A stretch of DNA of 64,000 nt, from positions 1 through 64,000 of the IMG/VR virus record IMGVR_UViG_3300042484_001250, one strand, 5' to 3'. Positions 1 to 64,000 of this stretch are shown piece after piece. Each line of letters starts with the position of its first letter. The first letter of the stretch is position 1. The translations under genes were made by a program, and so were the position numbers. A model generated the notes under the pieces. The model saw only the letters and a program-made list of their open reading frames with translations. It searched no databases and was not told the origin of the DNA. This DNA is from an uncultured virus (IMG/VR IMGVR_UViG_3300042484_001250). Lineage: Duplodnaviria > Heunggongvirae > Uroviricota > Caudoviricetes.

Positions 1-13
1 TACCCACACATTT

Positions 14-97
14 GGGAGTATCGCATAGTGGCAATTGCGGGTGACTGTAAATCACTTCTCTACGAGTTCGGAGGTTCGAGTCCTTCTACTCCCACCA
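14..97 (+). tRNA. tRNA-Tyr (GTA)
   Basis: Acceptor GGGAGTA/TACTCCC, anticodon loop CT-GTA-AA, long variable arm, GGTTCGAGTCC T-arm, encoded CCA. Confidence 0.95.
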
Positions 98-112
98 AAC
101 AAAATATAAGTT

Positions 113-679
113 ATGGCAAATCATATGAGTACCTCACTTACGATTGGGAATTTGGACCAACCATCGTATGACAAATTAAAAGAAATCTTTAACGATGGTA
201 CTAATGAGTACTATACCAATGTTGAACACATCATCAAACAAATGTATGGAGATGTGGATTTCAGCAAGTTAGATTGGTGGTATGATAACATTGGTGCAAA
301 GTGGTTGGAAGTAGAATCAGCCGTTACTGAAGACTTTGAATCCGAAGTCCAAATCTACATGACATCAGCTTGGAGTGTACCAACTCAATTTTTAGAAAAG
401 TTGACATATATATTATGTGGTATTAATAAAGATGTAGTTCTATATGGTACATACGAAGATGAATGTTTAGACCCTATGGGAGCATTTGTATTTGGATTTG
501 GTTACGATGATATGGAAGATTTGGATATTAAATTGGATTTGGATAAATATTGGAGTGAAGATGATGAAGAAGCTGAAGATTATAGACAGGGTGTAATTGA
601 TGAATTAATGGAGCATAAGGATTCTTTGTATCAGGCATATTTAGAAGTAGTAGAAGAAAGAAAAGCAGAAAAAGAGTAA
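113..679 (+). CDS. Acidic hypothetical protein, DUF1281/YubB ferredoxin-like domain-like
   Basis: 188 aa; WWYDNIGAKW...SAWSVP resembles the family's WGTKW...TAWSPP motifs. Confidence 0.5.
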   Translation: MANHMSTSLTIGNLDQPSYDKLKEIFNDGTNEYYTNVEHIIKQMYGDVDFSKLDWWYDNIGAKWLEVESAVTEDFESEVQIYMTSAWSVPTQFLEKLTYILCGINKDVVLYGTYEDECLDPMGAFVFGFGYDDMEDLDIKLDLDKYWSEDDEEAEDYRQGVIDELMEHKDSLYQAYLEVVEERKAEKE

Positions 680-684
680 AATAA

Positions 685-773
685 GGAGGGATGGCAGAGT
701 TGGTCTATCGCACTTGACTTGAAATCAAGAGACTGTAACAGGTCCGTGGGTTCGAATCCTACTCCCTCTTCCA
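685..773 (+). tRNA. tRNA-Ser (TGA)
   Basis: Acceptor GGAGGGA/TCCCTCT, CTTGA-CT-TGA-AA-TCAAG anticodon arm, long variable arm, TTCGAAT, CCA. Confidence 0.95.
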
Positions 774-780
774 TTAAAAT

Positions 781-954
781 TGTAGTGTGTTGGAAAATGA
801 TTAGCACGTGTGTTAATTTGGCAGACAAGCCCTCCTGTCTCGGGGGTGATGAGTACGAAATAGGTTAGTAATATGGGGTAGACCACCAAGCCGGCCGGCG
901 GATGTTACTAACTGAATCGCATTGTGGATGGTTCGAATCCTCCCACTACAGCCA
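781..954 (+). ncRNA. Oversized tRNA-Asp(GTC)-like RNA with D-loop hairpin insert and 79-nt variable arm
   Basis: Acceptor TGTAGTG/CACTACA, then G and CCA; anticodon arm CCCTC-CT-GTC-TC-GGGGG; T-loop TTCGAAT; 174 nt in total. Confidence 0.8.
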
Positions 955-963
955 TATATTTAT

Positions 964-1055
964 AGAGAGTTGGGTGAGTGGCTGATACCAGTAGTTTGCT
1001 AAACTGCCGATGGGGTTAAACCTGTCCACCGGTTCGAATCCGGTACTCTCTACCA
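964..1055 (+). tRNA. tRNA-Ser (GCT)
   Basis: Acceptor AGAGAGT/ACTCTCT, GTAGT-TT-GCT-AA-ACTGC, long variable arm, CCGG-TTCGAAT-CCGG, CCA. Confidence 0.95.
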
Positions 1056-1099
1056 TAAACTAAAACGTTATAACAAATGATTACTTAAACAATAAAACT

Positions 1100-1555
1100 A
1101 TGGATTACAGGAAATTGTATTGTGGAGAAGAAGTTCACTTAGAGAGCTACATCGCCGAATACTTAGAAACACACCACGATGTAGATATCTTAATTGGATG
1201 CGATTCGCAAAACTTTTCGGATAAAACGATATACGCTGTTGTGGTTGCCCTGTATAATAGAGGTAAAGGTGCTCACGTATTATATCGTAGATGGAAAGTT
1301 GGAAGAGAACCAGCTCGTTCAGTTAGATTATTAAATGAAGTATGGTATGCCATTGAAACTGCGGAAACATTACAAGCTGCTGGTATTCCAAAAGCAAGAT
1401 GGATTGATGTGGACTTGAACCCAGACCCAAGATACAAATCAAACGAAGTGTTCAGACAGGCGGTTGGTATGGTTGAAGGTATGGGTTATGAAGTTAGATA
1501 CAAAACATTAGGTCCAATTGCAACTTATGCAGCTGATTACTTAGTTAAACTATAA
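1100..1555 (+). CDS. RNase H-like YkuK (DUF458) family protein
   Basis: IGCDSQ, RLLNEV, DVDLNP, ATYAAD pattern typical of the family. Confidence 0.8.
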   Translation: MDYRKLYCGEEVHLESYIAEYLETHHDVDILIGCDSQNFSDKTIYAVVVALYNRGKGAHVLYRRWKVGREPARSVRLLNEVWYAIETAETLQAAGIPKARWIDVDLNPDPRYKSNEVFRQAVGMVEGMGYEVRYKTLGPIATYAADYLVKL

Positions 1556-1564
1556 AAAATAATT

Positions 1565-2110
1565 ATGAAAGATAATTTTTATCAAATGCGATTTCCTGAA
1601 CATAGAGAGGGTTTGCAACAAATGATTGATTGGGTAAATAATGTAACACCAACATCTGAAATGAGGATGATTGAAATTGGTAGTTATGTTGGTGAAAGTA
1701 CTTTAATGTTTGCCCAAAACTTTAAAGAAGTGGTATCGGTAGACCCTTTTGTTAATTATGATGTTGATTTTGATTTTATTTCAAACGGATATGCACCATT
1801 TGATAAAGTATATGCTGAATTTATAAAGAATACATTACCCCTATCAAACATAAAATCAATAAGAGATACATCAGAAAATGCGTTCCCAATCCTAAACCAA
1901 CAACAATGGGATATGGTTTACATTGATGGATTGCATACCGTTGATGGTGTTTACTATGATATTACGCATTATAAAAGTATAATTAAGCCAGGTGGGTTTG
2001 TATGTGGGCATGATTATGGTTGGGGAAATATTAGACATAACTTGGGTAAAATTTTTGATGATAAAGTAGACGCTACATTTAAAGATGGGAGTTGGGTAGT
2101 TAGAATATAA
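1565..2110 (+). CDS. Class I SAM-dependent methyltransferase (Methyltransf_24-like)
   Basis: IEIGSYVGES motif I, DMVYIDGLH, KPGGFVCGHDY. Confidence 0.85.
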   Translation: MKDNFYQMRFPEHREGLQQMIDWVNNVTPTSEMRMIEIGSYVGESTLMFAQNFKEVVSVDPFVNYDVDFDFISNGYAPFDKVYAEFIKNTLPLSNIKSIRDTSENAFPILNQQQWDMVYIDGLHTVDGVYYDITHYKSIIKPGGFVCGHDYGWGNIRHNLGKIFDDKVDATFKDGSWVVRI

Positions 2111-2157
2111 TTAGGATATTCCAATATTTATTTGTATATTTACAAAAAAATAAAAAG

Positions 2158-2415
2158 ATGGCTGAATTTAGTAAGCAATATTGCGAACTCCATAATCCCC
2201 AATTAGGATGGGATTTTGATATAGATGAAATAATAACCGAAATACCTTGTGGATATTACAAAAGTATTATTTGTGAGGGTTTTGGGTTTATAGGAGTTGG
2301 TATTGGTATGGATAGAAGAGTTAATCTACTATTCCCAGATGACGGTGGTGGATTTGATAAAGTAGACTATATCAAATTTATGAAAAATCAAAGTATAACG
2401 TCAGACGGAATTTAA
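2158..2415 (+). CDS. Hypothetical protein
   Basis: 85-aa ORF in gene-dense + strand run, downstream of a promoter-like motif. Confidence 0.6.
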   Translation: MAEFSKQYCELHNPQLGWDFDIDEIITEIPCGYYKSIICEGFGFIGVGIGMDRRVNLLFPDDGGGFDKVDYIKFMKNQSITSDGI

Positions 2416-2418
2416 TAT

Positions 2419-3945
2419 ATGAAAATTGTTATAGTAGGTGGGGGAACTGCAGGTTGGATGGCTGCGTGTTATGTGGCAAGATTTAATCAATCAGGTAATA
2501 ATATAAATGATATCACAGTTATAGAATCATCCAAAATACCAATAATTGGTGCAGGTGAAGGTTCAACTGGTACATTTACTCAAATAGTAAATCATCATTT
2601 TAAAAATTGGGGTATAAATGAACCCGAATTCTTAAATAAAACTAAATCAACATTAAAGTTAGGCATACGATTTAAAGATTGGAATGGTGTGGGTACTGAA
2701 TTCCTAAGTCCTATACAACAGTCCGAAACAAATCATCATACTATTGATACTCATTTATTAGTATCTCATATATTAGGTGATTATGCAAACGCATCTCCAT
2801 CTGGTTATCTTATGAACAAAAATCTATCATCTTATATTTCAACCGATGGTAGAAGTATAATGGGCCATTCGTATCACTTTGATGCACATGCGGTGGGTAA
2901 ATATTGGAAAGAATATGCACTTAAAAATGGTGTTAGAGTAATAGATAGTGAAGTCCTATCCTTAAACAAAAATACACAAAATGGTGAGTTAGACAGTGTA
3001 GAAACTACCAAAGGAACTATCGAAGGTGATTTGTGGATTGATTGTAGTGGATTTGCTAGAGTTTTAATCAATCCAATGGGTGGTGGGTGGAAAAGTTATT
3101 CAGAATACCTACCAACAAATAATGCAATGCCATTCATCCAACAATTCGAACCAAACGAAGTTCCTAAGTTGGAAACACTATCACACGCTCTATCAAATGG
3201 ATGGATGTGGAAAATACCAACGCAAGAAAGATATGGTTGTGGGTACGTTTATTCGGATATGTTTACTACCGAAGAGAAAGCATTAGCTGAATTAAGGAAA
3301 TCATTAGGTAAAGATGTAGAACCCATCCGTAATATTAAATTTGATTGTGGTAGATTAGAAAACATTTGGGTAAAGAATGTGGTTGCGGTGGGATTATCTG
3401 CTGGATTTGTTGAACCATTAGAAGCAACATCCATACATACTACCATCGTACAATTAGATTACCTATCAACTATTTCATTAAATTTTGCCACTACAAAAGA
3501 AAATGTAAACTTTGAAACCAATATAAATCAGCACAATACTTTTTTAAATAAGTTATTTGATGATATTAAAGATTTGATTCAACTACACTATATGAGTGAT
3601 AGAGAAGATACGGAGTTTTGGAAGTATTGTAAGTATGATTTAAAACGAACCGATAAAGTAAAACATATATTAGACGTGGCAAAACACAGATGCCCATCTA
3701 CGTTGAACTTTGATTTTTATCGTGGAGCAGGTAATTGGGGGGTTTGGTGTTGGACTATGATGGGGATGGGTCATATAACTAAAGAAGTATCACAACATAC
3801 TTTAGATTCTTATGGATATACACCAAAAAGTATTAAAGATGAGTTTGATTCTGTTAATCGTAAAAATATGCTAAATGGAATTAAAGTTATGAAAAATACT
3901 GAATTCTTTGATGCACTAACTAAAGGTAAAATTAGTAAAAAATAA
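2419..3945 (+). CDS. Flavin-dependent (tryptophan-halogenase family) halogenase
   Basis: GGGTAGW FAD motif, IGAGE, TLKLGI with the catalytic Lys, IDCSGF, WMWKIP (WxWxIP), GFVEPLEAT. Confidence 0.92.
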   Translation: MKIVIVGGGTAGWMAACYVARFNQSGNNINDITVIESSKIPIIGAGEGSTGTFTQIVNHHFKNWGINEPEFLNKTKSTLKLGIRFKDWNGVGTEFLSPIQQSETNHHTIDTHLLVSHILGDYANASPSGYLMNKNLSSYISTDGRSIMGHSYHFDAHAVGKYWKEYALKNGVRVIDSEVLSLNKNTQNGELDSVETTKGTIEGDLWIDCSGFARVLINPMGGGWKSYSEYLPTNNAMPFIQQFEPNEVPKLETLSHALSNGWMWKIPTQERYGCGYVYSDMFTTEEKALAELRKSLGKDVEPIRNIKFDCGRLENIWVKNVVAVGLSAGFVEPLEATSIHTTIVQLDYLSTISLNFATTKENVNFETNINQHNTFLNKLFDDIKDLIQLHYMSDREDTEFWKYCKYDLKRTDKVKHILDVAKHRCPSTLNFDFYRGAGNWGVWCWTMMGMGHITKEVSQHTLDSYGYTPKSIKDEFDSVNRKNMLNGIKVMKNTEFFDALTKGKISKK

Positions 3946-3947
3946 AA

Positions 3948-4364
3948 ATGGATATTGAAGAAGAAGTTATATATCATCTTTCGCAAAATGTGAAAACCGA
4001 AATAAGACCTTCTAAAGTAGATGGCGTGGGTGTATTTGCTATAAGAGATATATTAAAGGGTGAAAATGTTTTTCCAGAATGGCAGTTGAAATCTGGAATA
4101 TATTTGGTATCAAATGAAAAATTAAACAAAATTCCATCCGAAGTACTCAATTTATTAGATAAGTATTTTATAAATGGTGAGTGTGGATTTAAAATAATAA
4201 GATTGTTTGAGGGGTTAAACTTTATGTTCAATCCCTTTTGCTTTTGCAATTCGGCATATCCAAACAAAGAAAATGTAAACATATCAACCAAGGGAATTGC
4301 ACTTAGATACATAAAAAAAGATGAAGAAATATTTGAATGGTATGATGAAAATATTTTAAAATAA
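3948..4364 (+). CDS. SET-domain protein (putative lysine methyltransferase)
   Basis: SKVDGVGVFAIRDILKGE ... FCNS ... ALRYIKKDEEIFEWY matches SET motifs. Confidence 0.8.
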   Translation: MDIEEEVIYHLSQNVKTEIRPSKVDGVGVFAIRDILKGENVFPEWQLKSGIYLVSNEKLNKIPSEVLNLLDKYFINGECGFKIIRLFEGLNFMFNPFCFCNSAYPNKENVNISTKGIALRYIKKDEEIFEWYDENILK

Positions 4365-4387
4365 TTTAAAAATATTTGGCAAAAAGC

Positions 4388-4418
4388 TTGTATAATTCAT
4401 AAAAATTGCGTACCTTTA
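4388..4418 (+). promoter_or_regulatory. Bacteroidota-type early promoter
   Basis: TTG-N20-TACCTTTA, one of 13 copies located with the same spacing. Confidence 0.75.
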
Positions 4419-4464
4419 TTACGTGGTACTGGAGTTAGTATCACTTCACTAAAACCCCTTTTTT

Positions 4465-4824
4465 ATGAGTTTACCATTCAATCTTAATTCAGTTTTAGAA
4501 ACCGCTTCTTTAATAGAAGGGTTTGAAGTTGTTAAAAACGCTTTCCCCGTTGAAGGACGTTTTACAAAACGTATCATCACATATGGCGATGCAGTTTATG
4601 AGGCACTTTCTGAAGTTGCCGATGATTACTCTGATTGGCCGGAAGACCAGGGGTTTGGTTCATCTGATATGACTTATGTTCGTAAGTCATTTATTGATTC
4701 ATTAATTGATATGGCTAACCTTAGAGGTTACTACGAAACCAAGTTTGCTCCTTACCTTAAAGTGGTAGAGTATTCGGAAGCAGAATACCACAATATGATG
4801 TTCCGTAGGGAGAGAGGTTTATAA
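4465..4824 (+). CDS. Hypothetical protein
   Basis: 119 aa after promoter and AACCCC leader motif. Confidence 0.75.
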   Translation: MSLPFNLNSVLETASLIEGFEVVKNAFPVEGRFTKRIITYGDAVYEALSEVADDYSDWPEDQGFGSSDMTYVRKSFIDSLIDMANLRGYYETKFAPYLKVVEYSEAEYHNMMFRRERGL

Positions 4825-4825
4825 A

Positions 4826-4875
4826 AAAATAAATGAGAAAAGGCTTGACTTTCTCATTTATTTTACTTACCTTTA
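4826..4875 (+). promoter_or_regulatory. Inverted repeat (terminator-like) overlapping an early promoter
   Basis: AAAATAAATGAGAAA / TTTCTCATTTATTTT encloses TTG (4845-4847); TACCTTTA at 4868-4875. Confidence 0.7.
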
Positions 4876-4910
4876 TTAAGTAATAAGAGTTCAACATAAC
4901 CCCCTTTAAT

Positions 4911-5159
4911 ATGAATAATTTCGAATTTACCTTTAAAACTTTTTCTGAATATATTTCGGCTCGTATAACTGGGTATATTCCCGATTACAAATGTGTTAGA
5001 ATGCACGTTGCCACTCCCGAAGGTGGTAGTATGGATTTCCCCTTACATAGTGAAGAGGAATATAATGAGTATTTAACCAAATACTTACCAAGCAACGGTT
5101 GTTCATTGATTAAAGTTTATCCGTCAGTTACCTTTTACGAATCAGAATATTGTTATTAA
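4911..5159 (+). CDS. Hypothetical protein
   Basis: 82-aa ORF after promoter. Confidence 0.7.
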   Translation: MNNFEFTFKTFSEYISARITGYIPDYKCVRMHVATPEGGSMDFPLHSEEEYNEYLTKYLPSNGCSLIKVYPSVTFYESEYCY

Positions 5160-5177
5160 TCTTTAAAATATAAAACT

Positions 5178-5627
5178 ATGGGACTTTTCAGTTGGAACAC
5201 AATGGATACTAATAAGAGTATCGCTAGTACTTTCTCTAATCGTGATACGTTTAGAGTTTATATGACGGATAATGCCGGAAACATTTGGACGGAAAATGAT
5301 TACGAAGGTTATGGTGTATTTGGTGGTAAAGATTTCTATGAATTACTTGCCGAAATGAACGGATTTGTTTCCGAATTAAAAGGTGATGAATACAATAATG
5401 CTGCTAGATTGTTTGCTATTGATTTGGTATTTGCTAATAATAATCATTCTGGTGATTTTGCTGAAGGTGTGTTTTATCCTAACTTAACTGAAAAAGTAGA
5501 AGGTTGGGTGTACGATATGAAAGGACCTGAAAGATGTGAGCATCAAGGTTACTTCTACGATGATGATGAAGATGAGGATGATGAGTATAATGAAGAGGAG
5601 TACGCTGAAGAAGAAGAAAATTATTAA
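5178..5627 (+). CDS. Hypothetical phage protein with acidic tail
   Basis: 149 aa; MGLFSW, YEGYGVFGGKDFYELLA. Confidence 0.75.
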   Translation: MGLFSWNTMDTNKSIASTFSNRDTFRVYMTDNAGNIWTENDYEGYGVFGGKDFYELLAEMNGFVSELKGDEYNNAARLFAIDLVFANNNHSGDFAEGVFYPNLTEKVEGWVYDMKGPERCEHQGYFYDDDEDEDDEYNEEEYAEEEENY

Positions 5628-5638
5628 ACCCCAAATAT

Positions 5639-5899
5639 ATGGATATCAGAGAGAAATATAGAGAGCGAGCTATTCAATTCGCTAATGAGTGGAAATCAGA
5701 GTTTCCAAATGTAAGTGACCACAACATTGAAATGATGGTTTCGATTATGGCAACGCGTGATAAGACATCGTATCCTGGCGGTGGTTTCGTAGAAGCAGTT
5801 TGTGCTAACGATTTGGTTGGAGCAGTTACTCGTGCGGATAGTGATAACATTAGAGTTATTAAGTTATTGGCACTCACACATAAACAATGTTACTTATAA
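5639..5899 (+). CDS. Hypothetical phage protein
   Basis: 86 aa; PGGGFVEAV-NDL-RAD pattern. Confidence 0.7.
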   Translation: MDIREKYRERAIQFANEWKSEFPNVSDHNIEMMVSIMATRDKTSYPGGGFVEAVCANDLVGAVTRADSDNIRVIKLLALTHKQCYL

Positions 5900-5903
5900 T
5901 AAT

Positions 5904-6455
5904 ATGAATACTAATGTAAATAGAAGTCCTTATTTGGATGGATTGGCAGCAAAAGAAGAATTTAATAACACCTTACCATTGTTGGAAACTATTTTTGGAG
6001 AATGCATCAGAGTTGGTAGGTCTCAAGTATTTAAATTTGAAAATGATGGAAATCCAATCATAATAAGAATTATAGCAGCACCATCAAATCCTAAACTTGT
6101 TGGTGAAATGAAAAGCGTAATTAAAACGTTAAAAGACAAATTACCTTTCTATACATTTTTTACCAGAGATGTTAAGACATATCCAGAATCTAAAGAAACA
6201 TATTATGATAAATTAAAATCATTATATAAATTACGAAAACCATTCAAAGGTGCTATTATGGGTATTGATGAGTTAAAATCTCAAAATGTAATTGATACAA
6301 TAAAAAATGGGCAATTGTTACCATTAAACCTAAATCGTTACAAAGATATTGGTGGTGAGATATCGTTAGAAAGAGCATTGATGGAGCAGTTTGGAATAAC
6401 AGCTAAGAAAGCAAAAGAAAAAGCAGAAGCAATAAAAGTATTACTTATAAAATAA
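5904..6455 (+). CDS. Hypothetical protein
   Basis: In-frame ATG at 5904 just after the upstream stop; basic protein. Confidence 0.65.
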   Translation: MNTNVNRSPYLDGLAAKEEFNNTLPLLETIFGECIRVGRSQVFKFENDGNPIIIRIIAAPSNPKLVGEMKSVIKTLKDKLPFYTFFTRDVKTYPESKETYYDKLKSLYKLRKPFKGAIMGIDELKSQNVIDTIKNGQLLPLNLNRYKDIGGEISLERALMEQFGITAKKAKEKAEAIKVLLIK

Positions 6456-6462
6456 TAAAGAT

Positions 6463-6924
6463 ATGGGATTAGATATGTATTTGACTCGTAAGACCTACGT
6501 TAAACAATGGTCACATCAAGCGCCGGAAGAGCAGTTTGAAGTTACTATCACAAAGGGTGGTAAACCATACGATGGTATTGATATATCCAACGTTACCAAC
6601 ATCGAAGAGGAAGTTGGGTATTGGCGAAAGCAAAACCAAATTCACCGATGGTTCGTAGAGAATGTTCAGAATGGTGTAGATAATTGTGGGGAGTATTCCG
6701 TTAGTAAAAGTGAATTAGAAACACTTAGAAATATATGTACGGAGGTGTTGAATGACCATAGTAAAGCGGAGGAATTATTACCATCTACATCTGGTTTCTT
6801 CTTTGGAAATACCGATTACGATGAGTGGTATTACGATGGTGTTGAAAACACTATTGAAATGTTAGATAAGATAATCGGTGAAACAAATCCCAATCAGGAC
6901 ATTTATTATTCATCTTCTTGGTAA
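6463..6924 (+). CDS. Conserved phage hypothetical protein
   Basis: MGLDMYL ... YWRKQNQIHRWF ... GFFFG ... YYSSSW pattern. Confidence 0.8.
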   Translation: MGLDMYLTRKTYVKQWSHQAPEEQFEVTITKGGKPYDGIDISNVTNIEEEVGYWRKQNQIHRWFVENVQNGVDNCGEYSVSKSELETLRNICTEVLNDHSKAEELLPSTSGFFFGNTDYDEWYYDGVENTIEMLDKIIGETNPNQDIYYSSSW

Positions 6925-6963
6925 ACATTAGGAAATATCAAAACTTTTTACTATATTAGATAT

Positions 6964-7227
6964 ATGAAAAAAACATTAGCAATTTACATAGTACTTATTG
7001 GATTAGGTGCTATGATTTTTGGAGCTTGTACAAACGAACCAATATCAAAAGAAAGAATTGGTAAGGATGATGGATTTGAAGTAGAATACCTTTTTGATAA
7101 AGATGGTGTAAAAGTTTATCGTTTTTGGGATAACGGACACTACCATTATTTTACAACCAAAGGTGAAACCATTTCCGTACAAACCGCAGGTAAAACAACT
7201 TATTCGGAAAATATAAACAATTTCTAA
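6964..7227 (+). CDS. Lipoprotein, DUF4884-like
   Basis: Signal peptide ending FGAC; FEVEYLFDKDGVKVYRF. Confidence 0.65.
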   Translation: MKKTLAIYIVLIGLGAMIFGACTNEPISKERIGKDDGFEVEYLFDKDGVKVYRFWDNGHYHYFTTKGETISVQTAGKTTYSENINNF

Positions 7228-7228
7228 G

Positions 7229-7393
7229 ATGGAACTTACTTTAGGAGATTTACAGCAAATAGAATTAATTTGTATTGAGGCATCTGCTTGGGGATTGAGA
7301 GAGGAAGTTGTCGATGAGGCAGAACGAATGATTAGAGACGGATACGAACCAGTAGATGCATACCAAGCAGCATATGATGATTGGGTTAAATGA
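7229..7393 (+). CDS. Small hypothetical protein (54 aa)
   Basis: Hand translation MELTLGDLQQ...YDDWVK; fills the gap; resembles 23877..24056. Confidence 0.6.
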   Translation: MELTLGDLQQIELICIEASAWGLREEVVDEAERMIRDGYEPVDAYQAAYDDWVK

Positions 7394-7600
7394 GATGGAA
7401 GGAGTGAAATTTTTACACGCAAACGGAAGGGTATATGTGGTTAAGAGAATGTTTTCAGTCGATGGTTGGTTTACTAAAGCAGTAAACGAATTTGGGGGAG
7501 AACACTTAGCAGAAGTTTATGGTGTTGAAACTATTATCAAAGACCATACAACCTATTATTTAGTTAATGAGGCACCTGAAATACCTTTTGAAGAAATACA

Positions 7601-7933
7601 ATGAAATATAATCCAGAAAACGAACTAACACAAAACGAACTGAATTGTTTGGATGAAAATGACTTCTTTGAGTACTTAGATTCGAAAGCAAATTACCTAA
7701 AACAATTTACTCGTCCATTAGATACCTATCATGCTAAAACATTTGCTGCATTAGCAAATGGTGGTGAATTATCTACGAAAGAATTAAAAACCGCAAAAGA
7801 AATTGGTAGAATTGGAGATGATGCCAAATATAACGCAATTTCCGAAGCTACTGAAAAATTAGGGGGAGACCCTAAGTATAAAGATGAAGGAATTAAAAAT
7901 GTAAAAACACATCGTTCCCAATGGTTCGATTAA
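7601..7933 (+). CDS. Hypothetical protein
   Basis: 110-aa ORF coupled to the upstream gene. Confidence 0.7.
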   Translation: MKYNPENELTQNELNCLDENDFFEYLDSKANYLKQFTRPLDTYHAKTFAALANGGELSTKELKTAKEIGRIGDDAKYNAISEATEKLGGDPKYKDEGIKNVKTHRSQWFD

Positions 7934-7945
7934 ACCTAAACTACT

Positions 7946-8269
7946 ATGAGTAAGATTAAAGAAACTAAATTAAATAACCTAACAAAAGAAGAAATGGATA
8001 ACGCAATTTATGAGATTCCCCCAATGGAATACTTTGATTTAATGGATGAATATAACAATGGTAAGTATTCTTATTTAAATCCTCAAAGTAAAAACTTTGA
8101 TGAAATGTTGGATAAGGTAAACCCAAACTATTCAGAGTATAGTGTTACCGATGCAGTTGATTATGCATTTGATGTGATGCAAGTTACCGAAGAAGAAGTT
8201 GGTAAAGATGTATATAAGGAATTGATTAAAGAGCAAATTATTTCATTCATTCGTTCAAGTAGATTCTAA
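7946..8269 (+). CDS. Hypothetical protein
   Basis: 107-aa ORF in a tight run. Confidence 0.7.
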   Translation: MSKIKETKLNNLTKEEMDNAIYEIPPMEYFDLMDEYNNGKYSYLNPQSKNFDEMLDKVNPNYSEYSVTDAVDYAFDVMQVTEEEVGKDVYKELIKEQIISFIRSSRF

Positions 8270-8933
8270 CTTATGGGTATCTATATATTTATTATAGTAT
8301 GGATAATTGCCACATATCCAATAACAAAGAGGATAAATGATAGATTGTTAGAGAGGAATGATGATGCTAGATTTCAAATATCTTTTCAACTTTTGTTATT
8401 TATTAAGGCAATATTTATAGTACCAACATTCTATTTTGGATATTGGGTAAACTTAATTAAAAAATTATTAAAATAAAATTATGGAAAAGCAATTATTTAA
8501 ATTAGTAAATTTAGGATTAGAAGGTGAACCAGTTGTACATGGTTTACAAAATCCAGAAACATTACAGGTTATACAATATGAAAATATTAAGTATGTATCT
8601 GTTGATGGTGAAGTTAGAGATGCTAGCATCCCCAATGACCCAGATTCGTTTATAAACAACGAAAATCATTTAGGATATGCATCTGTTGATGAAAATGATA
8701 TAGCAACCTTATACTTTGACTAAAATGGAAACCTTAAAAAAAGTTACAAAAAAGATTGAGTTTTGGTGGGATATATACTTTGTATATTTTCTATACAATG
8801 ACAAAAAGTTAGATAGATATTACGCATACATACGCAAGAAGTGGGGTAACGATATTTAATAAGTTAAATTAGGATATATCAAAAAAGTTTTGTATATTTG
8901 TTACAATAAATAATGTTTTGTAAATTTTTTACA

Positions 8934-9677
8934 ATGAGAATAACACACATTTCAGATACCCACAACAAACACAACCAGCTTACCGCAGATTTGCCGGGTG
9001 GGGATATCATTATACACAGCGGAGATATATCTTCGTTGGGTAGGAAGAGTGAATGCGAACGATTTGTAAAATGGTTTGGTAATCTACCATACAAATACAA
9101 AGTGTTCATTGTTGGAAATCACGACCTTTCATTTGAATCCGAAATACTATATCGTAAGAAAGCACAATACTTTGATGGTACAAACGATTGGGATTTACCA
9201 GTAGTTGAAGGTAAGCCGGAATGGGTTACTGAATTGATTGGTAATCTACCCGATGGTGTTATCTATTTAGAGAATGAATCGGTTGATATTGAGGGAGTTA
9301 AGATTTGGGGTTCACCATATTCAGCACGCTTTGGTAGAGATTGGGCATTCAATGTGAGTAGGGGAGAGGATAGTAGAGAGATGTGGGGAACTATTCCGCC
9401 GGATGCTAATATCATAGTTACGCACGGTCCTCTATTTGGTGTAGTAGATAGAACCAACAATAATATGAATGTTGGATGTGAGGATTTAAGAGAAACCATA
9501 ATGAATTTAGAGCCAGATTTCCACTTATGCGGACACATTCACGAAGGCTATGGTTATGTACATTTTGGTAAAACACATTGTATAAATGGTTCTAACTTAT
9601 CATTGGGATATAACTACATTAACAAACCAGTAACATTTGATTACAATTTTAAAACAAAAGAAATAGAATTTATATGA
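8934..9677 (+). CDS. Calcineurin-like metallophosphoesterase (MPPED-like)
   Basis: HISDTH, HSGD, GNHD, THGP, GHIH; start taken as ATG 8934. Confidence 0.9.
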   Translation: MRITHISDTHNKHNQLTADLPGGDIIIHSGDISSLGRKSECERFVKWFGNLPYKYKVFIVGNHDLSFESEILYRKKAQYFDGTNDWDLPVVEGKPEWVTELIGNLPDGVIYLENESVDIEGVKIWGSPYSARFGRDWAFNVSRGEDSREMWGTIPPDANIIVTHGPLFGVVDRTNNNMNVGCEDLRETIMNLEPDFHLCGHIHEGYGYVHFGKTHCINGSNLSLGYNYINKPVTFDYNFKTKEIEFI

Positions 9678-10177
9678 AAAAATTATTATTGATTTCAGCA
9701 TTATTACTATCAGTTTCATTATACGGACAAGAAAAGAATAACCATAAACTAATCTACGCAATTGGTGGAGTGAGTGGATTTACGACAAATTCTCAAAATC
9801 CCTCAATGATTTTTGGTGGATGGGTTGATTTTGGAAAAATAGGTATTGAGTTTAAACGTGGTATGACTTTGGGTGATGAAGATTTTACAAACCTTACCAA
9901 TACAAACACACATACAATTAGTAGCACTTTTAGAAATTTAGGTGTATTCGTTCCCCTATTTAATATATCACGTCATAGAGATGCAACCGTCTTTGTTTCT
10001 ATGGGTGGACAATTTGCCGATGATATTACCACAAAGGGAAATAAGAAATCTCATAATCCTTACGCTGGCTTTGGTATTGATTTTTCGTTTGGACCGGACA
10101 ATAGAGCAATCATCAGAACGGAATATCAGATTTCCAAAATATCAACGGTTGGCATGGGTGTTGGCTATAAATTTTAA
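9674..10177 (+). CDS. Small outer-membrane beta-barrel-like protein
   Basis: Signal peptide, amphipathic Gly/aromatic strands, C-terminal GVGYKF (BAM-type terminal Phe). Confidence 0.65.
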   Translation: MKKLLLISALLLSVSLYGQEKNNHKLIYAIGGVSGFTTNSQNPSMIFGGWVDFGKIGIEFKRGMTLGDEDFTNLTNTNTHTISSTFRNLGVFVPLFNISRHRDATVFVSMGGQFADDITTKGNKKSHNPYAGFGIDFSFGPDNRAIIRTEYQISKISTVGMGVGYKF

Positions 10178-10241
10178 TAAATATTTTACAAATCATTTGG
10201 AAATATCAAATTTTTTACATATCTTTACTATGTAATAAAAG

Positions 10242-10616
10242 ATGATATATATGGAAAATTTAATTGGTCAAATGGTTCACGTGGTAGTTTCCAAAGGTGG
10301 TAAATCTGCTACTAAATTCCTTAAAGTTTGTAAGGTGAAAGCCCGCTCAGTTCTATTTATTGAAGTAGATAAGGAAAATCGTAAAAACATTTTCCGTAAG
10401 GTTAAGACAAATGATATCACACCTATTGGATTGATTGGAGAATCTCCTGCGTTTTCTATTAAAGATGGTGTGTTGCCTGATAAGTGGGAATCTGAATGGG
10501 ATACTATTGGTAATTTCTCCCGAATGGCAGCAGGTTCATTTGCTTACACACCCCGTCCTAATTATAGTAATCACTCAAAGGGTTGGGCATCAAACTCAGC
10601 ACACTTTAGAACATAA
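10242..10616 (+). CDS. Hypothetical protein
   Basis: 124 aa after a TTG-N20-TATCTTTA promoter. Confidence 0.7.
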   Translation: MIYMENLIGQMVHVVVSKGGKSATKFLKVCKVKARSVLFIEVDKENRKNIFRKVKTNDITPIGLIGESPAFSIKDGVLPDKWESEWDTIGNFSRMAAGSFAYTPRPNYSNHSKGWASNSAHFRT

Positions 10617-10737
10617 TATGATGGAAAGGATAAAACAATTGTTATACGATTTTTCGATGAGTTGTGTGATAATTATATTCGCTGTTATAGCGTTCATCGA
10701 ATATTTAATTACTGAAACATTTAAAAAAAAATAAGAT

Positions 10738-11019
10738 ATGAATTTAAGAGGTAGAGGTTTTGCATTGGCATTACACGGAGCAACTGCTGGTTTAGCGGCA
10801 TTCTCACTTGTTACAAACTTAATAGCAGGAAACTATGATATTAGTTGGCAGGCGAACACAATAATTTTTGTTTGCTTATCAGCAACACATATGTTAGAAG
10901 TAGTTGGTTACGAAAATGCAATTGAAACAGCAAACGCCAAAGCAGTAAAAATGTTGGAGAATGCTATGCAAGAAAAAAAGGAATTTGATAAAAAACATTC
11001 AACTAAAACTCAAAAGTAA
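10738..11019 (+). CDS. Membrane protein
   Basis: Two hydrophobic segments, charged tail. Confidence 0.6.
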   Translation: MNLRGRGFALALHGATAGLAAFSLVTNLIAGNYDISWQANTIIFVCLSATHMLEVVGYENAIETANAKAVKMLENAMQEKKEFDKKHSTKTQK

Positions 11020-11214
11020 TATGGAAGGTAAATTAAACGTTAAGTACAGCGATTTTCAAACACAGTTATCATTTAATGAGTGGGCACAATACATTCAGGC
11101 ATCTACCTTATGGGATGAGGCAACCAATGAACGTAATAGACAATTCATTGAGCAGTACCGAAACTTTAAGTTCGCTGAGGCATTCCCCGCAAAAGAACTG
11201 TCTCTACAACCTGT

Positions 11215-11553
11215 ATGTTAAAATTTATAGTTATTTTCGTAGCTTACATAGTTACACTATACTTACTTATTGGGTATGATAAAATACTCAATAGGTATGG
11301 TATGTTTCTTAAAAAAGAATATTGGACAGATTACAATACCATTGAGTTTTGTAGTTGGATAGCAAAGGCAATTATCATTGTACCTGGATTACTATTTGGT
11401 ATTGAGTTGTGGTATATGCATTTCTTAACTCTCGCCACATCATCTGCACTCATTTGGGCAAGTATGAGAAAGAGTTTACCAACACTAATACTATTCAATA
11501 CGATATGGATTTGTATCTCTCTAACTATTATAATCAGAAATTTGTTTCCATAA
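11215..11553 (+). CDS. Multi-pass membrane protein
   Basis: About four hydrophobic helices in 112 aa. Confidence 0.7.
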   Translation: MLKFIVIFVAYIVTLYLLIGYDKILNRYGMFLKKEYWTDYNTIEFCSWIAKAIIIVPGLLFGIELWYMHFLTLATSSALIWASMRKSLPTLILFNTIWICISLTIIIRNLFP

Positions 11554-11809
11554 ATTTGGAAATATGAAATAATTGTTGTATCTTTACACAAATAAAACTA
11601 TGGTTTTTGTACTAATATTATCCGGCGTATTACTATTTATCACATTCATCTATTTGCTAGTTGCCCATTATATATTGGCAATAGAAATAGGAGAAACTAT
11701 AAAAAATATACCACCTGATGTTAAATTGGTAGATATCACAACACTCAAATTTCCAGAAGAAATGGAATATGATGATGAGTATCACAAACCAAATTATAAA
11801 AAATAAGTT

Positions 11810-12757
11810 ATGATTAACGATTACTCTATACTTTACAATGGAATGACGGATGGTAAAACTAAATTTCACTATTCCTTAAATGCCAACGAACCAAAGGAAG
11901 TTATTGCAACAGTGTACAATCAGTTTCTAAAATTGGTTGAGTACAAATACACAATGACATTAGCACCCAATGTTGGTTATTGGACATACGTTCCATCAAA
12001 TTCAAATAATAGGTATGTAGAGTTTAGAGATGCTGAAACATATGATGTAGTTGGTATGTTTGGTTTGGATGGGGAGATTGATTACAATACTATTCCACAA
12101 ACCGATTACATACAATCATTAGTATCTGGTTTGGATACAAATGGTAAGAAGGATTTGCAGTACATATTAAATGAAATATTCTACGAAAACATATACAATA
12201 ACGATTTTGTGTGTGTTGAGAAGGGAGATGTAGTAGTTGATATTGGATTTAATTGTGGTTTATTTGCTATCGATGCATTAAAATATGAACCAAATGTTGT
12301 GTATGGATATGAACCTAATAAGAAATTAGTAGATGATTTTAATAGATGGGATATTGAAAATGTTATAGTAAACAATTCCGCAGTTTCAAATGAGAACGGA
12401 ACTGCACCATTTTATGAGAATAAGTTTGCTGGTAAATCATCTATGTATTCGGATGTAAATTCCGATACAACATTAAGAACCTACGATGTTTCAGTATTGG
12501 AATTCAATGAACTATTCCAAAATATTACTATTGATTATCTTAAAGTAGATTGTGAAGGTGGTGAGTATGCTATCTTTGAATCTATGAGTAATGAATATCT
12601 ATCTAACAACATTCGTAAGATAGCATTGGAGTTTCATCACAACATAAACGATGAAAAAGTAAAAAATTTAATACTTAAAATAGAGGGATGTGGTTTCCAA
12701 ACAAAACTATTATACAAAGATGGGGACACTACCGGTATGTTATACGCAAAAAAATAA
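11810..12757 (+). CDS. FkbM-family methyltransferase
   Basis: VVVDIGFNCG, YEPN, IDYLKVDCEGGEY, EFH. Confidence 0.9.
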   Translation: MINDYSILYNGMTDGKTKFHYSLNANEPKEVIATVYNQFLKLVEYKYTMTLAPNVGYWTYVPSNSNNRYVEFRDAETYDVVGMFGLDGEIDYNTIPQTDYIQSLVSGLDTNGKKDLQYILNEIFYENIYNNDFVCVEKGDVVVDIGFNCGLFAIDALKYEPNVVYGYEPNKKLVDDFNRWDIENVIVNNSAVSNENGTAPFYENKFAGKSSMYSDVNSDTTLRTYDVSVLEFNELFQNITIDYLKVDCEGGEYAIFESMSNEYLSNNIRKIALEFHHNINDEKVKNLILKIEGCGFQTKLLYKDGDTTGMLYAKK

Positions 12758-12761
12758 AATT

Positions 12762-13397
12762 ATGAAAAAACTATTAACCACTATGTTGGTGTTACTTTCA
12801 GTAGTAGCATTAGCACAAACACCAAAAGCACTACGTGTTAAAACTTACAAAGATGGAAAAGTTATAAATACAAAATTGTACAATATAATTCAACCAATAA
12901 ATGTAACTCAAATAAAATATGTGCCAAAACGGATTACAAAAACCAAAATTGTAAGAGTACCAGTTGTTAAAATAGAATACAAATTGGTTGAAGTTCCAAC
13001 AAAACCAACGGCTTTGGATACGGTATCAATTCTACAAGCATATTATCCAAAGAATGCATTTAAAGATGTATTAGTATTACCTGAAAAGCAGGGTAAAGTA
13101 ACTATCACCGATACTATTTCACACAATCGTTTGGCAAGTAGAAGTTGGGTAGCGGATATTACACCAAGAGTAGTTAAAGAGGTAGTAGAAGTACCAGCAC
13201 CTAAAATTAGAGAATACTATTTAGGGCCGGAGTTCAGTACTAATTTTCGTTCAATCAACAATTGGTATAGTTTGAACCTATTAGTTAAGAACAAATCAAA
13301 CCACATAATCAAAATTGGTGGTGGGGTAAATATGAGAGATGGTATAGCTGGTCCTCGTCCGTGGATGGCAGCTGGATTCTTTTTTAAGATTAAGTAA
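12762..13397 (+). CDS. Secreted/envelope protein
   Basis: MKKLL signal peptide at ATG 12762; C-terminal amphipathic beta strands. Confidence 0.65.
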   Translation: MKKLLTTMLVLLSVVALAQTPKALRVKTYKDGKVINTKLYNIIQPINVTQIKYVPKRITKTKIVRVPVVKIEYKLVEVPTKPTALDTVSILQAYYPKNAFKDVLVLPEKQGKVTITDTISHNRLASRSWVADITPRVVKEVVEVPAPKIREYYLGPEFSTNFRSINNWYSLNLLVKNKSNHIIKIGGGVNMRDGIAGPRPWMAAGFFFKIK

Positions 13398-13417
13398 AAC
13401 AATTAAATAAGTTATAT

Positions 13418-13627
13418 ATGAAGTGTATCAAAAGTAAAGACGGAGAAATCCGTAGAGTATCGGATATCGATGCCGATGTGAAAGTGTTAATACATGGATG
13501 GGTATTCGTCCCAAAATCAGAATGGAAAGCTCTTCGTAAACCAGTACAAAAGCAGGAAGTAACTGCGGGTGGAGAAGAGCTGTCTATTGAGGAAAAAAGA
13601 TTAAAACGTAAAAAACAAAGTAAATAA
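13418..13627 (+). CDS. Small basic hypothetical protein
   Basis: 69 aa; GWVFVPKSEWK. Confidence 0.7.
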   Translation: MKCIKSKDGEIRRVSDIDADVKVLIHGWVFVPKSEWKALRKPVQKQEVTAGGEELSIEEKRLKRKKQSK

Positions 13628-13629
13628 TT

Positions 13630-13941
13630 ATGGCAGAGGAGAACTTTCAATTGGCTAAACCTTTAGGGGATAGAGTGTTAATTGAATTAAAAGTAGAAGA
13701 AAAAACAGCAAGTGGTATTATTCTAACCGATTCAGCTCAAACGTTGGATGGTAAGATTGGTACGGTAGTTGCGGTAGGTAACGGAGTTTACACAAACAAC
13801 GGAGCAAAAATCCCTATGGAAGTTAAGGTAGGTGATAAGGTTATGATGCCACAAGGTGGTATGAGTGCACAAAAGGTAAAGTTAGGAGATAACGAATACT
13901 ATTTGTGTAGAGAGATGGATTTATTAATGGTAATACGATGA
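13630..13941 (+). CDS. groES: Co-chaperonin GroES
   Basis: KPLGDRVLI, EEKTASGIIL mobile loop, GTVVAVG, EVKVGDKV. Confidence 0.95.
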   Translation: MAEENFQLAKPLGDRVLIELKVEEKTASGIILTDSAQTLDGKIGTVVAVGNGVYTNNGAKIPMEVKVGDKVMMPQGGMSAQKVKLGDNEYYLCREMDLLMVIR

Positions 13942-14519
13942 CAGAAGAGCATAGAGTAGAACTTATTGAGTTATATCCAGAAATGTTCAGTTGGAGTTAT
14001 AGAGCTGAAGAGAAAACTGGATATGAACAATTCTACAATAAGTGTTTGAGTTGGATACATAAAAGGTTTAAATTCACTCGTAAGATTAACTACATTAAGC
14101 AGGTCAATCCATACAATTTTGGATTCGGAGTTGGTGATGGTTGGTATGGTATTCTTAAAGAACTAATCATTGGTATTAAAGCTGGTGATAGTAAGGAAAA
14201 GAATAATTGGATTACAAAGGTAACACAATGTAAAGAAAAGTTTGGAGGATTACGATTCTATGTTACAGGCACATCTAAAAAGAATTGGGAGTTAATCCGT
14301 AAAGCAGAAGATAAATCAATGGTAGTTTGTGAAGAAACCGGCTCCGAAGTTGAGGTTGGTACTTGGAACGATGGGTGGGTTAAAACTATTTGTAGAAAGA
14401 AAGCATTTGAAATGTTTGCATTAGGAAACTACAAAACCAAAACATTTGAGCAATTGTGGACACCAAAGGAGAAAGCAGTAACAATTACAACCAAAAAGAA
14501 AAATGGACAGAAGAGCTAA
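13938..14519 (+). CDS. Conserved phage hypothetical protein
   Basis: GDGWY ... QCKEKFGGLRFY ... CEETG pattern. Confidence 0.75.
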   Translation: MTEEHRVELIELYPEMFSWSYRAEEKTGYEQFYNKCLSWIHKRFKFTRKINYIKQVNPYNFGFGVGDGWYGILKELIIGIKAGDSKEKNNWITKVTQCKEKFGGLRFYVTGTSKKNWELIRKAEDKSMVVCEETGSEVEVGTWNDGWVKTICRKKAFEMFALGNYKTKTFEQLWTPKEKAVTITTKKKNGQKS

Positions 14520-14760
14520 GATTCACGAAATAAACCCTGATGCGGTATTGTGGGATGGGTTAGATGAATGTATTATTGGTATCACTCAAGACAATGTAGC
14601 AGTTTATGATATTCACAAAATGGAGTTGGAAATTATGAAGTTGCAAGATTGTACATTTGAGGAAGCAGTTGAGTGGGTAGATTTTAATATCCTAACTGCG
14701 TATGTAGGAGATGGAACACCAGAACACATTTGGATGATGCCTGAAGATGAAAGAGAATAA
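14503..14760 (+). CDS. Conserved phage hypothetical protein
   Basis: DGLDECIIG, AVYD, EEAVEWVDFNI, YVGDGTP. Confidence 0.75.
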   Translation: MDRRAKIHEINPDAVLWDGLDECIIGITQDNVAVYDIHKMELEIMKLQDCTFEEAVEWVDFNILTAYVGDGTPEHIWMMPEDERE

Positions 14761-15308
14761 CGAAGAGCAAGTTGGTGGATGTTTGTTAGGATTGATGTTT
14801 ATGTCATCCTTTGTATTAGCTATCATTAAGTTGGAATGGTATTTGGATTTCAGTTGGTGGTGGGTGATTGTACCAATTATTGTTCCTGCTCTTGCAATGG
14901 TAATAGCAGTTTTATATGTTGAAGCGGAAATATTTCTGTCTGATATGGCTAAAAAACAAGTTGAAAAAGAAGAAAAACTAAAAAAACAAAAATGAAAAAG
15001 TTTAAATTTACTTTATTATCCGTAGTATTACTAACACTATTCGTGTCATTTCAAACTATGGCAAGGGAGAAGTATCGTATCAAAGTACAAAAAATTGAGG
15101 GTGTTGTAAAGTATATGCCACAAACAAAACGATATATTCGTGATTTTATGGTTAAACATTGGGTGGATATTTCAAATCAACCATTAGGTACACAAACTGA
15201 AGCAGAGAGGTTTATTATTAAGGAAAAGGAAGCTGAGAAAATGCTCGTTCGAAATAATAAATCTACATATATTTATATAAAATAATATATGCTAAACTAA
15301 ACACCACC

Positions 15309-15620
15309 ATGCTTCTCGAACGTAATGATAATCGCCAAAATTTCAAATTAGAAATTACTAAATTCTTTATGGATTGGGACTTTGCCAAAGGTCCTATGTA
15401 TCCATTCCACAAAAAAGATATGATTGATATCATAGCAGGAATAAAACAAAAGATTAAAGAATTTACACCACACTTGCAATACGTTGATTATCATACATTT
15501 GGAGAAACTATTATCTTTGGATTTAGTTGGGAAGGTGAGGGTGTTTCGGTTGAGGTTAATATCAATCCAGTTAGTGAAGAGAATAAAGATAAATTTAGAG
15601 CCCTATTTAGATGGAGATAG
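15309..15620 (+). CDS. Hypothetical protein
   Basis: 103-aa ORF. Confidence 0.6.
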   Translation: MLLERNDNRQNFKLEITKFFMDWDFAKGPMYPFHKKDMIDIIAGIKQKIKEFTPHLQYVDYHTFGETIIFGFSWEGEGVSVEVNINPVSEENKDKFRALFRWR

Positions 15621-16078
15621 TTAAGAAACTTATTCATTACTTATACATTACAGCTATAACATTAGTAGCTATTGGGGTAGTTGTATTTTGGCTATTTGCA
15701 TAATGAAATGCGATATACACATATGGAATACTACTGAAGATAGTTCTACCTGCTGGAAATGTAATGAGTTGAAGTACAAATATAGATTAAAAGAAAAACC
15801 AAAGAAAAAAAGTAAGAAAATCCAATAGACATTTGTTTTATTGGATTTTTTTTCGTATATTTGTATATGTTATCAATCAAAAAATATATAACCGAAGGTA
15901 TTACTATCAACCAAACTAAGGATGGTTACAGAGTATTCACCACACCAACCCAACACTTTAATATCAAAGAGTTGGATGAATTAACTGCCGAACGATTTGA
16001 GTTAGAGATTGCAAATCAAAAGAAAAGTGAAGAGTTTCAAACACAATTATTTGGAGAGTACTTTAAGGATTTATTCTA

Positions 16079-16342
16079 ATGACAAGCAAACAATACAAAG
16101 AAAGACACAAAGATTATTTGACAGTAGGGCAGTTGAAAAAACAATTGGCGGATTACCCAGATGATGCATTAGTAGTTGCGCAACGCGTAGAGGATATGTA
16201 TTATGATGTGCTCAATGGATGGGAAACTTTAAAGAAACCAAACAACGTATATCCAGAATTCAATAGCGAGTACACCGCAGTTTGGAGTCCTGTATCATAT
16301 GGGGATGATAAAGAATGTTTTTATTTGGATTTGCACTATTAA
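16079..16342 (+). CDS. Hypothetical protein
   Basis: 87 aa, TAATG-coupled to the upstream ORF. Confidence 0.65.
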   Translation: MTSKQYKERHKDYLTVGQLKKQLADYPDDALVVAQRVEDMYYDVLNGWETLKKPNNVYPEFNSEYTAVWSPVSYGDDKECFYLDLHY

Positions 16343-17064
16343 ACTATACAATAATGAGTTTATACAAAAATTACACAACAAAACTGACATTTGAGCAGTA
16401 TGATACGAAGGTTACATTAGAGAAACCAAATTCAGATACCACAATGGATGAGGTGTTGGAACTATTCAAAGGTGCAGCATTGGCAATGGGATATACTGAA
16501 AGGATGTGGAATCGTGCAGTATTTAATTATTGTGAAGAAAACACCGATAGTGATACAACGAATGGAATCACCGAAGAGATGTTAGATGAGGCATTCGCAC
16601 AACACAACGCACACGAAGAAGGGTTTGATATTGATTTTGATAACAAATATAAATCAGAAGAATAATGGAGTTCAAATTAACAGAAGTAGAGGAAGCTAGA
16701 GTAAAGGAGTTTGAATCGGCCTTAATACAAATTTATGGTGAGACGGGTACGATTAAGTACATATTTACACCTGCATCTGGATTAGGTTATGGGATTGAAA
16801 TACATTCCGAAAAAGCAAACATTACAAAAGATATAACGGATTACGAAAGCTGGTAAGATATGGAGGTAATTTTATTATTAATTATTGGGATATTTTTGAT
16901 ATACCGAATGATGAGAGTTGAGGAACGGATGAACAAATTGGAGCACGATATGTTGAGAGATAAGCAAGATGCTTTGTGGACTGAAGAGTTGGAAAGGCAA
17001 TATTGGGCAGAGCAACCACCAGAACCATTTGCAACACCTGAAGAGGTGGAGAAATATAATATCG

Positions 17065-17520
17065 ATGGTAAGAAATAGTACAAAAATATTGGCTACAATA
17101 GCAACACTACTAATTTGGTTAATGTGCTATTGTTGCAGTGCTCAAACGCCAGATACTACATTAAATAAGTTCATTTGGCATTGGGTGGGTAAACCATACC
17201 GATTGGGTGGGCAAACTGAAAGGGGTATTGATTGTAGTAATTTCAACGCAAGATTATATAAGGAAATATTCCAAACCAATATCCCAAACGTATGTATCAA
17301 ACAATGGAATGCAACGGAAAGAGTAAAGAGGGATAGTTTAAGAGTAGGAGATTTACTATTCTTTACGAGCAGAGAATCCCCATCAGGTTGGCATTGTGGG
17401 ACATACATAGGTAATAATCTATTTGTTCACGCAGCAAATAGGGCAGAAGGAGTTAAAATTAGTACATTAGAAGAACCAAAATATAAAAGACGGTATAAAG
17501 GAGCCGGACGAAGAAGATGA
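17065..17520 (+). CDS. NlpC/P60 (C40) cell-wall peptidase with signal/lipoprotein leader
   Basis: GKPYRLGG, GIDCS (catalytic Cys), GDLLFF, HCGTYIG (His), FVHA. Confidence 0.92.
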   Translation: MVRNSTKILATIATLLIWLMCYCCSAQTPDTTLNKFIWHWVGKPYRLGGQTERGIDCSNFNARLYKEIFQTNIPNVCIKQWNATERVKRDSLRVGDLLFFTSRESPSGWHCGTYIGNNLFVHAANRAEGVKISTLEEPKYKRRYKGAGRRR

Positions 17521-18497
17521 AAGTAAACTACGCAGTTGTATTCGCCGATGTGGTGGATGGTAATGAAATGAAAATCAAACACATTTGTGTGTATGAAAAC
17601 GAACCAGACCAATCCGATATCGATTTGTTAGCATCGGAGTTAGCAGTTGAGGAAGAGTTTGGTATGGTAGGGGATACTGATTACAAAATATATAAGTTTG
17701 ATAGGAGTATCGAAGAACACAATGAATTTATGAGTGTTGAATTAGAACTACCAGAAGAAATTGATGGTACTGAAGGATTATGATTAGAACGAAGGAAGTT
17801 ACAAGAGCACAAAAGGAATTCATACCAAAATTGTATGCGTGGTTAGTTGCAGGTTACGATAACTACGAGATGTTCGATGGTATGAATAGAGATGTTGCCT
17901 ACTATAAAGCAATGGTAGAAAAGATAAGTATAATTGGAGAATATACGCAAGATGAGGCAGATGAACTTACTAAATTGACACAAATATATAAAAAAGAAAA
18001 GAAAATAGTATGAATCGAAACGTAGAAAATTGGTTAAGAGCAACGCTTATGGTAGGTGGTTTTATAGGTGGGATTGGTGGTGTGATATATACAATGTTTA
18101 AGTTGTATGCTATGTTTCCAAACGGATTTCGTTATGGTGCAACGATTAGTATTTTATTAACATTTGTATATGCTATCATTTATTTTATCAAAGAAGAGTT
18201 GGATGCGAAGGATGCATCGGACAAATATTGGGAAGATACATATCCATCGTATTCCAAAACCAAAAAGAAGAAGGAAACACACAAAGAGTTTATGGAGAGG
18301 TTGGATGATGCTTGGGAACGAGATTTTGGTAAAAAAGGATAATATGAACTTTGATGATATAATAACGGAGTTGGTTGCTTTAGAATATGAGGTAACTTTA
18401 GCCAATATGAATGGACATAAGGCAAGTGATGATGATGAATATGCCGGAAAACGAAAGAGAGTGGGGGAGTTGAGAGAACTATTAAACAAATTAGAGA

Positions 18498-18932
18498 ATG
18501 GAGCAGAAAGATAATAATTGGGATATGGCTACCACATTGGGAAGGTATCTGAATAGTGGAGGTTATGGTGTGGGGTATATTAAAGATGCTATAAACGAAG
18601 GACCGGCAATAACACCTTTATTGGGATTGGAGAACCCTGAAAAACTTACCAAATTTCAAAGAACTAATATGGTAGTATTCCACATACCAATGACTGATGA
18701 ATCTTTGGAATATTCTTGGAGAGCCGAAGATGTGTTAGGGCAGAAAGGAGTTCTGAAAATTGAAAGAGAGATGGAACACAATAAATTTACAAATACAAAG
18801 CAGGTTTTGTTCAGATGGAGTGGTGAGAATAACGGAAGCGATTGGGTAGATGTAGATAGAGTAAAAGACCCACAATTTGTATTGGATTACATAGAATCCT
18901 GCTTAAATGGAAAGCACTCATTACCTTTTTAA
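18498..18932 (+). CDS. Hypothetical protein
   Basis: 144-aa ORF in a purine-rich gene run. Confidence 0.65.
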   Translation: MEQKDNNWDMATTLGRYLNSGGYGVGYIKDAINEGPAITPLLGLENPEKLTKFQRTNMVVFHIPMTDESLEYSWRAEDVLGQKGVLKIEREMEHNKFTNTKQVLFRWSGENNGSDWVDVDRVKDPQFVLDYIESCLNGKHSLPF

Positions 18933-19426
18933 TATAAAATTATGACAGGAGCAGAAATAATAATGTTACTATTGATTGCCATAAATGGATTGGTAATCGC
19001 AGCGGAGTTGGTAAGTTGGACACGATATGTGAACGGACTGAACAAACGAAAGGAGGTAGATAAATACCTAAATTCGGAGCAATTCCAAATCGATAAGCAA
19101 ATGAGATTGGATGAAACCTATAAGATGATAGATAAGATTAAGGAGCAAAAGGATGCCCAATTACTATCTAAGAATCAAAAGGGAAAGAAAGAAAAGCCAA
19201 CACCAAAGGGCAGAAATATGATAGATAAGTTATGAAAAGATACCATTTAGAAGTAATTACGGGAAGTGATTTTGGTGTAGATTACGAAGTAGAGGCAGAT
19301 ACATATGATTATAGTGGAAGTGGGTGTTATACTTTCTATATTCGGCCTAATATAAATAGTTTGGAGGTTGTGGCATCCTATCCAATCAATAGAACAATTA
19401 TCAAACGAATCGAAGAGATATAAGAG

Positions 19427-19909
19427 ATGAGTTTAACGGGAGCGTGGGCAAAGTTGCAGATGCAAATGGAAATGGATAGGATACGAGCTAACTATGATAC
19501 CCAACAAAAAATTTTAGAGTTACACAAATCAATGTGGGACAGAGATGATAAAAAGAATTCAGATATGCTAACGATACAAAACATAAATAAGATAGTAGGA
19601 AGGACATTCCATATAGGAGGGAACATACTAACAATAGGAAGGATATTCGATGTGTATGAGTGGATAGATAATAGGTATGAGTTTATAGTAGAAATCAGTA
19701 CACCCGATGGTAAGATAAAACAATTCTCTTTAAACTTAAATAGAGAGAAAATACCTTATCCTATAGTCTTAAAAGATTGCTGGGAACTATCTTATGAAGA
19801 GAAACCAAACCAACTAAAAGTAGAAGCATTGGGTAAGGGAGATTTACGAAATATGGGAGAGGTTATACGGAGAATATGTAATTTAATGGAAAGGGTATTA
19901 AATCCGTAG
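19427..19909 (+). CDS. MLTIxN-family paralogue (internal start ATG 19565 possible)
   Basis: In-frame MLTIQNINKI at 19565, preceded by AGAT. Confidence 0.7.
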   Translation: MSLTGAWAKLQMQMEMDRIRANYDTQQKILELHKSMWDRDDKKNSDMLTIQNINKIVGRTFHIGGNILTIGRIFDVYEWIDNRYEFIVEISTPDGKIKQFSLNLNREKIPYPIVLKDCWELSYEEKPNQLKVEALGKGDLRNMGEVIRRICNLMERVLNP

Positions 19910-19911
19910 GC

Positions 19912-20265
19912 ATGAAATTAACGATAAAAAACATAGATAAGATATTTGGTAGACAGTTGTATTCGAAGTGGATACAAAATTCTTATGGTTGGGCAGTTCA
20001 AAGTGTTGAAGATATTGGGGATAAATACATATTCGAATTAGTAAGTAATGGTAGATTCACACATGCGGAGATACAATTGAAAAGAGAACCTGTCAAATAT
20101 AATCCCGATGATAGGGTATTTTTATATGAGTTATGGGCATGGAATTTGGAAGAGGATAAAGCAGAACAGATGTGGTTTTCAATGCAAGAATTGAATACCG
20201 TAGAGGGAATGGTAATGAGATTAGGATTGATGTTAGAAAAAGTTATACCCAAAAATATTGTATAG
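19912..20265 (+). CDS. MLTIxN-family paralogue
   Basis: Starts MKLTIKNIDKI. Confidence 0.75.
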   Translation: MKLTIKNIDKIFGRQLYSKWIQNSYGWAVQSVEDIGDKYIFELVSNGRFTHAEIQLKREPVKYNPDDRVFLYELWAWNLEEDKAEQMWFSMQELNTVEGMVMRLGLMLEKVIPKNIV

Positions 20266-20266
20266 T

Positions 20267-20617
20267 ATGGAAAAGATACACATCCAAAACCCAAACAAAC
20301 TGATTGATTTTGTAAGCAAGAGTTTAACAAGTTGGAAAATTCATTATGTAGGAGAGAACCCAACCGGAGGTATATATGAGTATGTACTAGCGGATAAAGA
20401 AAACCCTAACATAAAGATATTAGTACAAATCTATAAGGAGACACAACAAATGTATGACCCGAATGATTTTTTGAGGCATCAATATGTAAAAATCTATTGT
20501 AATAATGTAAACGTACCCCTTGCAAGAGGATGCACTAAATTTTTAAGAGTAGAAGAATTTAAGGATATGAGAAGGGTATTTAATCAAATCCATACTGGAG
20601 CTAGACAAGTATTATAA
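20267..20617 (+). CDS. IxNPNKLIDF-family paralogue
   Basis: Starts MEKIHIQNPNKLIDF. Confidence 0.75.
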   Translation: MEKIHIQNPNKLIDFVSKSLTSWKIHYVGENPTGGIYEYVLADKENPNIKILVQIYKETQQMYDPNDFLRHQYVKIYCNNVNVPLARGCTKFLRVEEFKDMRRVFNQIHTGARQVL

Positions 20618-20621
20618 TAAT

Positions 20622-20975
20622 ATGAAAAAGATTAAGATAGAAAACCCAAACAAACTGATTGATTTTGCTGAAAGCAGTACCATATGGACTATCAAATATA
20701 GGAGAGAATGCGATGAGGCATATACATTTGGATTGCAGTTTGACCCTAATATAGTGTGGGATGGATACCAAATCCATATCCTAAAGAAAACGAAAGTGAT
20801 AGAGGATATGTATGATGATAGTAAATCACACTACTATGTGGATATGGTATGTGAAGCGATGACTGGAATGAGAAAGCAAATCACTAACACAATACCATTA
20901 GATGATGCGATGAGAGTGGGGAAGGTATTGGCACATATGCTGGATGGAGTGGCAGAAATGGAAGGAAGATTATAA
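20622..20975 (+). CDS. IxNPNKLIDF-family paralogue
   Basis: Starts MKKIKIENPNKLIDF; shares a 27-bp identical segment with the previous gene. Confidence 0.75.
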   Translation: MKKIKIENPNKLIDFAESSTIWTIKYRRECDEAYTFGLQFDPNIVWDGYQIHILKKTKVIEDMYDDSKSHYYVDMVCEAMTGMRKQITNTIPLDDAMRVGKVLAHMLDGVAEMEGRL

Positions 20976-22477
20976 TGACTAAAATAAGGAAAAATTTAAA
21001 TTGCAAGGAGTGTAATAATCCCAATCCAGCAGGAAAAAGTTTTTGTTCGGATAAATGCTATGATATAAATTATAAAAAAAATAAAAAGCTAAAAAGAGAA
21101 GCAAATAAGCATTTAAGATTATTGTATAATGGATTATCTAAAATAGATGAAATAAAATACTATATAAATTTAGCAAGTAAAGTTTCATCCTACAAAGAAT
21201 TGCGTAATTTAGATACAATGCCAAACAAAAGAAGTTGTAATTGGCTTGTTAAGTATTGTAAACCCAATTGGATGATATCTGCAGATGAATATAGTAACCG
21301 AATTCAATTAGAAAAAGAGGAAAGAGATGCTGAAAGAATTAGTGAAATTGGAGAGTTATCATATGTAAAACAAATTATAAGTAGTGAGCATAAGGTGGGA
21401 TATCCTTTGAAAATACAATTTGAATGTACAAATGGGCATATTATAAAAAGACCTTATAAGTATATTATAAAAGAAGGTAAATGTTCTATATGCCATACTC
21501 AAACTAAATCTGTACATAAAAAAAAGGTTAAATTACTAGAGATAGAATCCCAACAAAATCAAAAAAAAGCTGATAAACTGAAAGAATGTTTGGAGCGTGT
21601 TAAAATGGTTTCGGACTTTATTGAAAGTGGTGAGTATAAAAATTATGATAGTTGGAATCAAACCCCAATATCATATGGGTATCATTGGTTACGAAATGGA
21701 TTTGGTAAGGAATATTTAACAAACGAATTAAAATTGGAATTGGATAGGATAAGTTATTTTACATATAAAACAGCTGGTGCAAGGTGTCCATATCCAAAAA
21801 AGAAAGGGCATAATTGGTGTAAACACTGTGAGACAGAAAAACATGAAAATGATTTTAGAAGGAATATTTGTAAGCAATGCTCGTTACAATATAGGAGGGA
21901 TACATACTATGAAGCAGGTAACATACAAGGTAGAATAAACTATCATACAAACCCAATGGTTAAATTACATGCATTGGTTAAGGTATATGTTAATTCGGCA
22001 TTGAAGGGAAAGTCAAAATCATTTCGTACAAAAGATATATTGGGTCTAGAGTGGGATGTATTTAGGGATTATATTGAAGGGATGTTTGAACCTTGGATGA
22101 CTTGGGATAATCATGGACATGGTATTGGTAAGTGGGCATTGCAACATATAATACCAAAAACATACGCAGAAACCGAAGATGACATTTATAGATTGAATTA
22201 CTATAAGAATCTAATGCCAATGGATTTTTCGGACAACGGAGCATTGCATGATAGGATACTAAGATATCAATTGAATGAATGGCATTATGATAATTGTAGT
22301 GATTTTTTAGACAAGTACAAAGACAGGATATTAGAAAGTATGGACGAAATCCACTCGAAGCCGGACACACCTAATAAAATAAATTCAGCTAAAAATACTA
22401 GTAATAATAATAAGACAATAAAAGAACTAAGTATAGGTATAGGTAGTATAGATAGAACTCCCTACCTAACGGAATAA
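20975..22477 (+). CDS. Multi zinc-finger protein with C-terminal HNH/endonuclease VII-like domain
   Basis: Several CxxC pairs; ILG...YIEGMFEPWMTWDNHG...WALQHIIP...YKNLMP...DN resembles the MTWxNxG-WHIDHIxP endonuclease family. Confidence 0.7.
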   Translation: MTKIRKNLNCKECNNPNPAGKSFCSDKCYDINYKKNKKLKREANKHLRLLYNGLSKIDEIKYYINLASKVSSYKELRNLDTMPNKRSCNWLVKYCKPNWMISADEYSNRIQLEKEERDAERISEIGELSYVKQIISSEHKVGYPLKIQFECTNGHIIKRPYKYIIKEGKCSICHTQTKSVHKKKVKLLEIESQQNQKKADKLKECLERVKMVSDFIESGEYKNYDSWNQTPISYGYHWLRNGFGKEYLTNELKLELDRISYFTYKTAGARCPYPKKKGHNWCKHCETEKHENDFRRNICKQCSLQYRRDTYYEAGNIQGRINYHTNPMVKLHALVKVYVNSALKGKSKSFRTKDILGLEWDVFRDYIEGMFEPWMTWDNHGHGIGKWALQHIIPKTYAETEDDIYRLNYYKNLMPMDFSDNGALHDRILRYQLNEWHYDNCSDFLDKYKDRILESMDEIHSKPDTPNKINSAKNTSNNNKTIKELSIGIGSIDRTPYLTE

Positions 22478-22503
22478 CTAACAACACTAAATCAACCTAA
22501 AAT

Positions 22504-22754
22504 ATGGAAAACTTTTTATACGGAATGATAGCAGGGATAGGGATAACGATTATAACCCTAATAACGATATCACACTACCTATTTCCAACTAAGAAAGAAG
22601 ATGATAACCAATGGGAACCCTGAAAGAAAGGTTAAAAAAGATAGGGAAGATTAGCAAGGAACTTGTTAAGAAATACTGGTGGGTAATCCTTATATACTAC
22701 ACCCTCAAAGGGATTGCGGCTCTGCTCTTTATGTGGTTCTTAATCAACGCCTAA
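22504..22754 (+). CDS. Two overlapping tiny membrane ORFs (22504-22623, 39 aa; 22611-22754, 47 aa)
   Basis: Hand translation; each has one hydrophobic helix. Confidence 0.45.
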
Positions 22755-23015
22755 GAGCACTATTATTACACACTAATAATTATCTACGTTTTTTATCCAA
22801 AATCGCTTAGAATTCAACTATCGAAGAATTATCATATATGGAGTGGTTAAAAATCGTATCCATATCACACCCACATAGAGCAGTATTAAAATTACCTAAA
22901 GTTATAGGGTAATAACACCAAAAAGATAGCTAGTTAATATATCACATTACCCGATAGGCTACTACACACACCTTTTGAGAGCAAATTTTTTTTTCAAGCC
23001 CGAGCTTCCACACTA

Positions 23016-23126
23016 TTTTTGGATACGTTTTTTATTCAAGCCAACGGTTTTGGATACGTTTTTTACTCGGAATTTTGAATACGTTTTTTATTCAAGTCCG
23101 ATGAGCTGGATACGTTTTTTATTCCG
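23016..23126. repeat. Four direct repeats of G(G/A)ATACGTTTTTTA in a long non-coding region
   Basis: Cores at 23021, 23052, 23077 and 23108; partial copy at about 22785. Confidence 0.9.
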
Positions 23127-23590
23127 ATAAGCTGAAAAAATCCCCATAACATATAAGTTGTGCGAAATTTACATATGTGATTAGCTAGTTTACAATTGTA
23201 TTATTCTAAGCGATGACAGCAGAATTCCCAAGGGTCAAGCGAAAAAACGTTGTACTTTTTTAAGAAACGGGCCCAATCTTAGTTTTGTACCATCATTTTT
23301 TGTTATATAATTTACATTATGTTAAGTAGAGCGGCACCATATTAGAAAAGTACAATTCCATATTCACGAATCCACGATACCGGTGCAATCCCATCCCAAA
23401 AAAATATAAAAAAAAGCTGAAAATAAATCGAAAAAGACTTGACTTTATGGAATTTATTTCGTATTTTTAAGGTGTGGGAGGGCGGGTGATATATTCCATA
23501 TTCCAGCCTAACGTGAGACCGGTGAGCAAGTTAGCAAAATAATTCCGAATTCGTTTGGATATATCAGGAAGTTTTCGTATCTTTGTACTG

Positions 23591-23884
23591 ATGGAAAAAA
23601 CAAGGCAGATGCACTTGGTGGCTGAACTATACACTAATAATAAGACGGGGGAGTACTACGTTGTTACGAATCCTCATTCAGATGAGCCCACATCCATTCG
23701 AAAATATTATTTACCAATCGGGCCCAAACTAATCTATCCTAAGAGATGGGGGAGGAAAGCAGGAGCACTTGAGTTGCTGAAAGCTAAGATTGAAGACCAG
23801 AAGAGAATACTACATAATGCAAATAAAGAATTACTCAAGCTTCAGGCTTGTGAAGTAGAAACTCTAAAATGGAAAGATGATTAA
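23591..23884 (+). CDS. Hypothetical protein (short-leader start)
   Basis: ATG 5 nt after the TATCTTTG promoter box. Confidence 0.65.
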   Translation: MEKTRQMHLVAELYTNNKTGEYYVVTNPHSDEPTSIRKYYLPIGPKLIYPKRWGRKAGALELLKAKIEDQKRILHNANKELLKLQACEVETLKWKDD

Positions 23885-24056
23885 ATACACAAGGGAATCA
23901 ATGTTGCTTATCGCAGCCTCAATGGGATTAGATGAGGAGTTGGTATCGTATGCCAAACAAATACAATCTGTGCTTTCCTCCGGTGGAGATGGGTGTCCAT
24001 ATGAAGATGCTTTGGAAATGGCTTTCGAAGAATTAATCCGGCCCAAATTAGCCTGA
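23877..24056 (+). CDS. Small hypothetical protein (59 aa)
   Basis: Hand translation MIKYTRES...RPKLA; resembles 7229..7393. Confidence 0.55.
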   Translation: MIKYTRESMLLIAASMGLDEELVSYAKQIQSVLSSGGDGCPYEDALEMAFEELIRPKLA

Positions 24057-24088
24057 CAAATAGTCACACATAACCTGACACATCGTCA
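24054..24088. promoter_or_regulatory. Tandem TGAC-N5-GTCA operator-like boxes
   Basis: TGACAAATAGTCA (24054) and TGACACATCGTCA (24076), 22 bp apart, just upstream of a promoter. Confidence 0.55.
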
Positions 24089-24098
24089 TATATTTTGT

Positions 24099-24176
24099 TA
24101 GGAATTTCCATGTCTTTTTCATACCTTTATTATATGTGAGAGAGAGATGGTTCTCCTCCTTTAACCCCACTTTGTT
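24099..24176 (+). promoter_or_regulatory. Promoter-hairpin-leader cassette
   Basis: TAG-N20-TACCTTTA, GTGAGAGAGA...TTCTC, AACCCC, ATG. Confidence 0.75.
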
Positions 24177-24350
24177 ATGATTTCTTCCCTTTTGCTTGAT
24201 GAACGTTACGATGAGATAATCCTTGAAGATATGATGTACCAACCTATGTGTGATGAGATGAAAATCAAACCCTATGTTGGTGAAGATATTGAGGATGCCA
24301 TCTACGATTTGTTATCACATATTGAAACCTTTAATAACGTAAAACTTTAA
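24177..24350 (+). CDS. Small acidic hypothetical protein (57 aa)
   Basis: Hand translation MISSLLLDE...; first gene of a cassette. Confidence 0.6.
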   Translation: MISSLLLDERYDEIILEDMMYQPMCDEMKIKPYVGEDIEDAIYDLLSHIETFNNVKL

Positions 24351-24360
24351 TCCCCTATAT

Positions 24361-24600
24361 ATGAACAACGAACAAACCATTTACATCAACACTCCGGCTA
24401 ACAAAGGTAGAACCATTAAGGCTGGAACACCAATCATTTGTTTTGAAAGATTCCGCATTCCATATCGTACTAAGGCTCAACGTCAAGCGATTAGAGAGTT
24501 TATCGGATTGTATAAGACTTCCGCTGTTGAGGAGGCCTTGGCAGCCGGAAGAGGTTTGGAAGCTGGTATTCCTTCTTATGTTTTAAAATTCATTTCTTAA
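24361..24600 (+). CDS. Hypothetical protein
   Basis: 79 aa after a CCCC leader. Confidence 0.7.
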   Translation: MNNEQTIYINTPANKGRTIKAGTPIICFERFRIPYRTKAQRQAIREFIGLYKTSAVEEALAAGRGLEAGIPSYVLKFIS

Positions 24601-24611
24601 CCCCATTCATT

Positions 24612-24854
24612 ATGAGATATTCAGATAGTAAGATTACGGATTTAGTTAAGGTAGTAGGCGAGGATACACCAGAGAACTTCTCTCCTACCTTACGTGCTAA
24701 GTTAGTACATATTAATGAGTACGCTGGGATGTGTACGATGGAGGTAGTTAAATCCATCTACCCAGCTCACTCCTTTTCAGCTTCCAATAACCATAGAGCT
24801 GGTGAGAGGTATGAGAGACCTTTGGAGTATGTATGGAACGCATTTTTCTTTTAA
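24612..24854 (+). CDS. Hypothetical protein
   Basis: 80 aa after an AACCCC leader. Confidence 0.7.
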   Translation: MRYSDSKITDLVKVVGEDTPENFSPTLRAKLVHINEYAGMCTMEVVKSIYPAHSFSASNNHRAGERYERPLEYVWNAFFF

Positions 24855-24872
24855 AAATATTTGTTAAAAGGC

Positions 24873-25034
24873 TTGTATATATCAGGAATTTTACTTACCT
24901 TTATTATATGAGAGAGAGGTTGATTGCTTTGATTGTGTTCTTAATGGTAACGGGTCACCCCTGCCGATTGAGGGTGTTAGCAATCTCTGTAAGACACCTC
25001 CCAAAAATTGAAATTGGTTTTAACCCCTTATAAT
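24873..25034 (+). promoter_or_regulatory. Promoter plus long structured 5' leader
   Basis: TTG-N20-TACCTTTA, then nested stems GAGGT/ACCTC, GATTGCT/AGCAATC, ACCC/GGGT. Confidence 0.65.
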
Positions 25035-25235
25035 ATGAATAACGAAGAAATTGCTGGTTTGAGTTTGGTTGAGTATGTGGACCTGTTAGAGGGTATGGCG
25101 GTGTTGAATGGTTCTACTCCTGCGAAGGTGAACTTTGATTATTGTTTTTGGTATGGTGTGATTAGTGAGGATAGGTTTGAGGAGGCTAAGTGGGCATTGA
25201 CAATTCGTAAGGTAGTTGAGAACTACTACGTGTAA
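25035..25235 (+). CDS. Small hypothetical protein, paralogue of 26930..27181
   Basis: LSLVEYV...GSTPAKVN...GVISEDRFEEA. Confidence 0.7.
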   Translation: MNNEEIAGLSLVEYVDLLEGMAVLNGSTPAKVNFDYCFWYGVISEDRFEEAKWALTIRKVVENYYV

Positions 25236-25270
25236 GATATTAAGTGATTTGTAAACATAGTTTTTGGATT

Positions 25271-25299
25271 AAACCCCTCTGGTACTGCTGGTGGGGTTT
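25271..25299 (+). terminator. Hairpin, probable terminator
   Basis: AAACCCC...GGGGTTT followed by a T-rich tract. Confidence 0.55.
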
Positions 25300-25373
25300 G
25301 TTGTATGCGGAGGCCCCGGCATATACCATTAAATAAATAATTGAAAAAAAAGCAAAAATAATTGTTAAAAGGC

Positions 25374-25448
25374 TTGTTTATTTGCTAACTTTTACTTACC
25401 TTTATTATATGTGAGAGAGACAGTTCTCCACTTTAAACCCCCCTTATT
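25374..25448 (+). promoter_or_regulatory. Promoter-hairpin-leader cassette
   Basis: TTG-N20-TACCTTTA-TTATATGTGAGAGAGACAGTTCTC...AAACCCC. Confidence 0.8.
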
Positions 25449-26036
25449 ATGGCTTCTTCTAAGAACACTACGAAATTTAAATTGATGGGTATCACTTTTG
25501 AATTACCCTCTGCTTGTTTAAGAACTACTAACTACTGGGGAGAACCCCTTACTAACCCTACTATCACTATTGGACGTAAGGAAGTTCCTTTGATGTTCAA
25601 ACAATTTATGAAAGTTAAATATCCTAATATGTTGGTATGGGGTAAATCCTCTACCTTCGCTAATGGTTCTTCTTCTGACTTGTATGCTTGTAACGCTGAT
25701 GGTTCGGAGTTAGAATATGGTACTAAAGAGTACTATGATATTGCTTCTTTCTGTAATATGTTCAAAGGTGGACATTACGATGGGATGCATGATTGTTATG
25801 AGTACGCTGAGAATGGTAAGAGTGATAACGGAACTGAATTAGAGTTCAACGCTAAGTATGTTTCCTTTAATGGTAAAGCCCCCTTCGGTACTTGGCCTGA
25901 AGCGAAACGTTCCCTAAGAGATATGCTAGATGGTAAGTATGTGTGGGGTGTATTAACTTTAGAGAAAGCAATTGAGAAATTAAAAGGATATTCCTACACC
26001 GAAGCTACAATCGCTAAAGCAGTGGCTAGCTTGTAA
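25449..26036 (+). CDS. Hypothetical protein
   Basis: 195 aa; biased, high-expression-like codon use. Confidence 0.8.
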   Translation: MASSKNTTKFKLMGITFELPSACLRTTNYWGEPLTNPTITIGRKEVPLMFKQFMKVKYPNMLVWGKSSTFANGSSSDLYACNADGSELEYGTKEYYDIASFCNMFKGGHYDGMHDCYEYAENGKSDNGTELEFNAKYVSFNGKAPFGTWPEAKRSLRDMLDGKYVWGVLTLEKAIEKLKGYSYTEATIAKAVASL

Positions 26037-26696
26037 TCGGACACTAATAAAAATAAATTCATTTAAACTCCCTATATATGAAACACACTAATGGTTACTT
26101 ACCCAAAATCGAATACCATACTAAACGAATAAGTGAATTGTCTTTTTCACTTCAGTATGGACACCCTAAATACATAGGGGGACTGACCACCCGAATCACT
26201 AACCACATAAAGCGGTTAGAATATTTTGTAGCCCGTCACTGTGAGGAGAGCGGAGGCGTTGTGGGTGTGTTGTAGTACCCGGCGGAGGCGGCTCGTAAAT
26301 AGATTGGATTCAAAAGGTAGAATGTGGTGGTTTGTGGCACTAATGCGGAGGCGTTGAGTGGCACTAATAAGTAGGTGGTTATACTCCGAGGTGGGGGGGG
26401 ACTGGTTACTTGTAAAAGGTCTTGCAACTTTTTTTTGGAAGGGGGCCCTAATACCTTTTCGCCCCGAGCCAGGTTTTTTTCTCTGGGGTTTACTTTTTGT
26501 GGGACAGAGTAGACTCTTGGTTTACCCCAAAGGGAGGGTTTTTAGATAGTACCTATCCAGCTTACTTGAGCTAACTTACTTATGTGGATTGATACAAAAA
26601 TAAATTTACCTAAATGTTTGGAATTCTCATTTATTTTACTTACCTTTAATATGTGGTTGAGAGACAACAAACCTTCCCTCCCTCCACTCTATATTA

Positions 26697-26917
26697 TGAA
26701 AACCCCAAAGATTACTAAGAAAGAGTTGATTGCTATCGCCCCCACCATTAACGCTGCAGAGTTCGAAGCCTTATGTGAGAAGAATGGTATCCACACTAGT
26801 TGGCTGGATGTAAGTGTAGAGGATTATAATAGAGAATACTACAACGTTGAGATAATGGAGTATAACCTATTCGTTGCCTACTACAATGGTAAGTTAGAAG
26901 AGATTTACGACCTATAA
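26697..26917 (+). CDS. Small hypothetical protein
   Basis: MKTPKITKKE after promoter 26618-26648 and a C-rich leader. Confidence 0.65.
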
Positions 26918-26929
26918 AAGATATAAGAT

Positions 26930-27181
26930 ATGAAAAATGGATTAGATTTGAAACCATCAACTATTAAACGTCTTTCCTTAGAACGTTACGTTGAGTTTAT
27001 TGAAGAGAGAGCAAAAGCATTGGGTATCACCCCTAAACGAGCCAATTCAGAATACTATATAAATGAAGGTGTGGTTTCGTATGATAGATATGAAGAGGCT
27101 ATGGAGTTGATTCAAAAACGGATTAACGTTAGGAACTCAATGGCAATATCGGATTACATTGATTTTCAAATAGGAAGATAA
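26930..27181 (+). CDS. Small hypothetical protein, paralogue of 25035..25235
   Basis: LSLERYV...GITPKRAN...GVVSYDRYEEA. Confidence 0.7.
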   Translation: MKNGLDLKPSTIKRLSLERYVEFIEERAKALGITPKRANSEYYINEGVVSYDRYEEAMELIQKRINVRNSMAISDYIDFQIGR

Positions 27182-27308
27182 AAGATATGAACAAAGAAAT
27201 GGATTTTGTATTAAAGGTAAATGGACAATACCTCATACTATCATCCCTCCAATATGAGAAGTGGTTGATGTATGGGACATTGCCAAAAGAACGGATTAAC
27301 AAATAGAT

Positions 27309-27545
27309 ATGAATACATTAGAAATAGTTGGTTACTTCGCAATGGGTATGAGTGTACTCTCCTTTGCGTTCTCTAAACAAAAGCTGGTTCGGATAGTGAA
27401 CTTCTTTGCATGTTTAGTGTGGGTTTGGTATGGGTTCTTAATTCAGAATAACCCTACTATCATTGTAAACGTTATGGTATCGATGGTACACCTATATTGG
27501 TTTATTAATCGTTGGTGTAGAATCTCTAAATTAAATCGTAAATAA
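27309..27545 (+). CDS. YgjV/PQ-loop-like small membrane protein
   Basis: GYFA...SF...R.VN...YGFLI...P.I.VN three-helix pattern. Confidence 0.7.
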   Translation: MNTLEIVGYFAMGMSVLSFAFSKQKLVRIVNFFACLVWVWYGFLIQNNPTIIVNVMVSMVHLYWFINRWCRISKLNRK

Positions 27546-27643
27546 GATATGCATTATAAAGGAAGAAACAAAGATATCATAAAGGTGATTATATCCCTAT
27601 TGGTATTGGGTATATTACTATGGATTGTTGAAATGATGTAAGG

Positions 27644-28627
27644 ATGAAAGCACCTATAAATTTTAGTACTAAGTTGCACGGATACGAATTGGAGGTAGAT
27701 GGGGAATCGTATATCCTTACTACAATCGCAAGTATGGATTCTTCTCTTTGGATAACTCCTATGAGAAATACGCCCGGCGCTATCATGCTACTATTCAATT
27801 GGAAGAGGGATGAATACGATATAGTGCCCATTAGCCGTTTGAGTGGAAAATCGGATTATTCTCGTTCAAAGCAGGATTTGGGTTTCTCTCCTCATAAGTT
27901 CAGAACATTCGATTCGTTCATAGAGTGTACTACATCCCTAATCAGAGACCATAAGGAATTATTTAATTAAGATATGAAAGCACCAATCAATTTTGCTAAA
28001 CGGATTAATGGATATAAAATGCCCGGCTCATGGAGTAATTGCTATTTAGGGAATAACGAAGGGGATGACGATAAGGTATGGATATATACTAAAGATAAAT
28101 CTACCAATTCAATTATGTTAGAGTTCCGATGGGATGAGGAAGAATATAGGGTATGTATCGCAGGGAACGGAGATGGTACAAACTTTCACACCATTCTTAA
28201 ACCTTGGCGATTTGACCCAAAATTCTTCACATCCTTTGATACATTCATTGGATGGTTATTTGAGAAGTTGAATGAGTGGGGAAATCATTTTTATAATTAA
28301 GATATGAAAGGACCTCAAAACTTTACGGAACGTGTTAAGGGATTCAAACTAGCTTCAGGGTTCTATAACTATCATTTGGATGCACACCGTCATAGGGATA
28401 CCATAGTATGGATATATCCTCAATCCGAATGCTCTAACGTGATTATGTTAGATTTCGATTGGAGTAACCATACCTATAAGGTGTGTGTAGTGAGGAGTGG
28501 AGATGGGGTGAACTTCCATACCACAGAAGGGAACTCTTTTAATCCTAAATACTTCAAAACATTTCCCCTATTCATAGAATGGTTATCTTTGAAGGTTGCT
28601 GATTGGTGGGATTATTTTGGATATTAA
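27644..28627 (+). repeat. Three tandem paralogous CDS, MK(A/G)P family (27644-27970, 27974-28300, 28304-28627)
   Basis: Shared MKxPxNF, WI, IMLxFxW, YxV/I, FxPxxFxT/SF. Confidence 0.85.
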
Positions 28628-28628
28628 T

Positions 28629-28659
28629 TTGGAAATACGGATTTTTTTACTTACCTTTA
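28629..28659 (+). promoter_or_regulatory. Early promoter driving the MLTIxN array
   Basis: TTG-N20-TACCTTTA. Confidence 0.75.
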
Positions 28660-28678
28660 ATACATAATCAAAACCCCT

Positions 28679-31600
28679 ATGCTAACAATACACAATTACA
28701 AAAAGCTGGAACTACATAACATCGGAGTAGGTAAATGGTATGTGAGTGCTATCTATGAACAAAATAAAGAATACACTATAAACCTACGCTCACCCGAACA
28801 CCAAGAGACTGTGTATCTAAGTAGGATTGCTAAAGTACTTCCCGATGGTAGGAAGGTGTACCAATACTATGATAGAAATGGTAGTGTTACTCTACGGAGT
28901 GTAACGATTGATTTCATACAAAACCCATCTAACCTATTACGTTCACTTAAAGGATTTTGTTTATAGGATATGCTAACAATACGAAACCCAACAAAGGGCG
29001 CAGACCCAGATACTGGAATCGTAATAGGTTCATTCAAATTGGTAAATGCTGGGTTGTACAATCGACCCGATGAAATAACGGGCATTTCGGATAACTACGA
29101 TTATTACGCATTCTATTGGAGTTACAATGATGAGCGTAGTAGGTTCAAATGCTTTTTAGAAAGAAAACCAATAGAGGGTACAACATCTATATACAACTTT
29201 GAGATTTACGATGAGAAAAAAGGTTTCACTCATTATGGTAAAGCCGGTTTGATTTATGCTACATCTGTGGGTACAAATACTCACCTAAAAGATAGAATAG
29301 GGTTCTATACTTGGATGATAAATCAAATAGTAAAACATATGTAATATGCTAACAATTAAGAATTTTTATAAACTGTGTGGTAAACCCCTTGGAAGAGATG
29401 GTTGGGAGGTTGCTTTTTGTAGAGAAACGGATAATTGGTACGAAATTAAATTAGAACACCAACACCTATCATCTATAAAGGTATATTTGGAAAGGAAACC
29501 CACAAATACAAGTAATGGTAAGGTAGCGTATATGTTTAGGAACGGAGATGGTGAACTTACACAATACGGAGTAACTCCGGATTGGATTTTGAATATGGGG
29601 AATATGTTAAAGGCATTAGATAGATTTACATGCTAACAATTAAGAACTACGATAAGTTAGAGGGAAGATTATTAGAGTTTACCGCAGGGTGGGTAGTGGA
29701 ATATTGTGAAGAGTGGGATTACACCTATACAATTGGGGTACGACATCCCGCATATAAAATTACTGCTAATAGAAAGGAATTTCATTTAAGTAGAACACTT
29801 GAATCATTGGGTAATGGTGAATGGAGATACTTCTTTTATTATGAGCATAAAAAAATTGAATTTTGTGTAGATGCGGAATACCTTTCGGATATGAATATGA
29901 TGCTAGCAACCTTATGTAAAATAGTTAATAAATATTAATAACATGCTAAGGATTAAAAATGTACGGAGAGATATAGGACATGATGATGGATACCAAATTG
30001 GTGGATTCAAATTAGTAGATGGGGGTTTACACGGAGCTGTTTCCGGCAATTTGGAAAATCCATTCTATACATTCTTTTGGTCTATGGGGGATGCTAAGAG
30101 GAGGTTTAAGGTAGTGGTGAAGAGAGAGGCGGAAGATGAGGTGTACTACCATCTTTGGATTGAGGATTTGATTATGGGAATACGAATACACGATGTACGC
30201 GTTATGAGTAGTTTGTTTAAGGATAGGGAAAGGTTCTATAATTGGATGGTGGATAGGATTGTGGATTCACTATCAAATTAAACCTTTACAAAAAAATCTT
30301 AAATTCGACCCGAATGAGAGTTGATGATACTGAATATTATGCTAACAATAACGAACTACAAAAAGATAAAGGATAATCAATTCAATTGTATGGGTACATT
30401 GTGGTTGATGGGTGAGATTATCGAAAGGGATGATTACTACCAATTTGCATTTCTCCCGGAGACCAAAGGGGTGTTCGCCATACACAAATCACAATTCGTT
30501 AAGTTGTATCGGCAATTAAATGAGAATGGGTTTGAGTATGATATTGAAATTATGAATTCGATGGGAACCCGAAAGAAAATACATAATCAATACATAAAAA
30601 ATCCTAAGCAATTACTTAATTGGATTAGTTCAAAATTTTTAGTATATGTTGAAGATTGAAAACATAGATAAGTTTAAGAGTATGTTGTGTAGTGGTAAAG
30701 TTGCACACAAAGTAATTCTAAATGGGATATGGTATATATTTTATTTTAGGGTAAGTGAGTTTAGCCCAAAGGTTCAAAAGGTGTATAGGTTAATTGGAGA
30801 TGATGTTGAGATTTGGTTAGATAGAACTCCCAACGAATCAGGTAAATATGAAATGTTTGTATCGGCTTGGAAAAACGAAGTAAAGATTTTGGTTGAGTGG
30901 GATGATTTACAAAGACCATATCTACTTGCAACAACTATGGCGAAGTTATTAGAAAAATTACAAAGGGTATGCTAACGATAAAGAATTTCAAATCCTCATT
31001 ACTTAATAGTTGGTGGGGTGGTTGGAAGATTACCGATGTGTTGGAGGATACATACAAATTTGATATTGATTCGAACCTCATTGGGTGTAAACAATATTCG
31101 GTTCAATTTCATTATTACCGAGCGGATGGGTTGGGTGGACCAAAGAATGTGGGTAGGTTAATATTGGAGAGAGAAACCGATGAGTTTTTAGGAGGACAGT
31201 ATCGATATAAAATATACTTAAATCAAAAGATGATTAATGGGGGTGGAGTATTCAAAACTGCGTTAGAAGATAAAAAGGCATTTATAGAATCGGTAGTAGG
31301 TGTAATAGATTACGAATTAAAAAAATAATAGATATGAAAAGATTTAATGATTTAGAGTTTAACCTACACCCTATGGGAAGTGGTGTTCAAGCACTTATAG
31401 AGTTTGAGAATAGTTATGGTGCATCCGTAGTTAGAACTCCTTATACCTATGGAGGTGGTGAGGGTTTGTATGAGTTGGCAGTATTCAAAGATGGCGAAAT
31501 CCATTACGATAATCCGATTGCCGATGGAGATGTTAAGGGATACCTAACTGAAGAAGGTGTAACTGCTTTATTAGCTGAAATCCAATTATTATAATGCTAA

Positions 31601-32261
31601 CAATACTAAACTTTGAGTATCAACTAAATTCTTTCAAAACAAAAGTTAATAGCTTTAGGGGTTGGTACATAATGGAGGTGGAAGAAACGCGTAATGATTA
31701 CTATTCTATAATCTTACAAAAGAATGTCCCAACTGATTTTGATTGGGTTGAGATACGATTGGGTATGGAGGCGGATAAAGAATTCCCATATGATAGGGAT
31801 TCGGATGATGTGTATAAACTACAATTCGTACATAAAGATGGTTCAGTTATATACGAACATTGGTTGGGACGTAAATGGTTAAAGAAAACAACCGCATATG
31901 AATTTATGGAAAGAGTTGGTGCTATTATTGAAAACTATGTAGAGAATCATCCAAATCTAAAATTACCATTCTAATGAAACTAACTATAAAGAACTACGAT
32001 AAGATTATAGGTTGTGTAGTGGGTAAATACCAAATTACACAAGTCCGGCAGTTGAGTAAGTTATATGAAATTGTGTTTAAGGGTAAGACCCGTAGAGACC
32101 ATAAGATTGTAACCATATATAGAGAACCGCTATCCGAATACGAAAAGCAGGTTTACAAAGTAGTATGTGATGGTGAGTACACAACCATTTGGAATATCAC
32201 ATTAAAGGATAAGATTGCCACTTTACAATATCTTTCATATTGGTTGGAAAATACTTTCTAA
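28679..32261 (+). repeat. Tandem array of 10 MLTIxN-family CDS (starts 28679, 28970, 29346, 29630, 29943, 30339, 30646, 30969, 31594, 31974)
   Basis: 95-126-aa ORFs starting M(K)L(T/R/K)IxN; DNA start ATGCTAAC(A/G)AT in seven of them. Confidence 0.88.
31334..31594 (+). CDS. Conserved phage hypothetical protein interrupting the array
   Basis: FENSYGASVVR...YGG..GLYELAV; unrelated to its neighbours. Confidence 0.75.
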   Translation: MKRFNDLEFNLHPMGSGVQALIEFENSYGASVVRTPYTYGGGEGLYELAVFKDGEIHYDNPIADGDVKGYLTEEGVTALLAEIQLL

Positions 32262-32322
32262 ATAATTAGGATATATCAATTTTTTTACTTACCTTTATCC
32301 TATAATTAAAACCCCCAATAGT

Positions 32323-32982
32323 ATGAAGATTATTTTGAATAAAGGTCAAAAGTTGTGGTTCACTTCAGATACCCACTTTAATCACGCAAATATTTGTAGA
32401 GGCACTACCGAATGGGATAAGAGCAAACCGAATCACTTTAGAGATTTTGATTCTTTGGGTGAGATGAATGATAGGTTAGTTGCTGGTATCAATACCGTAG
32501 TTGGGGAGAATGATATCCTAATCCATTTAGGTGACTGGTCTTTCGGTGGGTTTGATTCCATTAGAGAGTTCCGTAGCAGATTGAATTGCAAGAACATCCA
32601 TTTAGTATTAGGAAACCACGACCATCACATTGGAAGAAATAAAGATGGGGTGCAGGATTGTTTCATTAGTGTAAACCATTTAGTTAATTTGGTTGTTAAG
32701 TGGAATGTTGGAACTCTAAATCAAAAGGAAGCACAATTTGTTTTGATGCACTTTCCAATTGCTAGTTGGGAAAATTTAGGTAGGGGTGTTATTCACTTAC
32801 ACGGACACGTTCACTTACCTAACCATCGTAGAGTTGGTAATGGTAAAGTTATGGATGTGGGTGTAGATGGAAATGGTTTAGACCCTATTAGTTTAGAAGA
32901 GATATTAAAGATTATGGAGAAACAACCAATAGGTAGTATGATGCCAAATGACCACCACACTATGGTTGAAAATTATAGATAA
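32323..32982 (+). CDS. Calcineurin-like phosphoesterase
   Basis: FTSDTHFNH, HLGD, GNHD, HFP, LHGHVH, DVGVD. Confidence 0.9.
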   Translation: MKIILNKGQKLWFTSDTHFNHANICRGTTEWDKSKPNHFRDFDSLGEMNDRLVAGINTVVGENDILIHLGDWSFGGFDSIREFRSRLNCKNIHLVLGNHDHHIGRNKDGVQDCFISVNHLVNLVVKWNVGTLNQKEAQFVLMHFPIASWENLGRGVIHLHGHVHLPNHRRVGNGKVMDVGVDGNGLDPISLEEILKIMEKQPIGSMMPNDHHTMVENYR

Positions 32983-32985
32983 AAT

Positions 32986-33186
32986 ATGGAAAAGTTTAAT
33001 TATGTGATTGCACGAATGTGGTTTAAGGATAGTAATCAATTAAACTGCTACACATATCACAATACAGTATTCTATGGTACTATGGAAGAAGCCGAAGAAC
33101 AATTAGAGTTCATCAAAGGTAGAGCCGATACGAATATAGCAGATGAGTTTTGTATTTACAAAGTAGAAGATAAACCAATAAAGTAA
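32986..33186 (+). CDS. Small hypothetical protein
   Basis: 66 aa between the phosphoesterase and the kinase. Confidence 0.65.
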   Translation: MEKFNYVIARMWFKDSNQLNCYTYHNTVFYGTMEEAEEQLEFIKGRADTNIADEFCIYKVEDKPIK

Positions 33187-33602
33187 TGATACCAAAAATA
33201 TTAACATTAGTAAGAGGATTGCCAGGTAGTGGCAAATCAACATTCGCCAATTGGATTTGGAATGAGTATGCAATATGTGAAGCTGATAAGTTCTTCTATG
33301 ATAAAGAAGGTAACTATAACTTTGATGGTTCTAAATTAAGGCAAGCACATGAATGGTGTAGAAACCAAGTTGAGACTCGTATGAAAGATAACGAAGTCAA
33401 TCCTCAATTTTATCCTGAAATTGTAGTATCAAACACATTTACGCAAGAGTGGGAAATGGAAGCATACTATAAGTTAGCAGAACAATACGGATATAAAGTA
33501 TTCAGTATTATTGTAGAAAATAGACATGGTGGTGTAAATGAGCACGGAGTACCTGCTGAAAAGTTAGAACAAATGAAAAATCGTTTTGAAGTAAAGTTAT
33601 GA
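33186..33602 (+). CDS. P-loop kinase (AAA_33, polynucleotide-kinase-like)
   Basis: RGLPGSGKST, EAD, VSNTF, HGVP. Confidence 0.85.
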   Translation: MIPKILTLVRGLPGSGKSTFANWIWNEYAICEADKFFYDKEGNYNFDGSKLRQAHEWCRNQVETRMKDNEVNPQFYPEIVVSNTFTQEWEMEAYYKLAEQYGYKVFSIIVENRHGGVNEHGVPAEKLEQMKNRFEVKL

Positions 33603-34330
33603 TAGATAATATAGAGCAAATTAAAGGATTACTTAACTTTGAGAAAGAAGGAGATTTCTATATGCTCTATATCTTTAAGCGTAAGAAAGACCAAACAACT
33701 GATAAAGCTAATCATCAATCGGTTCGTACAATCAAATCATATTGTATTGAGAGTGTAGAACATTTAGAACAACGATACGATGAGATTAAACAACTTTGTG
33801 AGATGTTTAAGGCAAGGGCATATATTCATATCAACAAACAAAAACATAAGGATGTTGGTATGCAAATGATTGTTGATATTGTCAATCGCATTCAATCGGG
33901 TCAAATCAATCAAAAGCACGTATTTGATTCGGTGGTTGGACAAGTTAAGATGCACGAAAAAAGATGGATTGTAGATATTGACACAAAGGATGAAAGTTTG
34001 ATTGGTGGTGTAATAAACACAATTGACCAATGTAAACCTATTAAATTTAGAGCAATAGTACATACATACAAAGGAGATGGTACTATTGAAAAATCACTAG
34101 ATATTGTTACAAAGGTGATTAAAAAAATCCCAACTAAATCAGGCTATCATTTAATTACTGAAAGATTTGATGTTATGGAATTTAAGAAACAATATGCTGA
34201 TATCGATATCCAAAAGAAAAACCCAACATTATTATATTACCCTGAAAGTTTAGGTACAAATACAAATAAAATAGCTTATCAAATACTACAAAACTCCACA
34301 TATGGAAAAATGGGTGGTTTGGGAGAATAA
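33599..34330 (+). CDS. Hypothetical protein with AEP/primase-like motifs
   Basis: WIVDID (hhhDhD) and PTKSGYH (sxxGxH). Confidence 0.5.
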   Translation: MIDNIEQIKGLLNFEKEGDFYMLYIFKRKKDQTTDKANHQSVRTIKSYCIESVEHLEQRYDEIKQLCEMFKARAYIHINKQKHKDVGMQMIVDIVNRIQSGQINQKHVFDSVVGQVKMHEKRWIVDIDTKDESLIGGVINTIDQCKPIKFRAIVHTYKGDGTIEKSLDIVTKVIKKIPTKSGYHLITERFDVMEFKKQYADIDIQKKNPTLLYYPESLGTNTNKIAYQILQNSTYGKMGGLGE

Positions 34331-34345
34331 ATAAAAAATTGTAAT

Positions 34346-35512
34346 ATGAAATACGATTTAACATTAATAGGTGATTACATATCCAAAGGATTGGTGATTA
34401 AACAAAATCATCCTACACTTCCATTGGCTATATACAACTATTCACGTGAATGCCAATACAATGGTATGTGGGATGATATTACTTTGAATTGCAGAGGATT
34501 AGTTTTGGATAACGAAGGTAATGTTGTTGCTAAACCTTTTCCAAAGTTCTTTAACTACGAAGAGCACAAACCAGAGGATATCCCAAATGAATACTTTGAG
34601 GTTTATGAAAAGATGGATGGTTCGTTAGGTATATTCTTTTACTATGAGGAAGAGTTGAGTGATGAAAGAAGATATAACATATGGTTTAATAATAATTACG
34701 AAACCGGTATGGAAAGGTTCTTTGACCCAAACAACTTACCTAACTTTGATGACCCATACTATGAACCAACACCAAAAATAAAAGGTGAATGGCATATGAC
34801 AACTCGTGGTTCATTTACTTCCGAACAAGCAATCAAAGGTATGGAGATTGCAAATAAGTACAACTACAATAAGATATGCGTACCTGGCTACACATATCTT
34901 TTTGAAATAATTTATCCTGAAAATCGTATCGTTGTAGATTATGGTAAAGAAGAGAGATTGGTATTGTTGGGCGTTATGAATAGAAGAGGTGAAGAGTTTC
35001 CATATGAAGAGCTTGTGGAAGAAGGTTGGGATATCGTAATGAAGTATAAGACTTGGGGAGAAGATTGGGAAACTTTGAAAAAAGAAATATCCAAAGATAA
35101 TGAAGGATATGTAATTCGTTTTTCAGGCGGTATGCGAATGAAGATTAAAGGTGATGAGTATGTTCGTCTACATAGAATCTTAACTAACTTTTCCACCAAA
35201 GATATATGGGAACTATTAAGAAATAACGAACAGTTAGAACCATTTTTGGATAGAGTACCTGATGAGTTTGATGCTTGGGTGAAAGAAGTTGTTAGGGATT
35301 TACAAACTGAATTTGATACAATTAAAAATAAAATTGAAATAGAATTCAGAGAGTTAATAGATAAGAAAGAGTTTGCTGATAAGATTGCAGATAATCCTAA
35401 TAGGTCTTTATTATTCAAAAGGTTGGATTCATATTCGCCGCAATTTGATGAAATGATTTGGAAATTGTTAAAGCCAAAGTATGAAAAACCTTTCAAAAAA
35501 GATGAAAAATAA
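34346..35512 (+). CDS. T4 Rnl1-type RNA ligase
   Basis: CRGLV, PFPKFFN, EKMDGS motif I, FEII, NRIVVDY, EGYV, KIKG. Confidence 0.9.
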   Translation: MKYDLTLIGDYISKGLVIKQNHPTLPLAIYNYSRECQYNGMWDDITLNCRGLVLDNEGNVVAKPFPKFFNYEEHKPEDIPNEYFEVYEKMDGSLGIFFYYEEELSDERRYNIWFNNNYETGMERFFDPNNLPNFDDPYYEPTPKIKGEWHMTTRGSFTSEQAIKGMEIANKYNYNKICVPGYTYLFEIIYPENRIVVDYGKEERLVLLGVMNRRGEEFPYEELVEEGWDIVMKYKTWGEDWETLKKEISKDNEGYVIRFSGGMRMKIKGDEYVRLHRILTNFSTKDIWELLRNNEQLEPFLDRVPDEFDAWVKEVVRDLQTEFDTIKNKIEIEFRELIDKKEFADKIADNPNRSLLFKRLDSYSPQFDEMIWKLLKPKYEKPFKKDEK

Positions 35513-35655
35513 TTGATGAAAAGCTTGTGTATATCAAATCTTTTACTTACCTTTACTATGTACTAAGAGATACACATTATGAAAGTTTTAGTTTTTGATT
35601 CGATTTGGTTTGGTTTGAGAGTGTTAAAAATGTTAGGATACTAAACAATAGACAT

Positions 35656-35838
35656 ATGAAATGGTTTTACAGCGAAATGGGTAGTGTGAATAAGAAGACT
35701 GGGAAGTATAAGCACTATAAAGTAACAGTTGAAGATTGGAAGATTACGGGTTGTAACTGCGAAGCTAGAGATTTTCGTAAATATACACCCTGTAAACATA
35801 TGATTTCAATCCATAATAAGTTAGGACATAGTTTATAA
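35656..35838 (+). CDS. SWIM zinc-finger protein
   Basis: CNC-x10-CKH motif; start at ATG 35656. Confidence 0.7.
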   Translation: MKWFYSEMGSVNKKTGKYKHYKVTVEDWKITGCNCEARDFRKYTPCKHMISIHNKLGHSL

Positions 35839-35911
35839 AAAATAATTAAGAAAAAGCTTGACATTATCAATTTTTTTACATACCTTTATTAAGTAATAAA
35901 AGATAAACAAT

Positions 35912-36178
35912 ATGAACATCGAATTTAAAAAACCCAACAAAAATCATCCTCAACCATTTATTCGTCATTCGAACTTTTCGATTATGAAAGCGGCAACTGA
36001 AAAGTATCCCGAAATGGTTGAAATCCTAAGAGGACCTTCTTATGCTAGGAAATTCTTTGGTAAGAAATTCATAAACATTGAATCCGCTATCAAAAGTGTA
36101 GATTTGATATGTGCAGAACGTATGATTGCAAAGCAGTCAATGGTTGAAACCGAGTCAATAGAGAACGCTTGGTGTTAA
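35912..36178 (+). CDS. Hypothetical protein
   Basis: 88 aa after promoter 35858-35888. Confidence 0.7.
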   Translation: MNIEFKKPNKNHPQPFIRHSNFSIMKAATEKYPEMVEILRGPSYARKFFGKKFINIESAIKSVDLICAERMIAKQSMVETESIENAWC

Positions 36179-36270
36179 ACCTTAAAAAAAACTTAAAGAA
36201 TATTAGGATTTTTGATATTTTTTTTGTATATTTGTATAATTATAATTAATAACCTTAAACAAAAAGTAGA

Positions 36271-36435
36271 ATGAAAAAATTATTAGCATTAGCGTTTATC
36301 GCATCTGGATTAGTATTAGCAGCATGTGGTGAATCAAAACAAGAAGTTGCAAGTGATTCTTTAGCAGTTGATACAATTGCAGTTGATAGTGTAGCAGCTG
36401 ATTCGGTAGCAGCAGACACAGCAGTTGCAAAGTAA
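36271..36435 (+). CDS. Small Bacteroidota-type lipoprotein (54 aa)
   Basis: MKKLLALAFIASGLVLAA-C lipobox, then D(S/T)xA repeats; has its own promoter and terminator. Confidence 0.8.
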   Translation: MKKLLALAFIASGLVLAACGESKQEVASDSLAVDTIAVDSVAADSVAADTAVAK

Positions 36436-36462
36436 GAATTAAATTTTGATTGTGAATAATGG

Positions 36463-36494
36463 AAAGGGGTAGACTTTTAGTTTATCCCTTTTTT
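36463..36494 (+). terminator. Intrinsic terminator
   Basis: AAAGGGGTAGAC/GTTTATCCCTTT plus T-run. Confidence 0.75.
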
Positions 36495-36531
36495 GTGTCT
36501 AAAAATAATTTAAAAATATTTTGGTAAAAGC

Positions 36532-36608
36532 TTGTTTATATCAATTTTTTTACTTACCTTTATTATATGTGAGAGAGACAGTTCTCTTCCTTTTAACCCC
36601 ACATTGAT
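36532..36608 (+). promoter_or_regulatory. Promoter-hairpin-leader cassette
   Basis: Near-identical to the 25374 cassette: TTTTACTTACCTTTATTATATGTGAGAGAGACAGTTCTC. Confidence 0.8.
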
Positions 36609-36800
36609 ATGAATTATCCAAAGAAACTTAATGAGTATGTTCACTTCATTACTATCATCTATGGTGGTACAATGCGTAAAGAAGGTATCATAGAATGTAT
36701 TATGGCTAACACTATTGGTTACGCTAATGGATTAGTATCCCGTACTACTTATAGAGGAGCCGAAAAACATTTTGTAAATTTATTAAAAAATATTTCGTAA
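36609..36800 (+). CDS. Small hypothetical protein, paralogue of 37152..37343
   Basis: KE.II.CI..N...YANGLVS...Y..AEK. Confidence 0.75.
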   Translation: MNYPKKLNEYVHFITIIYGGTMRKEGIIECIMANTIGYANGLVSRTTYRGAEKHFVNLLKNIS

Positions 36801-36885
36801 AAGGCTTGTTTAATTCAGGAATTTTACTTACCTTTATTATATGGGAGTGAGGGACGTTCCTCCTCCATTAACCCCCCCCTTTGTT

Positions 36886-37113
36886 ATGAATATTAGAAAT
36901 TATTATGTGAATGAGTTCCCATCAGATGAGTTAGGTTTAGAGATTGACCCAAAAGCCAACTTCGAATCTTTATGGCTCGCAATTCGTGGTGATATGGTCT
37001 ATGAATACATTGGTGTTTCTGATAGTGTGATACGAGAGAGATTGTTTGAAAAGTTTTCCGAACTCACCGGTCATACTTACGATTATATTTACCAAGAATG
37101 GTTAAACGCCTAA
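36886..37113 (+). CDS. Conserved phage hypothetical protein
   Basis: MNIRNYY...FPSDELG...DSVIRERLF after the cassette promoter at 36806-36836. Confidence 0.7.
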   Translation: MNIRNYYVNEFPSDELGLEIDPKANFESLWLAIRGDMVYEYIGVSDSVIRERLFEKFSELTGHTYDYIYQEWLNA

Positions 37114-37151
37114 TAATTAAATTTTAATATTAATCTTAAACCCCTTATATT

Positions 37152-37343
37152 ATGACAATTCATTTCAAAGATTTAGATTCGTACATTAAACATTTGACAT
37201 TGGGAGTTTCCTTTTTAGGAAAAGAAACCATCATTAATTGTATTACAAAAAATGATGTGATTTATGCAAACGGACTTGTTTCCGAAAAGATTTACAAAAA
37301 AGCTGAAAAGTATTTAGTTGAAAACCTTAAATTTATTTCTTAA
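37152..37343 (+). CDS. Small hypothetical protein, paralogue of 36609..36800
   Basis: Shared YANGLVS and AEK motifs. Confidence 0.75.
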   Translation: MTIHFKDLDSYIKHLTLGVSFLGKETIINCITKNDVIYANGLVSEKIYKKAEKYLVENLKFIS

Positions 37344-37762
37344 TTATTATTTCACTAAAATAAAATGTTATGCAAGAAGTACCTAGATTACCTTTTACAA
37401 CAATGGATTACATTGTGCATGGATTTCATTTAGTATGTTTACTTTCAATCATAGTATTGGGAGCAGCATATATTATTCACGATTACAAAACTTTTAAACC
37501 CAAAGACAGATTTTAATATGGTAGCATATAAGCAATTTATAACAATGTGCATTGGACTTGTTGTGGGAGTAATTGCAATAAGTATATTGGCATTTGTACC
37601 CAGCAAATCGGATAAAGCAAAGTACACTATTACATCGGAAAACGGAAAAACTTATTACGCAAATACATTTCGTATGTATGGTAAGGGAGTTATGTTTGAT
37701 GATATTTATGGGAACACAGTCATCGTTCAAGGTGATTTAGAAATTAAATGTAAAAAAGTAGA

Positions 37763-38062
37763 ATGAAATTATTAAGTAAGACAAAAGAAATATTTGAAGC
37801 TTGGGCAATATCGTTTAATCCAAATGATGCCCAAGCTGAATTAGCATCAGAACGCATTCAGATTTGTGATGCCTGTGAACATAAAGTTCAAGAACCTTAC
37901 ATTCATTGTGGTCAATGCGGATGTGCTCTTAAAGCAAAGATATACACCCCTAAAACGTTTATGGATGAGGGTGGTTCATGTCCTGAAAAAAAATGGAAGG
38001 GGGTTGAAGTTCAATACCTTAAAACAAAAAATTTAAATCGTTACAACGAACTAAACAAATGA
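37763..38062 (+). CDS. Cys-rich DUF6171-like protein
   Basis: RIQICDAC...CGQCGCALKAK...CPEKKW. Confidence 0.7.
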   Translation: MKLLSKTKEIFEAWAISFNPNDAQAELASERIQICDACEHKVQEPYIHCGQCGCALKAKIYTPKTFMDEGGSCPEKKWKGVEVQYLKTKNLNRYNELNK

Positions 38063-38188
38063 TAGAATTTGTAAAGCACGCATTGGGATTATGTGGTGAA
38101 CATTGGCATCCTAACCTATTCACAATAATAGCAAGCGGATTTGGATTATTACCTGCATTTGAATATCTTAAATACAAATACTTTAAGA

Positions 38189-38455
38189 ATGGAACAAACA
38201 AATAGTGAAGTAGAAGTATTGGAAAAAATTGAGAAGCAACATCAAATTATAGTTTACAATGATAATGTAAATACGTTTGAGCATGTCATTATGTGTTTAA
38301 TGATTATGTGTGGACACGAAATGGAACAGGCAGAACAATGTGCAATGATAATTCACTACAAAGGAAAGTGTGGAGTTAAATCAGGCACTATGGATGAATT
38401 GATTCCTATTGCCGAAGCATTAGATAGAGCAGGATTACACTTACAAATCGTTTAA
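38189..38455 (+). CDS. clpS: ATP-dependent Clp protease adaptor ClpS
   Basis: IIVYNDNVNTFEHVI, EQAEQCA..IHYKGKC.VKSG. Confidence 0.9.
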   Translation: MEQTNSEVEVLEKIEKQHQIIVYNDNVNTFEHVIMCLMIMCGHEMEQAEQCAMIIHYKGKCGVKSGTMDELIPIAEALDRAGLHLQIV

Positions 38456-38646
38456 TTCATATCTTTATATTTATATTCAAATACAATATAAATGGAGACA
38501 ATGAAAATTAACTTAACGGAATACAACCAAACATTGGAGTATAGTAATCGATTTGATTTCTTAAATAAAATTGTATCGTTACAATCTAAAAAAGGAAAGG
38601 CAATCAAAAGTCAATCGCCTAATCGTAGAGCTAAAAAGATTAAAAA

Positions 38647-39399
38647 ATGATTAAGTTAAAATCCATATTATCCGAAGACCTTCGTAATTGGTTTGGTAAA
38701 GGTAAGACGGGTTCAACTACCGGTGGTGGTTGGGATAGATACGATTCTACTGGAAAGAAAGTTGGTAAGTGTGGTGATTCAAAAGAAGGAGACCCTTATG
38801 CAGCTTGTTTATCAAAAGAGAAAGCAGCCAAATTAGGTAAAGATGGAATTGCATCATTTGTAAAAAGAAAAAGAGCTGCACAATCTAAAGCAGGTGATTC
38901 TGAAAAAGGTGGTGAACAAAAGAAAGGACAGAAACCCACATTTGTAAAAACAGGAGCTAGTGAGGGATTGGATGAGAAGTGGTCTCAAAAATATAAAAAA
39001 TCAATTAATTGTAGTAATCCGAAAGGATTCTCACAAAAAGCACATTGCCAGGGTAGAAAGAAAAACGAATTGGTTGAAGAGGCAATGGAATTATTTTTAG
39101 AGAAGAATTGTCCAACCGATTCGGCAAAGTGGTCAGCATCTAAAGCAGCAGCTAAAAAGAAGTTTGATGTATATCCATCAGCTTATGCAAATGGTTGGGC
39201 GGCAAAGAACTACAAATCAAAAGGTGGTGGTTGGAAAGTATGTAAAGAAAGTGTTATAAAAGAAGAGGAGTCTGAAATGAATCCAAAGGTATTAGATATA
39301 TCATCTGAACAAGATAAGAAAAGAAAGGAATTGGATATATACGATGAACCTAATTATGATAGTACATATTATTACACCGGAATGCAAGGTAAGAGTTAA
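38647..39399 (+). CDS. Basic multi-module protein, probable virion-internal protein (DUF5872-like module)
   Basis: MIKLKSILSE start; KWSQKYKKSINCSNPKGFSQKAHC; KKFDVYPSAYANGW. Confidence 0.6.
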   Translation: MIKLKSILSEDLRNWFGKGKTGSTTGGGWDRYDSTGKKVGKCGDSKEGDPYAACLSKEKAAKLGKDGIASFVKRKRAAQSKAGDSEKGGEQKKGQKPTFVKTGASEGLDEKWSQKYKKSINCSNPKGFSQKAHCQGRKKNELVEEAMELFLEKNCPTDSAKWSASKAAAKKKFDVYPSAYANGWAAKNYKSKGGGWKVCKESVIKEEESEMNPKVLDISSEQDKKRKELDIYDEPNYDSTYYYTGMQGKS

Positions 39400-39434
39400 A
39401 AAAGAAAGGGAAGATTTACTTCCCTTTTTTATTT
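39399..39434. terminator. Bidirectional terminator
   Basis: AAAGGGAAG/CTTCCCTTT flanked by A and T runs, between convergent genes. Confidence 0.85.
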
Positions 39435-39829
39435 TAATCCATTAACAACTTATCATCATCTTTACTACTTTGATTTGTAAATATATTATTAGTTGTGTTT
39501 GGTATTGTATATGTACTACTATTTCCACTTGTATCCGTATAAGTTAAAGTTGAACCGGGAAATTGTGTTGTAGTAACCGAACCTCCTGTTGTAATAGTTC
39601 CACTCAATGGCATAATATTTGGAGTTCCAGTTGATATCCAACCACCACCCAATTGTGGTACTACTGCCGGAGTTCCAAACCCACCACTACCAATAGGAAA
39701 TCCAATAGGAGCATCCTCTACTTCTTTTAATTTTTCTCTGATTGAATCAAATTGTCTTTTGGTAATGTTGTATCCATCTACCGCATCTAAAAAACCTTTC
39801 AACCATTGTGTGTATTCTTGACTAGTCAT
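39434..39829 (-). CDS. Hypothetical protein with Thr/Gly-rich tail
   Basis: 131 aa; WLKGFLDA N-terminal motif. Confidence 0.7.
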   Translation of the reverse strand: MTSQEYTQWLKGFLDAVDGYNITKRQFDSIREKLKEVEDAPIGFPIGSGGFGTPAVVPQLGGGWISTGTPNIMPLSGTITTGGSVTTTQFPGSTLTYTDTSGNSSTYTIPNTTNNIFTNQSSKDDDKLLMD

Positions 39830-39840
39830 AATATATTCTT

Positions 39841-40380
39841 TTATAAAAGTGATAAAATTGTATCTATACTTTTTTCGTTTACTTTGATTGGATAGTAATC
39901 TATATCGTATTGTTTTAATACTGTTGTTATATCATCGTCAATCTCTTTACTTTCTTCCAAACTCTGAAATCTACCATCGGTTTGAAACATAGAATCATCT
40001 CTTTCCAATACAATGTTAATTGAGTTGTACTGCTTATGCAAATCAACTACAAACTCATTGAATGTAAATCCGTAAAATGCGGCTGGATAATCTAAATCAT
40101 TTGAGTATCGATTCTTATATACCAAACTTAACATAATAGGAGAATCAACTACAATGTAATCAACCTGCCCATGTAACCTTGCTATGTTCCTATGTTGATT
40201 AGCCAATACATACAATTGGTCTTTCACCATTTCATAACTCTTATCCCATGCTAATAACTTTGGAAACTCATATGGCATTTCTACATTCATATTAAGTTTC
40301 TTCATTTCATAATATAGACCGGCGGCTTGTGTGGATTTCCCAATGCCAGGTCCACCAAATAAATTTATAATTTTTGTCAT
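39841..40380 (-). CDS. NadR/AAA_28-like P-loop nucleotide kinase
   Basis: INLFGGPGIGKST, EFPK, VVDSP, GRFQ. Confidence 0.8.
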   Translation of the reverse strand: MTKIINLFGGPGIGKSTQAAGLYYEMKKLNMNVEMPYEFPKLLAWDKSYEMVKDQLYVLANQHRNIARLHGQVDYIVVDSPIMLSLVYKNRYSNDLDYPAAFYGFTFNEFVVDLHKQYNSINIVLERDDSMFQTDGRFQSLEESKEIDDDITTVLKQYDIDYYPIKVNEKSIDTILSLL

Positions 40381-40384
40381 AGAT

Positions 40385-40415
40385 AAAAAAGGGAGGGATT
40401 TGATTCCCTCCCCTT
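40385..40415 (-). terminator. Intrinsic terminator after the TonB-dependent receptor
   Basis: GGGAGGGA/TCCCTCCC stem with a U-tract on the minus strand. Confidence 0.8.
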
Positions 40416-40420
40416 AATTA

Positions 40421-43400
40421 TTAGTTGAATAGGTATCTTACACCTAATTGAATTTGGTAGCGAGAACCAAATCCTACGTTATCTCTGAATGAATCAGTAA
40501 ACGGAACTTTGTTTCTTCCATCCAAATATGGGAATGCGAAGATTGGTGTTTTACCATCAGTATCCAATTTAACAAAGTTAAGTGGAGTGATTGTTGTAGG
40601 TAATTGTTGAACACCCAATTTACTACTAATAAAGTTTGTGAAGTTATATACATCAGCAGTAAAACGTAATGTATGCTTTATAGCTCCAACTTTAATGTAA
40701 ACATCTTGCGTTAAATTCAAATCTAATCTATGAACCCACGGAAGAACTAATGCTTGTCTTTCTGCCATCATACCTCTACGAGTTGAAAGATAAGGATTGT
40801 TTGAAATAAAAGCATCTAATTGAGACCATAGTTCAGCTTGTGTTCTTGTATCAGCTACACCACTTACCGCAGATGCGTTAGTTAATTTGATTTGAGATGC
40901 ATCTTTAGGAACGAAGATTAAATCGTTACCATTGAAACCATCGTTATTCAAATCACCACCATATGTGTATGAAAGAGATGTTTGTGCGCTGTTAGGAGAT
41001 GCTTCATACAATAAACCAATTGAAGTTCTTGTATTCTTAATAAATTCCTTACCATAGTTCACACTAGCAATAATTCTATGAGGTAAATAGTTGTTTGAAA
41101 AACCTGCCTCAAAGTTGTTAGGGTCAGTACCAGTCGGTCTAGCTCCCCACATTGTAAATGCAGTTGAACCATTGATTGTTGCATCTACTGCCGTTTGGCG
41201 AGTATAAGAAGCGTTTACACCTAAGTTATTAAATTGTCTTTGGATTTGTAATGTTCCAAATAAAGTATGACCGATGTTTGCATTCGTCATATAGATTGCA
41301 TTACCAATGTTTGGATTCTCCGCAGTTTGAGCCGCACCAACCGCATCATATACCGAACGTTTAACGAAACGAGTTCTACCATCACTTAATGTTGTGTTAC
41401 CCGATGATGGTAATGCAACGTTTTGGAAAACAGTAGCGTTGATGTTTTGGATATAAGTTCCCTCCGCAGTTACGGTCCAACCTAATACTTTCTTATCAAC
41501 TGCTAATGTAGATTTCCAAACCTGTGGGAATTTATAATTAGGGTCAGTTACGTTAAGAGAATATGATTTGGATAAACCTGGCGTTGGCGTTGGTCTATAT
41601 TTATCAATATCAGGTGAGAATACATATCCAGTTCCATTTGTAATAGAGCCAAATAATGCCATACCACTATTAGATGCCTGATTTGAAATCCATACAAATG
41701 GTGGAGGTCCTTGGAATAAACCAGTACCACCTCGTATTTGTAAAGTTTGGTCATCATTCACATCCCAGTTAAATCCAACTCTTGGTGATATTTGTAGTGA
41801 AGCAGATGGTGCTAAACCTGTGTTTAATTTCGTACCATTATAGAACTTATCTAAACCAGCAACTACTGGATTGAAAAGGAAGTTATCAGCAAACGAAACA
41901 TAATCAGCTCTAATACCATATGTTAAAGTTAAATTATCTTTTACTCTAAACTTATCTTGCGCAAATAAACTTAACTCCATATTCTTTGGTCCAACCAATG
42001 GGAAACCACCACTCAATGAATATGATAAATCATAGAACGCTGCTGGTTTTGTTCCTGCTGCCGAAGCGTAGAAATCTGCTAAACTATTGAAACGATATGC
42101 ACCTGCGAATGAAGGTGAAAAACCATTTGAATAAGTTTTGAATGAGTTTTGTGTACCAAATGTAAATTCGTGCTTACCTTTGTATAAGTTGAAAATGTTA
42201 TTAAGTTGAATTACATCAGTATTCAATACGTTACCATATGTAAATCTTTCATAACCAAACGTTGTGTAAGGTAAGCCATTACCATCTAAGATATCTACTT
42301 GTGGGAAATTACCAACACTTAAAGGTGCTCTATAATCTCTCAATTGAGTATATCCAATTTGCAATTTGTTATTTGCCGAATTAGAGAATCGAGTGTTCAA
42401 CTCACCAATTAAGATATCCGCATCGTTGTTGATGATGTATCCACTACCAAAGAAAGGCATTGCTGTGTTACCCGGTCTTCTACCATTTGATGAGTTAATT
42501 GAACCACTATTAGATGCTGGGATATCAGCTGAAGAACGTAACATTGTATATTTCAATGAGAACGAATTCTTTGCATTAATATTCCAATCTATCTTTGCAG
42601 TTAATCTTTGTGATTTAGAACCATACTGATAACCTTGATATGCACCGGGGTCATATTTGTAAGTATCAATTAAGAACTTTCTCAACGCATCTAAATCAGA
42701 TGTTTTTGCCTGTGATACGTTAGTACCATTTGGTGTATTGTTAGCATCTGATGCTACCCATTGAGTACCCGGCTCCATTCTTTCTTCTTGCTCTCCGTTT
42801 AAGAAGAAAAACAACTTATCCTTAACAATTGCACCACCTGCGGTGAAACCTTTAAGGTCATATGTGAATGGTTGTTGTGGTAAAGTGATATCACCTACCT
42901 TATACCCTTGCAAATCTTTATTCTTAAAAAATTGGTAAACCGAACCAAATGCCTGATTCTTACCACTACGAGTTACAGTGTTCACCGAGCCACCTGCGAA
43001 ACCACCATACTTAACATCAAAAGGAGAAACGTTTACTTGGATTTGTTCAATCGCATCTAATGAGATTGGTTGCGCTCCAGTCTGTCCTCCCAATGTTCCA
43101 TCACCCAATCCAAATGAGTTATTGAAGTTCGCACCATCTAATGTTACGTTATTCAATTGAGAACTCATACCACCAAACGATAAGTTGTTTTGTGATGGTA
43201 CTAATTTAACTAAATCTTTCCAACTACGATTTACGTTTGGTACTGATTCGATTAATCTTCTATTGATAATCTCCTGCGAACCATTACGGCTTGAGTTGAA
43301 AACTTTGTTTTGACCTGATACAACAACGACTTCGTTTAAGGTAGTAGATGATTCCACTAAATTAAAGTTAGCTCTATGTGTCTGTCCTAACAATAATGTA

Positions 43401-43681
43401 ATATCATTTTGTGTTTCGTTTTTGTATCCCACAAATGATACTGTAACTACATAAGGTCCTCCAATTTTTAAGTTTGGTAGGTTATATCTTCCATCAGCAC
43501 GAGTGGTTGTACCATACTTCGTACCGGTTGGTTGATGGATAGCCTGTACAGTTGCACCTGCGATAGCTTCCTTACCTGCCAAAACATTACCTTGAATTTC
43601 TGATGTAGTTTCTTGTGCAAATGCTCCAAATGATGATACGAATACCAACAAAAGTAACATTAGATTTTTTAACTTTCTCAT
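40421..43681 (-). CDS. TonB-dependent outer-membrane receptor, Oar-like, with N-terminal carboxypeptidase-regulatory-like domain
   Basis: Signal peptide, LNEVVV, QPISLDAIEQIQV...PFDV..GGF.GG.VN.VTRSG plug, SPRVGFNWD, C-terminal QLGVRYLFN. Confidence 0.92.
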   Translation of the reverse strand: MRKLKNLMLLLLVFVSSFGAFAQETTSEIQGNVLAGKEAIAGATVQAIHQPTGTKYGTTTRADGRYNLPNLKIGGPYVVTVSFVGYKNETQNDITLLLGQTHRANFNLVESSTTLNEVVVVSGQNKVFNSSRNGSQEIINRRLIESVPNVNRSWKDLVKLVPSQNNLSFGGMSSQLNNVTLDGANFNNSFGLGDGTLGGQTGAQPISLDAIEQIQVNVSPFDVKYGGFAGGSVNTVTRSGKNQAFGSVYQFFKNKDLQGYKVGDITLPQQPFTYDLKGFTAGGAIVKDKLFFFLNGEQEERMEPGTQWVASDANNTPNGTNVSQAKTSDLDALRKFLIDTYKYDPGAYQGYQYGSKSQRLTAKIDWNINAKNSFSLKYTMLRSSADIPASNSGSINSSNGRRPGNTAMPFFGSGYIINNDADILIGELNTRFSNSANNKLQIGYTQLRDYRAPLSVGNFPQVDILDGNGLPYTTFGYERFTYGNVLNTDVIQLNNIFNLYKGKHEFTFGTQNSFKTYSNGFSPSFAGAYRFNSLADFYASAAGTKPAAFYDLSYSLSGGFPLVGPKNMELSLFAQDKFRVKDNLTLTYGIRADYVSFADNFLFNPVVAGLDKFYNGTKLNTGLAPSASLQISPRVGFNWDVNDDQTLQIRGGTGLFQGPPPFVWISNQASNSGMALFGSITNGTGYVFSPDIDKYRPTPTPGLSKSYSLNVTDPNYKFPQVWKSTLAVDKKVLGWTVTAEGTYIQNINATVFQNVALPSSGNTTLSDGRTRFVKRSVYDAVGAAQTAENPNIGNAIYMTNANIGHTLFGTLQIQRQFNNLGVNASYTRQTAVDATINGSTAFTMWGARPTGTDPNNFEAGFSNNYLPHRIIASVNYGKEFIKNTRTSIGLLYEASPNSAQTSLSYTYGGDLNNDGFNGNDLIFVPKDASQIKLTNASAVSGVADTRTQAELWSQLDAFISNNPYLSTRRGMMAERQALVLPWVHRLDLNLTQDVYIKVGAIKHTLRFTADVYNFTNFISSKLGVQQLPTTITPLNFVKLDTDGKTPIFAFPYLDGRNKVPFTDSFRDNVGFGSRYQIQLGVRYLFN

Positions 43682-43717
43682 ACTTTTTTTGTTTTTGTTT
43701 TGTTTGTTTAATTAAAA

Positions 43718-43750
43718 TAAAAAAGGTGTAGGGACATCCCACACCTGCTT
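43718..43750 (-). terminator. Terminator hairpin inside the receptor's 5' leader
   Basis: Minus strand AGGTGTGGGATGTCCCTACACCT-TTTTTATTTT. Confidence 0.75.
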
Positions 43751-43826
43751 ATAGATAGAATAATTGTACGTTAAACGGCTCGTTTGTAAATGTAACTTTT
43801 TTTAGATTTATTTGTTTGTCTAACAT
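43749..43826 (-). CDS. Putative leader peptide MLDKQINLKKVTFTNEPFNVQLFYL
   Basis: 25-aa ORF between the promoter and the leader terminator. Confidence 0.45.
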   Translation of the reverse strand: MLDKQINLKKVTFTNEPFNVQLFYL

Positions 43827-43877
43827 AGGCAATTTTTTCTATCCTTTTATAACTATTTGATAGATATAAAATTTTAA

Positions 43878-43909
43878 CAAAGATACGAAGAAAAAATGGG
43901 AAATCCTAA
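43878..43909 (-). promoter_or_regulatory. Bacteroidota-type promoter for the receptor operon
   Basis: Minus-strand TTAGG...TATCTTTG. Confidence 0.7.
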
Positions 43910-44043
43910 TTTTTTATTTAGTATTTTATCAATACGATTGGTATGCTTAATATTAAAAAATAATTAAAAAATATTTACTAAAAAGCTTGGAAATGTGGAA
44001 TATTTTTATTACCTTTACTATGTAATAAATGATAAGATAAGAT

Positions 44044-44364
44044 ATGAAAAATTACAATAACCCCATCGTTGAAAAGTTTATTGAAAAAGTGAATGCTGAA
44101 ATCGAAGAGTATTATTCAACTCACTTATCAAACCTAACACCCAAACCAATGGAGATGCGTGTTGGTACTAAGTTTATCAAATTAATTAGTAACGGAAGTG
44201 TGTGGGGATTTATCTCCCGATATGATGGTGAATACAAAGGTGTTCCAATTAAGAAAGGTGATTTAATGAAAGCCGCTTCTCGTGATTCTCCTGCCAAACA
44301 TAGTAGAGGTAACATCGTTGATGGAACTGCTCGTTATGGTGTGTATGGAGTTCAATACCTATAA
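44044..44364 (+). CDS. Conserved phage hypothetical protein
   Basis: SVWGFI...KGDLMKAAS..PAKHSRGNI; promoter at 43987-44017. Confidence 0.8.
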   Translation: MKNYNNPIVEKFIEKVNAEIEEYYSTHLSNLTPKPMEMRVGTKFIKLISNGSVWGFISRYDGEYKGVPIKKGDLMKAASRDSPAKHSRGNIVDGTARYGVYGVQYL

Positions 44365-44374
44365 AAATTAAAGA

Positions 44375-45751
44375 GTGCAGTTAAGACCTAATCAAATAGA
44401 ACCTGTTAAAAAGGGAGTGGAATTCTTTAAGCAAAAGAAAGCCGTTCCCTCAATTATTGTTGCCCCAACGGCATTCGGTAAATCAATTGTTATCGCTCAG
44501 ATAGCAAAAGAAGTTGGAGAGAAGTTATTAGTTATCCAACCATCCAAAGAACTCTTAGAGCAGAACTATAATAAGTTTATAGGGTTGGGTGGGGAAGCAT
44601 CTATCTATTCGGCTGCAATGGGGGAGAAAGAGATTGGACACGTTACCTATGCAACCATTGGTTCGATTGTAAACATCGCATACAAGTTTAAGGATATGGG
44701 TATCACCAAAGTCATTATCGATGAGTGTGATAGATTTCCAAGAGACCCTAAAGGAATGATGCGAAGATTTTTAGATGCTGCAAAAACAACTCACGTATTA
44801 GGATTAACCGCAACTCCATTAAAGTTACAAACCAATATGGGGGATGATGGAAGACCTTTTTCTAAATTGGTAATGTTGACATCCCGTTCTAAAAAGGGTA
44901 TATTCTTTAAGGAGGTACTTCATGTGGCTCAAATTAAAGAGATGGTTGATTTACAATTTTGGTCTCCTCTAAAATATGAATCATATGATTTTAATACTGG
45001 GGATTTGGTTTACAATTCAACCAACGCAGAGTTCACCGATGAATCAATTCAGAAAGCTTACAAAAACCAAGATATTGGTGGTAAGATTATGAAGAAGATT
45101 TCGGATATGCCTGATAGAAAATCTATATTAGTTGCCGTACCCTCAATTGATGATGCTAAATTGTTATCAACACAATTACCATCTTGCGAAGCAGTATATA
45201 GCGGAATGCCTGATAAGGATAGAGATAGGATTATTGATGATTTCAAAAACCTACGATTACGAATTGTAGTTCAAGTTACTATTCTTTCGGTAGGATTTGA
45301 CCATCCTCAATTAGATTGTATCATTACAGGTAGACCTACTGCATCTTTAAGTTGGTGGTATCAGTTTGTGGGTAGGGTAACTCGTATCCACTCCGAAAAG
45401 CCAAATGGATTGGTTATAGATTTTGTAGGTAGTGTTCCGAAATTTGGAAAGGTTGAGGATTTATACTTTAAGAAAGAAGGTGTGATGTGGAAACTCTATG
45501 GGGAAGGTCAAAAGTTGTTGACTGGTATTCCGTTGCATGAAGTTGGATTACATATAGAAGGACAGAAATCTCCGCACGAATTAGCAGAAGAAAGTCCTGA
45601 TGTGATTATGACATTTGGAAAATACAAAGATACACCAATCAGAAAAATACCTATATGGTATAGAAAGTGGATGTTGGAGAACATTACTTGGAATCAATTT
45701 AATCAAGCTATCAAAGCTGAATTACTCCGATTAAAAAATATTGGAATTTAA
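44375..45751 (+). CDS. SF2 DExD helicase (RadD/UvsW-like) with C-terminal FGKYK domain
   Basis: LRPNQ, APTAFGKS, IIDECD, GLTATP, LSVGFDHP, QFVGRV.R; MTFGKYK..IP.WY. Confidence 0.9.
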   Translation: MQLRPNQIEPVKKGVEFFKQKKAVPSIIVAPTAFGKSIVIAQIAKEVGEKLLVIQPSKELLEQNYNKFIGLGGEASIYSAAMGEKEIGHVTYATIGSIVNIAYKFKDMGITKVIIDECDRFPRDPKGMMRRFLDAAKTTHVLGLTATPLKLQTNMGDDGRPFSKLVMLTSRSKKGIFFKEVLHVAQIKEMVDLQFWSPLKYESYDFNTGDLVYNSTNAEFTDESIQKAYKNQDIGGKIMKKISDMPDRKSILVAVPSIDDAKLLSTQLPSCEAVYSGMPDKDRDRIIDDFKNLRLRIVVQVTILSVGFDHPQLDCIITGRPTASLSWWYQFVGRVTRIHSEKPNGLVIDFVGSVPKFGKVEDLYFKKEGVMWKLYGEGQKLLTGIPLHEVGLHIEGQKSPHELAEESPDVIMTFGKYKDTPIRKIPIWYRKWMLENITWNQFNQAIKAELLRLKNIGI

Positions 45752-45773
45752 TATATTTTATATTTATAGGGGT

Positions 45774-46193
45774 ATGATATCTCTTGAAAAAATATTAAAA
45801 GAATTAAACAATGTAACAGACACCTCATCTGGTGCTGTAAAAATTGGCTCAAATAATCCATCTTCACTTGCAAGAGTATTAGGACCTCAATTTTTGAAAA
45901 TTGTAATTTCCGATGAAAATGGTGGGGGTTTTTCTGATTCTAAAAAAAGAAACGAATTATTTTCTTTAATAAAAAGTGAATTAATTACACCAAACTCAAT
46001 TTTTAAATTCAATAGTTCGGAAATACAAAAGATAATGGATGAATTAAAATACTATCCAGCTACAAATAAAATTGTTGGAAACCTTCCTAAATTTATGTTT
46101 AAAACTGGAAACATCCCTTCAATGAAGAGTATTAAAATTTCAAAAGAGATTTATAACATAAGTCCTACTATTGAAATAAAACAAAAGAAATAA
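45774..46193 (+). CDS. Hypothetical protein (late-type)
   Basis: MISLEKILKE start 5 nt after TATTTATA. Confidence 0.65.
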   Translation: MISLEKILKELNNVTDTSSGAVKIGSNNPSSLARVLGPQFLKIVISDENGGGFSDSKKRNELFSLIKSELITPNSIFKFNSSEIQKIMDELKYYPATNKIVGNLPKFMFKTGNIPSMKSIKISKEIYNISPTIEIKQKK

Positions 46194-46197
46194 TAAT

Positions 46198-46434
46198 ATG
46201 GGAAAATATTTCGTACACAAGCAACTAATACCTATTGATTCAAATATGGGTGACCCGAATTGGGCAAAAAGACAGATATGGGTTTTACGCCTAAATCCAA
46301 ATGATACCATTGATGAGTTTGATACTATCGATGAGGCACAAGTTAAAGTTGGATTATTAATGAATGAAGACCCTTCTGGTAGAATCTACAAAGTTGTAGA
46401 ACAATCTGAAGATGGTACATTCTCTGATATTTAA
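46198..46434 (+). CDS. Hypothetical protein
   Basis: 78-aa ORF. Confidence 0.65.
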   Translation: MGKYFVHKQLIPIDSNMGDPNWAKRQIWVLRLNPNDTIDEFDTIDEAQVKVGLLMNEDPSGRIYKVVEQSEDGTFSDI

Positions 46435-46726
46435 AAAAATAATAAACATACATGCGGTAACACTTCCCTGGTTTGCACTGTGTCACGTGTCTGCTTGCGA
46501 AAAGTTGTCAAAAGATTGAAATTAAAAATTTTGCCTGAACCAATAATCTTCCAACTTTCTTAGGTGATTAAAGTGTAGTATCCGAACGATACATTTATAT
46601 ATATGACCATCTTTTACCAAACGAAAGAAAAAAATCAAAAAATATTAAAAAAATAAAATATAGTTTGTTTTGTTTGGATTTATCAATTTTTATTCTTATC
46701 TTTGTAAATTAACTAAAACAAAATAT

Positions 46727-47086
46727 ATGTTACACTCGAATTTTGAAGACCCTTCAATTGTTGAATTAGCCGAAAAGGATTACCCTGAAACTACGGCAGA
46801 GTACAAACGAATTATGTATGAACAATACGAATTGTTCTGCCGTAAACAATCAAACTATGGACCGGGAAACATTTCGGTGGGAACTGAATGTAGAAGTGAT
46901 GCTGATGTGAAGTTATCATTAACTGGCTTATGGTTTAGAATCAATGATAAGATTAATCGTTTAAAACAAATGATTATTATCGGAGCGCAAGATAATGTTG
47001 GAGAATCTCTAACGGATACATATCAAGACCTTTCAGTATATGGTATCATCGCTCAAATTGTACAAAACAAAAAGTGGGGTAAGTAA
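46727..47086 (+). CDS. Nucleotide-modification-associated domain (DUF1599/Nmad1-like) protein
   Basis: KQSNYG, RINDKINRL, ESLTDTYQDLSVYGII. Confidence 0.75.
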   Translation: MLHSNFEDPSIVELAEKDYPETTAEYKRIMYEQYELFCRKQSNYGPGNISVGTECRSDADVKLSLTGLWFRINDKINRLKQMIIIGAQDNVGESLTDTYQDLSVYGIIAQIVQNKKWGK

Positions 47087-47526
47087 TGGAGTGGGGTGAA
47101 TACTTTATTAATATAGCCGAACAGGTTAAATTAAAATCAAAAGATAACAACACCAAAATAGGAGTGGTTATAGTTGGTAAAGATAATGAGATTGTTTCTA
47201 CCGGCTATAACTCATTTCCAAGAGGTATTGATGATAGTGTTGAAGAACGACAAGAAAAACCTGAAAAGTATTTTTGGTTTGAACATGCCGAACGAAACGC
47301 AATCTACAACGCAGCAAGAATAGGAGTATCAACTTTAGGAACTACAATGTATATGACTTGTGGTATTAGTTGTGCGGATTGTGCTAGAGCTATTATCAAT
47401 GCAGGAATTTCAAAGATTGTACTCCGTAGTGGGAAAGGTGCAATGAGTCCAAAGTGGGTAGAATCAGCCCAACGTTCAAATCAAATGTTTAAGGAAGCTG
47501 GAATCCAAATCGAATATTATGATTAA
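47086..47526 (+). CDS. dCMP deaminase
   Basis: SKD..TKIG, STGYN, HAERNAI, CADCARAII. Confidence 0.92.
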   Translation: MEWGEYFINIAEQVKLKSKDNNTKIGVVIVGKDNEIVSTGYNSFPRGIDDSVEERQEKPEKYFWFEHAERNAIYNAARIGVSTLGTTMYMTCGISCADCARAIINAGISKIVLRSGKGAMSPKWVESAQRSNQMFKEAGIQIEYYD

Positions 47527-47541
47527 TCCATATTTATTTAT

Positions 47542-48456
47542 ATGGAATATATTACATTAAATAAGTTAGTAAACAAATACCCAACAATTGGAAACTACGT
47601 TGCCAATGTGGTAGGTAGTATAAAATTGAATGGAATATATGCTGTAAAAAATTTTATTGATTTTAAAATATCTCCAGTCAATAATATAAAATTAGATAAT
47701 ATACAAACAATTGATAATACAAAATTTCAATTTGTATTGGGTGTAAAGAACAAATCATCAGAAACAACACCATTCAAATATTTCACATCTCCTGATTTTT
47801 TTAAAAAACTACAAGAATCAATAAATGAACCAAATCCATATTTTATTTTACAAGCTTTAAAAAAAGAATTTATAGTTGAATATTCATTAGAAGATGATAT
47901 AAATACATTAAAGGATTTATCAAAATTAGAAGCTGAAGATATGGTTACTGTTAAAAATCATATTTGGTTTTTGGAAAATGGTAATGTGGATTACAAAAAA
48001 TTAGTTCAATATATAGATTGGATAGTATCTACTCCAAACCCATTAGATACTGCTAATTTAGGTGTAATACCGGTTTCCGATATATTAACTAAAGCTGATT
48101 ATGAAATTGAGAAATTAAAATTACCTGAATTACCAAAATCAGAATCTGGTGGTAGTGCTGGTAGAGGCGGTGGTAGTTCATCTGATATTAACTACGATGA
48201 ACCATTTGGTGGTTCAAGTGGTGGTTCAAGTGGTGGTTCAAGTGGTGGTTCAAGTGGTGGTAGTGCTGGTGGTGGTGGAACGGCACCACCAGATACAACT
48301 GGCGGCCAAGGTGATGGTGGCGGTGGTGGGAGAACCAACCGTATGGAAGAAGATATCAATGATGTAATTAATGGTAATGGTCGTGGTGGACGAGGTGGTA
48401 GAAGTGGAACTGAAGATGTTGTATATGATACTGGTGGTGGAAGCAGTTTACGATAA
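47542..48456 (+). CDS. Hypothetical protein with Gly/Ser-rich low-complexity tail
   Basis: 304 aa; GGSS repeats and an RGG segment. Confidence 0.75.
   Translation: MEYITLNKLVNKYPTIGNYVANVVGSIKLNGIYAVKNFIDFKISPVNNIKLDNIQTIDNTKFQFVLGVKNKSSETTPFKYFTSPDFFKKLQESINEPNPYFILQALKKEFIVEYSLEDDINTLKDLSKLEAEDMVTVKNHIWFLENGNVDYKKLVQYIDWIVSTPNPLDTANLGVIPVSDILTKADYEIEKLKLPELPKSESGGSAGRGGGSSSDINYDEPFGGSSGGSSGGSSGGSSGGSAGGGGTAPPDTTGGQGDGGGGGRTNRMEEDINDVINGNGRGGRGGRSGTEDVVYDTGGGSSLR
48208..48255 (+). repeat. In-frame 12-bp tandem repeat (GGTGGTTCAAGT x4)
   Basis: Perfect copies encoding GGSS. Confidence 0.95.
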
Positions 48457-48559
48457 TTAAGGTGGTAGATTTTGGTAACAAATTTATTAAATACATAAAA
48501 CAAATAAAGTTATTTTCTTTAGTTTAAGATACTTATTAGTAATAAACTAAGTTTTGCCT

Positions 48560-48925
48560 ATGGCATATTCTAAGGTACATTGGAAAAAGTATTTAGATAG
48601 TTCACATCCTACTATCAATCAATACCTTAGTGTATTTGGTGATAACTTCATCAAACAAACTCACCACCGAATCAAACAAGCTCATAAAAGAAAATTGCCT
48701 GAAATCGTTCTCATTCGATTTAAGGATTCCGATATTGTTTCCATCGTAAAAAGTAAACATTATATTTCAGTATTGGAAAATCTTCTAAATTTATGCATTA
48801 AGTTAGAGAAGTATGAGTTGTGTGGAGATATACATCAAACATTAGATTTATTAAAAAGTAAAAATAAGATTAGAATCGCACTAGGTGTGGTTGGTAAAAC
48901 TAATCCGGTTACGTTAGTGAACTAA
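48560..48925 (+). CDS. Hypothetical protein
   Basis: C-terminal EKYELC..I helix pair (UVR-like). Confidence 0.7.
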   Translation: MAYSKVHWKKYLDSSHPTINQYLSVFGDNFIKQTHHRIKQAHKRKLPEIVLIRFKDSDIVSIVKSKHYISVLENLLNLCIKLEKYELCGDIHQTLDLLKSKNKIRIALGVVGKTNPVTLVN

Positions 48926-48937
48926 ATAGTAATCAAT

Positions 48938-49777
48938 ATGGGAAAGAGACAACCAAAAACTCTGGATGAAGTGAGAGAGGCAATAAATGTTTTGCCAAAA
49001 GTAGTAAAGAAGATTAAATTTAAAACGAAAAATCAAAAGAGGTTTTTTAAAGCAATTGAGAATGATGGAAATAATATTGTAATGGCTCATGCATTAGCAG
49101 GAGCAGGTAAGACCTACGTTGCAATACAAAAAGGATTGGAGTTGTTATTCCACAAATCATCACCAATTGAAAAACTTATTATTATGAACCCAACGGTTGA
49201 TGTGGGTGGTGAGGATAAGTTGGGTTTCTTACCCGGCGATTTGATGGAGAAGATTGAAGTACACAACGAATCTGCTCTATACATTTTAGATAAGATAATA
49301 GGATTAGCAGAAACTCGTAGATTGATTGCGCAAGGAAAGATTGAGTTTAAAGTACTTAACTTTTTGAGAGGAAACAATATGGAAAAATCCTATGTTATAT
49401 TGGATGAAGCACAAAACGCATCACCTCTACAACTAAAAACATTGGTAACTCGTATTACGGATGATTCAAAACTTATCATTCAGGGTGACCTTTCACAATG
49501 TGATAAGTATAGAAACAATGGAACACCTGCTTACCAAAAGAGTGGGTTCTACGATGTGTGGAAACGATTGGCAGGATTGAAGGGAGTTTATCAAATAGAA
49601 TTTACTAAAGATGATTGTATCCGTTCTGGTATTGTTAAAAGAATATTGGAAAGGTACGAATTGGAAGAGGAAATCTATTTAGGAGAAAACAACTCATATG
49701 AAATAGATGTTGATTATAATCCAGCCGTAGAGATATTGGATATAGAAGAGTATCAGTTTGTTGATGAAATACAATAA
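48938..49777 (+). CDS. phoH: PhoH-family ATPase
   Basis: NQ, AGAGKT, LGFLPG, FLRG, ILDEAQN, TR, GD..QCD, RSGIV. Confidence 0.93.
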   Translation: MGKRQPKTLDEVREAINVLPKVVKKIKFKTKNQKRFFKAIENDGNNIVMAHALAGAGKTYVAIQKGLELLFHKSSPIEKLIIMNPTVDVGGEDKLGFLPGDLMEKIEVHNESALYILDKIIGLAETRRLIAQGKIEFKVLNFLRGNNMEKSYVILDEAQNASPLQLKTLVTRITDDSKLIIQGDLSQCDKYRNNGTPAYQKSGFYDVWKRLAGLKGVYQIEFTKDDCIRSGIVKRILERYELEEEIYLGENNSYEIDVDYNPAVEILDIEEYQFVDEIQ

Positions 49778-49885
49778 ATTTTGTCAGTAAAATTTTAATA
49801 AAAGTAAAAAATAAAGGGGTAAAAATTTGGTAATTTCAAATAAATTTCGTATATTTGAAAGTACTAATGATTTACCCCTTTTATT

Positions 49886-50341
49886 ATGAACAAAAAAGTT
49901 ATTTGGATTGATATGGATGGTGTGTTGGTTGATTTCGGTGGACACATCGAAACTGTAATGAGAGAAAATCCCTATCTAAATGAAGAATATACAGGAAGAG
50001 AAGATGAGATTCCAAACATATTCAGACACGCTCCCCCAATCGAAGGGGCAATTGAAGCAGTAAGAAAATTAGAAGAGAGTGGAAAGTATGAGTTGTACAT
50101 TGCAACTGCCGCTCCGTGGGGAAACCCCTCCGCTGCTATGGATAAAAGATTGTGGATTGTAGAACACTTTGGTGAGTTATTCAAAAAGAAAATGGCAATC
50201 ACTCACTTAAAGAATATGTTGATTGGGGATTACCTAATTGATGATAGAACTAAGAATGGTGCAGGTGAGTTTAACGGAACTCATATTCACTTTGGACAAA
50301 ACGGAACTGATTGGAATGAAGTTTTAAGATTGTTATTATGA
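49886..50341 (+). CDS. 5'(3')-deoxyribonucleotidase (HAD, NT5C-like)
   Basis: IDMDGVLVDF, PIEGAIEA, K..W...HF, GDYLIDDR. Confidence 0.9.
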   Translation: MNKKVIWIDMDGVLVDFGGHIETVMRENPYLNEEYTGREDEIPNIFRHAPPIEGAIEAVRKLEESGKYELYIATAAPWGNPSAAMDKRLWIVEHFGELFKKKMAITHLKNMLIGDYLIDDRTKNGAGEFNGTHIHFGQNGTDWNEVLRLLL

Positions 50342-50880
50342 AAAAGCTAATTGTATTGGTATCGCTATTTGCCTTTGGTTGTGATGATACTCAAATGGTA
50401 GAACCATCTAAAAAATATAAATTAAGTATAGATTCAGTATTAACGCAAGATGGAAAACGTTCATTGCCAAAAGATAAAAATGGGTTTTATCACCTAACTC
50501 TAATACCTTCACCTAAGCAACAATTATATAGAGTAACTGGTAAAGTATTAGTAGATGGATATGAACCAATCGCACCGCAAAAAATAAGTTGGCAATCTAA
50601 TTTATTTTGGTATATTAAAGCAGGTGATGTTGTAACATATGTAACTAAAACTTATCTTAATTATTATACAGGTCAATATACAATTGTACAATTACCACCA
50701 TTAATTTCTCAACAAAATGATATAGTTCCAACTATTAATACATCATCCTACAGTGGAAAAGCTGGCTCGGTAAATACTATCATCGCACCGGTTGGACAAA
50801 TGAAAGGAGATACACTTATTATAAAAGCATCAAATTACGAAAATAAATTAAACGCAATCACTAAAGTAGTTTTAGAATGA
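50338..50880 (+). CDS. Lipoprotein
   Basis: MKKLIVLVSLFAFG-C lipobox. Confidence 0.7.
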   Translation: MKKLIVLVSLFAFGCDDTQMVEPSKKYKLSIDSVLTQDGKRSLPKDKNGFYHLTLIPSPKQQLYRVTGKVLVDGYEPIAPQKISWQSNLFWYIKAGDVVTYVTKTYLNYYTGQYTIVQLPPLISQQNDIVPTINTSSYSGKAGSVNTIIAPVGQMKGDTLIIKASNYENKLNAITKVVLE

Positions 50881-51272
50881 GAAGTAAAGAATTTAAATTA
50901 CCAACTACACCCATAACTGAAAAAACATTTATTAGGCAGGGGTGGGAAAAGAGTTATATTGGCGATAGATATATTGATGATGAGGGATTTGAAGAAGATA
51001 TCGAAGAGTTTGAAGATGATAAAGAAGAAATAGAAGATGATGATGCATATTATTGGACACTCCCATTACCAAAGAGTAGAAGGGAAGACCCTTATGCGGT
51101 TGTACTAACATCAAACGCAACCGATGAGTTAAGTGTTGTTAGAGAGTTTGGATTGCAAGATGGTTCATTTATTGTTGAGATATTCGATTCAGATGGATTA
51201 GGATTATGTACAAACGAAGAAGAGTTGGAAGTATTATATAGAGCATTAACAGGAGAAGAAATAGAAGATTAA
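50877..51272 (+). CDS. Acidic hypothetical protein
   Basis: 131-aa coupled ORF. Confidence 0.7.
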   Translation: MRSKEFKLPTTPITEKTFIRQGWEKSYIGDRYIDDEGFEEDIEEFEDDKEEIEDDDAYYWTLPLPKSRREDPYAVVLTSNATDELSVVREFGLQDGSFIVEIFDSDGLGLCTNEEELEVLYRALTGEEIED

Positions 51273-51274
51273 TT

Positions 51275-51883
51275 ATGAAATTTGAAGAATTTAAAATGAA
51301 CCCCGAGTGGGAAGATTGGATGAAAAATATGTTCCATAGTTTTTATACGGAAATATGGGATGACCACGAATACGATAGATTTGGTATTGAAATTTCCGAA
51401 GGAGATGTTGTGGTAGATTTGGGTGCAAGTATTGGATTGTTTTCGCAATATGCAGTTAGTAAAGGAGCATCCAAAGTATTTGCTTTTGAATGTATGGATG
51501 AAAGGTTTGAATTGATTAAAGAAAACATTTCAAATACGGATAAGATTACACCAATGTACGGATTGATTTCGGATAACGCAGATGGTGATAACTACAATTT
51601 GGAAAGAATCTTTAAGGATTGTAATGTAGACCATATTGATTTTATGAAGGTAGATGTGGATGGTTATGAGTATCCATTCATATTAAATGCACCTGATGAA
51701 TTATTTAAGAAAGTAGATAAGTGGGCAATGGAAGTTCACATTTGGGGGATGTTTGATAACCGAGCAGATGAGTACATAAAGATGATGCAGATTATAGAGA
51801 AGTTTAGTAAGAACGGATATAAGGTAGCTTGTGAGCACGTTCATAAGAATACAAATCTTTATATGCTATACGCTTCAAAATAA
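51275..51883 (+). CDS. FkbM-family methyltransferase
   Basis: VVVDLGASIG, IDFMKVDVDGYEY, MEVH. Confidence 0.85.
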   Translation: MKFEEFKMNPEWEDWMKNMFHSFYTEIWDDHEYDRFGIEISEGDVVVDLGASIGLFSQYAVSKGASKVFAFECMDERFELIKENISNTDKITPMYGLISDNADGDNYNLERIFKDCNVDHIDFMKVDVDGYEYPFILNAPDELFKKVDKWAMEVHIWGMFDNRADEYIKMMQIIEKFSKNGYKVACEHVHKNTNLYMLYASK

Positions 51884-51920
51884 ATTTGGAAATATCAAAA
51901 AGTTTTATTATATTTGTAAC

Positions 51921-52583
51921 ATGAGAAATTATACTGAACAACAATTACAAGAGAACTACGAAAAGTTCCTAAACTTCATTCGTAAAGCATTCGCTAACCA
52001 ACCGGAACGAATGGAGAAATTATTACATATGTATTCCGAAGACCAATTGGGTATGGAATTAATAATGGCACCTGCAAGTGGTAAGGCTCATTTCCATTCA
52101 GCATATGTTGGTGGTTATATTGACCATGTTATGAATGTATGTAAGAATTCAATCGGTCAGATGAATCAATTTAAAGCCAATGGTGGTACTATTGATTTTG
52201 AAGTCGAAGAGTTACTATTTGCAGCATTACATCACGACTTAGGAAAGTTAGGAGATTTGGGTAAACCATATTATGTAGAACAAGAATCAGATTGGCATCG
52301 TAAGAATCAAGGTTCCCTATTCAAACAAAATCCAAACATTAATTACTTTGATGTAACACATAGAGCCCTATGGTTATTACAAGAATATGGGATTAAGTTT
52401 ACCCAAAAAGAAATGTTGGGTATTATGTTGGCGGATGGTTTGTATAATAAAGGAAACGAAAAATACTTTATTTCATATGATGAAAACTTCCAATTAAAAA
52501 CTGAATTACCATATCTATTACATTGGGCAGACCATATGAGTTGCCGTATTGAAAATAGTGAATATAAGAATGGGGTTGTTTAA
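51921..52583 (+). CDS. HD-domain phosphohydrolase
   Basis: PAS...H..Y.GG..DHV, ALHHDLGK, LHWAD. Confidence 0.85.
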   Translation: MRNYTEQQLQENYEKFLNFIRKAFANQPERMEKLLHMYSEDQLGMELIMAPASGKAHFHSAYVGGYIDHVMNVCKNSIGQMNQFKANGGTIDFEVEELLFAALHHDLGKLGDLGKPYYVEQESDWHRKNQGSLFKQNPNINYFDVTHRALWLLQEYGIKFTQKEMLGIMLADGLYNKGNEKYFISYDENFQLKTELPYLLHWADHMSCRIENSEYKNGVV

Positions 52584-52683
52584 TTTTTAGACAACCTTAT
52601 ATTTATATAGGATGGAGCTGGCCAGCACATCCTCGTATTATCCAAAAGGAAATACAAACTTAACGCTTAAACAAGGTAAAAAA

Positions 52684-53163
52684 ATGAAAAATCAAATCCA
52701 AAGGGGATTCCCTAACCCCGTATTTAGGGATGAGTTCTTCTCACCATTAGATACTTTATTCGATAAAGTATTTTCAGAATCATTTCCTGAATTATCAAAG
52801 GAAATAGGTATTAATCCATTCCAACAAAATGCTTATCCAAAATGTGACATCATTAATTTTGATGACCGTATTGAGATTGTAGCAGAAGTTCCTGGTCTAA
52901 CCAAAGAACAAATTACCATTGATGTAGATGGTGATGTAATTACATTAAAAGGAGAAAAAGCAAACAAAGCAAACGAAAAAGAAGGTGGTACATATCTTCG
53001 TAGAGAAGTTAAACGTTCATCGTTTCTAAGAAGTTTTACTGCTGATTCTAAAATCTTTGATTTAGATAATGTAAAAGCATCATTTGAAGATGGGGTATTG
53101 GAATTACAGATACCAAAGAGGGAACCTGAACAACCAAAAAAGAGAACTATTAAGATAGGTTAA
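52684..53163 (+). CDS. Small heat-shock protein (Hsp20/alpha-crystallin)
   Basis: YPKCDI, AEVPGLTKEQI, F.RSF, ASFEDGVLELQIPK. Confidence 0.93.
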   Translation: MKNQIQRGFPNPVFRDEFFSPLDTLFDKVFSESFPELSKEIGINPFQQNAYPKCDIINFDDRIEIVAEVPGLTKEQITIDVDGDVITLKGEKANKANEKEGGTYLRREVKRSSFLRSFTADSKIFDLDNVKASFEDGVLELQIPKREPEQPKKRTIKIG

Positions 53164-53175
53164 TAATAAAAAAAT

Positions 53176-53214
53176 GAGGGAGTGGGTGTCAATATTCACT
53201 CCCTTTTTATTTTT
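53176..53214 (+). terminator. Intrinsic terminator
   Basis: GAGGGAGTG/CACTCCCTT plus T-run. Confidence 0.85.
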
Positions 53215-53239
53215 GTTATATTTATACTAAAGAATTTAT

Positions 53240-53419
53240 ATGAAACCCGAATACAAACAAAAGGCTCAAGAGAATTTAGAAGCTATTTCAAAGAGAGCAA
53301 AAGTTATTTCCGAAATGTTGCATGGTGAGAGACCGGCTAATGAGGAAGAAGCTAAGAGATTAGCAAGAGAGATTGAAAGATTGGTTGAACTTACTACTAA
53401 CATAGTAGATTTATCATAA
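53240..53419 (+). CDS. Small helical protein (59 aa)
   Basis: Hand translation MKPEYKQKAQE...VDLS, after TATTTATA. Confidence 0.65.
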   Translation: MKPEYKQKAQENLEAISKRAKVISEMLHGERPANEEEAKRLAREIERLVELTTNIVDLS

Positions 53420-53422
53420 TAT

Positions 53423-54658
53423 ATGAATTGGCTTAAAGTGCTTTTATTTATGGCTGCTATTGCAGTAGCTGGGACAGGAGCATACTTTTCGGTGACTGGA
53501 TTGGGTGTTCTATTTAGTGGAGCATCTACCGCTGTTATTGTTATGGCATCTACTTTGGAGTTCGCTAAATTAGTAACCGCATCATACCTTGAACAAAAAT
53601 GGCAAGAAACCACATTATTTCTAAAAGTTTACTTAACATCAGCCGTATTTATACTAATGCTCATCACATCGGCTGGTATCTTTGGCTACTTATCTAATGC
53701 TTTTCAGCAACAAAACATCAAATTACAACAAATAGATAGAGAAATTTTGGTATTTCAAACAAAAATTGACCAAAATAATTCTCAAATAGAGCAATTATCA
53801 ACCCAAATTAACGAATCAAACAAAAATCAGACAACCATATTGGGTAAGGGTAAGGTAAACAACCGACTCTTACGTTCAATTGACAACAAAGACCGTCAAA
53901 TTGGTAAAATTAACGATAAAATTTCCAAATTACAGGAAGATAACGCTAAAAATAACGAAGAAATCAACAAAATCAGGTTAAATAACTTGGATTTAGAAAA
54001 AGAAGTGGGTGGATTTAAGTTTGTTGCCCAAGCATTTGATGTAGAATTGGATAAAGTAGTAAAATGGTTTATGTTTTTGATTGTTTTTGTGTTTGACCCA
54101 CTTGCAATCGCTTTAGTTTTAGCATTAAACAAACTTTTAAAGGAAAATAAGCCAAAAACTGAAGAAAATGAACCTTTAGTGGAAAAAAATTACGAAATTT
54201 ACGGAGATAGTGGAAAAATTGCATCAATAAATGAGATTTTAAGTGTTAATGTGGAAAATAATCAACAAATGGGTTTGTATGAACCACCATTTGATAATCC
54301 ATTAATAGATAATGAAGAAATATTCACCGAAGAGGATAAAAAAGCATTAGAACCTGAAATTACTGATGAAATACTATTAAATCTACAAACCGATTACTCA
54401 AAACGAGCAATTGATGTGGATGGTGATGGTAGTGTCGATGGATATGATACTGATGGTGATGGTTTAATTAATATTATCAGAGCAGAGCACCCAAGCAGAG
54501 CTGAAGAAGTTAAAACAAAATTACCATACTACGCAAGAGGTAATTTTAATTGGTCTGATAGAAAGAATTGGATAAATGACCAAAATGCAGTAAACTATTG
54601 GATTAAGCATATTAAACAATCTCAATATCCTGAAGATTTCTCTGGAAAATCTTATTAA
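53423..54658 (+). CDS. Membrane protein with coiled coil and DxDxDG Ca-binding-like repeats
   Basis: Three N-terminal TMs (TSAGIFGYLS), coiled coil, VFDPLAIAL TM, DVDGDGSVDGYDTDGDG. Confidence 0.8.
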   Translation: MNWLKVLLFMAAIAVAGTGAYFSVTGLGVLFSGASTAVIVMASTLEFAKLVTASYLEQKWQETTLFLKVYLTSAVFILMLITSAGIFGYLSNAFQQQNIKLQQIDREILVFQTKIDQNNSQIEQLSTQINESNKNQTTILGKGKVNNRLLRSIDNKDRQIGKINDKISKLQEDNAKNNEEINKIRLNNLDLEKEVGGFKFVAQAFDVELDKVVKWFMFLIVFVFDPLAIALVLALNKLLKENKPKTEENEPLVEKNYEIYGDSGKIASINEILSVNVENNQQMGLYEPPFDNPLIDNEEIFTEEDKKALEPEITDEILLNLQTDYSKRAIDVDGDGSVDGYDTDGDGLINIIRAEHPSRAEEVKTKLPYYARGNFNWSDRKNWINDQNAVNYWIKHIKQSQYPEDFSGKSY

Positions 54659-54715
54659 AAATTTGGATTTCTCATAAATAATTTGTATATTTGTTTTCAA
54701 CATTCAAATAACACT

Positions 54716-55609
54716 ATGAATTTAGGATACGCGTGTATCAATATGAGTTTAGGAAAGAACGTAACTACAAATCGTTCTATGGTTAAACGTACATTCAATC
54801 AAAAAGGTTTAGATTATGTTTCGGAACTTGCATTAGCAAACGCCAAAGATGTACTCAAAATATTAGTGTGGAATAAGAACAATAATATAAAGTTCTTTCG
54901 TTTATCATCAGCGCTCGTTCCTTGGGGTGATGGTTTGGACCTAACAACCTTAAAAGATTATGATGAGATAAGTATCGCACTTCGTAGAGCAGGTGATTAC
55001 GCTAAAGCAAATGGTATTAGAATTAATTCACATCCTGGTCCATTCAATGTATTACCATCTCCAAACGAATCCGTTGTTCAAAAGACTTTTGCTGATTTAG
55101 AATTACATGGTAAAATATTTGACCTTATAGGGTTATCACTAACTCACTATAATAATATAAACATTCATTGTAATGGTGTTTATGGTGATAAACAATCTGC
55201 GATGGATAGATTGATTACAAACTTCAAAAGACTCTCTCCAAGCGTACGCAAACGATTGACATTGGAGAATGATGATAAGGCTTCTATGTATTCCGTAAAA
55301 GACCTTATGTACATCCATAAACATACAGGCATTCCAATTGTATTTGATTACCACCACCACCAATTTTGTACAGGTGGATTGAGTGAAGAAGAAGCACTTA
55401 AATTAGCAGCAACAACTTGGCCCAACGATATAAGACAAGAAGTTCATTATTCGGAGTCAAAAGCATTACATGAAAATAACCCAAAAGAAAAACCACAATC
55501 ACATTCCTATCTTATTAATACCCTCCCCAATACATATGGGTTGGATTTGGACATTATGGTTGAAGCAAAAGGAAAGGAATTAGCAATATTACCATTTATT
55601 AAAAAATAA
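54716..55609 (+). CDS. uvsE: UV-damage endonuclease (UvdE family)
   Basis: LGYACIN, FFRLSS, HPG, LENDDK, FDYHHH, HYSES, EAKGKE. Confidence 0.95.
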   Translation: MNLGYACINMSLGKNVTTNRSMVKRTFNQKGLDYVSELALANAKDVLKILVWNKNNNIKFFRLSSALVPWGDGLDLTTLKDYDEISIALRRAGDYAKANGIRINSHPGPFNVLPSPNESVVQKTFADLELHGKIFDLIGLSLTHYNNINIHCNGVYGDKQSAMDRLITNFKRLSPSVRKRLTLENDDKASMYSVKDLMYIHKHTGIPIVFDYHHHQFCTGGLSEEEALKLAATTWPNDIRQEVHYSESKALHENNPKEKPQSHSYLINTLPNTYGLDLDIMVEAKGKELAILPFIKK

Positions 55610-55613
55610 AATT

Positions 55614-56015
55614 ATGGATACGAACACAACATTAAAAATTACATTAGGTACAATACTAATAGTTGGAATTATAGCAATGACAATAGTATCAATAGGATTT
55701 AGTATGAATGATAAAGATAAATCGGTTGTTGCAATGAGTAGAGAAAACTATCAGATTCAAACTCATACAATAGATTCATTGACTAGAGTAGTTGATAGTT
55801 TAGAAATAGAAATACATTCACAAGCACAAAAGTTTGATAATACCGAAAAAAAATACAAAGAAATCCTATTTGAATATGAATTGGGAATTGATAGAATCGA
55901 AAACTATCATCCAAAAGCATATGAGGATTTCCATAGGATATTAGCATATAGAGAAGATTATAGTAGAGAAGCAGAAATTGAAAACAAAAAAAGATTAAAT
56001 GAATACAATAGATAA
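55614..56015 (+). CDS. Membrane-anchored coiled-coil protein
   Basis: N-terminal TM plus heptad region. Confidence 0.65.
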   Translation: MDTNTTLKITLGTILIVGIIAMTIVSIGFSMNDKDKSVVAMSRENYQIQTHTIDSLTRVVDSLEIEIHSQAQKFDNTEKKYKEILFEYELGIDRIENYHPKAYEDFHRILAYREDYSREAEIENKKRLNEYNR

Positions 56016-57150
56016 AAAGTATCAACAATTACTTAATGATATTATTGAATTTGGTGTAGAAAAAAAAGATAGAACCGGAACAGGTACTATATCAGAGTTT
56101 GGACATCAAATACGACATAAGATGAGTGAGGGGTTTCCATTACTTACTACAAAAAAGATGCATTGGAATTCCATTGTGACAGAACTCCTATGGTTTTTAA
56201 GAGGTGATACTAACATCAAATTCCTATTGGATTACGATTGCCACATTTGGGATGGTGATACATATAAGAACTATGTAAGTAAAGTTGAAGAATATACATC
56301 TACATTAAATGTTCCTAATGATATATCCGAATTTCAAGAAGTAATGGATTCAGTAGGAAACCAAATAAAGAGTAGTGTATTATCAAAAGAAGAATTCATT
56401 AAACAAATCAAAACCAATAATGAGTTTGCAAAGAAGTGGGGAGATTTAGGTCCAATCTATGGTAAGCAATGGAGGCAATGGCAAGGGTGGATGCAATATA
56501 AGAGAGATGATGGTTCAAACGGATTTGGTTCATTGTGGTATGACCAAATCCTACAATTAGTTCATTCCTTAAAAACAAATCCAGATAGTAGAAGATTGAT
56601 GGTATCAGCTTGGAACGTAGCGGAGTTAGACCAAATGGTTTTACCACCTTGTCATTATGGATTCCAAGTTTATACAAGAGAGTTGAGTAAATTTGAAAGA
56701 AGTAGACATATGGGATTACCAGAAGGTGAACATTTTTTAGATGATGTATTAGATAAACATAACATTCCTAAACGTGCAATCTCTTTAATGTGGAATCAAC
56801 GTAGTTGTGATACATTTTTGGGATTACCTTTTAACATAGCATCTTATGCATTACTATTAGAGATTATTGCGAAAGAAGTAAATATGGTGCCGGAAGATTT
56901 GATTGGTAATTTGGGAGATGTACATTTATATAAAAACCATATCGAACAAGCCAAAGAACAAATCAGTAGAGAACCTTATAGTTTACCAAAAGTTGAAATC
57001 ACCGAAAGGAATTGGTATCAGCACGAAAAAGTAAAAGAGAATTTAGGACCAAAAACATTTAGAGATATAATACTATCTTATAGACCTGATTGTTTTGAAT
57101 TAATAGGTTACGAATCACATCCAAAAATTAAAGCACCATTATCAAATTAA
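55999..57150 (+). CDS. thyA: Thymidylate synthase
   Basis: DRTGTG, FPLLTTK, ELLWFL.G.TN, LGPIYG.QWR, LPPCH, QRSCD.FLGLPFN, HLYKNH. Confidence 0.97.
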   Translation: MNTIDKKYQQLLNDIIEFGVEKKDRTGTGTISEFGHQIRHKMSEGFPLLTTKKMHWNSIVTELLWFLRGDTNIKFLLDYDCHIWDGDTYKNYVSKVEEYTSTLNVPNDISEFQEVMDSVGNQIKSSVLSKEEFIKQIKTNNEFAKKWGDLGPIYGKQWRQWQGWMQYKRDDGSNGFGSLWYDQILQLVHSLKTNPDSRRLMVSAWNVAELDQMVLPPCHYGFQVYTRELSKFERSRHMGLPEGEHFLDDVLDKHNIPKRAISLMWNQRSCDTFLGLPFNIASYALLLEIIAKEVNMVPEDLIGNLGDVHLYKNHIEQAKEQISREPYSLPKVEITERNWYQHEKVKENLGPKTFRDIILSYRPDCFELIGYESHPKIKAPLSN

Positions 57151-57161
57151 AAAATAATAAT

Positions 57162-57734
57162 ATGAAAATTAAAAAAATTGAGCAATCGCCTGTTACAAAA
57201 GAAGATATTGCAAAGTATAAAGAATTGGTACAACATAGAGAAGGTATGATGCATACTGCTAATGATGTTGGAATGAATAAAAGAATTGTTACCTTTAGAC
57301 CCGATACAAAAGATACCGAACTTACATTAGTAAATCCTCGTATTGTAGAAGGTTCGGATAACGCAGTTGTTTATTTTGAAAAGGATAACTACAAAGATAA
57401 AATCCGCAAGACTGTTCGATTATCACATTTAGTTATTGAAACTGATAATTTGGGTAAGATGGAATTCAAATCAGATAAAACAAATTGGAAAAACGCCGAT
57501 GAGTTTATGGAAGATGCTGGTTTATTTGAATCGGTTCATATTCAAAAACTAATTGATGCTATTGATGGTATTGAATTAACACATCCATCTCGTCAATACA
57601 AAGAGACTGTGAGTGTAAAAACAAAGTTGGGAAGAAACGAAAGAGTTATGTTACAATCACCGGAAGGTGAGATGGCATTTGTGAAAGCAAAACAAGCTGA
57701 TTCATATTACCAAATGGGATATAGAGCAATTTAA
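57162..57734 (+). CDS. Peptide-deformylase-fold protein lacking catalytic motifs
   Basis: LVNPRIV, VR, IQKLIDAIDGI (in place of QHExDHLxG), KLGRNE tail. Confidence 0.65.
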   Translation: MKIKKIEQSPVTKEDIAKYKELVQHREGMMHTANDVGMNKRIVTFRPDTKDTELTLVNPRIVEGSDNAVVYFEKDNYKDKIRKTVRLSHLVIETDNLGKMEFKSDKTNWKNADEFMEDAGLFESVHIQKLIDAIDGIELTHPSRQYKETVSVKTKLGRNERVMLQSPEGEMAFVKAKQADSYYQMGYRAI

Positions 57735-57737
57735 TTT

Positions 57738-57998
57738 ATGGCAAAGTTAATATTTAATATAGATAACGATAACTTCAGAGAAGCATCTAACATAGAACTT
57801 ATTGTGCCCGATGATATGGATATTTGGGAATACAAAATAATGTGTACCCGATTAGCCGCAGCAATGGGATATACCGAATCAACTATCAAAAGAGCATTCG
57901 GAGAAGAGAAATACAATCACACCGAAGATGAGTTACGAATCAGAGAATTTTTAGAAATAATCAATGTTTACACCGGTTCACTAATAAACACAATATAA
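57738..57998 (+). CDS. Hypothetical protein
   Basis: 86 aa; RLAAAMGY. Confidence 0.7.
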   Translation: MAKLIFNIDNDNFREASNIELIVPDDMDIWEYKIMCTRLAAAMGYTESTIKRAFGEEKYNHTEDELRIREFLEIINVYTGSLINTI

Positions 57999-58243
57999 TG
58001 AACGAATTAGAAAGACAAATTTTATCATCACAAATTTTAGTAGAATCGTTGGCAGATATACTAATCCAAAAAGGAATTATGACTCAAGTTGAAATTCAAA
58101 AGTTATGTCAAGAAAGAGTTGATTCACTAACTTCCGAATTAAAGAAGGAACAAAAGAAGCAAGTAAAGAAAACAAAAACAAAACAATCCGATTCGGAGAT
58201 ACTTACAACTATGTTTATGGGTAATCAAATTGGGGAAGCATAA
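57998..58243 (+). CDS. Hypothetical protein
   Basis: 81 aa, TAATG-coupled. Confidence 0.7.
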   Translation: MNELERQILSSQILVESLADILIQKGIMTQVEIQKLCQERVDSLTSELKKEQKKQVKKTKTKQSDSEILTTMFMGNQIGEA

Positions 58244-58311
58244 AAACTTTCCCAATAATTTGGTTTATTCGAAATAATGTTGTATCTTTGTAAGATATAA
58301 ACAAATAAATT

Positions 58312-58578
58312 ATGATATTGTTATATACAATCCTAACAATCTCCATTATTTTTAATATTATTCTTTTTATAAGAGGTATGATATTGGTGAAACAAAACGA
58401 AGAACTAGCTGATGCAATTTTAGAAGCTGATGATGTAGTTGAAGAATCACAAACAACATTGGAGAAAATGTTAGATGAGATGAGAGCCTTAGATATAAAA
58501 GGTTCTTTCGAAGCAGATGATGAAGTAGGAGCGGTTTTTACCGAACTTAAAAACCTCATCGAAAAATATAAAAACTAA
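58312..58578 (+). CDS. Membrane-anchored protein
   Basis: N-terminal TM; D.KGSFEADDEVG..F. Confidence 0.7.
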   Translation: MILLYTILTISIIFNIILFIRGMILVKQNEELADAILEADDVVEESQTTLEKMLDEMRALDIKGSFEADDEVGAVFTELKNLIEKYKN

Positions 58579-58586
58579 TCTAACTA

Positions 58587-59336
58587 ATGCCAAGAAAGAA
58601 AAAAAGTAAAATATACTTTTCGCAAGATACCGAAAACGCAATTATAGAGTATAATAAATCAAAAGATTATGTAAAGAGAAATAGGATATATGTGGAAAGT
58701 ATTCAGTATCCTTTTGAAAAATTAGCAGAAAATATTCTAAACACATTTAAGTTCACATACTTTGATGTACCTAAAGCAGATGTTCAGAGAGAGGTGGTAT
58801 CTACTCTAATTGAAAAGATACACATGTTTAAAGAAGGTAGAGGTAAAGCATTCTCTTACTTCAGTATTGTTGCTAAGAACCACTTAATCTTAAAGAACAA
58901 CGGAAACTATAAGAGGTTTAAGAAAACTGCTCTACTATCCGAAATGCCGGAAACTTGGAATCCACCAAATGATTTTGAAGAAGTACAAACCGGTGCGGAG
59001 TTTATGGAGTTCAGAGATTTAATGTTGGCGTATTGGGATAAACATCTAACAAGAGTATTTACAAAGAAAAGAGATATCCAAATTGCAGATGCGGTATTAG
59101 AACTATTCCGTAGAAGTCAATACATCGAAAACTTTAATAAGAAACATCTATATCTCCTTATTAGAGAAATGACAGATTGTAAGACACACTACATTACAAA
59201 AGTGGTAAACGAAATGAAGAAACATCAGACAAAGATGTTAAATGATTACTTAGACCACGGATATGTAAAGGATGAGAATAACGATTTTTGGGAAGAGGAA
59301 TACTTATATGAAACGGAACAAATAGACGAAGATTAA
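58587..59336 (+). CDS. Phage sigma-factor-like protein (T4 gp55-like)
   Basis: YF...ENAI..YN, KLAENI, KAFSYFSIVAKN region-2-like motif. Confidence 0.7.
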   Translation: MPRKKKSKIYFSQDTENAIIEYNKSKDYVKRNRIYVESIQYPFEKLAENILNTFKFTYFDVPKADVQREVVSTLIEKIHMFKEGRGKAFSYFSIVAKNHLILKNNGNYKRFKKTALLSEMPETWNPPNDFEEVQTGAEFMEFRDLMLAYWDKHLTRVFTKKRDIQIADAVLELFRRSQYIENFNKKHLYLLIREMTDCKTHYITKVVNEMKKHQTKMLNDYLDHGYVKDENNDFWEEEYLYETEQIDED

Positions 59337-59338
59337 AA

Positions 59339-59710
59339 ATGGAAGATATAGCATCAATGTTTTTTCATAGTAGAACACAAGCTCACCAATTTCATACATT
59401 GACAACTGGTGAAGGTTCATACGCAAGACATAAGGCATTAAAAAAATATTACGAAGAAATCGTACCATTGATTGATGGAATTATAGAAGCATATCAGGGT
59501 ATGTATGGTTTAATTTCTTACAAAAAAGTTGCAGGTGTTGATAATGATGCTACTAAAGAAAACATATTAAATTATTTTGATGATTTGATTAAGTTTTTGG
59601 AAACAAAAAGAAAAGATGAAAAACTACAAGTAAGTTGGATTCAAAATGAGTTAGATAATTTGGCAAAACTCTTATACTCAACTAAATATAAACTAACTTA
59701 TTTAGGATAA
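59339..59710 (+). CDS. Ferritin/Dps-like four-helix protein (DUF5856-like)
   Basis: HQFH, SYARHKAL..YY, D.IIEAYQG.YG, TKYKL. Confidence 0.75.
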   Translation: MEDIASMFFHSRTQAHQFHTLTTGEGSYARHKALKKYYEEIVPLIDGIIEAYQGMYGLISYKKVAGVDNDATKENILNYFDDLIKFLETKRKDEKLQVSWIQNELDNLAKLLYSTKYKLTYLG

Positions 59711-59736
59711 TAAAAAAATAAGAAAGTACTAAAATT

Positions 59737-59772
59737 AAGGTGTTTGATATTTATATTCGGACACCTTTTTTT
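59737..59772 (+). terminator. Terminator hairpin with TATTTATA in its loop
   Basis: AAGGTGTTTGA/TCGGACACCTT plus T-run. Confidence 0.8.
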
Positions 59773-59831
59773 ATGTCCTATCAATATGTTACATAGTTAA
59801 AAAATTAGACAGGGATTGTACCCTATATTTT

Positions 59832-60503
59832 ATGAAAAATAATGTAACATCAATTGGTTTAAACGTTAGTGAGTTAGGTACTAACTTTCTATTGTTCATC
59901 GTATCTTCTATTGTAGCAATAGGATTATGTACTCAAGCATATTTTATATATCTTAATGTTTCTGGTAACAACGAAACTGCTAGAAACTTATCAACTAAAT
60001 TTGATGAGAAGTTTAATGGGTATTACAAAAACACACCAGGCAACATATTCTATAATGATGATGATACAATATATCATATGGAAGAAAACGAAGTGTGGGT
60101 TGACGGTGTAACTAATCAAGTTAAAATTGGTAAGTTAGCCGGAAATCGTAATTTAGAATTTGGAGTTAAAAACATATTGGAAGAGTATATTCAGGAAACC
60201 GGATTTGCTCTAACTGAAAACGCAAGTAAAAAAATTAAAGTTGAGATAATATATTTAGATGTACTCACAACAAAAAAGAACATATCGGTTTTTCATAGTA
60301 ATGAAGAAGAGGTAGTTATTCGTTTACGTGGAATGTTATATAAAGATGGTAAAAAAGTGAAAGATGTTATAGTGGAGGAATCATCATCGGAAGTATCAAT
60401 GTCAACGCTGATAGTAGACGGTGGTGGTAAGTTCAATCAAACTTCTTTAAGCAATGCGCTGAAGAAAGGTTCTGGTAAACTTATTACTAAACTATTTCAG
60501 TAA
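59832..60503 (+). CDS. Membrane-anchored envelope protein (possible CsgG/LptE-like fold)
   Basis: N-terminal TM and alpha/beta C-terminal domain; first gene of the secreted-protein operon. Confidence 0.5.
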   Translation: MKNNVTSIGLNVSELGTNFLLFIVSSIVAIGLCTQAYFIYLNVSGNNETARNLSTKFDEKFNGYYKNTPGNIFYNDDDTIYHMEENEVWVDGVTNQVKIGKLAGNRNLEFGVKNILEEYIQETGFALTENASKKIKVEIIYLDVLTTKKNISVFHSNEEEVVIRLRGMLYKDGKKVKDVIVEESSSEVSMSTLIVDGGGKFNQTSLSNALKKGSGKLITKLFQ

Positions 60504-62129
60504 ATGAAAAATTTCTTATTGGCTGTGGTACTTTCATTGGTATCACTTACATCTTTTGGTCAATTGATTATTAACCAAGAGGTAGTAAACTCAAAACCTT
60601 ATAGAGTTGGTGATACACTAACTATAAGATATAACATTATCAAAGGAACTACAAACCCTAGATACCTTTGGATGCGTTATCAATACTCAAACAAACACTT
60701 ACAAAAATTAGGTCAAACTGTATTCTCACAAGGACAAACTGCTCAAAACTTTGAAGCAACTTGGCCAAATTATATGTTTGGTCAAAATCCTACAATCGGA
60801 GTTGGTGAATTGGATAAACAATATGGTTCAACACCTTGGAACTATACCGCAAACAATGATTGGATAGCAAAGCAATTTACAACCCAAAGAGCGGATGCGG
60901 TAATTGATGGATTATGGGCAACTGAAAAGTATATCTTATTAGAAAATACATCTTATCAAGCAATACACAAATTGGATTTAGCAACTGCAACTGGAACAAA
61001 CGATGCGGCAATCACACCAATTGGTTCTCAAGTTCTTCAATTATCATTTGCTACTGGAGATGTAAAATACGTTGCGGCATTTAGAGTAAAAGTTGGGTAT
61101 CCATCCGGATTTAACCCTACATCATTATCTGTTTTAATTCAACCATTGAATACAGATGGAACTACTAATTTTACTGCTCCACAAATAGCAAAGAAAGCAT
61201 TAAACTCAGCAGGAATTGCAGATTTTGAACAATTTAACATTGGTGATAAGTTTGGAGTATATATTGTTCCAACTACTGGAGCAGATTACCTAAACAATGT
61301 GGTAACTGTTACGGATGCTTATAGAGCATTCTTAGCAGTAACCGATGTTGGATTAAATGGAACATCATCAGTATTCCAGTATCCTGCAATTGAAAAGGTG
61401 ATTGGTAATGTAACAATTGGTGATGGTGATTTTAATACAAATGATGCTTATTATTTATTTGCACACATTTTAGGACAAGATGTTGCTTCAAAGGCAAATA
61501 TAACAAGACAAGCGGCAAATCCATTACAATTTATATCGGTAAAACAATCGGCATTTCCAAACTTTGCAGCTGCGGCAACTAACAATTCTGTTACTATTGC
61601 ATCGGCAAATCAAACAGAATTGTTCTCTTATGCGTTTAGTGGTGATTTGGATTTCTCTCACTCATCTAACCCTGGTAACCCAATAACGGCAAATAGTGTA
61701 GGTGGACAAGGAACAATGAATAGAACGATAGCTAACACAGGTATCTACGCAAATCAAGTTACTAAAACTGCAACATTAAGTTTATCATCTAAAATTGAAA
61801 ACAACAAAGTTATCCTAAGTGGTAACTTAACACAAGAAGGATTGGCAGGTTTGGAAGTTATTTTGAAATACGATGACTCTAAATTAACTTTGGATGGTAT
61901 TGTATTTGATGCTGGTTCAACTGTAACTAACTTCTCAACTAACAAAGATGGTAGATTAACATTTGGTTCTATGGACCAAATTAAAACTGGTAGAATTAAA
62001 ACTGGTACACCATACAAATTAACTTTCACATCTAATGTTCCTTTAACAAATACCGCTGGTTTATTCTATACTGAATTAGCAGATGCAGTTGATGGAAAAG
62101 GAAATAAGATTGGATTAAATGTAGAGTAA
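60504..62129 (+). CDS. Secreted protein with dockerin-like and cohesin-like regions
   Basis: Signal peptide; VTVTDAY, GDGDFNTNDAY, GDLDFSH; C-terminal AGLEVILKYDDSKL. Confidence 0.65.
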   Translation: MKNFLLAVVLSLVSLTSFGQLIINQEVVNSKPYRVGDTLTIRYNIIKGTTNPRYLWMRYQYSNKHLQKLGQTVFSQGQTAQNFEATWPNYMFGQNPTIGVGELDKQYGSTPWNYTANNDWIAKQFTTQRADAVIDGLWATEKYILLENTSYQAIHKLDLATATGTNDAAITPIGSQVLQLSFATGDVKYVAAFRVKVGYPSGFNPTSLSVLIQPLNTDGTTNFTAPQIAKKALNSAGIADFEQFNIGDKFGVYIVPTTGADYLNNVVTVTDAYRAFLAVTDVGLNGTSSVFQYPAIEKVIGNVTIGDGDFNTNDAYYLFAHILGQDVASKANITRQAANPLQFISVKQSAFPNFAAAATNNSVTIASANQTELFSYAFSGDLDFSHSSNPGNPITANSVGGQGTMNRTIANTGIYANQVTKTATLSLSSKIENNKVILSGNLTQEGLAGLEVILKYDDSKLTLDGIVFDAGSTVTNFSTNKDGRLTFGSMDQIKTGRIKTGTPYKLTFTSNVPLTNTAGLFYTELADAVDGKGNKIGLNVE

Positions 62130-64000
62130 TGAGAAAACTACTTGTTGTAATATTAATATTATTATCCAGTAGTATATCCATAGCACAATCCATTACACAA
62201 CCGCTCTCTAAAAAGTTTGAATTAAACGTAAGTGGGCAGGCGTGTAGTGGATTTGTTTTGAATGGGTTTACTTCTACTGATATTTTATTGGCATCAATAG
62301 GGTTTATCAATCCACCCGCGGGTACAACATTTAACATAACCACAACAACTGGTTTAACACCAGCATCTGGATTTACTTTAACTGGTAATAAAGCTAGATT
62401 AGTATTTACAGGTACACAAGCAAACATAAATGCAGCATTAGCAACGTTAAGAATAAATACAGGTACAACTGCTGGTAGTGTTCAGATATCGGTATCGGCA
62501 ACTGTAAATCCACCAGGATATTATTATAATCCAATCAATGGACACTTTTATTTACCAGTAACTCCGGGAGCATCTTATACGGCAGCTAGAGCAGCATCTC
62601 TATTAACTACATTTAAAGGTCAAACGGGATATTTGGTAACGATTACTTCTGCCGATGAAAATGCATTTATATTTGCTAATGTACCACAAGCTAATATATG
62701 GTTTGCGGCAACGGATGAAGTTAAAGATGGAACTTGGGTAATTGATGCTGGGCCTGAAAAGGGAACGATAATGAAAACATCAAATGGACAATTTACAGGA
62801 AACGTTTCGGATGTGTATAATAACTGGGCACCTGGTGAACCAAATGGAAATAATGGTAGCGAAAATTATGCGGTAACAAATTGGAATGGACAATCAACTT
62901 GGAACGATTTATCAAATAATTGGACTAATCCATACATAATTGAATATGGAACTTGGACTAACCCTAGTGCACAAACATTTACAAACTTCTTTTCGGCAAA
63001 CGTAATAAACCCAATAGATGTACCAACCTCAAAGGTTAATTTTTATTTTGGTGGTGGTATAAATCCAGCACAATGGACAGTAAAAAGCTATACTGCAAAT
63101 GGTACAACTGCTGTAAGTGCAACTACTGGTTTAGCTTTGGGAGCAAATGGTAGTGTAAATAACATTAGTGATTTTAACAAAACTAAAACGGATATGGTAA
63201 TGTACCTATCCAAATTACCATCTACTACATTATCTAATTTGTATGGAAGTGTATTAACTGTGGGAGATGCTTATTTAGCATTTCAAGAGTTAGCAAATAG
63301 AGGATTAAGTGGAACTGAAAGTAATACTTTTACAAGTGGAGTACAATTCTTAAACGCAGATGTGGATGGTAATAATATATTTAACGAATTGGATTCATAT
63401 AGAATATTACAACACGTTATAGGTGGTACACCAATAGTTTCAACTTGGAGTGAAGATAATTTATTTAGGTTAATAAATAAAACTACATTTGATGGGATAA
63501 CCAAAGCAAATTGGGCAACTATAAATGTACCATACAAAGCAAACTATCCATTGGCAGTTGATGCTGGTATAAGTGATTATGTTTATAATGTGGTTGTTGC
63601 ACCAAAGGGGGATGTAAACCTTTCACATACAATAGCACAAAATAGACCGGCAACTCAAAGTACAAATCGTACAATGAATTTAAGTATGCCTATGGAAGTA
63701 TCAACCTATGTATCAAGCGAAATAGTGGATGGTAAGGTAGTAGTAACTATAAAAGTTAATACATTGGGGCAATTGGTAAAAGGGATTCAATTAAAGTTAA
63801 ACTATGATAGTGATATTTTAAAATATGAAAATACCGAATATACAACTTCTGGTAATCCTTTAAACTTTTCAAATGATATTGGCAACTGCATAAGTTTTGG
63901 TTCTTTAATTTATAATAGTAATGGTTTATTAAACAATAATACGGAATACAAATTAACATTTACACCAAAAGAAGTCATAACTAATACAATTGGTTTAACA
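62129..64000 (+). CDS. Secreted C-type lectin / dockerin-like / cohesin-like protein (3' truncated by window)
   Basis: Partial hand translation: MRKLLVVILILL signal; NGHFY, GYLVTITSADEN, IWFAATD, NWAPGEPN, WNDL; ADVDGNNIFNELDSY; GDVNLSH; GIQLKLNYDS. Absence from the ORF track fits an ORF that runs off the end. Confidence 0.8.
   Translation, partial: MRKLLVVILILLSSSISIAQSITQPLSKKFELNVSGQACSGFVLNGFTSTDILLASIGFINPPAGTTFNITTTTGLTPASGFTLTGNKARLVFTGTQANINAALATLRINTGTTAGSVQISVSATVNPPGYYYNPINGHFYLPVTPGASYTAARAASLLTTFKGQTGYLVTITSADENAFIFANVPQANIWFAATDEVKDGTWVIDAGPEKGTIMKTSNGQFTGNVSDVYNNWAPGEPNGNNGSENYAVTNWNGQSTWNDLSNNWTNPYIIEYGTWTNPSAQTFTNFFSANVINPIDVPTSKVNFYFGGGINPAQWTVKSYTANGTTAVSATTGLALGANGSVNNISDFNKTKTDMVMYLSKLPSTTLSNLYGSVLTVGDAYLAFQELANRGLSGTESNTFTSGVQFLNADVDGNNIFNELDSYRILQHVIGGTPIVSTWSEDNLFRLINKTTFDGITKANWATINVPYKANYPLAVDAGISDYVYNVVVAPKGDVNLSHTIAQNRPATQSTNRTMNLSMPMEVSTYVSSEIVDGKVVVTIKVNTLGQLVKGIQLKLNYDSDILKYENTEYTTSGNPLNFSNDIGNCISFGSLIYNSNGLLNNNTEYKLTFTPKEVITNTIGLT

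What the first reader, a model, noticed from the sequence alone, without database searches (positions are those of the whole stretch)
781..954. 174-nt tRNA-Asp-like RNA with two large structured insertions
Seen: it lies between two normal tRNA-Ser genes and keeps a full tRNA frame, with a 7-bp acceptor (781-787/944-950), G discriminator plus CCA, anticodon GTC at 837-839 and a TTCGAAT T-loop. It also carries three departures. First, a roughly 22-nt hairpin (ATTAGCAC/GTGTTAAT) sits inside a class-II-style D-loop (GGAA...TTGGCAGAC). Second, the variable arm is 79 nt (847-925), with a 12-bp helix (863-874/902-913) ending in two small hairpins, one the palindrome GCCGGCCGGC. Third, the T-stem has a bulged base and position 37 is a pyrimidine. 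Known: GUC and G73 are the main aspartyl-tRNA synthetase identity elements. Inference: the intact pairing argues for selection rather than decay. It could be a tRNA-scaffold ncRNA, a synthetase or anticodon-nuclease decoy, or a precursor spliced by the phage's own RNA ligase operon.
Basis: partly seen in the sequence, partly recalled or inferred. Interest (0 to 1): 0.88.

Follow-up and report, generated by a model that had tools for sequence, protein, structure and literature searches.

The report
Phage-borne aspartate-type tRNA-like RNA
A lake phage carries a 174-base gene for an RNA shaped like an aspartate tRNA with a large extra arm; it belongs to a conserved family, apparently undescribed, that Bacteroidota bacteria keep beside an asparagine-type regulator gene, so it probably works with the cell's aspartate/asparagine tRNA enzymes rather than reading codons.

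Summary
Window 781-954 folds as a full tRNA frame with a GUC loop, a D-loop hairpin and a 76-nt branched variable arm. ARAGORN and Rfam do not call it.

It is not a decayed tRNA. I found 78 distinct phage copies: 93.4% of pair cells are paired and 42 of 51 pairs show compensatory changes. The D-loop hairpin is optional; the variable arm is always present.

The family keeps G34, U35, C36, C38, G73 and G2-C71, the aspartyl-tRNA synthetase identity set. It does not keep U33 or a purine at 37. Pair 1-72 is U-A, the GatCAB amidotransferase determinant.

A covariance model also found copies in 28 of 151 Bacteroidia genomes. In 24 of 30 bacterial loci the RNA lies divergent from an AsnC-like regulator. 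All 28 carrier genomes have that regulator and gatB.

Best reading: a non-decoding, aspartate-identity tRNA mimic working with AspRS and GatCAB in Asp/Asn metabolism, captured by phages. Phage copies add a perfect palindrome that may dimerise the RNA. Charging, expression ends and function are untested. I found no prior description, and earlier notes of this scan do not describe it.

The parts
781..954 (+). whole tRNA-like RNA gene (174 nt including encoded CCA)
   Evidence: Covariance model R1 scores it 160.1 bits, E 2.8e-43. Single copy in the 133-kb phage record.
781..787 (+). acceptor stem 5' strand; pairs with 944-950. U1-A72 and G2-C71 are fixed.
   Evidence: 100% of cells paired; 6 of 7 pairs show compensatory change. 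U-A at 1:72 in 77 of 78 phage and 33 of 33 bacterial copies. G-C at 2:71 in all copies.
944..954 (+). acceptor stem 3' strand 944-950, discriminator G951, CCA 952-954
   Evidence: G73 and C74 in 78 of 78 phage copies. CCA is encoded in 8 of 78.
790..828 (+). D arm: 3-bp stem 790-792/826-828, loop with G18 G19 (820-821) and an inserted hairpin within 799-818
   Evidence: D stem is 98.7% paired and 2 of 3 pairs covary. The insert is present in 59 of 78 copies, and 50 of those 59 fold alone as a hairpin of 4 bp or more. It is absent from 19 of 78.
830..846 (+). anticodon-like arm: stem 830-834/842-846, loop 835-841 CUGUCUC (GUC 837-839, U37 840, C38 841)
   Evidence: Stem is 100% paired and all 5 pairs covary. 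GUC and C38 in 78 of 78. Position 33 is U 54, C 22, A 2. Position 37 is U 75, C 3.
848..923 (+). variable arm. Base stem 848-851/920-923; 4-nt bulge 852-855; 3-bp helix 856-858/917-919; purine-rich internal loop 859-862/914-916; long helix 863-873/903-913; three-way junction.
   Evidence: Helices are 92.9-99.7% paired with compensatory changes and are recovered by RNAalifold. The internal-loop motif is kept in subfamily 2 and in bacterial copies as GGAUAAAC/GCUAAC.
875..887 (+). hairpin A, GGGG-UAGA-CC-A-CC (bulged A)
   Evidence: Nearly invariant in phage copies. The GGGUUGACCAC-type motif is present in 12 of 33 bacterial copies.
   Evidence: A palindrome of 8 nt or more directly after hairpin A in 77 of 78 phage copies, in 12 different sequences. 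A looser scan of the whole arm gives 78 of 78 phage against 2 of 33 bacterial copies. Hairpin energy is 0 to -2.6 kcal/mol; self-duplex energy is -16 to -24 kcal/mol.
926..943 (+). T arm: stem 926-931/939-943 with one extra base (U929), loop 932-938 TTCGAAT
   Evidence: 93.8% paired in the regular register. The extra base is in 24 of 78 copies.
685..773 (+). upstream tRNA-Ser(tga), 7 nt before the RNA
   Evidence: Of the 43 homologous loci with any ARAGORN tRNA call, 30 have a tRNA-Ser within 150 nt upstream, typically at a 4-nt gap.
964..1055 (+). downstream tRNA-Ser(gct)

Best explanation
Window 781-954 is a phage-borne copy of a conserved tRNA-like RNA family, apparently undescribed, whose home is the chromosome of Bacteroidia bacteria. 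There it forms a two-gene module with a divergently oriented AsnC-like (asparagine-type Lrp/AsnC) regulator.

The RNA keeps a complete tRNA core, so it would be matured like a tRNA; in the phage it sits 7 nt behind tRNA-Ser inside a tRNA cluster. It keeps the whole identity set read by aspartyl-tRNA synthetase (G34, U35, C36, C38, G73, G2-C71). Its first pair is U1-A72, the determinant that lets GatCAB amidate Asp to Asn on a tRNA.

It lacks what a decoder needs. U33 is not conserved, position 37 is a pyrimidine, and the variable arm is 76 nt and branched.

Inferred mechanism: host AspRS binds and probably charges it with aspartate, and GatCAB can then convert the aspartate to asparagine. The RNA would thus act off the ribosome as a carrier or scaffold, or as a titrator, in Asp/Asn-tRNA metabolism. 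In bacteria this would be under asparagine-responsive control. The AT-rich phage (32.8% GC) would express it constitutively with its tRNAs.

Shown here: the structure, its conservation, the identity nucleotides, the synteny and the co-occurrence. Inferred: AspRS and GatCAB recognition, charging, and the physiological role.
For: Structure:
- 78 distinct phage copies give 93.4% paired cells, and 42 of 51 pairs show compensatory change; 0 of 500 shuffles reach this.
- RNAalifold agrees.
- The tertiary pair 26-44 switches between A-C (47) and G-U (24).
- U8, A14, G18, G19, T54, T55, C56 and A58 are invariant.

Identity nucleotides:
- G34, U35, C36, C38 and G73 are in 78 of 78 phage copies. G2-C71 is in 78 of 78.
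- In 33 bacterial copies: GUC 31 of 33, C38 33 of 33, G73 31 of 33, G2-C71 33 of 33, U1-A72 33 of 33.
- Giege and Eriani 2023 (PMC9976931; passages read) name G73, G34, U35, C36 and C38 as the five strong aspartate determinants and G2-C71 as a minor one. They name U1-A72 as the determinant for amidation of Asp-tRNA-Asn, with G1-C72 as the antideterminant.

Not the phage's tRNA-Asp:
- Relatives carry a normal tRNA-Asp(gtc) in the same cluster.
- Those tRNAs have G1-C72 (20 of 21) and loop CUGUCAC (20 of 21). The commonest loop of the mimic (52 of 78) therefore differs from it only at position 37.
- U-A at 1:72 is rare among 475 canonical phage tRNAs (36; mainly Gln and Ile).
- The best-scoring canonical tRNA against the family model is tRNA-Asp, at 41 bits against 94 or more for members.

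Bacterial home:
- 28 of 151 sampled genomes have hits of 74-177 bits, some on megabase contigs.
- 24 of 30 loci (27 of 33 copies) have an AsnC-like ORF 92-430 nt upstream, always divergent.
- The regulator's best NCBIfam match is 'transcriptional regulator AsnC' and its best PDB match is E. coli AsnC 2cg4.
- The regulator is present in 28 of 28 RNA carriers against 9 of 123 others (Fisher 5e-23).
- gatB is present in 28 of 28 carriers against 83 of 123 others (Fisher 6e-5).

Presence in RNA libraries: contigs from four freshwater RNA libraries of four studies carry the RNA unspliced.
Against: - There are no charging, processing or expression-end data. The RNA-library evidence is contigs only and DNA carry-over is possible.
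- G1-C72, which helps place the 3' end in E. coli AspRS (PMC9976931), is replaced by U-A.
- AspRS is recalled to approach tRNA from the variable-loop side, so a 76-nt arm could clash. This is recalled, not tested.
- Two tandem bacterial copies (L304) have UUC instead of GUC.
- AsnB-family asparagine synthetases are present in 5 of 5 carriers and 5 of 5 non-carriers tested, so the RNA is not an obvious sole route to asparagine.
- asnA loci in this class have no AsnC-like neighbour (0 of 5).
- The regulator scores below NCBI's AsnC equivalog cut-off (152-187 bits against 227). Its effector is unknown.
- The co-occurrence counts are not corrected for phylogeny.
- I could not determine the first pair of host tRNA-Asn.
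- The single-sequence fold is no better than shuffles.
Confidence: 0.4

Rival explanations
1. The RNA binds AspRS, GatCAB or both without being productively used. It would then be a competitive titrator that lowers Asp-tRNA-Asp or Asn/Gln transamidation capacity. In phages the palindromic tip could make a dimer that clamps the dimeric AspRS.
For: The same identity-set conservation as above applies. Phage copies specifically add a perfect palindrome of 8 nt or more (78 of 78 phage against 2 of 33 bacterial). Its self-duplex is far more stable than the hairpin. That AspRS is a homodimer is recalled, not tested.
Against: A conserved G73-C74 end and a full acceptor stem fit a chargeable substrate as well as an inhibitor. 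There are no binding data. Bacterial copies lack the palindrome, so dimerisation cannot be the core function.
Confidence: 0.2
2. It is a decoy or shield against a host tRNA-targeting defence nuclease or toxin that attacks tRNA-Asp-type anticodon loops or class-II tRNAs. It would soak up the effector while the phage's own tRNA-Asp keeps working.
For: The loop copies the tRNA-Asp loop except at position 37. The phage carries an RNA-repair-like gene set of phosphoesterase, kinase and Rnl1-type ligase at 32323-35512. Published cases exist of phage tRNAs countering anticodon nucleases; I saw only search listings and abstracts (PMC10264068, PMC11464382, PMC11555353).
Against: It does not explain the invariant acceptor-end nucleotides (U1-A72, G2-C71, G73). 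It does not explain the chromosomal copies in 28 of 151 bacterial genomes tied to an AsnC-like regulator, or the stand-alone copies in phages without tRNA clusters.
Confidence: 0.12
3. It is a structured scaffold whose real business end is the conserved variable arm: the internal loop, hairpin A and the three-way junction bind an unknown protein or RNA. The tRNA body would serve only for processing and stability, as in engineered tRNA scaffolds.
For: The variable arm holds the longest invariant blocks in phage copies. The internal-loop motif survives in all subfamilies.
Against: The distal arm is dispensable: bacterial copies go down to 109 nt and only 12 of 33 keep hairpin A. By contrast GUC, C38, G73, U1-A72 and G2-C71 are kept everywhere. 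Invariance of the loop and of the acceptor end is not needed for a mere scaffold.
Confidence: 0.13
4. It is a genuine decoding tRNA reading GAY codons. It could be a tRNA-Asp variant, or one that inserts Asn or Ser at Asp codons.
For: It has a full tRNA core, a canonical T loop, a GUC triplet and a 7-nt loop. The window copy has U33.
Against: U33 is replaced by C or A in 24 of 78 phage copies, and by G or C in bacterial copies. Position 37 is a pyrimidine in 78 of 78 phage copies. Relatives already have a normal tRNA-Asp. ARAGORN and the Rfam tRNA model reject it.
Confidence: 0.06
5. It is a precursor whose two inserts are removed and the halves joined by the phage RNA ligase, or it is a decaying pseudo-tRNA.
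For: The phage encodes an Rnl1-type ligase. Related phages do have tRNA-Leu-like genes with a short insert in the anticodon loop.
Against: The variable-arm insert is the best conserved part and covaries. RNA-library contigs carry it contiguously and no joints were seen. Stand-alone copies occur in phages, and bacteria keep the arm. The family spans phages from about 90 kb to a 636-kb record, as well as bacteria.
Confidence: 0.03

Closest known systems
Phage T4 stable RNAs rnaC (species 1) and rnaD (species 2) in the T4 tRNA cluster
   Same: These are small stable RNAs of unknown function, encoded among the tRNA genes of a T4-type myovirus (annotation). rnaC has a CCGGG-TTCGAAT-CCCGG T arm. The present phage is T4-like: portal, terminase, gp25 and prohead protease.
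   Different: There is no detectable homology: model R1 does not hit rnaC or rnaD. rnaC lacks a 7-bp acceptor and an anticodon-like arm. No aspartate identity set, bacterial counterpart or regulator is known for them.
tRNA-Asn / tRNA-Asp in tRNA-dependent asparagine formation (ND-AspRS + GatCAB transamidosome)
   Same: Both share G73, a GU-type anticodon read by AspRS, and U1-A72 as the amidotransferase determinant (PMC9976931). All 28 carrier genomes encode gatB.
   Different: The anticodon here is GUC (Asp), not GUU. The body is class-II-like with a 76-nt arm. U33 and a purine at 37 are not kept. No known system uses a dedicated non-decoding tRNA for this step.
tmRNA tRNA-like domain and bacterial YrlA (Y RNA-like) RNAs
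   Same: Both are non-decoding RNAs that mimic tRNA and use tRNA-processing enzymes. The YrlA paper (PMC4201824) was seen only as a search listing and abstract.
   Different: ARAGORN finds no tmRNA and Rfam gives no match to either. There is no G3-U70 and no tag reading frame. Unlike both, this RNA has a real anticodon-type arm and open acceptor ends. No Ro/TROVE protein was found among 95 phage ORFs scanned.
E. coli asnC-asnA divergent pair (AsnC activates asparagine synthetase A)
   Same: The adjacent regulator's best structural and family matches are E. coli AsnC (2cg4, E 1.3e-38; NF008384). It is divergently oriented to its neighbour, as asnC is to asnA; the asnC-asnA arrangement is recalled, not from a call.
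   Different: The neighbour here is an RNA gene, not asnA. The regulator scores below the AsnC equivalog cut-off. asnA in this class is not next to such a regulator (0 of 5).
Class II tRNAs (Ser, Leu, bacterial Tyr) and allo-tRNAs
   Same: Both have a 3-bp D stem, a long variable arm leaving between positions 44 and 48, and G73 as in tRNA-Ser. The RNA sits next to tRNA-Ser genes. tRNA-Leu(taa) is among the best canonical hits to the model.
   Different: The arm is about five times longer and branched. The anticodon is GUC. ARAGORN never calls it in 78 loci.

Membership tests
Canonical elongator tRNA-Asp | Recognised as tRNA by standard detectors | tested here: not met
   ARAGORN gives no call in the window or in 78 homologous loci. 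Rfam RF00005 gives no match even at E up to 10.
Canonical elongator tRNA-Asp | Aspartate identity set G73, G34, U35, C36, C38 (plus G2-C71) | tested here: met
   78 of 78 phage copies. Bacterial copies keep each in 31-33 of 33. The set itself is taken from PMC9976931.
Canonical elongator tRNA-Asp | G1-C72 first pair (strictly conserved in bacterial tRNA-Asp) | tested here: not met
   U-A in 77 of 78 phage and 33 of 33 bacterial copies. Canonical phage tRNA-Asp has G-C in 20 of 21.
Canonical elongator tRNA-Asp | Decoding loop: U33 and a purine at 37 | tested here: not met
   Position 33 is U 54, C 22, A 2. Position 37 is U 75, C 3.
Canonical elongator tRNA-Asp | Class I body (4-5 nt variable loop) | tested here: not met
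   The variable arm is 76 nt, and it is kept in all 78 phage copies.
Substrate of GatCAB amidotransferase (tRNA-Asn/Gln type) | U1-A72 pair | tested here: met
   The determinant is named in PMC9976931.
Substrate of GatCAB amidotransferase (tRNA-Asn/Gln type) | GatCAB present in the organism | tested here: met
   gatB is over its cut-off in 28 of 28 carrier genomes and in 3 of 3 MAGs holding phage-type copies.
Substrate of GatCAB amidotransferase (tRNA-Asn/Gln type) | Actual amidation of the charged RNA; D-loop compatible with GatB | not testable with these tools
   This needs a biochemical assay.
tmRNA | G3-U70, no anticodon arm, tag reading frame | tested here: not met
   ARAGORN finds no tmRNA. 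Pair 3:70 is U-A, C-G or A-U. An anticodon-type arm is present.
T4 rnaC/rnaD-type stable RNA | Sequence or structure homology to rnaC/rnaD | tested here: not met
   Model R1 does not hit L294 1409-1672. blastn of the RNA against 50,697 phage records finds nothing.
T4 rnaC/rnaD-type stable RNA | Non-tRNA stable RNA gene inside the tRNA cluster of a T4-like phage | tested here: met
Intron-containing pre-tRNA | The insert is removed, so it is poorly conserved and spliced forms exist | tested here: not met
   The insert holds the longest invariant blocks. There are no joints in four RNA-library runs (contigs only).
New family defined here (model R1) | Score well above canonical tRNAs with model R1 | tested here: met
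   The window copy scores 160.1 bits and members score 94-175 bits. The best canonical tRNA in phage loci scores 41 bits. In bacterial genomes canonical tRNA-size hits score 57 bits or less.

The most novel reading that the evidence does not exclude
The family is a dedicated, non-decoding 'biosynthetic tRNA'. AspRS loads it with aspartate because of GUC, C38 and G73. GatCAB converts the aspartate to asparagine because of U1-A72. The altered loop and giant arm keep the resulting Asn-RNA(GUC) off the ribosome. An AsnC-like regulator switches the gene on when asparagine is short. AT-rich, asparagine-hungry phages have captured the RNA, and they added a palindrome that dimerises it to match the two-fold AspRS/transamidosome. 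This would be an RNA taking the place of an asparagine synthetase gene.
Probability: 0.2. Interest if true: 0.95.

Novelty: new variant of a known kind. Interest (0 to 1): 0.85.

Why it matters
tRNA-like RNAs that do not decode are few: tmRNA, YrlA and the T4 species 1 and 2 RNAs. The function of the T4 ones has been open for fifty years.

This is a large and clearly structured family. There are at least 119 pattern matches in viral contigs, copies in 28 of 151 sampled Bacteroidia genomes, and one copy in a 636-kb phage. The family gives three concrete handles for experiments:
- It preserves exactly the nucleotides that AspRS and GatCAB read.
- It is genetically tied to an asparagine-type regulator.
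- It occurs in bacteria, so cultured carriers may exist; all genomes searched here are unnamed.

If the RNA is charged and amidated off the ribosome, it would be a new role for the tRNA fold in amino-acid metabolism. It might also help explain why these genomes encode GatB although all three MAGs checked have AsnRS and two have GlnRS.

For phage biology it adds a class of tRNA-cluster cargo that standard annotation (ARAGORN, Rfam) misses completely.

Tried and rejected
Searches that found nothing at the element:
- Rfam at gathering and at E up to 10 found nothing at the element, in either the phage window or the bacterial loci.
- blastn of the window RNA against INPHARED phages gave no match. 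The 551-nt region gave only tRNA-Ser hits.

Folding:
- The single-sequence MFE is not better than shuffles and does not give the cloverleaf.

Ideas considered by eye and dropped:
- Hammerhead, box C/D, k-turn, Ro-binding and tetraloop-receptor readings. The motifs are not conserved in homologues or appear in the wrong order (by eye; no tool test).
- A kissing pair between the GUC loop and GAC in hairpin A. Both are invariant, so covariation cannot test it. The 32/W correlation (C-A 57, U-U 20) tracks clades.

Literature:
- The candidate structured-RNA catalogue of Fremin et al. 2023 (PMC10690425) lists DNAVirus_1850, which is 66 nt and marine, so it is not this RNA. Six of my contig ids are absent from the searchable supplements, but files 1 and 2 could not be searched, so the family may still be listed there.
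- Searches found no description.

Other tests:
- The genome contigs pattern scan gave 120 rows, of which only 3 are real members: short contigs in Algoriphagus, Cytophagales and Bacteroidia MAGs.
- 'The RNA replaces asnA at the same locus': not supported, since 0 of 5 asnA loci have the regulator.
- 'Carriers lack asparagine synthetase B': not supported, 5 of 5 against 5 of 5.
- The host tRNA-Asn first pair: my 13-nt pattern found only other tRNAs, so it remains undetermined.
- Nine regulator copies without an RNA hit: cmsearch with filters off found no RNA nearby, and their neighbours are diverse.
- The sequencing-run index gave only small shares of words, 0.11-0.33, so I draw no habitat claim from unlaid runs.
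Full report
**1. The observation**

The features are:
- a 7-bp acceptor stem (781-787/944-950), G951 and CCA;
- a 3-bp D stem (790-792/826-828);
- a hairpin inserted in the D loop (within 799-818);
- a 5-bp anticodon-like stem with loop CUGUCUC (GUC at 837-839, U at position 37);
- a 76-nt variable arm (848-923) with a long helix ending in two small elements, one of them the palindrome GCCGGCCGGC;
- a T arm with one extra base and a TTCGAAT loop.

It lies between tRNA-Ser(tga) 685-773 and tRNA-Ser(gct) 964-1055. ARAGORN and the Rfam tRNA model do not call it, even at E up to 10. On its own the sequence folds no better than shuffles (z = -0.02) and the MFE is not a cloverleaf. So the case rests on comparison, not on thermodynamics.

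**2. A conserved phage family**

The window is the first 64 kb of a 133-kb linear IMG/VR record. That record holds three tRNAs and one copy of this RNA.
- Relatives of the downstream ORF (an RNaseH_like protein, PF04308) gave 37 phage loci. nhmmer found the RNA in 16 of the 41 loci held at that point.
- Of 111 nhmmer hits in 160 loci, 107 are complete. All 107 have a 7-bp acceptor frame (6 or more pairs) and a TTCRANT loop. Four are cut by contig ends.
- The 78 distinct sequences (150-179 nt) were aligned as A1.
- With my structure (51 pairs, 11 helices), 93.4% of cells pair. Shuffles give 78.1% (0 of 500 reach the observed value) and slid partners give 39-51%. Compensatory change is seen in 42 pairs.
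- RNAalifold, run without guidance, recovers 41 pairs, 31 with compensatory change. It misses only the T stem and the D-loop hairpin, which MAFFT misaligns.
- The best non-helical covariation is the tRNA tertiary pair 26-44 (A-C 47, G-U 24).
- The universal core nucleotides U8, A14, G18, G19, T54, T55, C56 and A58 are invariant.

What varies:
- The D-loop hairpin is absent in 19 of 78. Where present, 50 of 59 inserts fold alone.
- The T-stem extra base is present in 24 of 78.
- CCA is encoded in 8 of 78. G73-C74 is always present, as in the canonical tRNA genes of these phages.

**3. It is not the phage's tRNA-Asp and not a decoder**

Relatives with the RNA also have a normal tRNA-Asp(gtc) in the same cluster, for example L002 and L003. 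In the family, positions 34-36 are GUC and position 38 is C in 78 of 78. Position 33 is U 54, C 22, A 2, and position 37 is U 75, C 3. The 21 distinct canonical phage tRNA-Asp genes have loop CUGUCAC (20 of 21) and G1-C72, G2-C71, G73 (20 of 21). The commonest loop of the mimic (52 of 78) therefore copies the tRNA-Asp loop except at position 37, and the mimic replaces G1-C72 by U1-A72 (77 of 78). Among 475 distinct canonical tRNAs of these loci, only 36 have U-A at 1:72, mostly Gln and Ile.

**4. What the invariant nucleotides mean**

Giege and Eriani 2023 (PMC9976931; passages read) state the following:
- Aspartate identity rests on five strong determinants, G73, G34, U35, C36 and C38, with G2-C71 as a minor one.
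- G1-C72 helps position the 3' end in E. coli AspRS.
- Amidation of Asp-tRNA-Asn is conferred by U1-A72 and prevented in tRNA-Asp by G1-C72 and U20a.
- Serine identity rests on the long variable arm and G73.

The family keeps every aspartate determinant and G2-C71, and adds the amidotransferase determinant. It does not keep what the ribosome needs. This is an inference from sequence; nothing here shows binding or charging.

**5. The family is bacterial as well**

I built a covariance model (R1: 171 positions, 45 pairs). It separates members (94-175 bits; window 160.1) from canonical tRNAs (41 bits or less; the best is tRNA-Asp, followed by tRNA-Ile and tRNA-Leu).

I searched 151 genomes drawn from the GTDB class of an Algoriphagus MAG that holds phage-type copies.
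- The model found hits of 74-177 bits in 28 genomes, several on megabase contigs and three as tandem pairs.
- I fetched 30 bacterial loci. They hold 33 copies of 109-178 nt.
- ARAGORN finds no tRNA within 6 kb in 7 of the 8 loci checked.
- The copies keep U1-A72 (33 of 33), G2-C71 (33 of 33), G73 (31 of 33), GUC (31 of 33; the L304 tandem pair has UUC) and C38 (33 of 33).
- They keep a shorter arm in which the internal-loop motif GGAUAAAC/GCUAAC recurs (by eye). Only 12 of 33 keep hairpin A.

**6. Synteny and co-occurrence**

- In 24 of 30 bacterial loci (27 of 33 copies), the gene immediately upstream is an Lrp/AsnC-family regulator. It is 92-430 nt away and always divergent.
- Its best NCBIfam match is 'transcriptional regulator AsnC' at 152-187 bits. 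This is below the 227-bit equivalog cut-off, and the next families score 83 or less. Its best PDB match is E. coli AsnC 2cg4 (E 1.3e-38; the next is 2e-25).
- Flanking genes otherwise differ between loci, so regulator plus RNA is a two-gene module.
- In the 151-genome sample the regulator (E at most 1e-40) is in 37 genomes. That includes all 28 RNA carriers and 9 of 123 others (Fisher 5e-23).
- gatB is in 111 genomes, including all 28 carriers against 83 of 123 others (Fisher 6e-5). One non-carrier in that tally, G102, is flagged unpublished.
- These tests ignore shared ancestry.
- The three MAGs with phage-type copies have gatB (3 of 3), asnS (3 of 3) and glnS (2 of 3).

**7. Results against the asparagine-synthesis reading**

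- AsnB-family synthetases are present in 5 of 5 carriers and 5 of 5 non-carriers tested.
- asnA is rare (5 of 151) and absent from carriers, but its loci have no AsnC-like neighbour (0 of 5).
- Two of the nine regulator-only genomes have asnA (p = 0.054).
- The nine regulator-only loci have no RNA nearby even with filters off, and their neighbours are diverse.
- I could not find host tRNA-Asn genes to read their first pair.

**8. Phage-specific features**

- In phage copies the segment after hairpin A is a perfect palindrome of 8 nt or more in 77 of 78, and of 10 nt in 74. There are 12 different palindrome sequences, and the fourth pair covaries.
- A looser scan of the whole arm gives 78 of 78 phage against 2 of 33 bacterial copies.
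- As hairpins these segments are worth 0 to -2.6 kcal/mol. As self-duplexes they are worth -16 to -24 kcal/mol.
- I therefore suggest RNA-RNA dimerisation in the phage versions. This is an inference only.
- A second phage subfamily (L281-L286 and L111) stands alone in a replication module (DNA polymerase A, helicase, SPL, DnaB) with no tRNA nearby. One of its phages is a 97%-complete 90.8-kb record.
- A 636-kb uncultured phage, LR756504.1, has a 145-nt member.
- In tRNA-cluster phages the RNA usually follows tRNA-Ser. Of the 43 loci with any tRNA call, 30 have a tRNA-Ser within 150 nt upstream, typically at a 4-nt gap.

**9. Expression**

Contigs from four freshwater RNA libraries of four studies cover 810-952, 818-938, 820-940 and 847-942 with 1-5 differences. 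They show no joints. Summed depth over 816-863 reaches about 6000 in one library, against about 35 over the tRNA-Ser flank. That depth comes from relatives that diverge in the arm. Contigs cannot show ends or strand, and DNA carry-over is possible, so this is only a hint that the unspliced RNA is abundant.

**10. Reading**

Shown: a conserved, structured tRNA-like RNA family shared by Bacteroidia and their phages. It has the aspartate identity set, U1-A72 and non-decoder loop features, and it is tied to an AsnC-like regulator and to gatB-positive genomes.

Inferred: AspRS recognises and probably charges it, GatCAB may amidate it, and it acts off the ribosome in Asp/Asn metabolism. The phage expresses it with its tRNAs.

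The rivals are a non-productive titrator of AspRS or GatCAB, a decoy for tRNA-targeting defences, a scaffold for an unknown partner of the arm, a true decoder, and a spliced precursor. They are weighed in their own sections.

I found no description in Rfam 15 or in the literature searches. One catalogue's largest supplements could not be searched.

Noticed in passing
window 32323-35512: An RNA-repair-like gene row: calcineurin-type phosphoesterase (32323-32982), AAA_33 kinase-like protein (33186-33602), an unassigned ORF (33599-34330) and a T4 Rnl1-type RNA ligase (34346-35512).
   Followed up: no
window 1100-1555: An RNaseH_like (PF04308) ORF embedded in the tRNA cluster. Relatives sit in the tRNA clusters of 37 phage loci, many with near-complete tRNA sets of 17-23 tRNAs per 6 kb.
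   Followed up: partly
L019 1298-1412; L021 1299-1412: tRNA-Leu(TAA)-like genes with an insert of about 26 nt inside the anticodon loop. ARAGORN does not call them; model R1 hits them weakly.
   Followed up: no
L035 4204-4333; L034 4722-4827; L032 4462-4565; L287 10253-10392: A second family of long (104-140 nt) tRNA-like genes. They have a GCG/CGC D stem, an ACAGG-TTCGAAT-CCTGT T arm, discriminator A and a large insert in place of the anticodon/variable region. One is the only Rfam tRNA hit in a 97%-complete 90.8-kb phage.
   Followed up: partly
L039 1237-1364: A 128-nt tRNA-like element with a GGAGG-TTCGAAT-CCTCC T arm, in the closest relative of the window's phage. ARAGORN does not call it.
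   Followed up: no
window 40421-43681 (-) and genome 69488-71971 (+): Two TonB-dependent-receptor-like proteins with CarboxypepD_reg domains encoded by the phage. Together with the MAG hits this points to a Bacteroidota host.
   Followed up: no
window 2419-4364: A tryptophan-halogenase-family flavoprotein (2419-3945) followed by a SET-domain protein (3948-4364), just downstream of the tRNA cluster.
   Followed up: no
window 816-863 in RNA runs X8 and X9: Summed contig depth of 1000-6000 over the D-loop 3' part and the anticodon-like arm only. It comes from relatives whose variable arms differ (loose ends such as GGATAAAC...GGGTTGACC), which suggests very abundant related RNAs in lake metatranscriptomes.
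   Followed up: partly
window 890-899 and the same place in homologues: The phage-only palindromes are all different and many contain classic 6-bp restriction-type sites (for example CTGCAG, GCATGC, GCTAGC, GCCGGC). A DNA-level meaning was not examined.
   Followed up: no
L301 3730-4182: In one of the bacterial loci that lack the AsnC-like neighbour, a D-Tyr-tRNA deacylase (Dtd) gene lies 2 kb upstream of the RNA.
   Followed up: no
L302 12101-12221: A Flavo-1 RNA (RF01705, 46.4 bits) about 6 kb from the tandem RNA pair. It is probably unrelated.
   Followed up: no
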